Origin: an uncultured Deferribacteres bacterium
GTDB lineage: Bacteria > Zhuqueibacterota > Zhuqueibacteria > Zhuqueibacterales > Geothermadaptataceae
Assembly (NCBI GenBank): GCA_964014485.1
Contig: CAXHAT010000065.1
Coordinates: forward strand, 1-38,463
Reading direction: 5' to 3'
DNA length: 38,463 nucleotides
Below are positions 1 to 38,463 of the stretch, in pieces. Each line of letters begins with the position of its first letter. Position 1 is the stretch's first letter. The notes below the pieces were generated by a model. It searched no databases. It saw only the letters and a program-made list of their open reading frames with translations, and was not told the DNA's origin. The position numbers and the translations under genes were made by a program.

Positions 1-486
1 GGTTTTGAGCAATACGCGAAGCAACTCACAATGCTGATCAACGGCATTTATTGGGAGCCGGGACAGCCGCGACTTTTGACCAAGAAATTTTCAAACGACT
101 TGTTCGAACATGAAAAAACGCCGCGATTGCGTGTTGTCGGCGATATTACGAACGATCCCGACGGATCAATCGAATTTAATGTTAAAAGTACCACGGTGCT
201 TGACCCAGTCTACGTTTATGAACCGCTCTCTCGCATCGTTCGCGACGGCTGGGAAGGACACGGCCCGGTGGTTTTGGCGGTCGACAAATTACCGACGGAG
301 CTGCCGCGAGAAGCCAGCGAATTTTTTGGCGATGCGCTCATGCCGTTTGTCCCGAATCTTGCAAATGCGGATTATTCACTCCCATTCGACAAGCTAAACG
401 TTGACCGACGGATGCGGCGCGCCGTGATTGTGCATCAAGGCGCTTTGACTCCGGATTTTGAGTACTTGAAAAAACATCTTTCATAG
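1..486 (+). CDS. Lysine-ketoglutarate reductase / saccharopine dehydrogenase (AASS LKR-like domain), 5' truncated by the window
   Basis: Frame is open from base 1. Motifs LINGIYW..PRLLT, VGDITND.DGSIEF and AVDKLPTELPREASEFFG match the C-terminal half of the LKR domain of alpha-aminoadipic semialdehyde synthase. SDH gene follows 11 nt after the stop. Confidence 0.85.
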   Translation, partial: GFEQYAKQLTMLINGIYWEPGQPRLLTKKFSNDLFEHEKTPRLRVVGDITNDPDGSIEFNVKSTTVLDPVYVYEPLSRIVRDGWEGHGPVVLAVDKLPTELPREASEFFGDALMPFVPNLANADYSLPFDKLNVDRRMRRAVIVHQGALTPDFEYLKKHLS

Positions 487-497
487 AAGGAAAGGAA

Positions 498-1799
498 ATG
501 AAAAAGGCGCTGGTTTTAGGCGCAGGCTTTACTTCAAAGCCGCTGGTCGACTACCTTTTGAAACAAAAAGACGTCGAGGTTACAGTCACGGGACTGACCG
601 TTCGTGAAGCCGAAAAAGTGACGGAAAAACGTCCCGGAAGCGTGGCGGTTGCGCTGGATTTACGCGATAAAAAACACTTCAGCGCACTGGTCGCAGACTC
701 AGACGTGGCGATCAGTTTATTGCCGTATGAATTTCACGTGAAAGCCGCCCAAAAATGCATCGAAGCAAGGCGGCCGCTGGTGACGACTTCGTACGCCAAG
801 GATGAAATCTATCAGTTGGACGCCGAAGCGCGAGCAAACGGCGTTTTGATTTTGAAGGAAATGGGGCTTGATCCTGGAATCGACCACATGTCGGCGATGC
901 GCATTTTTGATCGCATTCGGGAGCGAAGAGGCAAGGTCGTTTCCTTTAAGTCGAGCTGCGGCGGGGTGCCTGCTCCGGAGGCGGACAATAATCCGTTGCA
1001 TTACAAATTTTCCTGGAGTCCGAAGGGCGTGCTGCTTGCCGCAAAAAGCGACGTGCAATTTGTTGAGGACGGGGTCAAAAAGTCCTTTTCCGGTCGGGAC
1101 TTGGAAAAGTGTACCGAGACGCTCGCTTTTGATGGATTTAGCCTCGAGTCTTACCCGAATCGTGATTCCCTGCCTTACCTCGAGTTCTACAAAATCCCCG
1201 AAGCAAAAACGATTCAACGCGCAACCTTGCGTTATCGTGGTTGGAGCGCATTTATGAGCGAGTTAAATCGTCTGGGCTTTCTGGATGAAGGGGGGCGTGA
1301 GTTTGCGGCGGGCGCGTCATGGCGAGAAATCACACAAAGTATTTTGAACCAGTCGCCGAACGGTGCAATTCAGCCGGAAACGCTTAAAAACCTAGAATGG
1401 CTGGGGCTGTTTGATGATGCAAAGAAAATTAAGAGCTCGCTCGAAACCAATCCGATAGATTTCCTGACGCAAGCAATGGTTGAAAAAATGCAGTACGCTC
1501 CGGAAGAGCGCGACATGATTGTGTTGAATCATGAAATTATTGCGGACTACGGCGGTCGGTTAGAAAAAATAACGGCAAGACTAATCGCGTACGGCGAACC
1601 CGGCAAATACTCGGCGATGGCCAAAACCGTAGCCCTGCCCGCCGCCGTCGCTGCGAATAAGATTTTGCGCGGAGAATTCAGCTTGGCTGGCGTGCAAATC
1701 CCGGTTATCCCGCAAATTTACAACCCTGTTCTGGATGAACTCGACGCACTCGGTATCCGATTTGAAGAAAGTACGGAGCAAATTCAGGGTGCGTCTTGA
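498..1799 (+). CDS. Saccharopine dehydrogenase (glutamate-forming, Lys9/AASS SDH-like)
   Basis: Rossmann VLGAG, LVTTSY, EMGLDPGIDH, SSCGGVPAPE..NNPL.YKFSWSP, YPNRDS, TLRY.G, SAMAKTV. RBS AAGGAAAGGA upstream. Confidence 0.93.
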   Translation: MKKALVLGAGFTSKPLVDYLLKQKDVEVTVTGLTVREAEKVTEKRPGSVAVALDLRDKKHFSALVADSDVAISLLPYEFHVKAAQKCIEARRPLVTTSYAKDEIYQLDAEARANGVLILKEMGLDPGIDHMSAMRIFDRIRERRGKVVSFKSSCGGVPAPEADNNPLHYKFSWSPKGVLLAAKSDVQFVEDGVKKSFSGRDLEKCTETLAFDGFSLESYPNRDSLPYLEFYKIPEAKTIQRATLRYRGWSAFMSELNRLGFLDEGGREFAAGASWREITQSILNQSPNGAIQPETLKNLEWLGLFDDAKKIKSSLETNPIDFLTQAMVEKMQYAPEERDMIVLNHEIIADYGGRLEKITARLIAYGEPGKYSAMAKTVALPAAVAANKILRGEFSLAGVQIPVIPQIYNPVLDELDALGIRFEESTEQIQGAS

Positions 1800-2151
1800 A
1801 AACGTATTTTCTCCCCGAATCGGCTATGCTTTAGCCGTCACGGGATTGCCCGCCTTTCTGTGGTCTGCTTACGAAATGTATTTTTTGACGCCGAAAGCAG
1901 GCCCGCAACTGCTTGTTTTTTCTTCCCTCAAAACTTTAAACCCACTCATCGCGGGACTCTGGATTATTTCCATGAGCGCCTTTCTACTGACGGGCGTATT
2001 GGCGCTTGTTTCATTGGCGCTTTTCCGGGCGCAAAAATTGGATTTCAGTCCGGGTTATCTGAAATTTCTCGTGAATGCGTTACAGATCACAGGCGTTCAT
2101 ATTTTTCTCTTTCTACTGTATTATGAGTGGGCGAATTTGCTTTTTGGATAA
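1789..2151 (+). CDS. Hypothetical membrane protein (about 3 hydrophobic segments)
   Basis: ORF 1735..2151. An in-frame GTG at 1789 overlaps the SDH stop region and is my chosen start. Hydrophobic stretches, no recognised motif. Confidence 0.6.
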   Translation: MRLENVFSPRIGYALAVTGLPAFLWSAYEMYFLTPKAGPQLLVFSSLKTLNPLIAGLWIISMSAFLLTGVLALVSLALFRAQKLDFSPGYLKFLVNALQITGVHIFLFLLYYEWANLLFG

Positions 2152-4536
2152 CTAATCCTGTCGCAGTGAATCTATTGGATTTGCAAGCGCCGCCTTGATC
2201 GACTGGTAGCTGATTGTGAACCAAGCCAGCAGAATCGCTCCCAAGCCGGCGGCTATAAAAATGTCAGCCGAGATTGCCGTGCGGTAGGCGAAGTTTTGAA
2301 AATAAGCGTGCATGGCATACCCCGCGAGCGGCGCAGCCAGGACGAAAGAAACAGCGATCATTTTCGAGAAATCGCGTGAAAGCAGAAACACGATTCCAGA
2401 GACTGATGCGCCCAGGACGCGACGAACGCCAAATTCCTTCGATCTTTGTTGCGCGCTGAAAGCTGATAAACCAAGAAGACCAAGACAGGCGATAAAAATT
2501 GTAAGCACGGTAAACGACATGGTCATGCTTGCGATAACTTCTTCAAAATCATATTCTAACGCGAGATCGACGGCAAGCACGTAGTGAATGGGTCGTCTAG
2601 TCGGATCAATGGCGCTCCACTTTTCTTTGACGAACGTTTCCGTACCTTCCAAATCTTTTGCTTCTGCGCGAATGAGATAGCGATAAAGTCGATCTGGGGT
2701 ATAATGCAAAATAGCCGGACGAATCGGGTTGTGCAATGACTCGAAATGAAAATCGCGCACCACGCCGATGACGCGCCGTCGTTCTTCCTTACCTTCAATC
2801 CTGTTTAACCACCGTATTTCCTGACCGATCGGATCGTCCCAGCCAAATTGCTTGACCGCCGTTTCGTTCACAATCAAGCTCTCGGTGGAATCCGAAGCGA
2901 TATTCGCTGAAAAATTTCTTCCGGCAATAAGTTCCAATTCCATGGTTGCGACATAGTCCGGGTCGATGGCAATATTCGGCAGCATCATGCCGTCGGTTTC
3001 CGAACTGCCTGCCGGGATAAATCGGCCGTAGGCATAACCGTCGCCGGGTTCATGCGAAGACTGCGTTACCAGGCGAATGCGCGGGTGCTGCAAAAGCTCG
3101 TGTTTTACCGCCGCTTGGCGGTCGCGGTTATTGTCGCGCGGCGCAATGAAAGAAAGCACGTTATCTTTGTTGAACCCCAAGTCCTTGTTTTTCATAAAAT
3201 TGATTTGCTTGAAGAAAAACAAGTTCGCGATAATCATGAACAGAGCGAAAGTAAATTGGGCAATCACAAGCACGCGTCGCAACTTGCCGCCGCGTGTACT
3301 TTTGGATTCTGAGCTTTTTAAAACGGCGGCCGGCACGAAGCCGGACAGGACGAATGCAGGATAGCTTCCAGCCAATCCGCCAACGAGAAGGGTTATGCCG
3401 ATAAGCGCGGCAAGGTAGGGGAAATTTTGTATGTAATTGACCTCGATGCTGCGGGGCGCAATGGCTGCAAACGCCGGAAGCGCTAACTCGACGAATATGA
3501 TGGCGAAAAAGAGCGCGATGAAAGCGACGAGTATGGTTTCAGCCAGAAATTGACGCACGAGCTGTGTTCGAAATGCGCCCATCACTTTTCGCAAGCCGAC
3601 TTCTCGAGCGCGCTGGACGGATTTGGCTGTTGCCAGGTTCATAAAATTGATACAGGCGATGACCAAAATAAATACTGCAATCGATGCAAAAACAAACAAA
3701 TAGATCAAGTCCATATTATCAATTGGATCATTGGAAAGATCAGAAAAATGCATTGTCGCAAAGCTCTGTAAAACAGGTCGGTAGCGCTCCTGATACTCCG
3801 GCTCGATGTATGATTTGATAAATTCAGGCAAGCGCGCGTCCAAGGCTTCCGGATCAGCGTTAGGCTTGAGTAGAAAATAAGTTTGCGACCAGTGAGAACG
3901 CCAGTCCGAAACAACCTGAGGACGGGTATTTTCCAATGAATTGAACGATGCGAGAATAGTGAAGCGATAAGATGAATTGTCGGGCAAATCGGCTATTACG
4001 CCCGTGACGACAAAACTGTACTCATTGTCAAGCGTCAGCGTTTTGCCGATGGGGTTCTCATCGCCGAAGTATTTGAATGCCGCCGCTTCGGCCAAAACCA
4101 GCGAATTGGGTTGGCGCAAAACGGTTTTGGGGTCGCCTTGCAGCAACTGATATGAAAAGATTTGAAAGATTGATGAATCGGCGTAAACGACGCCCTCGTT
4201 GATCGTGTTGTCATTGTGACGAATAGAATGCCCGATCCGCACCATGCGTGCGAAATCCTCAATTTCCGGGTAATCTTTTGCAAGAGTCGGAGCCCAGGGA
4301 ATCGGCACGTTTGCCGCCTGTACTTGTTCACCTGACGCGACGCGGACAAAATCCGTCAGGCGATAAATTCGATCAATATTTTTGTGATATTGATCGAAGC
4401 CAAACTCATGCTGTGTGATGACGAAAATGAAAAGACAACTGGCCATGCCAATGGACAAGCCAAGCGCATTGATAAGCGTATAAATGAGATTCTTACGTAA
4501 ATTACGGAATGCGATGGTGATGTAATTTCTCAGCAT
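2152..4536 (-). CDS. ABC transporter permease, MacB/FtsX family (duplicated MacB_PCD + FtsX)
   Basis: MLRNYITIAFRNL start, IACINFMNLATAKS..RAREVGLRKVMGA, IGVVRDFHFESLH, C-terminal KAALANPIDSLR. No cognate ATPase gene in the window. Confidence 0.93.
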   Translation of the reverse strand: MLRNYITIAFRNLRKNLIYTLINALGLSIGMASCLFIFVITQHEFGFDQYHKNIDRIYRLTDFVRVASGEQVQAANVPIPWAPTLAKDYPEIEDFARMVRIGHSIRHNDNTINEGVVYADSSIFQIFSYQLLQGDPKTVLRQPNSLVLAEAAAFKYFGDENPIGKTLTLDNEYSFVVTGVIADLPDNSSYRFTILASFNSLENTRPQVVSDWRSHWSQTYFLLKPNADPEALDARLPEFIKSYIEPEYQERYRPVLQSFATMHFSDLSNDPIDNMDLIYLFVFASIAVFILVIACINFMNLATAKSVQRAREVGLRKVMGAFRTQLVRQFLAETILVAFIALFFAIIFVELALPAFAAIAPRSIEVNYIQNFPYLAALIGITLLVGGLAGSYPAFVLSGFVPAAVLKSSESKSTRGGKLRRVLVIAQFTFALFMIIANLFFFKQINFMKNKDLGFNKDNVLSFIAPRDNNRDRQAAVKHELLQHPRIRLVTQSSHEPGDGYAYGRFIPAGSSETDGMMLPNIAIDPDYVATMELELIAGRNFSANIASDSTESLIVNETAVKQFGWDDPIGQEIRWLNRIEGKEERRRVIGVVRDFHFESLHNPIRPAILHYTPDRLYRYLIRAEAKDLEGTETFVKEKWSAIDPTRRPIHYVLAVDLALEYDFEEVIASMTMSFTVLTIFIACLGLLGLSAFSAQQRSKEFGVRRVLGASVSGIVFLLSRDFSKMIAVSFVLAAPLAGYAMHAYFQNFAYRTAISADIFIAAGLGAILLAWFTISYQSIKAALANPIDSLRQD

Positions 4537-4707
4537 TTGGGGACCTTGGGTTGGTTCATTCTATCCCTGGATTTGGCGGACGAAACGCCGTGCCGCGGCT
4601 GCAATAGGACAAAAGACTGCTGAGACTGAAAAAAGTTACACCTTTCGGAAAATGTGGAGACAAGACGTGTGGCTTGCGTGAAGCAGGAGGATAAATGCGG
4701 GAAGCGT

Positions 4708-5925
4708 TTAAAAATAGATGCGAATACGAGCGAAGCCGCCCGCTCCAAACTCGCCGTACTCAGAAGATTCCGGGCCGAAGGGAATATACCCGACGAATAG
4801 AATTTCTGCGTTGTCGTCGAAATTCCAGGTGATCCAGGGAAATGCCAGGCCGCTGTGGTCGTCAAAATTATAGATCGCGAAATTCGCCCAAGTCCAGAGT
4901 TCCGCGATTGGGTAGGATTGGCCGACAAAGACGTAGTTGCGGCCAAGATTTTCTCCATTCTCGTTCAGCAAACGCAGCCAGTCAGTCAGCGAGTAGTCTT
5001 CTTTCCGAGATTTCCCCAAACCGTTGCGATAATATTCGCTGACCAAGTATAAACCGCTATTGAACGTGTAGTCTGCGCCGACTAAATATTGCCCGAAATT
5101 GTCTGCGTTTGCCAGGCTATTGTAGGCGCCTTCACCCCAAACGCCCAATCCGAGAAGTTCGCCGGAAAAGTCAAAACCATACATTCTGCGCTTGATTAGT
5201 TTTTCCGAAAATGAAGCCAGATCAAGAAGTGATTGCTGTTTTTCGATGAAGCTCACGGATAGATCGTACCCCTTGAGATGATGTTTCATCTTCAGTCCTT
5301 TGGTCGAACTTGTCAAGCTGTCGCCAATGCCGAGTACAGCGGTGAATTGCGCCTGCCCGCCAAATGGAATCTCAAGCTTGAGCGCGTTGACGCCGGTTTT
5401 TTCATAGGCCGGATCAAGCAAATTCTTGTCATGGAATTGATCCGTCGGGTTCCAACTATAGCCCGTACCCCAGGGCAATTGCTGCTTGCCGACGCGGAAG
5501 TTGAAGTGATCTCCGTAAAATGAGACGTAGGCGTTGTCCAGGAAGCTTTCATCCTCAAAGGAAAAATCCAATTCCGGGAGCAGGGCGCTCATCGGAATTC
5601 CGGCAGATTCCAGAAAAGGCGCAACGACGCTTTCTGGAATAAAATCAAGCGCGTTGAATTGCGTGGCGCCGTGAAAAACGCGAATATTGTAATTTCCGTG
5701 GAAGGTGAGATTGTCGTTGATTTCTGATGAAAAATCAAAGCGCACTTTGTTATACTCTTGCCAGCGCAGCTTTCCGCCGATTTGCTGCGGCGTCAATTGA
5801 TTCTCGAAATATCCCGTTACCGAGAGAGATTGCGCACTAACGAACCCGAACATTCCAGCATCAAAAACTAAAAGAGCAATGGTGATTGCGCGCAAAAATT
5901 TGAGATTCACAGAATCACTTTGCAT
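4708..5925 (-). CDS. Putative outer-membrane beta-barrel protein of the MMPL/LolA-like operon
   Basis: Signal peptide ending VSA-Q, LDNAYV..FRVGKQQLPWG.G.WNPTD motif, alternating aromatic strands, C-terminal RIYF (terminal Phe). Confidence 0.75.
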   Translation of the reverse strand: MQSDSVNLKFLRAITIALLVFDAGMFGFVSAQSLSVTGYFENQLTPQQIGGKLRWQEYNKVRFDFSSEINDNLTFHGNYNIRVFHGATQFNALDFIPESVVAPFLESAGIPMSALLPELDFSFEDESFLDNAYVSFYGDHFNFRVGKQQLPWGTGYSWNPTDQFHDKNLLDPAYEKTGVNALKLEIPFGGQAQFTAVLGIGDSLTSSTKGLKMKHHLKGYDLSVSFIEKQQSLLDLASFSEKLIKRRMYGFDFSGELLGLGVWGEGAYNSLANADNFGQYLVGADYTFNSGLYLVSEYYRNGLGKSRKEDYSLTDWLRLLNENGENLGRNYVFVGQSYPIAELWTWANFAIYNFDDHSGLAFPWITWNFDDNAEILFVGYIPFGPESSEYGEFGAGGFARIRIYF

Positions 5926-5996
5926 GACTCATTTTCTCGGTAAACGAGATTTGAACTTTTACAACCGGGTTAATTAAAGATCGGCGTATCGATGTA

Positions 5997-6395
5997 CTAG
6001 TTTCGGTCGTCAAGGTGTTTTCTGATTTTCTGAATCATAGGATTGGCGTCAGCTAAACCATTACGCACATCTTCGAGATCAATGCTTGCCGGAGACATAA
6101 GGGGATAGCGCTCAATAAAATAGAAAGCTGTGACCTTCTGAGTAACGGCGCGAAACGACTCGAAAGAGTTGTCATAAAAAATTGCATCATTCAGAAGCGA
6201 TTCTAAATCATGAATCCGCCGCAAACGCCAACCTTTCTTTAAAAGAAAAGCCTTGAGAAACTTTTCAAGCGCTTGTTGGAGATAGAATCCGGCGGCTTCA
6301 ACATCTTCAGCTTGTAAAAGGAAATGCGCTCTGCCAAAATCTTTTTCTGCGATGCGCCGCCAATCTTCCCAGTATTGCGAGTCTTTAGGCTTCAT
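5997..6395 (-). CDS. HEPN domain protein (MNT-HEPN pair 1)
   Basis: W...AEKD, FYLQQALEKFLKA, RRIHDL, ERYP motifs. Start overlaps the MNT stop by 11 nt. Confidence 0.9.
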   Translation of the reverse strand: MKPKDSQYWEDWRRIAEKDFGRAHFLLQAEDVEAAGFYLQQALEKFLKAFLLKKGWRLRRIHDLESLLNDAIFYDNSFESFRAVTQKVTAFYFIERYPLMSPASIDLEDVRNGLADANPMIQKIRKHLDDRN

Positions 6396-6720
6396 ACAAT
6401 ACTGCGCCTTTTGTTAGAATTTCTTCGATAAACTGATCTCCAGACTTGACCTTTTTAGCAAGCTCTTCCGGCGTCAAAACAAGCACTTCTAAAGGAATGC
6501 GCCGTGTTGCATCGGATAATATTTGGCGGACAGCGACCCAGCGGTCTAAGAATCTTTCCGAGGTCTCTTTAATAATAAGCAAGTCTAAATCACTATCAGC
6601 GTCCGGCTTGCCGTATGCGAAAGAACCAAACAAAATGATTTTTTCCGGTTGGTAGTGTTCGCAAATTTGTTGTGTAACTTTCTCGATGGTTTTCGAATGT
6701 TCAGCTTGCATCATGACCAA
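6385..6720 (-). CDS. Minimal nucleotidyltransferase (MNT), pair 1
   Basis: IILFGSFAYG...DSDLDLLII (GS-x10-DxD) and C-terminal G.VLYE. The start may be the ATG at 6714 or 6711. Confidence 0.9.
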   Translation of the reverse strand: MVMMQAEHSKTIEKVTQQICEHYQPEKIILFGSFAYGKPDADSDLDLLIIKETSERFLDRWVAVRQILSDATRRIPLEVLVLTPEELAKKVKSGDQFIEEILTKGAVLYEA

Positions 6721-6809
6721 ATCTGTTGAATAGTCTTCACTGCCTGAATGAATCCTAAAAATCCCGCTACAGAAAAAGCGTCAGATAGAATGTGAATAGC
6801 AACGTCTTG

Positions 6810-6839
6810 CAAAGATAGAACTTACCGTAGTAACTCAAA
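6810..6839 (-). promoter_or_regulatory. Candidate internal promoter for MNT-HEPN pair 1 (TTTG-N18-TATCTTTG)
   Basis: Resembles the Bacteroidota-type TTTG / TAnnTTTG promoter. It lies in the 154-nt gap upstream of the MNT gene. Confidence 0.35.
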
Positions 6840-6874
6840 CGAAAATCTTTGATGACGTATTTTCAGCGCCGAAA

Positions 6875-7627
6875 TCATCGGCGCTTGAGCGCATTGGTGG
6901 AAAATATTTTATCATCCAGCGCAACGTCGAATTTAATCTTGAGCGTTTCGAGCGTGGTTTCTCCACCGTCCTGCAGGTTGGTCATCGTCATTTTCATGGG
7001 CGTCCATCGGCCGTCGATGTTTTGAATATCAGTCATGATGAGGCGCTTCAAAAGCTCGTCGTTTTCATAATAGTCGACGCGCTTTGTTACAAACTTGTCC
7101 TTTACCGCCCATAAAGTAAGTTTGGAATAGTGCGGTCCGCTCTCTGTTGGAATAAGTTCGAATTTATAGCATTTCACGCCCTCAACTTCCTCGTCTTCAA
7201 ACTGTTGATAGTCGTAATCTTCTTCGAGAGAGCCGCCGGCCATGTCCTCATAGGAAAAGTCGCTTCCTTGCACTTTTTGGCGTTTTGCATGGCTGGCGAG
7301 ATGCCGGACGCGGTCAGTTTTGGGCGTATAAAACCAAATGTCGTCGCCGTCGTTAAGCATGAGGATTTTATCGCCTTTTATCCTCGCCGGGCTGGTGTAA
7401 ACGCTAAGCTGCTTTTCATTTTTATTCTTGCTGTAACCGCGCATTTGAAGCGTACGCTTTTTGCCGCTGGAGGTCAAGATGGTTTGTTGCATCTCGAACT
7501 CGCTCGAGGAAACGCGTTCCGTCTCATCAATTTTGCGGATAATTTGCTCGGGCGTCAGTTGCTGCGCAGACACTGAAGCAGCGAACAACAAAATGAATAG
7601 TAATTTGCGAATCATTTTATGCTCCAT
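6875..7627 (-). CDS. LolA-like outer membrane lipoprotein-sorting family protein
   Basis: Signal peptide (SVSA-QQ), F/Y..PA.IKG..L, DDIWFY.P...RVR, GSDFSYED, C-terminal DD.IFS...LKR. Start abuts the MMPL stop. Confidence 0.88.
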   Translation of the reverse strand: MEHKMIRKLLFILLFAASVSAQQLTPEQIIRKIDETERVSSSEFEMQQTILTSSGKKRTLQMRGYSKNKNEKQLSVYTSPARIKGDKILMLNDGDDIWFYTPKTDRVRHLASHAKRQKVQGSDFSYEDMAGGSLEEDYDYQQFEDEEVEGVKCYKFELIPTESGPHYSKLTLWAVKDKFVTKRVDYYENDELLKRLIMTDIQNIDGRWTPMKMTMTNLQDGGETTLETLKIKFDVALDDKIFSTNALKRR

Positions 7628-10351
7628 TTATGATTGCTTTGCCGCTTCTTGCGTTATCTTGGACTGGCCTTCCGACAAGCCCATGATCGCCGGTAAGATT
7701 GTAATTGAAGCCAGGAAGCAGGTTCCAACGCCGATAAACAAAGCTATGCCCAGGCTCCCAAGGCCGCGATAAGTCGCAAAAACAAGTGACCCAAAGGCCA
7801 GCATGGTCGTGAGAGAAGTCAGGAAAATCGCCTTTCCGGTGCTAGTGAAGACGGTCTTAATACGCCCGTCACCTTCGACGTGATAACGATGCAAAATATG
7901 AACGCCGTCGTCAATGCCGATGCCGAGAATCAGAGGCACGCTCATAATGTTTAGTATTGTGAGCTGCAGACCAAAGAGCTGCATCAATCCAACCATCCAA
8001 ACAACGCCGATCGTCAGCGGAATGATGGCCATAAAAACTGATTTGAAAGAACGAAAATTCAGGTAGAGCATGAGCAGCACTGCGATGAGCGTCAAGGCGG
8101 CTGCGATGCGCCCGTCGCGCGCGATAATATCGATGAGAATATAGAAAATCAGAGGCATGCCTGTTACTCTCTCATCGAATTCTTGCAAGCGAAGTGTGAA
8201 TCGTTCCAAAAACAAAATGTCTTCCCAAATGCCGCGTTTGGGATACATTGTGATCAGGAATTTGCTCTCGTCCTCGCTGGCAAATCGATTCTTGATTTCT
8301 TCCGACAAGCCCGCGACCGTGAGTTCGCTGGTCTCCGTCATGTTGGCTGCGGTGCTTCGAAGGTAGGGCATGTATTGATCTTGAAAATCCGTCAGTCTTG
8401 CAAGGCTTGAAGCGTCGATGCGCCGGAGTTTCGAAATGAGCGACCCCGGCAAACTCTCCCGTTTTTCGCTCTCGACGTCCCCGACAATCGTTTTGACCTG
8501 ATCGTCCACGCGATCTTGGCCGCCAAGAAACGCCAATTGACCGAGCTCGATGATGTTTGCTTCGAGCCGCTCCACTTCTTGAATGAATCCATCTATTTCA
8601 CTAGAATTTAAAGGAGCTGATGCTGGAGCGTTCGCGAGTTTCTGGCGGATTTGTTCAACAAGCGGTTTTCGTTTCTGCTGCTCCAAATCTGAAGGTACGT
8701 AGTCGGTTATGCTTGTGACCATGCCTAACATGCCAAAATCCTTCGCCGACTCGGTGAGTTTTCGCGCTTCTTCAAGTGACGCCGCCGTCACGACTGCAAA
8801 ATCGGGCGTAATTTGAAACGCCGCTTCCATGTCATGCTGCAGCTTGATTGAGACGAGGCCTTCCGGCTCCATGTTGAGATAGTTGTAGTCAAAGGTGATT
8901 CTCGAAGTTGAATAAACCATGCCGACGGTGAAAAGCGTGCATATCGCCAACACAATTTTGGGCTTTCGGGCGAAAGCAGACGCAATCGCGCCCAAGACTC
9001 TAAAATCAATGACTTTGTGCGGTCGTCTGGATTTCCCGTTCCGGATCAGGACGCGTTCCCTGAAAACCAACATCGCGGGCAAAACGCTCAACGATGCAAG
9101 CATGGTAAAAATCACGCCCGCCCCCGCAACCAGACCAAATTCCGACATGCCGGCGGTTTCAGCAACCATGAGCGTGAAAAAGGCCAACGCCGTGGAGAAT
9201 GCGCCGAGCAAAACGCCGTTGCCGGTCTTTTGAAAAGTTTGCAGCAACGCCTCTTTTTGATCAAACCCTTGCACGCGATGTTCGGTATAGCCGGAGATGA
9301 CGTGAATTGAAAAATCTACGCCAAGTCCCAGCAAAATGACGGCGAACATTGAGGTGATAATGTTGAGCGAGCCTATCGCAAGAAAAGCGAATCCCCCCGT
9401 CCAAAAAATGCCGAAGACGAGCGTTAAACCCGCAAGAATCGGCGAAGCCCACATGCGAAAGGAGACGATGAACAGCCCGATAATGAGAATTAAGGCGATA
9501 ATCGAAGTGAAGTAAGCGTCTTCCTGGGCGGCGACGGTTTCATCGCGCGCCAATGCCATTGTGCCGGTCGTTCCCGATTCCTCAATGCCCGGAAATAAGG
9601 CGGCGGTCTCATGCACCAACGCGTCGATGATGTCTTCGGCTTCAATAACAAGATCGATTTCGTTCAGCGAGAACGTCGGCATGGCGAGCATGATTAACAT
9701 GCGCTTATCCGGCGAAATAAAGTAAGGATCGCCGATTAATTGACGGTCGATTGCTTCCTCAATTTCGGCGGATGAGAGAACGCTGTCGGAAGAAACGACG
9801 CGGTCGAGCGTTTGCAGCCAAAACCGGACGCCGTCAAGGGCGCGGACGGCGTTGTCTTCTCGCTCCCGGGTGGAAAGACTTTCATCTTCGTAAATGTAGG
9901 TTTTTTCGAGGTTATCGTTGAGGCCGGAGAGCCAGCCGCGAAGCCCCAGATTATCGAACGAAGTCAAACTGTTGCGAAGATCCTTTTCTTTTTGCAGCAT
10001 AAAGCCGTGGCGGAGAAAAAAATCTCGTTCGAGCATGTAATCAACGCGCTGCACATATTTTGTCAGCGCGCGAAGTTTGGGAGCCAGCGCGTCGGCAAAA
10101 TCCTTCAGCGCTTGTTCTTCGCCCTTCGCCGCAACGATGATCATCGAAGCAGTGCTGAAATCATCAACCACCTGATTGAATTCTTGCACCATTGGATGGT
10201 TCTGCGGCATCAGGTTTTTGAAGTGCATCTCGAGCCGAAGCTGCGACATGAGTGCGGCGGAAACGGCGGTGATTAAAATTGCGACGATAAGCACCAGACC
10301 GGTCTTTTCCGTCGCAACTTTGGCCATCAACCTAAACAGTCGGTTTCTCAT
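7628..10351 (-). CDS. MMPL/RND family transporter
   Basis: Two repeats of a periplasmic domain plus TM bundle, with GLGVDFSIH and GIGIDDGVH motifs, TG.A.FLTSLTT..AFGSL. Confidence 0.93.
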   Translation of the reverse strand: MRNRLFRLMAKVATEKTGLVLIVAILITAVSAALMSQLRLEMHFKNLMPQNHPMVQEFNQVVDDFSTASMIIVAAKGEEQALKDFADALAPKLRALTKYVQRVDYMLERDFFLRHGFMLQKEKDLRNSLTSFDNLGLRGWLSGLNDNLEKTYIYEDESLSTREREDNAVRALDGVRFWLQTLDRVVSSDSVLSSAEIEEAIDRQLIGDPYFISPDKRMLIMLAMPTFSLNEIDLVIEAEDIIDALVHETAALFPGIEESGTTGTMALARDETVAAQEDAYFTSIIALILIIGLFIVSFRMWASPILAGLTLVFGIFWTGGFAFLAIGSLNIITSMFAVILLGLGVDFSIHVISGYTEHRVQGFDQKEALLQTFQKTGNGVLLGAFSTALAFFTLMVAETAGMSEFGLVAGAGVIFTMLASLSVLPAMLVFRERVLIRNGKSRRPHKVIDFRVLGAIASAFARKPKIVLAICTLFTVGMVYSTSRITFDYNYLNMEPEGLVSIKLQHDMEAAFQITPDFAVVTAASLEEARKLTESAKDFGMLGMVTSITDYVPSDLEQQKRKPLVEQIRQKLANAPASAPLNSSEIDGFIQEVERLEANIIELGQLAFLGGQDRVDDQVKTIVGDVESEKRESLPGSLISKLRRIDASSLARLTDFQDQYMPYLRSTAANMTETSELTVAGLSEEIKNRFASEDESKFLITMYPKRGIWEDILFLERFTLRLQEFDERVTGMPLIFYILIDIIARDGRIAAALTLIAVLLMLYLNFRSFKSVFMAIIPLTIGVVWMVGLMQLFGLQLTILNIMSVPLILGIGIDDGVHILHRYHVEGDGRIKTVFTSTGKAIFLTSLTTMLAFGSLVFATYRGLGSLGIALFIGVGTCFLASITILPAIMGLSEGQSKITQEAAKQS

Positions 10352-10523
10352 TTTTCACCCTAATTTGATGATACAAAACCCGGCGAAGCGTACCGATTTT
10401 GAGCGCCGGGGCGTTTTCCCGCTCCCCGGAAAAACGCTGCGTTTCAACTCATCCAAGGTGTAAATGAAACTAATAACTGATGTTGCGCACGCCAATGCAT
10501 CGCCTATTGCTCAGACTTGAACA

Positions 10524-10660
10524 TGATTTCATTAGCACCGGGCTTGAGCCCGGTGACGCGCAAGGCGCGCATTTCCATCCCTGCCGCCGCGCTAGCGCGG
10601 CGGCAGGGATGGAGCGTCTTCAAAAACCTCCGCTCTGAAGAGCGGAGCTAATGAGAATCA
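10524..10660. repeat. 137-bp nested palindromic element (REPIN/MITE-like)
   Basis: Left arm TGATT-TCATTAG + CACCGGGC-TTGA-GCCCGGTG. Right arm, reverse-complemented, TGATTCTCATTAG + CTCCGCTC-TTCA-GAGCGGAG. Central perfect 40-bp palindrome at 10574..10613. Confidence 0.85.
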
Positions 10661-10715
10661 AAAAGTTGCCTGCGGGCTTTAATCGCGCGTGCCAAACGGC
10701 GGTGCGTAACATGAG

Positions 10716-12113
10716 TTATGACAAACCTTCCTTCGCGTACTTGCCCAGTTTGTTGTGCAAGGTTTTCAAACTAACGCCGAGCACCTGTGCGGCGCGCGTC
10801 TTGTTGTTGCTGCAATCGGCCAATGTCCGAAGAATGAGCTGTCGTTCCATCTCGCCGACCGTCGTGCCAATTGGCGCAACAACGCTGTTTTCAATCTCTT
10901 GATTCGACATTCCCGGCAAACTTCCGCCCGCCGATTCCTTGCGTACGCGCGGCGGTAAATCATGGGGAAAAATTTCTTCTCCTCGCGACAATATCACAGC
11001 GCGTTCAACGGCGTTGCGCAATTCTCTAACGTTCCCCGGCCAATCATAGTTCAGCATTAAAGTGAGTGTGTCTTGAGAAAAACGCAATTGCATTTTATCC
11101 TGAGATTTGGCGAATTTTTTCAAGAAACTGTCGGCGATCAAAGGAATGTCTTCCGAACGCTCATTCAAAGAAGGCAAGTCAATTTCGATGACCGCCAGCC
11201 GGTAGTAGACGTCTTCTCGGAGTCGTTGCTGCTCAACCGCTTCTTGCGGATTGCGATTGGTGGCGGCCAGCACGCGAACGTCAACCGTCAAATCCTTTGA
11301 GCCGCCGACTCGCCGAAAAGTTCGGGTTTCCAACGCGCGGAGCAGCTTGGCTTGCAAATCGATGGGCATTTCCGTCAATTCGTCCAGAAAAAGCGTGCCG
11401 CCGTCCGCCTGTTCAAAGTATCCGGCTTTATCCTTTGCCGCGCCGGTAAACGCGCCTTTTTCATGCCCAAAAAGTTCGCTTTCAAAAATATTGGCCGGGA
11501 GTGCGGCGCAGTTGACCGCGACGAACGGCGCCTTCTTGCGCACGCTTCGATTATGGACGGCGTTAGCGACCAATTCTTTGCCCGTGCCGCTGTCTCCTGT
11601 AATCAGTACGCTCGCATCGCTTCCGGCAACGGCTTCCAATGTTCGAAAAAGATCCTGCATGACTTCCGACTTGCCGATCAAATCTTGATAGCGCGTTAAA
11701 CTCTCCAGACGATTTTCAAGGTCAGCGTTTTTTCTCGCCAGGGCGGCTTTTTCGCAGGCGTGCGCAACGATGCGCGTCAAGTCCGCGCCTTTCACCGGCT
11801 TAATGCAATAATCGTAAGCGCCAAGCTTCATCGCCTCAACAGCAGTGTCGACGGAACTGTCGCCAGTGATAAACACCGTCTCCGTTGCAACGCCCTCCCG
11901 GCGCATTTGGCGAAAAACGGAGAGACCGTCAATGTCGTCCAGGTGCAAATCAAGCAACGCGACGTCAAACTTGTTTCCGCGCAAAGCCTTGAGTGCGCTT
12001 TCACCGGTTTTGAACGTTTTAATCTGATAATTGCCGTCGCTGGAAAGGATAATTTCGAGAGAGTCAAGTACGGATTCTTCGTCGTCGCAGATCAGGATAC
12101 GTCCTTTAAGCAT
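10716..12113 (-). CDS. Sigma54-dependent response regulator (NtrC/AtoC family: REC - AAA+ - Fis HTH)
   Basis: ICDDE, LLDLHL phospho-Asp, Walker A GDSGTGKE, ESELFGHEKGAFTGA, LFLDE, WPGNVREL, NNKTRAAQVLGVSLKTL. Confidence 0.96.
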   Translation of the reverse strand: MLKGRILICDDEESVLDSLEIILSSDGNYQIKTFKTGESALKALRGNKFDVALLDLHLDDIDGLSVFRQMRREGVATETVFITGDSSVDTAVEAMKLGAYDYCIKPVKGADLTRIVAHACEKAALARKNADLENRLESLTRYQDLIGKSEVMQDLFRTLEAVAGSDASVLITGDSGTGKELVANAVHNRSVRKKAPFVAVNCAALPANIFESELFGHEKGAFTGAAKDKAGYFEQADGGTLFLDELTEMPIDLQAKLLRALETRTFRRVGGSKDLTVDVRVLAATNRNPQEAVEQQRLREDVYYRLAVIEIDLPSLNERSEDIPLIADSFLKKFAKSQDKMQLRFSQDTLTLMLNYDWPGNVRELRNAVERAVILSRGEEIFPHDLPPRVRKESAGGSLPGMSNQEIENSVVAPIGTTVGEMERQLILRTLADCSNNKTRAAQVLGVSLKTLHNKLGKYAKEGLS

Positions 12114-12129
12114 GATCGATTCCTTCAGG

Positions 12130-12360
12130 TTATTTCAGCGCATCGGAGAGCTTTTCAAGCCGTTTCTGGAATTTCTGTAAGTTGCCTTGCAGCGATTTAA
12201 GCTGGCTTTGCAGCATCTTGCCTTCTTTTGTGGTAAACTTTTGCGCGATAAGGTTCGACGCTTCCGCGTTCATGCTTGCCGCGTGATAGCTGTCGCGAAG
12301 ATCGTGAATCAGCTTGCGAAGGGCTGCGTCGTTTCCCGCCGTCTTCTTTTTTCCCAACAT
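12130..12360 (-). CDS. Small helical protein with H-box-like motif (stand-alone DHp-like)
   Basis: RBS-like GGAG..AAAGGA upstream. Co-oriented between the kinase and the regulator. Sequence LRKLIHDLRDSYHAASMNAE followed by a second amphipathic helix. Confidence 0.7.
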   Translation of the reverse strand: MLGKKKTAGNDAALRKLIHDLRDSYHAASMNAEASNLIAQKFTTKEGKMLQSQLKSLQGNLQKFQKRLEKLSDALK

Positions 12361-12481
12361 TCCTTTTCATTCTCCATCGCTATTTTTATGGCTCGTTACC
12401 AAACTTCGGATTGGTAACGCGATTGTGCAAGAAATTCCAGTTTCGAGCCGAAGAATCGCAAAGCAAGCTTCGCACTCCCGA

Positions 12482-15400
12482 CTATTTTAAATGCGTTGCC
12501 GTCATTTGCCAAAAAGCCTTCATTTCAAAAGGCTTGGAAAGAAAATCATCGTACCCGGCGGCTTTGGCTTTTCTGCGCTCTTCCGCCATGGCGTGCGCCG
12601 TGAGCGCGATGACGGGAATTTCCTTCAATTGTTTTTGCGCTTTCAAGGTGCGCACAACTTCGTAGCCGTCCATGCCGGGCATCATAATATCCAGAAAAAT
12701 CAAGTCGGGTCTTAGCTTGTGCGCCATCGAAACGGCGGACGGGCCGTCGTATGCAAAGTCGACTTTAAATCCTTCATTTTCAATAAAAAAGCGCATCGCT
12801 TCTTCAGTACTCCGATTATCGTCCACCAGCAGGATGTGCGCCTTCTTCTTTCGCGCTTTCGGCTTTGGCGTGACGGCGGATTTTGTCCCTTTCGCTCGCG
12901 GCTTGCGTTTCAGAGCCTTGACCGGAAGTTCAATTGTAAATGTCGTCCCGACGCCGACTCTGCTTTTTAAATTCAATTTCCCGCCCAGAAGTTCAACCAT
13001 TTTGCGCGAAATCGGCAGCCCGAGCCCGGTGCCTTCAAACTGTCGAGACGCCGTGCGATCAGCCTGTTGAAAAGGTTCAAAGATTTCGTCAAACTTATCT
13101 TTCGGAATGCCGACCCCGGTGTCCGCCACCTGTAGTTTCAGGACTTTGTTTCCGACGAATTTGGCGGTGATTTCAACAACGCCGGAAGGGGTGAATTTTT
13201 GCGCGTTGCGAGCAAGATTTAGCAATGCGCGCGACAACATGCTTCTGTCCGTAACGATGTAAGGCGGGATGGAAGCGTCAACCGCAACGCGCAGCTTCAG
13301 CCCGCTTTTCTCGCACAGCGGTCGAATCGCGTCTTCCGTCGCCTGGATGATTTCACGCGGAGAAAAAGCTTCCGGTGAAGGTTCGAATTTCCCCGCCTCA
13401 ATTTTGCTCATGTCCAGCAAATCGTTGATCAGTCCCAAGAGGTTGTCGCCGCTGATCCGAATCGTCTGCAAGTAGCGCAAACGGTCATTTTCCGCAACGC
13501 CTTTTCGCTCGCGAAGCAATTCGACATATCGCAGAATGACGTTGAGAGGCGTGCGCAATTCGTGTGAAACGTTGGAAAGAAATTCAGAAATGTGGCGATT
13601 CGCTTTCTCGAGCTCGTGAGCCTTACTCTCGGTTTCTGAAAAGATGCGCGTATTCTCGAGCACGAAGGAAATCCGAGCCGCGATTTCAGTGAAATAGCTG
13701 CAAAACTCCTTGGTGTAAGATGATTTGTCCGCTGACCAGCAATAGATGAAGCCGTATTTTTTCCGATTCAAAACAAGCCGCGCGACGACAACTTCGACTG
13801 GATTTTTGCGAATCGGCGGCAACCCCAAAGCCGTTACAAAAGGCGACTCCGCACTGTGCAATGAGACGATTTTCGCGCCTCCGGACGGAATGATTGATTT
13901 TTCGCAGGCGAGAATTTTTTCGATCTGCGCCTGGTTGAGCATGTCAGCTTTTTCGCGTTTTGCTTTATCCGCGCACGTACTTGCTCCGACGGGCGGTTCG
14001 CCGTAAACAATTATCCCGATTTCGCACTGAAGCACGCGTTTGCCGCGATTGAGGAAACTCTTGATCTCACGATCCGGCGTCACGTCCAAACGCTCCATTC
14101 TGCTGACCATTGCCAACAGGTCGTCGCGCTCTCGCGTTGTTTTTATTTGCTGCTTGAATCGCTTTTGCTGGATCGCATGCGCCGCCTGGGTCGCCAACTT
14201 TTCCAGGATTTCAATTGAAGTTTTTACTGGAATTTGCCCATGAGCCGGCGCGCCGAAAAGCAGCAAGCCTATTTGCTCATCGTTTTGTTGCAATGGAAAA
14301 ATCAGGAAATCATGCGCAGACCAATCACCTTTTGCCGTTGGCTTGAGTTGTTTGCCTGGCCAAAAATCCCACAGACGCGCCGCGCCGTTTTTCGCTTTTT
14401 GCAGAAAAAAAGCGTCGCCGATTGCGTATCTGGTTTGAAAATACTGTTCGATGTCTTCAGCCTCAACCCTGAGCGTTCGCGTCTTGATTTCCGAGCTGAA
14501 GCCTCGCGCGTCAAGAGAAAAGTAAGCGTTTTGTTCAGGCGGTTTTTCATACACAATCAGCCGAGGCCAACCGACGGCGGCGGAAGTGCGCAGTATCGTC
14601 TGAATTTTTTCGTTAAAAGAAATGTTAGAATGGACTGTCTCCGCCAGGTTGATAATTTTTTGCAGCGAATCGCTTTCGCTTTGCACGGACGCGCCTTGAG
14701 TTTTGCCGGAAACCGCCTGGCGTTCGAGCGTTTTCAATTTTTCCGCTTCGTGTTTTTGCGCCGTCAAATCAAACGCTTGGAGCACGACCCCAATAAATTC
14801 ACCGTCTCTTCTCGTCGCCGGCGTGGCGCGCCAGCGCAGGTGCTTTTTTACGCCGTCCGGGCGGAGGAAATCGTCGACAAACTCGTGCGCTTCCGAGTGC
14901 AGCTTGCCGCTATGGTTGGATTCCAACCGCAAAAGATCGGAAACGAAAACGGGCAAATTCTTTAGCGAGATATTGCTCGACGAAAATCCCAAAATCGTGG
15001 ACGCGTCATCATTTAAAAAACGACACTCCCCTTGCGGCGAGACAAAGATAATCCCGGTTTGCAACGCCCCCAGTATAGATATTTGTTCTTCAAGCGTTTC
15101 CTCTAAAGCCGATTTTCTATCAGCGATTTTGGCCCGAAAACGCTCTCTGGTTTTTGCATTGTTGAGACGCTCGGATGCGTCGCGTTCAACCCAGAGATAG
15201 TGCAGCGGCGATTCGCCTCGCAAGCTAATTGGCGCGGCGTAAACATCGACGACGAATTCATTACCGTCGCGACTGCGATTTTTAAAAGCGCCTTGCCAAA
15301 CCTTGCCTTGTTGAAGCACTTTGATCGCTTCACGTTCCATCTTGGTCTCAAGCCGATAAACGCTGGTGCTTCGCCCGACAAGATCAGCGGTGCGATGGCC

Positions 15401-16723
15401 TGTGATTCTGCAGAACGCGCCGTTCACAAACACAATTCGGCAGTCCGCTTCAGTGATCACCATGCCGTCTTCAATTTTGTTCAGCGCCGTGCGAAAAAGC
15501 TGCAAATCCTTTTCTTGTTGATCGATGTTGGCGGAAAGATTGCCTTGCCGTTCAATTTGCTCAGTCAAATCGAGAAAGCCAAAGTGCGCGCCTTCGACTT
15601 TTTGGCGATGATCAAGCAGCGGTTTTGCGCGCACGTTCAAACCAACATCGCCGACGTTCGGGCGGTGGAGCATGATTTCGAACACGGATTCTCGTCCGCT
15701 TTTGGCGTCGTTTAAGGCACGCGCCAAGGCGTCGTAGAATGTTTTGCCGACTACGGCGCGAAAATTTTTGCCTTGAATATCGATCCGGTCCAATCCGGTT
15801 AAATTTTCAAATGCCGCGTTGGCGAAAAGAATCTTTTCATCGCGATCCAGGTGCAGCACCGCTTCACGCATGTGCGAAAGGATGTTTTCGTGCGTTTGCT
15901 GTTTTTCGTGCAGCGCTTGATTCTGCTCAAGCAACCCTTCCCGAAGCTCCGTCTCATTGTGAACAAAGCGGTTGTGGTAGAGCAGCGTAAAAATGATCAA
16001 AAAACCCGCGCCGGGCAGAGCGGAAAGCAAGGCGAGCGGAGATGACGTAAAATTGTGGAGATAGGAAACCCCGACGAAGCTGAAGACGACAAAGGCAAAC
16101 GCGAGCCCTTCGTCGAAAGCTTTTTTAAATTTCGGCGTGATTGCGATCGCTGCAATGGCAAAGATGGTTGCAAAACTGAACCCCCAGACAAGAAAATGCA
16201 GTTCAAAGGGCAAATTGTCCAGCAGTCCGGCAGCGGGATTTTGCGTTGAAGCAAAGCCGTCGCCGTCAATATTGGAAGGCGATTCCAAGCCGACTGATAT
16301 ACTTTCCTGATGGTAAAAGAAATCAGCAAGCCCGCCGCCCCCCACCAGCATTATGCTGACAAAAAGCCATAGGATACGTTTGCGAAAAACGTCTTTAAAA
16401 CGCTGCTCGTTTGTGGCGCGCCCATAATCTAAAGGCGCGAAAATCAACCAGGCAAAGAGAGCGGCATGCAACGCAATGACGAGAAAACTTGTTGTTTCGA
16501 TGCGTTCGCTTGGTGCATAAAAATACAAAAGCAGCAGGTAGCTAATTTGGCAGAGTGCCAGATGAAAAAAGGAGGCTTGCGGTTGTTTTTTCAGCCAAAT
16601 TAAAGCGAGAAACAGCCCGACGCTAAAAAGCGCTGCTAGTGTAGCGGGAATGATTGGGCTTCCAGCCAGCGCTTCAGCTTGCCGGATAAAATCGGAAGAA
16701 AATGTGTCAAAGTTTTCGGGCAT
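12482..16723 (-). CDS. Hybrid sensor histidine kinase (TM - PAS x3 - GAF-like - HisKA - HATPase - REC)
   Basis: Hydrophobic N-terminus. PAS motifs ILFANAAF, IVFVNGAF and CRFLND. H-box SHELRTPL, NLARNAQKFT, DTGVGI, GTGLGL. REC LVDDN / LDIMMP / SKP. Start placed at ATG 16723 (MPENF); the ORF extends to 16885. Confidence 0.93.
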   Translation of the reverse strand: MPENFDTFSSDFIRQAEALAGSPIIPATLAALFSVGLFLALIWLKKQPQASFFHLALCQISYLLLLYFYAPSERIETTSFLVIALHAALFAWLIFAPLDYGRATNEQRFKDVFRKRILWLFVSIMLVGGGGLADFFYHQESISVGLESPSNIDGDGFASTQNPAAGLLDNLPFELHFLVWGFSFATIFAIAAIAITPKFKKAFDEGLAFAFVVFSFVGVSYLHNFTSSPLALLSALPGAGFLIIFTLLYHNRFVHNETELREGLLEQNQALHEKQQTHENILSHMREAVLHLDRDEKILFANAAFENLTGLDRIDIQGKNFRAVVGKTFYDALARALNDAKSGRESVFEIMLHRPNVGDVGLNVRAKPLLDHRQKVEGAHFGFLDLTEQIERQGNLSANIDQQEKDLQLFRTALNKIEDGMVITEADCRIVFVNGAFCRITGHRTADLVGRSTSVYRLETKMEREAIKVLQQGKVWQGAFKNRSRDGNEFVVDVYAAPISLRGESPLHYLWVERDASERLNNAKTRERFRAKIADRKSALEETLEEQISILGALQTGIIFVSPQGECRFLNDDASTILGFSSSNISLKNLPVFVSDLLRLESNHSGKLHSEAHEFVDDFLRPDGVKKHLRWRATPATRRDGEFIGVVLQAFDLTAQKHEAEKLKTLERQAVSGKTQGASVQSESDSLQKIINLAETVHSNISFNEKIQTILRTSAAVGWPRLIVYEKPPEQNAYFSLDARGFSSEIKTRTLRVEAEDIEQYFQTRYAIGDAFFLQKAKNGAARLWDFWPGKQLKPTAKGDWSAHDFLIFPLQQNDEQIGLLLFGAPAHGQIPVKTSIEILEKLATQAAHAIQQKRFKQQIKTTRERDDLLAMVSRMERLDVTPDREIKSFLNRGKRVLQCEIGIIVYGEPPVGASTCADKAKREKADMLNQAQIEKILACEKSIIPSGGAKIVSLHSAESPFVTALGLPPIRKNPVEVVVARLVLNRKKYGFIYCWSADKSSYTKEFCSYFTEIAARISFVLENTRIFSETESKAHELEKANRHISEFLSNVSHELRTPLNVILRYVELLRERKGVAENDRLRYLQTIRISGDNLLGLINDLLDMSKIEAGKFEPSPEAFSPREIIQATEDAIRPLCEKSGLKLRVAVDASIPPYIVTDRSMLSRALLNLARNAQKFTPSGVVEITAKFVGNKVLKLQVADTGVGIPKDKFDEIFEPFQQADRTASRQFEGTGLGLPISRKMVELLGGKLNLKSRVGVGTTFTIELPVKALKRKPRAKGTKSAVTPKPKARKKKAHILLVDDNRSTEEAMRFFIENEGFKVDFAYDGPSAVSMAHKLRPDLIFLDIMMPGMDGYEVVRTLKAQKQLKEIPVIALTAHAMAEERRKAKAAGYDDFLSKPFEMKAFWQMTATHLK

Positions 16724-16824
16724 TTCCAGCTTGGTTATTCGAGCGTTTTGGACTAAAGAAAGGCGACAAGTATGACAACTATTATAAAAACTTGCAAGCG
16801 GAAAGGCGCAATAAAAAGTTTTGC

Positions 16825-16853
16825 TTGATTCATGGCTGTGCAAGCGATATGTT
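16825..16853 (+). promoter_or_regulatory. Candidate sigma70-type promoter for the pepD operon (TTGATT-N17-TATGTT)
   Basis: 17-nt spacing, in the divergent intergenic region upstream of pepD. Confidence 0.5.
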
Positions 16854-17001
16854 TGGCGCGAATTCGCCGTTTGTTTGGATGACAAGTTCTTTATGGACGG
16901 GCGGTTAAACGCTTCAGAGTTTGAAACGAATGAATCGAAGATCAGCTTCGAGATGATACATATGATTTGTGGAAATGAGCCTCATAAATGGAGATAAAAT
17001 T

Positions 17002-18456
17002 ATGACTTTTGTAGCCGATTTAGAACCTAAAATTCTTTGGCGGCATTTCGACAAAATTTTGACGATTCCGCGCGGTTCAAAGCAGGAAGAACAAATGCGC
17101 GAATACGTCGTTGAGCAGGCGAAAAAGCACGGCTTCAGATACAAAGTTGACGCAGCCGGGAACGTCGTCGTCATCAAGCCTGGAACAGGCGGGCGCGAAG
17201 ATGCGCCAGTCACGGTTTTGCAAGCGCATCTGGACATGGTCAACGAGAAAAACTCGGACGTTGAACACGATTTTGACAAAGATCCGATTCTCCCGCAACG
17301 AGACGGCGATTATCTGAAAGCGACCGGCACGACGCTTGGCTCAGACAACGGAATCGGCGTTGCGGCCATGCTTGCGTTGATGGACGAAACGAATGTCGAG
17401 CACGGCCCGCTGGAATTATTGTTCACCATAGACGAAGAAACCGGCTTGACCGGCGCCGCTGAATTGGCGGACGATATGCTCGAAGGAAGGCGCTTGATTA
17501 ATCTGGACACAGAAGAAGAAGGCGCATTTTACGTCGGGTGCGCCGGTGGAGGCGACACCAACCTGACCTTGCCTGTTTCAACGACGGCCTTGCCAAACGG
17601 TTTTGTCTGTTTTGAACTTAAATTGATCGGTTTAAAAGGTGGTCACTCAGGCTGTGACATTCATTTACAGCGCGGCAACGCCGTCAAGCTTTTGGCTCGA
17701 ATTCTCCACACCGGTTACCTGGACGCGCCGTTCTTGTTAGCTCGCCTCGAAGGCGGTGACAAGCACAACGCCATTCCGCGCGAAGCGTTTGCGGTGTTAG
17801 CGGTTTCGCAGGAAAATATCGCGGCGCTGCAGAAACTGCTGGACGCTGAGTTTGAAAACGTTCGCACTGAATTCGCGCCCGCCGAACCTGGGATGGTTTT
17901 TGAAATTGCTGAAAGTGATACGGTTGACACAGTCTGGGATGACGCAGCGACGCAAAAAGTGTTGGGCTTGGTGAATGGACTGCCGCACGGGGTTCTATCG
18001 ATGAGTTATGACATTTCCGACTTGGTCGAAACCAGCACCAACCTTGCCGCAGCCAAATCGCAGGACGGCGCTTTTCGCGTTTTGATGAGCACGCGCAGCT
18101 CCGTCGCAACCGCTCTGGAAGGGACGCGTCGCCGTATTCGCGCCCTGGCGTCGTTGGTTGAGGCCGAGGTTGAAGAAAATAACGCCTATCCCGGCTGGAA
18201 GCCCGACCTCAAGTCCGATTTGTTAGACATTATGCGTGGCGTGCATAAAAACATGGCTGGCAAAGACCCGGAAGTCCTCGCCGTCCATGCCGGTTTGGAA
18301 TGCGGCATCATCGGCGAAAAATATCCCGGGATGGACATGATTTCCATCGGGCCGGAAATTGAATTCCCGCATTCTCCCGACGAACGCGTCAACATTCCAA
18401 CCGTAAAAAATTTCTATGATCTTCTGCTCGCTTCGCTGAAAGCATTATCGTCATGA
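17002..18456 (+). CDS. pepD: Aminoacyl-histidine dipeptidase (peptidase D, M20 family)
   Basis: IPRGS..E, LQAHLDMV.EK, GTTLGSDNGIG, DEETGLTGA, NLDTEE, GGHSG, HAGLECG, HSPDER. GGAG RBS before ATG 17002. Confidence 0.95.
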   Translation: MTFVADLEPKILWRHFDKILTIPRGSKQEEQMREYVVEQAKKHGFRYKVDAAGNVVVIKPGTGGREDAPVTVLQAHLDMVNEKNSDVEHDFDKDPILPQRDGDYLKATGTTLGSDNGIGVAAMLALMDETNVEHGPLELLFTIDEETGLTGAAELADDMLEGRRLINLDTEEEGAFYVGCAGGGDTNLTLPVSTTALPNGFVCFELKLIGLKGGHSGCDIHLQRGNAVKLLARILHTGYLDAPFLLARLEGGDKHNAIPREAFAVLAVSQENIAALQKLLDAEFENVRTEFAPAEPGMVFEIAESDTVDTVWDDAATQKVLGLVNGLPHGVLSMSYDISDLVETSTNLAAAKSQDGAFRVLMSTRSSVATALEGTRRRIRALASLVEAEVEENNAYPGWKPDLKSDLLDIMRGVHKNMAGKDPEVLAVHAGLECGIIGEKYPGMDMISIGPEIEFPHSPDERVNIPTVKNFYDLLLASLKALSS

Positions 18457-18809
18457 AAACCGTTTCAAAACAATTGCTCAACAAGATCACGCAGCGTTTA
18501 GCGGCTGAGTTTGAGCCGGATCAAATCATCCTTTTTGGTTCTCATGCATGGGGGGAGCCGGATGAAAACAGTGATCTGGATTTATTGGTCATTGTTCCTC
18601 AAAGCGATGAGCCTCGACCCCAAAGAGCAACACGTGCATATCGTTGTTTGCGCGACATAATTGTCCCTATGGATATTCTCGTGAGAACGCGAGCGGAAGT
18701 CGAGCGTCACCGTCAGGTTTATGCTTCGTTGGTGGCTGAAGTTTTGGAGCGAGGAACTATCTTATATGAAAAAAGTACAGATCGAACTCGTCAAAGCATG
18801 GTTCATTAA
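18453..18809 (+). CDS. Minimal nucleotidyltransferase (MNT), pair 2
   Basis: IILFGSHAWG...NSDLDLLVIV. ATGA overlap with the pepD stop. Confidence 0.9.
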   Translation: MKTVSKQLLNKITQRLAAEFEPDQIILFGSHAWGEPDENSDLDLLVIVPQSDEPRPQRATRAYRCLRDIIVPMDILVRTRAEVERHRQVYASLVAEVLERGTILYEKSTDRTRQSMVH

Positions 18810-19173
18810 AGCGCAACACGATCTGGGAACTGCGCATAAGTTGTCAAAAGGACCAGACCCTTTTCTTGATACTGCCATTTATCATTGCCAACAAGCCGCT
18901 GAAAAATCGATCAAAGGATTTCTTGTTTATCATAATCAAAGGTTTGAGAAAACGCACGATTTGAGACCGATGATTGATATGGCGGCAAAGATCGACACAG
19001 AGTTTTCCGAATTAATGGATGCTGCTGAATTACTCACGCCTTACGCCACTGAATTCCGCTATCCTGATGACGTACTTGAACCATCGGGAACGCAATTCAG
19101 TGAAGCTTTGAAAATGGCGGAACAATTTTACGAATTTATTCTCTCAAGATTGCCTGAGAATACTCACCCCTGA
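18766..19173 (+). CDS. HEPN domain protein (MNT-HEPN pair 2)
   Basis: W..KA.HDL, YHCQQAAEKSIKG, KTHDL, LTPYA.EFRYP. The ATG at 18766 lies inside the MNT LYE codons. Confidence 0.9.
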   Translation: MKKVQIELVKAWFIKAQHDLGTAHKLSKGPDPFLDTAIYHCQQAAEKSIKGFLVYHNQRFEKTHDLRPMIDMAAKIDTEFSELMDAAELLTPYATEFRYPDDVLEPSGTQFSEALKMAEQFYEFILSRLPENTHP

Positions 19174-19190
19174 TCTTTAGTTTTCAGAAT

Positions 19191-20381
19191 ATGAAACCAA
19201 ACTGCATCATTGTTCATTATCACGAGATTGCGCTGAAAGGGGATAACCGCTCTTTTTTCGAACGCCAGCTCAAGAATAGCATGACAATCGCCGCCGCGCA
19301 CTTGGGCGTTGCGCGAATTGAATTGTTACGCGGACGCATCGTGGCGCATCTTGAGCCGTCCGCCAAGATCGACGAGGTGATTGCGGCGCTGAAAAAAGTA
19401 TGCGGGATCGCCTATTTTGCGCCAGCCGTTCTTTCAGGCCAGGAAGTTGATGAAATGGCGGAAATCGCCGTTTCACTTGTCAAAGGCTTGACCTTCGAAA
19501 GTTTCTGCGTTCGCGCGCGACGAACCCAAAAAACTTTTCCGCTGACTTCAGTCGAAATCAATACGAGAATCGGCGCCAAAATTCAGCAGCATGTATCCGC
19601 CCGGGTCGATTTGAAAAATCCGGAAATGACGGTACATATTGAAATTTATGACAAAAGCGCGCTGATTTATTGCGGGAAAATCGACGGTATGGGCGGATTG
19701 CCAGTAGGCTCCAGCAGCCGCGCCGTCTCATTGCTTTCCTCTGGCATAGATTCACCGGTCGCTTCCTGGAAATTGATTCGCCGCGGCGTGCGAACAACGT
19801 TTGTGCATTTTCACAGCGCGCCATACACAAGCAACGCCTCGATTACCAACACCAAGCGATTGACGGAACTGCTCACCGAATATCAATATCGCTCCAAGCT
19901 CTACATCGTACCGTTTCTCGATATTCAACAGCATATTACCAGTACGGCGGAAGGGAAATATCGCGTTATCCTGTACCGTAGAATGATGCTGCGCATTGCC
20001 GAGAAAATCGCAAAACGAGAGAACGCTTTCGCCCTCGTTACCGGCGACAATGTCGGACAGGTTGCGTCCCAGACGCTGCCGAACATGTTTGCGATCAACG
20101 AAGTCACGCGATTGCCGGTTTTGCGTCCTTTGGCTGGCGAAGACAAGCAGGACATCATCAATCTTGCCAAAAGAATCGGCACTTTTGACGTTTCCATAGA
20201 GCCGTATGATGATTGTTGTTCATTGTTTGTCCCCAAGAATCCCGAGACGAATGCGCGCGTCAATCTGGTGCGCGAACAAGAGATTGACCTTGATATCGAC
20301 GGACTCATTCAAAAAGCGCTTGATGCAAGCGAGATTATACATTTCAAATTTAAACAAGGCGTAGTTACTCAGTCGTCATGA
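19191..20381 (+). CDS. thiI: tRNA 4-thiouridine synthase ThiI (THUMP + PP-loop, no rhodanese domain)
   Basis: EIALKGDNR, GGLPVGSS, LLSSGIDSPVA, TGDNVGQVASQT, LRPL, DDCC. Confidence 0.96.
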   Translation: MKPNCIIVHYHEIALKGDNRSFFERQLKNSMTIAAAHLGVARIELLRGRIVAHLEPSAKIDEVIAALKKVCGIAYFAPAVLSGQEVDEMAEIAVSLVKGLTFESFCVRARRTQKTFPLTSVEINTRIGAKIQQHVSARVDLKNPEMTVHIEIYDKSALIYCGKIDGMGGLPVGSSSRAVSLLSSGIDSPVASWKLIRRGVRTTFVHFHSAPYTSNASITNTKRLTELLTEYQYRSKLYIVPFLDIQQHITSTAEGKYRVILYRRMMLRIAEKIAKRENAFALVTGDNVGQVASQTLPNMFAINEVTRLPVLRPLAGEDKQDIINLAKRIGTFDVSIEPYDDCCSLFVPKNPETNARVNLVREQEIDLDIDGLIQKALDASEIIHFKFKQGVVTQSS

Positions 20382-21202
20382 AAAACCTGTCCATCGCTTT
20401 CCAACCCGGGGATCCCGTCCTTTTTATCGACCGAAAATTTCGCGAATACTACGACGTTCTTGAGGAAGGAAAAATCAAAAACATTCGCGGCGACATGTTG
20501 CCGCATGATGAAATAATTGGGCGGATGGAAGGTTTTATCATGAAATCGCAGCGCAGCTTGCCGTTTCAGATTTTCCGTCCAACGATTGGCGAGAACGTGC
20601 GCCTAATGCGGCGCGGCGCACAGGTGATTTACCCGAAAGACATCGCGACGATTTTGGTTTGGGGAGATATTTACCCGGGAGCGAATGTTGTCGAATGCGG
20701 GCTTGGTTCCGGCGCATTGACTTCGGCGCTGCTGCGCGCCGTTGGGGAAAACGGCAAGGTCACCAGTTATGAAATCCGCGAAGATTTTATGAACAACGCC
20801 AATAAAAATCTGGATAATTTCATTGGCGAGCGCCCTAATCACACCATCAAAAATATCGACATTTACGAGACTTTCGATGACGAAAACGTCGACCGCCTCG
20901 TGCTTGACGTTCCTGAACCTTGGCAAGCGATTGAAACCGCCACGCCGCACCTGCGCTCCGGCGCCGTCATCTGCTCGTATTCGCCAACGATTCGGCAGGT
21001 GGACGCATTTGTGAAAAAGATTCTGCAATTAAAAGTCTATTCGCGCATTCAAACAATGGAATCGCTGGTGCGAGAGTGGAAGGTGGACGAAGTCAGCGTT
21101 CGCCCGAAAATGCGCATGGTTGCGCACACGGCTTTTTTGACCTTCGCACGTCATATCCCAGAGTTGAAGGAACGACGAAAACCTGAAGAAACGCCGGGAT
21201 AA
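20378..21202 (+). CDS. trmI: tRNA (adenine58-N1)-methyltransferase TrmI/Trm61
   Basis: RGAQVIYPKD, VECGLGSGALT, YEIREDF, LDVPEPW, SVRP..RMVAHTAFL. ATGA overlap with thiI. Confidence 0.93.
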   Translation: MKNLSIAFQPGDPVLFIDRKFREYYDVLEEGKIKNIRGDMLPHDEIIGRMEGFIMKSQRSLPFQIFRPTIGENVRLMRRGAQVIYPKDIATILVWGDIYPGANVVECGLGSGALTSALLRAVGENGKVTSYEIREDFMNNANKNLDNFIGERPNHTIKNIDIYETFDDENVDRLVLDVPEPWQAIETATPHLRSGAVICSYSPTIRQVDAFVKKILQLKVYSRIQTMESLVREWKVDEVSVRPKMRMVAHTAFLTFARHIPELKERRKPEETPG

Positions 21203-21284
21203 TCTTGAAAACTTCACTTGTTTCAAGGGTTAAGCAAAATAGATTCTTCCGGAAAGACACTTGTGGGGGGAATAGTTTGAGAAC

Positions 21285-24200
21285 TCAGCTCTTGTTGAGG
21301 TTGGCCGTTTTTTCAGAGAGTGCTTGGTCGATTTCCTTGATTCTTTGGGCGGCGAATTTGCCGAACGTTCCAGCACTGCCGTCCAGGCGGACAACGAGGT
21401 CATACATTTCGCGCGCACGCTGAAAATTGTTCAAAGCGGCGTAGCTTTGTCCGGCTTTGAAAATCGCCGTAACGCGCCAGGGCTGTCTGGTGTCAACGTC
21501 TGAATACCTGATTTTCAGCAGTTCAGAAATCGCTTGCTCATATTTTTCGCTCTCAAAAAAAGCCTCGCCAATATAATACTGAATCTCAATCGCGTCTTCG
21601 CCGTGAGTGAGCGGCTTGAGCCTGCGATAATGCGCCACAGCGTCCTCGTGACGGCGAAGATTGCGCAACTGTCGCCCGATAGCAATATTGATGCGGATGC
21701 TCTGTTCCGCCTCTAAAGAAAAATCAAGAAAGTCGCGGTAGTACTTGAGCGAAACGTCGTGAAAACCCCATTCTTCGTAAAGCTCTGCAAGTTCTAGAAC
21801 GCTTTCGCGATGAGTCGCGTCGAAAATTGAATCTTCGATGGCTTTTTTAAACGCCTGAGCCGCGTTGTTTAACTGGCGCTGTTCTTTGTAGAACCGTCCC
21901 AGATTGTAGTAAACCACGCGCAGAAAGGGATCGTCGGGATATTTTTGAGGAATGGACGTTAGGGCTTTCAGGGCGTCATCCATTTTGTTTTGCACGAGCA
22001 GAGCGTTGCCCAGGCCGAAATCTCCCCGAATAGCAAAACTTGTCCCTTTGTATTTTTTCTGCACTTCCTTGAAAGAACGCTCGGCCTGACGAAAATTTTT
22101 CTGTCGGACGTAAGCCGAGCCAACTTCGTATTCAATCTCGGCAATGGCTTCATCGTCTTTGTAGTTCCTTTTAAAATTTTTGACGGAGTTGTTCATGCCA
22201 GAAATATTTCCCAAACGCAAATTGGCGATAATTCGTATTTTTTCAGCACGCGGACGCTCCGTCGCTGGATCGCCGTGAACAACGATTTCCGCCGCCAGTC
22301 GAGAGGCTTCCTTGAAATCGCCAAAATCGAATGCCATTTCCGCCAAACCGAATTTGGCTGCGATTCCTTGTCTGCTTTTCTCGCCGCTGCGTTTGATGAC
22401 GTCACCGAAGAAGCTCTGCGCCAGCCCAAATGCTTGTATTTTAACCGACAACTTGCCCAATGCAAGCAAAGCTTCCGTCCTTTTTTCATGCTCGCCGTGA
22501 TCGCGAACAAAGTCCAAATAACCGGCGATTGCTTTCGGCGGCATATCCCGACTTTCAAAAGCGCGTCCCAAGAGAAACTGCGGTTCCGCCGGGAGCTTGG
22601 GGGACAATAAATCTGAAACGCCCGCTCGCCGATCACGCATTTCCTGAATAAAATTGACCGTGTCTTCAAATCTGCCTTGCGCGAAGCTAATTTTTGCCAT
22701 TTCGGCCAGTGCGTCCTCGGCGAATGTGCTGTATCTGGCTTTGGTGCGAATCTCATTTAAAAGCGAAAAAGCTTCGTTGAGTCGGCCTTGTCGTGAGTGG
22801 ATTTTTGCAGCGAGTAGATTCGCCTCAAATTGCGCAGGATTTCGTTGTGGAGACTGCCGCACTTCATCCAAAATCGCCATCGCTGAAACCGTGTCCGCAA
22901 AGCTCAAGCCGAGTTTGGCTTGCAGTAGCGCGGCGGCGTTTTTGTAAGCCGGTTGTGCAACGGCGCGGAACGTGGAGAGTCGTTGCGCGATTCCCCCAAA
23001 TCGCAGGCTGTCTGCCGGAGACGCATTGGCAACGTGCGTTTCAAAGACGTTGACATGAATTGGCGAAAACGCCGGCTGAGAAGCATAGGCGGCGGAAAGT
23101 GAATCAAGAAAACTGAAGTTTTGCCGAATGTCTCGCAGTGCAATATAACCGAGCATCAAATCTATCTGTGGGTGTGTGCGCCCAGCTTCAAGCGTATTTT
23201 TGACGTAGTTAAGCGTGACGGCGGCGGAGTCGTACCAGGTTTTTGCTTCGTCGCGATTTTCGAGTCGAGCCATATCGCCGAGCACGAAGTACGACTGCCC
23301 TAAAAGCGTCCAGGCTTGCGCACGCGAACCGGATTCTGTAGCGCTGGCCATCGCTTGCCGCAAAAGCGGAATGACCCGGTCATATTTTTTGAAATGAAAA
23401 TTGAGTCTGGCTTCGCGCAAAAGGTTGTTGTCCATGCCGCCGTTTCGTCCTAGGTCATCCCATGCAGCCGCAAGTCGAGCATAATCTGGCGTGTAGTATT
23501 TTTCGATCAGTTCGATGTGATTTTTGGCCGTCTCAAAATATTCGCTCGCGGGATAGTTGCTCTGCAAGCGACGCCATTCGGCCAAGGCCAGTTTCCAACT
23601 TTGAAGTTTTTCGTAAGCCAGCGCCAGCTTGCATTGCACTTCGTCAATTTTTACAAAATCAGAATGTTCGTCGATAAAATCGCCGTAAAGTCGCGTTGCG
23701 CGGGCGGCGTCTTCATAAAGCTCAAAATAAACATCCGCCTGGGTGAGATGCAGCTTTTTCTCTAATGACGGAGCGGGAGAGTTTTTAAGAGCGCGACGGG
23801 TAAGATTAAGCGCTTGCGCTGCGTTTCCCGCCTTGGCCGCTGATTTGGCGCCTTCCAGACATGCCAGCGCAAAGAGTGAATCATCCTTGTTTTTTGTCAA
23901 TGAGGCCACACGTTCAAATCCGGCCAGAGCGCTCGAATAGTCGCGGAGTTGGGCGCGAATTTGCGCTGTCATCAACAAGTGCTCCGGGCGAATGCTGCCA
24001 GAGTTGGGGGCATTCGCAAGAACGCTCAAAGCTTCCGTAAATTGATTGGCTTCCAAATGAGTTCTTGCCTGTTGGAAGCTCGCGATTGCCGCAAGAGAAT
24101 CATTGCTTGAATTGATGACTTTTGAAAATTGTGAGAGCGCCTGGTTGTGGTCGCCGATCCTGCTAAAAAGATTTCCAGAGCGTAATGCTGCAATGACCGC

Positions 24201-25082
24201 CGTCTCTTGGCCCTTAAATTTTCGCTCAATTTCCGTCAACGTCTCCTGCGCTTTTTGGTATTGCCCAAGCGCTTGGTGAAGCTCCGCCCTGGCCAGAAAA
24301 ACATCCGCACCGGCAACTGATTCAGGAAATCTGCGGAGAAATTGTTCGGACAGTCTGAAAGCGCGATTGTATTCTTCCGTCCGAATAAAATCCCGCAGGA
24401 GAATAATTTGCGCCTGAGCGACAACGTCTTCGCTTCTGGCGTATTTATCTACAGCGTCAAAAAGCAATTTGCGGCCATGAATCCGATCAATGGAAAGTTG
24501 CAAGGTTCCGGCGCGCATCAGGGCTTCCGCGGCTTGTGGGGTTGAATCGTGGATCAGGGCGAAACGTTCGTAATTTCGAGCGGCCTGTTCCAAAGAATCT
24601 TGTTTTTCAAAGCAGGCGGCGATTTGAAACAAAGCATCGAAGGCCTGCGGCGAAGCGCCGAAGCGCAAGAGTAGTTTTTCGTAAGTCTGCCTGCTCTTTT
24701 CGTATCTTTCGAGTTTGAACCATCCCTCGCCTATGCGCCGCAAAGCTTCCGCCGCCCGTCGTTCGCCGGGATACTTTTGCAGGAATTGCTCAAATTGCGC
24801 GTTGCTTAAATCGTAATAACCGTCGTTGGCAAGCTTTTCGGCGTAGGTAAAATCTTCGTCGGCTTGACTTTGGTTTTGGGCCAGGGCGGGGGAGAGGCTG
24901 AGTGATAAGTAAACAGTAATTAGTATTTTGAAAAGCCCACAGGAAACCTTCCGATTCGTCCTTCTGATGGAATCCCTTTTGATCGCCAGGTAGAAACATT
25001 CTTGCAATTTTAGATATGAAGTCAAAAAGGATGTTTTCAGCTTGACAATGAAGGGCGTTTTATAAAATCTGCAAATTTGCAT
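21285..25082 (-). CDS. Large exported tetratricopeptide-repeat protein (start uncertain)
   Basis: Many BamD/CpoB-like TPR units (F...YP.S..A..AL). A signal-peptide-like segment FKILITVYLSLSLSPALA-Q begins about 50 codons into the ORF. Confidence 0.85.
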   Translation of the reverse strand: MQICRFYKTPFIVKLKTSFLTSYLKLQECFYLAIKRDSIRRTNRKVSCGLFKILITVYLSLSLSPALAQNQSQADEDFTYAEKLANDGYYDLSNAQFEQFLQKYPGERRAAEALRRIGEGWFKLERYEKSRQTYEKLLLRFGASPQAFDALFQIAACFEKQDSLEQAARNYERFALIHDSTPQAAEALMRAGTLQLSIDRIHGRKLLFDAVDKYARSEDVVAQAQIILLRDFIRTEEYNRAFRLSEQFLRRFPESVAGADVFLARAELHQALGQYQKAQETLTEIERKFKGQETAVIAALRSGNLFSRIGDHNQALSQFSKVINSSNDSLAAIASFQQARTHLEANQFTEALSVLANAPNSGSIRPEHLLMTAQIRAQLRDYSSALAGFERVASLTKNKDDSLFALACLEGAKSAAKAGNAAQALNLTRRALKNSPAPSLEKKLHLTQADVYFELYEDAARATRLYGDFIDEHSDFVKIDEVQCKLALAYEKLQSWKLALAEWRRLQSNYPASEYFETAKNHIELIEKYYTPDYARLAAAWDDLGRNGGMDNNLLREARLNFHFKKYDRVIPLLRQAMASATESGSRAQAWTLLGQSYFVLGDMARLENRDEAKTWYDSAAVTLNYVKNTLEAGRTHPQIDLMLGYIALRDIRQNFSFLDSLSAAYASQPAFSPIHVNVFETHVANASPADSLRFGGIAQRLSTFRAVAQPAYKNAAALLQAKLGLSFADTVSAMAILDEVRQSPQRNPAQFEANLLAAKIHSRQGRLNEAFSLLNEIRTKARYSTFAEDALAEMAKISFAQGRFEDTVNFIQEMRDRRAGVSDLLSPKLPAEPQFLLGRAFESRDMPPKAIAGYLDFVRDHGEHEKRTEALLALGKLSVKIQAFGLAQSFFGDVIKRSGEKSRQGIAAKFGLAEMAFDFGDFKEASRLAAEIVVHGDPATERPRAEKIRIIANLRLGNISGMNNSVKNFKRNYKDDEAIAEIEYEVGSAYVRQKNFRQAERSFKEVQKKYKGTSFAIRGDFGLGNALLVQNKMDDALKALTSIPQKYPDDPFLRVVYYNLGRFYKEQRQLNNAAQAFKKAIEDSIFDATHRESVLELAELYEEWGFHDVSLKYYRDFLDFSLEAEQSIRINIAIGRQLRNLRRHEDAVAHYRRLKPLTHGEDAIEIQYYIGEAFFESEKYEQAISELLKIRYSDVDTRQPWRVTAIFKAGQSYAALNNFQRAREMYDLVVRLDGSAGTFGKFAAQRIKEIDQALSEKTANLNKS

Positions 25083-27279
25083 ATTGCACCACTAATGTTT
25101 TCACTTCGCCAGTGTGGAATTGAACGCGCAATTTAGCGTCACCGCCGTGACCATTCACGGAAATGACGCGACCAACGCCGAAAAGCTTGTGTTTGACGCG
25201 CGTCCCGCTTTGGATAAATCTTGGCTCCTGCGATTCATTTTCATAGTCCGGTGTTCGCTGCGCAAAGCTGTTCTCGTTACTCCAGGAACTTGATCTCGAG
25301 TAGCTTGATCGATAACTTGGCGACGGACTCATCTCAGAAAAATCTACAAAATCAGGGTCAAGTTCTTCAACAAAACGCGATTTGATTGAACGAATGAAAT
25401 CGCGATACCTGCGCCGCGCCGCCGACCAGGTAATGTAGAGTTTTTGTTTCGCTCTCGTCGTGCCGACGTAAAAAAGTCGGCGCTCTTCTTCCAAATCATC
25501 GCGGTTGTCATAACTGCGGGAGAGCGGAAAAAGGCCTTCTTCTAAACCCGCCATAAAAACAACGTCAAATTCCAGGCCTTTCGCACTGTGGAGCGTCATC
25601 ATTGTGACTGCATTCTGCTTGTCTTCCCAACGATCAATGTCCGTGACGAGAGATATTTGTTCCAGGAAACCATTGAGCGACGCGTCCGGCGTTATTTGCG
25701 CATATTCGTGAACGGCGTTCATCAGTTCGCGAATGTTATCTACTCGCGCTTGCGCGTCCGGCGTTGCTTCGGCCTTAAATTTTTGCAAAATACCGGTTTC
25801 TTCAATTAGAGAATTTGCCAGTTCCGTCACCGAGATTTCTTCCCGGATGGTGATGTATTTGTTGATCAGGGCATGAAATTTTTTCACGGAATTCTTGACG
25901 CGAGCGCCAAGATTCGAAACTTCGTCTACTTTTGCCAACGCGTCAAAGAACGACAACTTTTTCTCAACGGCGAAGGCCTGGATTTTTTGCAGCGACGCTT
26001 CTCCGACGCCGCGCAGCGGATAGTTAATGATTCGGCGCAAGCTGATCGTATCGACAGGATTGGCGACGAGGCGCAGATACGCCAAAATATCTTTGATCTC
26101 CTTGCGCTCATAAAACTTCATGCCGCCAACGATAACGTAGGCGATGTTATTGCGCCGCATCGCTTCTTCCAGCACCCGGCTTTGGGCGTTCGTACGGTAG
26201 AGAACGGCAAAATCACGAAAATTTCGCGACGATTCGGCAAGCATTTCCGCCTGAACTTTTGCGGCGATTAATTGCGCTTCTTCCAAATCCGTATTCGATT
26301 TGACAACTTGAACCTTGGAGCCGGAGTGGTGCTCCGTCCATAGTTGTTTACTATGCCGTCCGTGATTGTTGACGATGACGGAATGGGCGGCGTTTAGAAT
26401 ATTCTGTGTCGAGCGATAGTTCTGCTCCAGTCTGAAGACTTTGTGCTCTGAGTAATCCTTGCCAAACTCCAGAATATTGCGAATATCGGCGCCCCGCCAA
26501 CGATAAATCGATTGGTCGTCATCCCCGACGACGAACAAGTTTTTCGATTTGGCGGCCAACAGTTGCAAAAGCATATACTGTGCGCGATTCGTGTCCTGAA
26601 ATTCATCAACGAGTATGTGCTGCAACTGGCTCTGATACTTTTCCAACGCTTCGGGGAATTGTTTGAACAGCACCACGGGCAGCATCAGCAGGTCGTCGAA
26701 GTCGACGGCGTTGTTTTGCAGCAGCATTTCTTGGTATTTTTCATATATAAACGCCGTCGCATCGTCGCGCTCGTTTTGGACGGATGCTTTGAATTCTTCA
26801 GGAAAAACAAAAGCGTTTTTCGCGTTGCCGATGCGATAGCTCACATACTTTGGCTCGACAAATTTCTTATCGATTTTTTGTTCTGCGAAAATGAGTTCGA
26901 TACATTTGGCTTTGTCGTCCGTGTCATAAATATTGAACGAACGATCCAATTCCAGATAATGGCCGTCGCGGCGCAAAATCCGTGCACCCAGACTGTGGAA
27001 AGTGCCGATCCACGAAAAGCGAAAATCTTGCGAGGATGCGCTTCCCAAACGCTCTCGCATTTCTCCAGCCGCTTTGTTGGTAAATGTGACGGCCATGAAA
27101 GAATTCGGCGTCGCCAAGCCTTTTGAAAGCAAAAAAGCGATGCGATTGATTAAAACGCGCGTTTTTCCACTGCCCGCACCAGCCAAAACAAGTACCGGGC
27201 CGTCGCCGTCTTCAACTGCCTGCCTTTGCTCTTTATTCAGCGATGCCAGAAGTGCGTCGAGTTGTTCATTTGCATGCAC
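25060..27279 (-). CDS. pcrA: ATP-dependent DNA helicase PcrA/UvrD
   Basis: LAGAGSGKTRV, TFTNKAA.EM, VDEFQDTN, VGDDDQSIY.WRGA, LEQNYRST, LYRTNAQSR, TLHSAKGLEF, EEERRLFYVG.TRA, C-terminal Tudor-like V.H..FG.G. Confidence 0.97.
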   Translation of the reverse strand: MHANEQLDALLASLNKEQRQAVEDGDGPVLVLAGAGSGKTRVLINRIAFLLSKGLATPNSFMAVTFTNKAAGEMRERLGSASSQDFRFSWIGTFHSLGARILRRDGHYLELDRSFNIYDTDDKAKCIELIFAEQKIDKKFVEPKYVSYRIGNAKNAFVFPEEFKASVQNERDDATAFIYEKYQEMLLQNNAVDFDDLLMLPVVLFKQFPEALEKYQSQLQHILVDEFQDTNRAQYMLLQLLAAKSKNLFVVGDDDQSIYRWRGADIRNILEFGKDYSEHKVFRLEQNYRSTQNILNAAHSVIVNNHGRHSKQLWTEHHSGSKVQVVKSNTDLEEAQLIAAKVQAEMLAESSRNFRDFAVLYRTNAQSRVLEEAMRRNNIAYVIVGGMKFYERKEIKDILAYLRLVANPVDTISLRRIINYPLRGVGEASLQKIQAFAVEKKLSFFDALAKVDEVSNLGARVKNSVKKFHALINKYITIREEISVTELANSLIEETGILQKFKAEATPDAQARVDNIRELMNAVHEYAQITPDASLNGFLEQISLVTDIDRWEDKQNAVTMMTLHSAKGLEFDVVFMAGLEEGLFPLSRSYDNRDDLEEERRLFYVGTTRAKQKLYITWSAARRRYRDFIRSIKSRFVEELDPDFVDFSEMSPSPSYRSSYSRSSSWSNENSFAQRTPDYENESQEPRFIQSGTRVKHKLFGVGRVISVNGHGGDAKLRVQFHTGEVKTLVVQYANLQIL

Positions 27280-28322
27280 TAGTTTGCGCCTTGGTTTTTC
27301 ATTTTCTTTTCCCTCGCCACTTTCTTGCGGTATTCATTGAAAGCCTGGTGCGCTTTACGATGTCCTGCGTACGTTTCGTTAAAAATATGCGAGCCGTCGC
27401 CCTTTGCAACCATAAAAAGATAAGGCTCGTCCGTCGGGTTCAAGGCCGCTTCAATTGAAGCTTTGCCTGGATTGTTAATCGGGCCCGGGGGCAGTCCGGC
27501 GTACTTGTAGGTGTTGTACGGCGAATCGATCTGCAAATCAACATTGAGCAAGCGGCGCGGGCCGTCTGGAATGATAAATTGAATCGTCGGATCGGCTTCC
27601 AGGCGCATGTTCTTGCGCAAGCGATTGTGATAAAGCGCGGCAATCGTTCGACGCTCTTGATCTAAAACAGCCTCGCCTTCCACGAGGGACGCGAGGGTTA
27701 AGATTTGGTATAAACTTAATCCGAGTTCTTTCGCCTTGCGCTCAGCGTTTTCAGGCAAATTTTTCTGGAATTGTGCGAGCATAATTTTGAGTGATTCCTT
27801 TTCATCCACGCCCCATGGAAAAAGGTATGTCTCGGGAAAAAGGAATCCTTCGAGTGAAGTTGCCGCAAATTTTTCGTTTCGCACGAAAACTGAATCATTA
27901 ATGAGAGCGGCGATTTTGGTTGAATCCAACGACAGTTCGGCTGCGAGAATGCCGGCAATTTTCCGCGACGTCAAACCTTCCGGCACGGTGACTTTGATTG
28001 AAACGGATTCGCCTTCCTCAAGAATTCTCAAAATGTCCAAGTGGCTGGCTCCGGCGGGAATCTCAAATTTCCCGGCCTTGAGAGTTGTTTCCTTGCCTGA
28101 AAGTTTGGCCGCCGCCAAAAATAACGTTTCGTTCGAAATCGAACCGTTCCGAATCAGGCTGTCTGCGATGCTGCGCATTGTTGCGCCTTTCGGTACGATC
28201 ACCGCTCGGGCGGTCTCGTCAAACTGCGTCGCCGGTTTCTCAAAAATGAACCATTTGCCGCCGCCAAAAATGAGTGCAACAAAAACGGCGAACATAAAAA
28301 GCGTTTTGAAAAAGCGTTTCAA
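27279..28322 (-). CDS. mltG: Endolytic transglycosylase MltG
   Basis: N-terminal TM anchor, VTVPEG, LEGFLFPETY, LASLVEGE, DSPYNTYKYAGLPPGPINNPG. Confidence 0.96.
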   Translation of the reverse strand: MKRFFKTLFMFAVFVALIFGGGKWFIFEKPATQFDETARAVIVPKGATMRSIADSLIRNGSISNETLFLAAAKLSGKETTLKAGKFEIPAGASHLDILRILEEGESVSIKVTVPEGLTSRKIAGILAAELSLDSTKIAALINDSVFVRNEKFAATSLEGFLFPETYLFPWGVDEKESLKIMLAQFQKNLPENAERKAKELGLSLYQILTLASLVEGEAVLDQERRTIAALYHNRLRKNMRLEADPTIQFIIPDGPRRLLNVDLQIDSPYNTYKYAGLPPGPINNPGKASIEAALNPTDEPYLFMVAKGDGSHIFNETYAGHRKAHQAFNEYRKKVAREKKMKNQGAN

Positions 28323-28325
28323 GCG

Positions 28326-29036
28326 TTATTCCCTGATCAACAAAAATATGTTATATAGTGCGTGCGTGTAAACGGAAACGGCGAGTCCTCGATACACATA
28401 AAGCAGGCTCAGAATCCCGCCGGCGATAAACCGATAAGTAAAAGAATTCCATTCAAAAACTTCGAAGCTCGGATAGTGGTACAGTGAAAAAACGACAGCG
28501 GAAATCAGCGCCGCCAGTGAAATTTGCACCGTCCTTTTTGACGGCAAAAGAGCGTTGAATAAAATGAGTAGTGAACCCAAAAACAACAGGCGGAACAGAA
28601 TTTCTTCATAAACGCCTGCTGCAATTGCAAACAAAAATTGCGGCAAATAACGTTGCGTTTCGGCATTCGCCAACGTTTGCAACGACAGCAAAAATCCTGT
28701 GATGAACTTTGTGACAAAGCCAAAAATAACGGCGTAGGTTACGCATTCCAAAAGGAAACCGCCAACATAAATCGGGTTTGGAAAAGCTTCATAATTTTGC
28801 CGCGCCCGTACAAAAACGATGACCGTAAAAGCCAAATAAATCAGCCCGAAATGCCACCACTCGGTAAGGCCAAGGTAGCCTAGCGAATTTTTGATCAGCA
28901 GCTCAGACGTATTCCTGAGTTCAATGAATTGCAACTCATGAAATTGCGGTATAAAGTATTCGTAAACAAAAATGAGCGGCAAGATTGCGACTAGGCTGAA
29001 GGCGAGCGTTTTGGTCTGTTCAATATACCGAGTCAC
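28326..29036 (-). CDS. CPBP (CAAX/Abi) family intramembrane glutamic endopeptidase
   Basis: GVYEEILFR, FSLYH, HALYN motifs; multiple TM segments. Confidence 0.88.
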   Translation of the reverse strand: MTRYIEQTKTLAFSLVAILPLIFVYEYFIPQFHELQFIELRNTSELLIKNSLGYLGLTEWWHFGLIYLAFTVIVFVRARQNYEAFPNPIYVGGFLLECVTYAVIFGFVTKFITGFLLSLQTLANAETQRYLPQFLFAIAAGVYEEILFRLLFLGSLLILFNALLPSKRTVQISLAALISAVVFSLYHYPSFEVFEWNSFTYRFIAGGILSLLYVYRGLAVSVYTHALYNIFLLIRE

Positions 29037-29097
29037 GGCGCGGCGATTTCACTGGTGGCAAGAATTTTTCAGGCGATTTTGAAAGTTAAAGGGCGCT

Positions 29098-29126
29098 AAT
29101 ATATTGATTCAGTGGTGGAATGTCAA
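29098..29126 (-). promoter_or_regulatory. Sigma70-type promoter for the CPBP-mltG-pcrA operon (TTGACA-N17-TATATT)
   Basis: Perfect -35, 17-nt spacer, 5/6 -10, about 60 nt upstream of the GTG start. Confidence 0.75.
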
Positions 29127-29161
29127 CGCGAAAAGCAGGCTGAACGCCTAGCCAATTTCGC

Positions 29162-29189
29162 TTGATTTCTACAACAGGAATGGTATATT
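29162..29189 (+). promoter_or_regulatory. Divergent promoter (TTGATT-N16-TATATT with extended TGn)
   Basis: Located 48 nt upstream of the ATG at 29238. Confidence 0.6.
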
Positions 29190-29237
29190 GGACGGTTTTT
29201 AAACAAGACCTTATCCACATAAAGTTGCGAGTCACGA

Positions 29238-29561
29238 ATGTTAGCTGAACTTCATTTTACCGCTGTTGGAACCGGAGAAGAGCAAAAAGAGCTTATTGCC
29301 AAAACGGTCGATATTGTTGAAAAAAGCGATCTGGATTACCAAGTCACCTCCATGGGCACAATCGTCGAAGGTGAGTGGGACGAGATCATGCTTTTGCTCA
29401 AAAAATGCCATGACGCCTTGCTCAAGGAAGACGGCGTGAATCGTATCATTTCAAATGTTAGAATCGATGATAGAATGGGCGAAAGCAACCGTCTTAAAAA
29501 CGGCGTTCTTGAAGTTGAATACGCTTTGGGACGCGATTTGAAGACAGGCGGGTTGACTTAA
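29238..29561 (+). CDS. MTH1187/YkoF-like thiamine-binding family protein (DUF77)
   Basis: SDLDYQVTSMGTIVEGEWDE...CH, RI...RIDDR. Confidence 0.9.
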   Translation: MLAELHFTAVGTGEEQKELIAKTVDIVEKSDLDYQVTSMGTIVEGEWDEIMLLLKKCHDALLKEDGVNRIISNVRIDDRMGESNRLKNGVLEVEYALGRDLKTGGLT

Positions 29562-29614
29562 TCGCTCTGAATCGGCTCGTGTTTACGATTGCGACTGAAA
29601 ATCCAAATTGAAGC

Positions 29615-30805
29615 ATGTCAATAGAAATCGCCGATATTATTTTGCTTCTCGCTTCCGCGCAAGGCTTTTTCTTGACGGCTCTGATTTTTCACAAGCATCG
29701 CCCCGTTTTTGCCAACCGCTTTCTTGGCAGCCTCATTTTTCTTTACTCGATCTTACTCTTCCATCTGCTTTTTTTTGAGTTGGGGTACGCAAAAGCCTTT
29801 CCGCTGCTTACGCTCATGATGCTTGGCGTAAGCTACCTGATTCCGCCGCTGCACTACCTTTACGCCAAATATATGGTTCGTGACGGCGGCGAATTTCGCC
29901 AAAAAGACTGGCTGCATTTTTCCCCTTTCATCATCTACGAATGCTACGGGCTGCTACGATTCTATTACTCCGCTGGGGATGCGTTGGCGTTGCTTCGAAG
30001 CGACAACACGCCGCCGTCTATTGAAGCGATTGTTTTCAACTGGGCGTTGCTTGTAGTTGGCTTCGCATACATGACTTTGACCATTGTAACGCTCAATCGA
30101 TATGCTCGCCGGGCAAAAAACGTATTTTCCTCCAGCGAAAAAATCATGCTCGACTGGCTCCGCAACATCACTTTTATGGCTTGCGGAGTTTGGGGCGTTT
30201 TCTTGCTCGAAAACGTTTTGCTGTTAGGCGGGATTGACTTTTCAAACAATTTCACCCTTAGCTCTGCGTTGACCGCCGTCTATGTTTACGCGCTGGGTTA
30301 CTTGGGATTGTTCAAATCCGAAGTTTTTGCCGCGTCGGAAATTGCGGCTTCTATGAATCGAGTTTCAGAAGACCAGCAGAGCGACGATGTGGAAAGAAAA
30401 ACGCCCGCTTCAACACAAAAATATGAAAAGTCCGGGCTTACTGAAGAAAAGGCTGAACAAACCCACAAACGTCTTCTTGCTCTCATGGAAGAAGGCCGTC
30501 CGTATACTAACAGCAATCTAACGTTGAATCAACTGGCGGAGATGCTCGAAGCTTCTTCCCACAACCTTTCCGAAGTGATCAATACGCGGCTTGGGCAAAA
30601 CTTCTTTGATTTCGTCAATCATTATCGAGTAGAGCACGTAAAAAATGATTTGCTCGACCCCCAAAAACAACATCTCAAAGTTCTTGCCATTGCGTTGGAC
30701 GCCGGGTTTAGCTCCAAATCATCCTTCAACGCTATTTTCAAAAAGCACACCCAATTAACCCCATCCCAGTATCGCAAACAAGCTGCTGAAAGCACAGCGT
30801 CTTAA
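29615..30805 (+). CDS. Membrane-bound AraC family transcriptional regulator
   Basis: About 7 N-terminal TM segments. C-terminal LSEVIN..GQNFFDFVNHYRV, IALDAGFSSKSSFNAIFKK.TQLTPSQYR. Confidence 0.93.
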   Translation: MSIEIADIILLLASAQGFFLTALIFHKHRPVFANRFLGSLIFLYSILLFHLLFFELGYAKAFPLLTLMMLGVSYLIPPLHYLYAKYMVRDGGEFRQKDWLHFSPFIIYECYGLLRFYYSAGDALALLRSDNTPPSIEAIVFNWALLVVGFAYMTLTIVTLNRYARRAKNVFSSSEKIMLDWLRNITFMACGVWGVFLLENVLLLGGIDFSNNFTLSSALTAVYVYALGYLGLFKSEVFAASEIAASMNRVSEDQQSDDVERKTPASTQKYEKSGLTEEKAEQTHKRLLALMEEGRPYTNSNLTLNQLAEMLEASSHNLSEVINTRLGQNFFDFVNHYRVEHVKNDLLDPQKQHLKVLAIALDAGFSSKSSFNAIFKKHTQLTPSQYRKQAAESTAS

Positions 30806-31002
30806 ACGACCAGTCCGACGGGTCTGCACTTCCCCGACGCTTCAAAGAAGTCTGAGCCGACGGGCTTGAGCGCATTGTTTAGATTCATTCTCTATTTTTG
30901 TGCAACAACACAGCGCATTCCCGAAAGCGGAAGAGCGCGGTTAAATCATGGTGAATTCAATAATTTACCTGAATGCGCAAGCGAAAATAGAGGTGGTTGA
31001 GA

Positions 31003-33315
31003 ATGAAAATTAAAGATGGCTTTGCAAAACGCATATGTTTGGGAATGGCCTTTTTCCTGGGCGCAATTTCGGTCGGCTTTGGACAAGAAGTCGGAAGTAT
31101 TCGAGGGCAGCTTGTGGACGCGGAGACAAAAGCGCCGCTCATCGGGGCCAACGTCATCCTGCTCAACACATTAAAAGGCGCGGCCACCGACCTCGAAGGC
31201 CGATTCCTGATCCCCAAAGCGCCGGTGGGCGGCTACTCTCTGAAATTCAGCTACATGGGGTATGAACCGCTGATTAAAACTGACATCATTGTGAAACCTC
31301 AACGCACGACTTTTGTGACCGCCGAACTTCGCGCAAGCGCAATGGAAATGGACGCCGTGACTGTTTTTGCCGGTTATTTTGCAAAGACGGATGCGCAGCC
31401 GGTGAGTGCGGTCAATTTTTCCAATGAAGAAATCCGTCGCACGCCGGGCTCAGCGGGAGACGTCAGCCGCATTTTGATGAGCTTGCCGAGCATCGCCAAA
31501 GTGAATGACCAGAGCAACAGTCTGATCGTGCGCGGCGGCAGTCCTCTGGAAAACGCATTTTACATCGACAATATCGAGATTCCGAATATCAATCATTTTC
31601 CAACGCAAGGCTCCTCTGGCGGTCCTATCGGTCTTGTCAACGTTGAGTTCATCCAGGACGTCAGTTTTTCCGGCGGCGGATTTTCCCCAACTTACGGAGA
31701 CAGGCTGTCATCGATTATGAGCCTGACCTTCCGTGAAGGCGACCGCGATAAATTTGAAGGCCAGATCGACCTGAATTTTGCCGGGTTTGGCGGCGCAGCG
31801 GAAGGCCCGTTATTCAATAAGAAGGGTGCGTGGCTTTTTTCCGCGCGCAGGAGCTATCTTGATCTGCTCGTCAAAGCAATCGATATTGGCACAACAGTAG
31901 CCCCGCGCTACGGCGATTATCAAGGCAAGTTTGTTTACGACCTCAGCCCAAAACATAAAATAATGCTTGTCAGCGTCTGGGGAGACGACCACAACAACCC
32001 GGATCGGGAAACCGCGATTGAAAACGACATGACCGTCTATGGCCCGCAGGATATTTACGAAAGGACGACCGGCTTCAACTGGCGGGGATTGTGGGGGCGG
32101 AAGGGTTATTCCCAGACTTCGCTTGCTTACACGGCTTCAAAATTCAGCGAATCGTTCAGTGAAACCAGCACCGGAAATCTTGTCGTGGACAATCACTCCT
32201 TGGAGCGAGAATTTAAGCTTCGCAACGTAAACCATTTTCAAATCAACCGTCGGAACTCATTGGAGTTCGGCTTGGATATGAAGTATTTGAAGTCGAGTTT
32301 TGAAATTGGATACGCGGATTATTCTGACGCTTTTGGAGAGCAAGTCGCTGCCGCGCTTCATCAAAAAAAGATGAGTGCGCAAAAAACAGGCGTTTTTTTC
32401 GACTACGCTGCAAAACCTTTTGCGCATCTCACAACACACCTGGGCTTACGCGCGGATCACTTTTCCTTCAACAACAGCAGCTCTCTTTCTCCCAGACTTG
32501 CTTTGTCGTGGCGCTTGACGAATCGAACATCCTTTAATGGCGCAATCGGGTCGTATCATCAAGCCCTGCCGTTGCTGCTTTTGGCTCAAAACGCAACCAA
32601 CGAGCGGTTGAAAACGCCTGAAGCAAAACATTTTGTATTTGGAATCAGTCATTTGTTGTCCCCGGACGTGAAGCTGACGCTGGAAGCGTACCGAAAAAAT
32701 TACAGCAACTTCCCGCTCGATCCTGGGCAGCCGTCGCTTTTTCTCGTGGATGAGATATTTTACCGTCACGGTTTTTTCCTCAACCACGAACGACTTGTCG
32801 ACTCGGGCGAGGCCTGGTCGCAGGGGGTGGAAGTCGTGCTGCAAAAGAAACTTGCGCAAGGTTTTTACGGTCTGGCCAGCGCTTCATATTTTCGCGCTCG
32901 CTACCGTGGTCTGGACGGTTCCTGGCGAGATCGCGTTTTTGACAACAAAGTTCTCGTAGCAATTGAAGGCGGTTACAAACCCAATCAGCGATGGGATGTG
33001 AGTTTGCGATGGATTTACGCGGGAGGAGCGCCGTACACTCCGCTCAATTTAACAGCTTCAAAAGCCAGCCGCCGCGCTGTATTAGACGAGAATCGGGTCA
33101 ATGAAGCTCGTTTCGCTGATTATCATTCGTTAAACGTTCGCGCGGATAGACGATTTTACTGGGGAAGTTCAAATTTGACCGCTTACTTAAGCGTTTGGAA
33201 CGCCTACAATCGCAAGAACGTCGCGGCCTATTTTTGGAATGAACAAGAACAAAAGCCCGACCAGATTTTCCAGTGGCTGCTGCTGCCGATTTTTGGTTTG
33301 GAGTATGAATTGTAA
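31003..33315 (+). CDS. TonB-dependent receptor with N-terminal carboxypeptidase-regulatory-like domain
   Basis: GQLVDAETKAPLIGANV...GAATDLEGRF, plug VRGG.P.EN..YID, GGFSPTYGDRLSS, beta-barrel ending GLEYEL. RBS GAGGTGG. Confidence 0.93.
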   Translation: MKIKDGFAKRICLGMAFFLGAISVGFGQEVGSIRGQLVDAETKAPLIGANVILLNTLKGAATDLEGRFLIPKAPVGGYSLKFSYMGYEPLIKTDIIVKPQRTTFVTAELRASAMEMDAVTVFAGYFAKTDAQPVSAVNFSNEEIRRTPGSAGDVSRILMSLPSIAKVNDQSNSLIVRGGSPLENAFYIDNIEIPNINHFPTQGSSGGPIGLVNVEFIQDVSFSGGGFSPTYGDRLSSIMSLTFREGDRDKFEGQIDLNFAGFGGAAEGPLFNKKGAWLFSARRSYLDLLVKAIDIGTTVAPRYGDYQGKFVYDLSPKHKIMLVSVWGDDHNNPDRETAIENDMTVYGPQDIYERTTGFNWRGLWGRKGYSQTSLAYTASKFSESFSETSTGNLVVDNHSLEREFKLRNVNHFQINRRNSLEFGLDMKYLKSSFEIGYADYSDAFGEQVAAALHQKKMSAQKTGVFFDYAAKPFAHLTTHLGLRADHFSFNNSSSLSPRLALSWRLTNRTSFNGAIGSYHQALPLLLLAQNATNERLKTPEAKHFVFGISHLLSPDVKLTLEAYRKNYSNFPLDPGQPSLFLVDEIFYRHGFFLNHERLVDSGEAWSQGVEVVLQKKLAQGFYGLASASYFRARYRGLDGSWRDRVFDNKVLVAIEGGYKPNQRWDVSLRWIYAGGAPYTPLNLTASKASRRAVLDENRVNEARFADYHSLNVRADRRFYWGSSNLTAYLSVWNAYNRKNVAAYFWNEQEQKPDQIFQWLLLPIFGLEYEL

Positions 33316-33478
33316 CATGACGGCGCGTTTTCCCTCGAAGTGCGATTTTTTTTTCAATACTTTGTCGCCAACAAATGATTTCTTGCATGGCGATTCTCAA
33401 AAGTTTTGCCCGATCATACATTTTTTTGAGAGCGCCGCTTTTGGGTATTTCCGGTTCACCCGGACGAGGAGGTTTTAG

Positions 33479-33790
33479 ATGGAAATCGCTGATTGGCGAA
33501 AGAAAATCGATGACGCCGATTCCAGGCTGCTCGCGTTGTTGAACGAGCGCGCTTCGTACAGTTGCGCGATTGGCATGATCAAGCGCGAGCGCGGAATGGC
33601 ATTATATGACCCCAAACGCGAAAGGGAGATTATCGCACGCCTCAGCAAGAAGACGACCGGCCCGCTATCACCGCAAGCCGTACGTCGATTGTTCGAACGC
33701 ATCATCGACGAATCACGTCATGCGGAAAAGGAAGCCATGGTTGCAGAAGCGGCTTCTGAGAAAAAAGCAAACCAAGCTCAGGAGAAATAG
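33479..33790 (+). CDS. Monofunctional chorismate mutase (AroQ, CM_2)
   Basis: WRKKID..D..LLALLNERA, IG.IK, YDPKRE.EI, IIDESR; catalytic Arg/Lys/Glu retained. RBS GAGGAGG. Confidence 0.9.
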   Translation: MEIADWRKKIDDADSRLLALLNERASYSCAIGMIKRERGMALYDPKREREIIARLSKKTTGPLSPQAVRRLFERIIDESRHAEKEAMVAEAASEKKANQAQEK

Positions 33791-33791
33791 A

Positions 33792-34823
33792 ATGGTCGTG
33801 ATAATGAAAACAGGCGTCAGCGAAGAAGGCGTCCAGCGCGTTGTCGCGAAGCTAATCGACATGAACTTCAACGTGCATCGTTCAACGGGCGTGCAACGGA
33901 CGATTCTCGGCGCCATCGGCGACCAAACGGATTTTGACCCGCGAACGATTGAAGCGCTTGACGATGTTCGAGAAGTTGTTCGAATTACAAAGCCGTACAA
34001 GTTGGCAAGTCGAAATTTTAAGCGTGAAGATACCGTTGTCGAGGTTGGCGGCGGAAAAATTGGCGGCGAAGAAATCGTTATTATTGCCGGAGTCGGCGTT
34101 ATTGAAGCTGAAAATCAAATCAATACTGCGGCGGAAGCGGTTTCAAAGACTGGCGCCAGAATCTTATTGGGGAACGTCTACGCCAAATCTTTTTCTCCGC
34201 ACGATTTTCAAGGGCTTGGCGAAAAGGGCTGGCGTTATTTGTACGAAGCAGGCAAGAAATTTGGGCTAGGCGTTATGAGCGAAATCCGCAGCGTTCGAAA
34301 GGTTGCGGCCGCTGCGGAATACGTTGATATTTTTTTGGTCGGCGCACAGAATATACAAAATTTTGAACTTCTTGGCGAGATCGGAAAATTAAAAAAGCCC
34401 GTGGTGCTGAAACGCGGTTTTTCGGCGACTCTGGAAGAGACGCTCATCTCTGCGGAGCACATTATGTCGCAGGGAAACTATAATGTTATTCTCTGTGAAA
34501 GCGGCGTTCGGACGTTTGGATTGTACAAACGCAATACGCTGGATATTGCCGCCGTCTCAGCTTTTCAGCAACTCAGCCATTTGCCGGTTATTGTTGATCC
34601 GAGTCAATGCGCGAATGACAGCGCCGAGTTCGCTGCGCTTTGCAAGGCTGCGGTTGTCGCCGGATCGCACGGTTTGATTATTAAGGCGGGGGGTAATGCA
34701 AAAAATGTTGAGTCGAACGCCGCGTATTCTGTAGAACTGGATCAATTCGAGAAATTGACGTTTGAATGCTCGGCGTTGTCGCAAACGGCTTCTGATGTGC
34801 GGCAGGCTATATTTTCGAACTAA
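33792..34823 (+). CDS. DAHP synthase type Ibeta homolog with N-terminal ACT-like domain; active site degenerate (probable pseudoenzyme)
   Basis: Scaffold motifs intact (PYKLASR, FQGLG, NF.LL, PVVLKRG, RTF...RNTLD, HLPVIVDPS) but catalytic motifs substituted; see findings. ATG 33792 is 1 nt after the CM stop. Confidence 0.9.
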   Translation: MVVIMKTGVSEEGVQRVVAKLIDMNFNVHRSTGVQRTILGAIGDQTDFDPRTIEALDDVREVVRITKPYKLASRNFKREDTVVEVGGGKIGGEEIVIIAGVGVIEAENQINTAAEAVSKTGARILLGNVYAKSFSPHDFQGLGEKGWRYLYEAGKKFGLGVMSEIRSVRKVAAAAEYVDIFLVGAQNIQNFELLGEIGKLKKPVVLKRGFSATLEETLISAEHIMSQGNYNVILCESGVRTFGLYKRNTLDIAAVSAFQQLSHLPVIVDPSQCANDSAEFAALCKAAVVAGSHGLIIKAGGNAKNVESNAAYSVELDQFEKLTFECSALSQTASDVRQAIFSN

Positions 34824-36012
34824 GCGCCTCTACGCCGGGAAGGGCTTTGCCAGCCATAAATTCCAGCGAAGCGCCGCCGCCGGTTGAAACATGCGAAATT
34901 TTCTGCGCCAGGCCGGACTTTGCCAATGCCGCTACGGAATCCCCGCCGCCGACAACGCTGAAAGCGCCGTTCTCCGTTGCTTTGGCGACGGCTTCCGCAA
35001 TCGACAAAGTGCCGTGAGCAAAAGCCTCATTTTCAAAAACGCCCATGGGCCCGTTCCAGAAAATTGTCTTTGCTTTCGCAATAATCTCCCCATATTCTTC
35101 CACTGTTCGAGGCCCAATGTCAACGCCCATTTGATTGGCTGCGATGCTCATCGCGGGCGTTTCAGAGCCGCCCGGAGAGTCGATTTTCATCGTGACAATG
35201 TGATCGCGCGGCAACTCTAATTTGACGCCGGTTCTGTTGTTTTCGGAATTGACAAAATCCAGAAGTTCCTGCGCCGTGTCGTAGCGTTCTTTTTCAACCA
35301 GCGATTTCCCTACCGGAATGCCTCTGACTTTTAGAAAAGTATAAGTCATGCCGCCGCCGATCAAAATTGCGCTGACGCGGTTCAGCAGGTTTTGGATAAC
35401 GTCAATTTTGCCTGAAATTTTAGCGCCGCCCAAAATGGCGATAAACGGTCGTTCCGGGTATTGCAAAAGCTTGCCCAACGCCTTGAGTTCCGCCGTCATC
35501 AAGTAACCCGCCGCGCAATGTTCAATGAATTGCGTTACTCCGTGCGTGCTGGCATGTGCGCGATGCGCAGCGCCAAAAGCGTCATTCACATAAACTTCGC
35601 CCATCGTCGCCAATTGTTGCGCAAACGCGGAATCGTTGGTCGTTTCGCCTTCATGAAACCGGACGTTTTCCAGTAAGAGCACGTCGCCCGGCTCCAGAGA
35701 TTTTGCCAGTCGTTCAGCATCTTCTCCGATGCAGTCTGCAGCCATGAGCACGGCTTTATCTAATAGTTCGCCAAGACGCCTTGCAACGGGATCCAGGCTA
35801 AATTCCGGATTTCGTTTGCCTTTAGGGCGCCCTAAATGGGAAGCCAAAACGAGAGAACCGCCGGTTTCTAAAACATGGTTGATTGAAGGCAACGCAGCTC
35901 GGATGCGCGTATCGTCGACGATTTGCCCGTTTTTAAGCGGAACATTGAAATCGACTCGCATGAGTACGCGTTTTCCGGCCAAATCTAATTGATCTATGCT
36001 AGGTGCTGTCAT
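34807..36012 (-). CDS. pgk: Phosphoglycerate kinase
   Basis: [58 protein letters not shown] all intact. Confidence 0.98.
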
Positions 36013-36034
36013 GATCCTGCCCTTGAGATTTTAA

Positions 36035-37165
36035 TTAGTTCGAAGGTGAAACGATGAGGGACGCCGGGACGACGCTGTCAATTCCCAAGCGGTCGGCCAA
36101 GCCTTGATGCGTACAAACGCCGTCGTAAGAAATCAGGCCGTGCTGGTAATAGGGCTTCTGCTGCAAAGTTTCGGTCAAACCCAAATTCGCGGCGTCCAGG
36201 ACCAGTCCCAAAGTTACATTATTCAGAGCATGCGAGGCTGTTCTTGCCACGCTGGAAAGCACGTTCGGCACGCAATAATGCAAAACGCCGTGTTCGACGT
36301 AGACCGGATCACTCAAAGTTGTGGAGCGACTGGTTTCAAAGCAACCGCCGTGGTCGATGGAATAATCGATAATCACCGCGCCTTCCTTCATTTGCATGAC
36401 TACGTCGCGTGGAACGATGCGCGGCGTCCGCTCTCCGGTTACATGCACGGCGCCCACCATCACGTCGGCGAAACGCCCGGTTTTTTCGATATTGTAGGTC
36501 GTCGCCATCATGGTGATGACGCGCTGATCAAGCAAGGACTCAATGCGTCGCAGCGCCGCAAGATTGTTATCTAAAACGATCACCTGACAACCCAGGCCAA
36601 GAAAAGTATGCGCTGCGCTTGTGCCCACATGCCCGGCGCCAAGAATAACAATTTGCGCCGGCGGAATTCCTGCGCTGCCCCCGAGCACGATGCCGCGTCC
36701 ACCCAAAGTAGTCTCCAGATAACGCCCGGCAATCTGCGGCAGCATTTTTCCAGCAATTTCCGCCATCGCGACGAGAACCGGAAAACTTCCGTCCGGCAGC
36801 ATGAGCAAATCCGTGGCGAAGCAATACGCTTTTCTTTTGAGAATCTTGCGCACGCTGCGTTCGGTGCGCATGCTGAGCTGGAAAAAGGAAAAAATAATCT
36901 GGTTTTCCCTGATAAACTCGACCTCGGATTCGTCCGGCGGCATGACTTTGACGATAATGTCCGCTTTCTCGTAGATTTCCCTCGCCGAATCAGCATGTTT
37001 CGCCCCAACAACAAAATAGGTTTCATCGGAAAAACCGCTGCCAACGCCAGCGCCTTCTTCCACGATGACTTCGTGTCCTTCATGGACGAGCGTGTAAACT
37101 CCGGCAGGCGTTATGGGAACCCGACGTTCTTCGATTTTTGTTTCTTTGACGATGCCAATTTTCAT
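36035..37165 (-). CDS. Alanine dehydrogenase-like protein (AlaDH/PNT family), catalytic Lys and His substituted
   Basis: IG..KE.K..E.RV..TP, VEEGAG.GSGFSD, ILGAGHVG, D.SIDHGGCFETS..TT, HYCVPN. It has KVMPP for KVKEP and FFQL for YLHL. Confidence 0.88.
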   Translation of the reverse strand: MKIGIVKETKIEERRVPITPAGVYTLVHEGHEVIVEEGAGVGSGFSDETYFVVGAKHADSAREIYEKADIIVKVMPPDESEVEFIRENQIIFSFFQLSMRTERSVRKILKRKAYCFATDLLMLPDGSFPVLVAMAEIAGKMLPQIAGRYLETTLGGRGIVLGGSAGIPPAQIVILGAGHVGTSAAHTFLGLGCQVIVLDNNLAALRRIESLLDQRVITMMATTYNIEKTGRFADVMVGAVHVTGERTPRIVPRDVVMQMKEGAVIIDYSIDHGGCFETSRSTTLSDPVYVEHGVLHYCVPNVLSSVARTASHALNNVTLGLVLDAANLGLTETLQQKPYYQHGLISYDGVCTHQGLADRLGIDSVVPASLIVSPSN

Positions 37166-37490
37166 GATATTATCCTGTAACCTTCCGCTGTTTAAGTCGG
37201 AAGTTGAACGGCGAATTGGAATACCCTGTGATGAATTGATGTTTCGTGGGTCGAGTCAGGATGAAGCGCCGGAAATGAAAAAATTTGCAGTGCGATTGCT
37301 CTTAGGTCTTTTGATCAGCGTTGATGAACTTATTCGGCTATTTTGATATTCGAGGAAAGTTTGCAAATCTGGAAATCTGTTTAGATTTAGCCGACAAGAC
37401 AAGCCGAACAGTTGTGCATTTCGGAAGTGGGAAAATAGCGTTTTTTTATAGAAAATCAAGTGGATTCGACAGTCTGACGTGATAAGAATT

Positions 37491-38123
37491 ATGAGTAAGA
37501 AATTTAACTGGTTTTTGTTGATGCTTTTTGCGGGAACCGCCTTCTTGAGTTGTGAAAATCAGCCGCCTCCCGTGAACGATGAGGATGTGGCGTATTTTGA
37601 GAAAGTCGCCGCTTATCGACAAGAAAAGGACGATTGGTTTCGGGAATCCGGCAAATCGCCGTTGCTCTCGGCGGATAAGGCAAAGTTTGAGAAACTGCCT
37701 TATTTTCCAATTTCACCGGCGTATCGTTACACCTTACCTTTGGCTCATTTCGAGCAACCGGATACGATAGTTATGCTGACTTCGCGAGGTTTGGAGCGAA
37801 AAAGCCTTCGTTATGGTCGATTCGAGTTCGAGATTGACGGAACGCGCCAAGTGCTCTCGGTTTATAAGTTTCTCGATCTATCAAAAAAAATGAACTCACA
37901 TCTTTTTGTCCCGTTTCTCGATCAATCCGCTGGCGAACAAACCTACGGCGGCGGAAGATATATCGATTTGTACGAAAACGAAACAGACATTTACCATCTC
38001 GACTTCAATTTTGCCTATAATCCAAACTGCGCCTACGGCAACAAGGAGTACAGCTGCCCGCTGCCGCCTTCGGAAAACACGCTCAGCGTTGAAATTCTTG
38101 CCGGTGAGAAAAAGTGGCGCTGA
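37491..38123 (+). CDS. DUF1684 family lipoprotein
   Basis: Lipobox-like AFLS-C. LFVPFLD...G.QTYGGGRYID, LDFNFAYNP.CAY, SCPLPP.EN.L...I.AGEK. Confidence 0.9.
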   Translation: MSKKFNWFLLMLFAGTAFLSCENQPPPVNDEDVAYFEKVAAYRQEKDDWFRESGKSPLLSADKAKFEKLPYFPISPAYRYTLPLAHFEQPDTIVMLTSRGLERKSLRYGRFEFEIDGTRQVLSVYKFLDLSKKMNSHLFVPFLDQSAGEQTYGGGRYIDLYENETDIYHLDFNFAYNPNCAYGNKEYSCPLPPSENTLSVEILAGEKKWR

Positions 38124-38351
38124 GATTATGCGTCTCGGGCAAATTTCTTCCACTTTCTGATTTCACCACAAAACAGGAAGAAAATCCTTCCATTCAAACC
38201 TGGATCAATTGTCAATAGTCAGCTTACGCTCAGCTGCCCAAACTGCAATTTTGCTAACATCCTTTCCAATATAGCCTCTCAATTTTCTTACTGACTGATG
38301 TTACGCGGCTAACCAATGATATGGCATTTGACCAAAAGCTTTGCTCTACGC

Positions 38352-38389
38352 GTCATTCCTGTCCCCGCCTGCGCGAGGACAGGAATGAC
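38352..38389. repeat. GTCATTCC-type palindromic repeat (REP-like hairpin)
   Basis: 13-bp perfect stem GTCATTCCTGTCC / GGACAGGAATGAC around CCGCCTGCGCGA. Confidence 0.7.
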
Positions 38390-38463
38390 CTTGAAAAACG
38401 TTTTTGAGGGTCAAGCATTTCTATTTTCAATTGCAATATTCGATGCAACTGGAAACCAATCTA

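What the first reader, a model, noticed from the sequence alone, without database searches (positions are those of the whole stretch)
33479..34823. Apparently catalytically dead DAHP synthase with retained allosteric-site residues, encoded directly after chorismate mutase: candidate new regulatory pseudoenzyme
Seen: a 343-aa uninterrupted ORF that appears gap-free colinear with Thermotoga maritima DAH7PS by eye. All four metal ligands are replaced: C102G (IAGVGV for IAGPCS), H272Q (DPSQ), E298K and D309N. The PEP/E4P-binding residues are also replaced: R126L, the KPRT motif becomes AKSF (131-134), R186Q (GAQN for GARN) and R237S (CESG for CERG). K207 remains. Structural and interface motifs are conserved, as are ACT-domain H29, S31 and R36. 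Known: in T. maritima the ACT domain binds Tyr/Phe through His29/Ser31, and DAH7PS-CM complexes transmit allostery in other bacteria (e.g. Mycobacterium tuberculosis, with a type II DAH7PS). Inference: selective loss of the active site with a conserved fold suggests retention as an aromatic amino acid sensor or scaffold for the small CM, or as a regulatory subunit in hetero-oligomers with an active DAH7PS encoded elsewhere.
Basis: partly seen in the sequence, partly recalled or inferred. Interest (0 to 1): 0.85.

Follow-up and report, generated by a model that had tools for sequence, protein, structure and literature searches.

The report
Dead DAHP synthase kept beside chorismate mutase
An uncultured marine bacterium keeps a full-length copy of the first enzyme of aromatic amino-acid synthesis whose active site is destroyed while its regulatory domain and fold are preserved, so it probably survives as a non-catalytic sensor or partner protein and would be mis-annotated as an enzyme.

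Summary
Window 33792-34823 (+) encodes a 343-aa protein that aligns without gaps to Thermotoga maritima DAH7PS. All four metal ligands and all listed PEP/E4P residues except K207 are replaced. It follows the genome's only AroQ chorismate mutase (CM, 33479-33790) by one base.

- **Origin:** it is the vertical, syntenic ortholog of the CM + DAH7PS pair found in 29 of 40 relatives, all with intact catalytic residues. Its end branch is 3.38 changes per site against a median of 0.11.
- **Uniqueness:** no other protein with these substitutions was found. The nearest of 6784 scored homologs is 53% identical and intact.
- **Back-up enzyme:** the genome has an intact-looking type II DAH7PS.
- **Against plain decay:** there are no internal indels or stops (neutral simulation: 17-34 of 3000 runs stay open). 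The ferredoxin-like (FL) regulatory domain diverges at a near-normal rate (1.3x), the barrel at 2.75x. Conserved barrel positions far from the active site are kept 25/27, those near it 21/42.
- **Wider pattern:** 20 of 150 cluster representatives are similarly dead, each an isolated fast-evolving offshoot.

The function is inferred, not shown. The most likely role is a non-catalytic, aromatic-amino-acid-binding partner, with CM the leading candidate. Binding, expression and dN/dS could not be tested.

The parts
33324..33353 (+). Terminator-like hairpin plus T-run after the upstream TonB-dependent-receptor-like gene (ends 33315). It separates that gene from the CM operon.
   Evidence: consensus scan only; 4 terminator-like sites found against 3.9 expected in shuffles, so weak.
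33479..33790 (+). AroQ-class chorismate mutase, 103 aa, intact. It is the only PF01817 gene found in the genome.
   Evidence: Pfam CM_2 E 3e-24. It keeps all 25 columns invariant among 45 homologs. Only one PF01817 match in G000. Nearest homologs are 62-71% identical, and the ones that carry a name are labelled candidate division KSB1.
33780..33784 (+). Shine-Dalgarno-like AGGAG inside the end of CM, 7 nt before the ATG of the downstream gene. With the 1-nt spacer this suggests coupled translation.
   Evidence: Read from the sequence. The function is inferred.
33792..33992 (+). N-terminal ferredoxin-like (ACT-like) regulatory domain, residues 1-67, with H29 and S31 kept.
   Evidence: PF18152 E 6e-20 over residues 1-67. 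With the linker, 15 of 16 class-invariant columns are kept. Identity to family orthologs is 56% against 67% among those orthologs.
33993..34067 (+). Linker and N-terminal hairpin (residues 68-92, PYKLASR region), conserved.
   Evidence: 5 of 5 class-invariant columns kept.
34068..34823 (+). (beta/alpha)8 barrel of DAH7PS type (residues 93-343 plus stop). It lacks all four metal ligands and the PEP/E4P-binding Arg/Lys residues except K207.
   Evidence: PF00793 E 8e-48. Substitutions. 59 of 100 invariant columns kept. AF2 model mean pLDDT 92.8, with only the block 301-310 low at 58. Barrel rmsd 1.3 A to the A. pernix and P. furiosus enzymes.
34807..36012 (-). Convergent phosphoglycerate-kinase-like gene overlapping the 3' end by 17 nt. 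It is context only and is not conserved next to the pair in relatives.
   Evidence: The name pgk is my reading of the translation; no family scan was run on it.

Best explanation
The gene is the vertically inherited ortholog of the Tyr/Phe-regulated, ferredoxin-like-domain (FL) type Ibeta DAHP synthase. In this bacterial class that enzyme is always encoded just after a small chorismate mutase (CM). In this one lineage, probably candidate phylum KSB1, DAHP synthesis is left to a type II DAH7PS. The Ibeta copy has lost its metal site and its PEP/E4P site, so it can no longer make DAHP. It has nevertheless been kept as a translated, folded protein. The FL regulatory domain and linker evolve at about the normal rate. 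The barrel keeps its fold-determining residues, and only the active-site shell has been rebuilt into a less charged, more hydrophobic pocket. The most likely role (inferred, not shown) is non-catalytic. The protein would still bind an aromatic amino acid through its FL domains. It would act as a sensor, buffer or regulatory/scaffolding partner, and the co-translated sole CM is the leading candidate partner.
For: Shown:
(1) Catalytic residues are replaced in a gap-free alignment. Residue roles come from PMC6362186 (passages).
(2) Orthology: the gene is placed inside its own family's clade (SH-aLRT 97), with CM directly upstream as in the relatives.
(3) Acceleration: the end branch is 3.38 against a median of 0.11. 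The CM control gives 0.58 against 0.2.
(4) An intact-looking type II DAH7PS is present at 626.7 bits over model positions 1-437. Chorismate synthase, prephenate dehydratase and trpA are also present.
(5) Evidence against neutral decay:
- No internal indel against family orthologs over residues 1-337.
- No stop, whereas random point mutation to 67% or 57% identity left 34 or 17 of 3000 runs open.
- FL divergence is 1.34x and barrel divergence 2.75x that among family orthologs. Observed FL identity is 38/67 against 0.385 expected if FL decayed like the barrel, P=0.002.
- Conserved barrel columns within +-3 residues of catalytic positions are kept 21/42; those farther away 25/27, Fisher P=2e-4.
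- FL plus linker invariants are kept 15/16 against 59/100 in the barrel, P=0.01.
(6) The coding signature is normal: GC1/2/3 = 0.58/0.38/0.52 and codon fit 0.104, within the 0.071-0.137 range of the window's genes; shifted frames give 0.019 and -0.036.
(7) The model has a confident DAH7PS fold.
(8) Pair linkage: 29 of 29 relatives with the canonical FL-DAH7PS have the small CM within 2.5 kb, and 0 of 11 without it have a small CM. In G000 the pair stayed together although it moved away from trpA.
Against: - No ortholog shares the dead state. The protein is a singleton among 6784 scored homologs, the 150 best of 7283 representative hits and 40 relatives. Long-term conservation of the dead form is therefore not shown.
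- dN/dS cannot be measured, and no population variants were seen (depth 2-5, one study).
- No RNA evidence.
- The 14 of 50 changed invariant barrel columns far from the active site show general relaxation of the barrel.
- The ORF was flagged because it is open, so the stop-codon test suffers from ascertainment. The site-pattern tests do not.
- 'Near' and 'far' were defined along the sequence, not in 3D.
- The 19 other dead homologs are also isolated singletons, a pattern also expected for short-lived relics.
- Co-occurrence of adjacent genes can reflect joint deletion, and the relatives are not independent.
- Ligand binding by H29/S31 is recalled from Cross et al. 2011, which is not held here.
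Confidence: 0.55

Rival explanations
1. Relic in slow decay. Once the type II DAH7PS made the Ibeta enzyme dispensable, selection was lost. The gene is a not-yet-disrupted pseudogene that is carried along because it is co-transcribed with the essential CM.
For: It is a singleton with no conserved dead orthologs. The branch is about 30 times the median. 42 of 116 class-invariant columns are changed, against 0-2 in each relative. Relatives show that the Ibeta gene can be lost outright (11 of 40 lack the canonical copy). Other dead homologs are also isolated singletons. Ascertainment favours open ORFs.
Against: Decay would hit all sites alike, yet the FL domain diverges at a near-normal rate and conserved sites far from the active site are kept 25/27. 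There is no indel in about 1 kb and no stop (0.6-1.1% of neutral runs stay open). The codon signature is normal. From recall, bacterial pseudogenes have a deletion bias and collect indels at roughly a tenth of the substitution rate; that would make an indel-free neutral history very unlikely.
Confidence: 0.22
2. Neofunctionalised barrel. The rebuilt pocket (G102, L126, N128-V129-Y130-A131-K132-S133-F134, H137, L182, Q186, K207, S237, Q272-C273, K298, G300, N309) now binds or converts a different, less phosphorylated and more hydrophobic ligand. The FL domain still regulates it.
For: The changes concentrate in the active-site shell, as expected for a remodelled pocket rather than uniform drift. 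K207 is kept, and new K132, K298, C273 and H137 appear next to former ligand positions. The fold is intact.
Against: No conserved new motif can be defined from a single sequence. The loop 301-310 is the least confident part of the model. No family other than DAH7PS, KDO8PS and NeuB matches. The other dead homologs carry different residues at these positions, so there is no convergence on one new site.
Confidence: 0.12
3. Still a DAHP synthase, using migrated or alternative ligands and binding residues.
For: C273, D276, E307, H137 and K132 lie next to lost ligand positions. The pseudoenzyme review PMC10211241 (abstract start only) notes that catalytic residues can migrate.
Against: R126, R133, R186 and R237 are replaced by L, S, Q and S, and I saw no nearby basic replacement in the alignment. 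All four metal ligands are gone in a gap-free alignment. These columns are constant in 119 of 119 nearest homologs. The score falls below the equivalog cut-off of TIGR01361 (252 against 267.75).
Confidence: 0.03
4. Assembly or sequencing artefact, or a chimera from binning.
For: The source is a metagenome-assembled genome with 465 contigs. Read depth in the public runs is only 2-5.
Against: Contigs from three runs of one study carry identical sequence with no differences listed. These runs are not independent of the source. Errors cannot produce about 150 in-frame replacements without indels. The flanking CM is typical of the organism's lineage, and the gene groups with its own family.
Confidence: 0.02

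Closest known systems
Thermotoga maritima-type DAH7PS (type Ibeta with N-terminal ferredoxin-like/ACT-like domain; PDB 1rzm, 1vr6, 3pg9; chimera 4grs)
   Same: Same two-domain architecture and length, with a gap-free alignment over 330 residues (E 8e-80, 41-44% identity). H29 and S31 of the regulatory domain are kept. Pfam PF18152 + PF00793.
   Different: All four metal ligands and all PEP/E4P residues except K207 are replaced, so the defining reaction is not expected. It evolves about 30 times faster than its orthologs.
CM-DAH7PS regulatory assemblies: covalent fusions (Geobacillus/Listeria/Bacillus N-terminal CM, PDB 5j6f, 3nvt; Prevotella/Porphyromonas C-terminal CM) and the non-covalent M. 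tuberculosis / C. glutamicum type II DAH7PS-CM complexes (PMC8408635, passages)
   Same: An AroQ CM and a DAH7PS-fold protein are encoded and probably made together. The pair is strictly co-inherited in the class. In the known systems the two proteins regulate each other.
   Different: Here the two are separate proteins, and the DAH7PS partner has an FL domain and is catalytically dead. No physical interaction is shown (one search gave no verdict). The CM scores below the cut-offs of the high-GC/Mtb-type CM models (TIGR01808 36.4 against 52.15; NF005894 28.3 against 73).
HisZ-type regulatory pseudoenzymes (a catalytically dead paralog retained as the allosteric subunit of a biosynthetic enzyme). 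This comparison is recalled from general knowledge; nothing was read here beyond the listing of the review PMC10211241.
   Same: The proposed logic is the same: an enzyme fold keeps its ligand sensing or docking after losing catalysis in an amino-acid pathway.
   Different: HisZ is a conserved, widespread family with a demonstrated partner. This protein is a single-lineage ortholog conversion with no shown partner.
KDO8P synthase / NeuB (same PF00793/PF03102 superfamily)
   Same: The same barrel fold, with weak family matches (TIGR01362 74 bits, NeuB 23 bits).
   Different: The scores are far below the cut-offs (314 for TIGR01362). The PEP-binding residues those enzymes also need are missing.

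Membership tests
Type Ibeta DAH7PS (3-deoxy-7-phosphoheptulonate synthase) | Sequence and fold membership: DAHP_synth_1 barrel | tested here: met
   PF00793 163 bits against cut-off 25.5. NF006421 342.1 against 335, only just over. TIGR01361 equivalog 252 against 267.75, below. Fold rmsd 1.3 A to solved barrels.
Type Ibeta DAH7PS (3-deoxy-7-phosphoheptulonate synthase) | Four divalent-metal ligands (Cys102, His272, Glu298, Asp309 in T. maritima numbering) | tested here: not met
   G, Q, K and N at these columns. Roles from PMC6362186.
Type Ibeta DAH7PS (3-deoxy-7-phosphoheptulonate synthase) | PEP and E4P binding residues (R126, K131, R133, T134, Q182, R186, K207, R237) | tested here: not met
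   Only K207 is kept, 1 of 8.
Type Ibeta DAH7PS (3-deoxy-7-phosphoheptulonate synthase) | Condensation of PEP and E4P to DAHP | not testable with these tools
   Needs an enzyme assay or complementation.
FL/ACT-regulated DAH7PS subgroup (T. maritima type) | N-terminal ferredoxin-like domain with the conserved His29/Ser31 | tested here: met
   PF18152 71 bits over residues 1-67. H29 and S31 are kept, as in 119 of 119 homologs. 10 of 11 FL invariant columns kept.
FL/ACT-regulated DAH7PS subgroup (T. maritima type) | Tyr/Phe binding and FL-domain dimerisation | not testable with these tools
   The role of H29/S31 is recalled from Cross et al. 2011, which is not held.
Pseudoenzyme (retained non-catalytic homolog) | Loss of catalytic residues in a recognisable enzyme fold | tested here: met
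Pseudoenzyme (retained non-catalytic homolog) | Maintained by purifying selection | tested here: inconclusive
   For: the domain-specific rate, near/far site pattern, absence of indels and stops, and codon signature. Not available: dN/dS and expression.
Pseudoenzyme (retained non-catalytic homolog) | Dead state conserved across species | tested here: not met
   No second sequence with these substitutions (119 nearest, all intact; 150 representatives) or (40 relatives).
DAH7PS-CM regulatory complex | Physical association of the two proteins | not testable with these tools
   Needs pull-down, SEC or a structure. The one co-fold job run here gave no verdict; see Tried and rejected.
AroQ chorismate mutase (upstream gene) | CM_2 domain with conserved active-site columns | tested here: met
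   PF01817 85 bits. All 25 invariant columns of 45 homologs are kept, including R7, R24, K35, R47, E48, S79 and E83. Their catalytic roles are recalled, not tested.

The most novel reading that the evidence does not exclude
Ferredoxin-like-domain DAH7PS proteins may repeatedly turn into non-catalytic, aromatic-amino-acid-sensing subunits once a second DAHP synthase is present. In this reading the dead barrel serves as a docking platform that puts the cell's only chorismate mutase (or another branch-point enzyme) under Tyr/Phe control. That would be a HisZ-like regulatory pseudoenzyme for the shikimate pathway, arising independently in many phyla (20 of the 150 best cluster representatives carry 4 or more replaced catalytic positions).
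Probability: 0.2. Interest if true: 0.75.

Novelty: new variant of a known kind. Interest (0 to 1): 0.5.

Why it matters
- **Annotation:** the protein passes the NCBIfam subfamily cut-off (342 against 335 bits) and Pfam. Pipelines will therefore call it a DAHP synthase, and metabolic reconstructions of this little-known phylum would credit the wrong gene. The working enzyme is the type II copy.
- **Evolution of allostery:** DAH7PS is a textbook case of modular allostery. A natural variant that keeps the regulatory module and the fold but discards catalysis would show what the module does by itself. It would also show whether CM regulation can outlive the enzyme that originally carried it.
- **Generality:** similar dead copies turn up as isolated fast-evolving offshoots in other lineages. 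That gives a set of natural experiments. No description of such proteins was found in the searched library.

Tried and rejected
- **Co-fold with a CM dimer**: score 0.00, no verdict. It is not evidence either way.
- **Expression**: no RNA holder listed.
- **Population variants for pN/pS**: contigs of three DNA runs of one study, identical to the window, depth 2-5, no differences listed. No test was possible.
- **dN/dS against relatives:** not attempted. The nearest orthologs are family-level (47-51% protein identity), so synonymous sites are saturated.
- **Dead orthologs:** The search for homologous proteins (only the 8000 candidates sharing most words were scored), the representative search and 40 relatives gave none.
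- **Context of another dead homolog, P0176**: its own genome was not returned; the best hit was 47% identical.
- **Relatives of dead homolog P0152 in metagenomes**: 18 loci returned, of which I examined the 10 that cover 334 or more of its residues. Eight are fully intact at the checked positions; L137 and L138 carry H272Q alone; L135 has P132S.
- **A hidden intact pair at the ancestral site:** downstream of trpA in G000 (contig C225, 466 nt to the contig end) there is no CM or DAH7PS. The 3% of the genome that is missing cannot be excluded.
- **Papers for the T. maritima residues:** Cross 2011 and Light & Anderson 2013 are not held. A search for Cys102/His272 gave 0 papers.
- **3D distance to the active site:** could not be computed because no coordinates were available to scripts. 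Sequence distance (+-3 residues) was used instead.
- **Earlier notes of this scan:** nothing on this locus.
Full report
**1. What is there.**
The finding's range holds two genes on the + strand. The first is a 103-aa AroQ chorismate mutase (CM) at 33479-33790 (PF01817, E 3e-24). One base after its stop comes a 343-aa ORF at 33792-34823, with AGGAG 7 nt before its ATG. The ORF has the ferredoxin-like regulatory domain (FL; PF18152, residues 1-67) followed by the DAHP_synth_1 barrel (PF00793, E 8e-48). It aligns to T. maritima DAH7PS (1rzm) residue for residue over 1-330 without a gap (E 8e-80). A terminator-like hairpin follows the upstream TonB-receptor-like gene. A convergent phosphoglycerate-kinase-like gene overlaps the 3' end by 17 nt.

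**2.
From the alignment the substitutions are C102G, R126L, K131A, P132K, R133S, T134F, R186Q, R237S, H272Q, E298K and D309N. K207, H29 and S31 are retained. Q182L and H300G are also changed. PMC6362186 (passages read) names the type Ibeta metal ligands, the PEP residues and the E4P residues; with an offset of 66 residues these are the same positions. The 119 nearest database homologs keep these residues with only isolated exceptions: one Q at 131, one N at 272, and T or S at 134. All 34 copies extracted from relatives keep them, with D at 298 in two deep paralogs. The equivalog model TIGR01361 is missed (252 against 267.75 bits), while the subfamily model NF006421 is only just passed (342.1 against 335).

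**3. Where it comes from.**
The window is contig C65 of an 8.4-Mb assembly in 465 contigs, 97% complete. The nearest CM homologs that carry a name are labelled candidate division KSB1. Three DNA runs of one marine-metagenome study hold the stretch.

- **Pair conservation.** Among 40 relatives of the same family, order and class, 29 have a canonical FL-DAH7PS. In all 29 a small CM lies upstream on the same contig: directly adjacent in 25, about 2.3 kb away in 3 (family f3), and on a split contig in G004.
- **Neighbours.** In the five relatives' loci I scanned, trpA precedes the pair in four. A tyrA-ACT gene or a Trp/Tyr-tRNA synthetase follows it in two.
- **Relocation in G000.** Here the flanks are different, and nothing resembling the pair lies after trpA in the 466 nt to that contig's end.
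- **Phylogeny.** An ML tree puts the G000 protein inside its own family's clade (SH-aLRT 97). Its end branch is 3.38 changes per column against a median of 0.11. The adjacent CM has 0.58 against a median of 0.2.
- **Identity.** Family orthologs are 70-98% identical to one another but only 47-51% identical to the G000 protein.

It is therefore a vertically inherited ortholog that changed very fast, not a foreign paralog.

**4. Redundancy.**
The genome has one other DAH7PS, a type II enzyme (PF01474, 626.7 bits, model positions 1-437, open frame 458 aa). No second PF00793 gene was found. Type II enzymes occur in 18 of the 41 genomes searched, including 6 of 9 family members whose Ibeta copy is intact where it was found. 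Redundancy is thus old, and it has usually not led to loss of catalysis. Chorismate synthase, prephenate dehydratase and trpA are present. The window's CM is the only PF01817 gene in the genome.

**5. Relic or retained protein?**
No close relative exists, so dN/dS is out of reach, and contigs from the public runs show no variants. Five other tests were possible.

- **(a) Indels.** There is no internal indel relative to family orthologs over residues 1-337.
- **(b) Stops.** I applied random point mutation to six family orthologs' genes until protein identity fell to a target value. At 0.80, 0.67 and 0.57 identity, 240, 34 and 17 of 3000 runs respectively had no stop. This test is weakened by ascertainment, because the ORF was noticed precisely for being open.
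- **(c) Domain contrast.** The FL domain is 56% identical to family orthologs, against 67% among those orthologs (divergence ratio 1.34). The barrel is 46% against 80% (ratio 2.75). If the FL domain had decayed like the barrel, 0.385 identity would be expected; 38/67 is observed, P=0.002. Of 116 columns invariant in 28 relatives, G000 changed 42, while each relative changes 0-2 in a leave-one-out count. FL plus linker keep 15/16 and the barrel 59/100 (P=0.01).
- **(d) Site pattern in the barrel.** Columns at least 90% conserved among 72 intact enzymes are kept 21/42 when within +-3 residues of a catalytic position and 25/27 elsewhere (Fisher P=2e-4). With the class-invariant set the figures are 23/50 near and 36/50 far (P=0.014). 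The 14 changed 'far' columns show that the barrel is relaxed beyond the first shell.
- **(e) Coding signature.** Codon-position GC and codon fit are typical of the window's genes.

The AF2 model is confident (mean pLDDT 92.8). Its only weak block is 301-310, the loop that used to carry E298 to D309. The model superposes on solved DAH7PS barrels at 1.3 A, though it was built with an alignment of mostly intact homologs. Taken together, uniform neutral decay is a poor fit. Selection appears to persist on the regulatory domain and the fold, and to have been lifted or redirected at the active site.

**6. What it probably does.**
Shown: the residues for DAHP synthesis are gone, the protein-level constraints are domain-specific, and the gene is tightly coupled to the only CM. 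Inferred: the protein still binds an aromatic amino acid through the FL domains and works non-catalytically. The role of H29/S31 in Tyr binding is recalled from Cross et al. 2011, which I could not read.

The partner is unknown. CM is the leading candidate for four reasons. The two genes have a 1-nt spacer. The small CM is found in 29 of 29 relatives with the canonical FL-DAH7PS and in 0 of 11 without it; two of those 11 have a CM domain inside a 380-404-aa ORF. The pair stayed together after relocation. And CM-DAH7PS assemblies with mutual regulation are known (PMC8408635, passages). The caveats are that adjacent genes can be deleted together, that the relatives are not independent, and that several of the 11 genomes are incomplete (67-100%).

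**7. A wider pattern, partly followed up.**
- Among the 150 best representatives of 50%-identity clusters, 27 differ at one or more of ten catalytic positions. Among the 81 of those 150 that are 320-360 aa long, 19 differ at four or more (20 counting G000's own protein).
- These proteins are 28-49% identical to each other and mostly closer to intact enzymes.
- Of nine whose 90%-identity clusters I looked up, seven have a single member, one has three and one has five. Names are attached to two: Sphaerochaeta and Candidatus Schekmanbacteria.
- They show the same pattern of kept FL and 'far' columns and lost 'near' columns.
- For one of them, P0152, I examined 10 of the 18 metagenome loci returned (the 10 covering 334 or more of its residues). 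The seven closest are intact and 57-62% identical to it, while 71-93% identical to each other. This is the same picture as in G000.

Catalytic death with acceleration therefore recurs. Each case is isolated, which fits either repeated repurposing or repeated, transient relics.

**8. Comparison and novelty.**
By fold and ancestry this is a T. maritima-type DAH7PS. By the defining catalytic features it is not one. It resembles known regulatory pseudoenzymes in logic only. Full-text searches for DAH7PS with pseudoenzyme (0 papers), for DAHP synthase with catalytically inactive, pseudoenzymes and bacteria (67 papers held at least 3 of the 4 terms; of the 12 listed, judging by title and abstract start, none concerns a dead DAHP synthase), and for 'DAH7PS-like' or 'DAHP synthase-like' (2 unrelated papers) found no description of such proteins. 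Subscription papers are not covered.

I rate it a new variant of a known kind. Interest is moderate: the case is clear and testable, but it rests on one uncultured genome, with no expression data and no demonstrated partner.

**9. Unpublished genomes.**
Genomes G016 and G023 are flagged unpublished. They are two of the relatives counted, and no statement depends on them alone.

Noticed in passing
G000 whole genome (no locus): No KDO8P synthase was found in the window's own 97%-complete genome. PF00793 and TIGR01362 match only the dead DAH7PS gene. Most relatives have a 280-330-aa hit of about 30% identity that looks like KDO8PS.
   Followed up: partly
P0144, P0146, P0151, P0152, P0176, P0181, P0183, P0191, P0196, P0198, P0201, P0213, P0216, P0236, P0243, P0247, P0252, P0255, P0259, P0268, P0271: About twenty other full-length DAH7PS-like proteins from other lineages have 4-9 of 10 catalytic positions replaced. 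Most keep His29/Ser31, and each is an isolated long branch.
   Followed up: partly
P0201 / P0277 / P0278 (cluster named Sphaerochaeta sp.): One dead DAH7PS-like protein shares a 90% cluster with a 630-aa member and with a 283-aa member named 'prephenate dehydratase domain-containing'. This suggests a fusion or adjacency of a dead DAH7PS with prephenate dehydratase.
   Followed up: no
L137:1293-2309, L138:1850-2866; also P0132: These variants have only the metal-ligand His272 replaced by Gln (P0132 also has R133S) while the other checked positions are intact. They may be intermediates or enzymes with altered metal use.
   Followed up: no
Relatives G005, G009, G012, G015, G017, G020, G021, G022, G040: No AroQ chorismate mutase (PF01817) was found in these 9 relatives, which also lack the canonical CM + DAH7PS pair. 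Five of them are 94-100% complete. How they make prephenate is open.
   Followed up: no
L042 (G001:C4:711091-715891), L043 (G010:C17:51377-56174) and similar hits in G003, G006, G008, G014, G016, G019, G027: A third, deep paralog group consists of open frames of 376-407 aa that are 31-34% identical to the query. In the two copies I extracted (L042, L043) the catalytic residues are intact, with Asp at position 298. The part outside the matched region was not characterised.
   Followed up: no
L039 (G012:C3:13678-18673), L040 (G011:C115:39260-44249): A divergent but catalytically intact FL-DAH7PS paralog (39% identity to the query) occurs in two relatives. In G012 it occurs without any small CM.
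   Followed up: partly
L147 (G000:C225:1-2740): In G000 the trpB-trpA genes end 466 nt from a contig end and are followed by a 100-aa hydrophobic ORF on the other strand. Relatives have the CM + DAH7PS pair at this position.
   Followed up: partly
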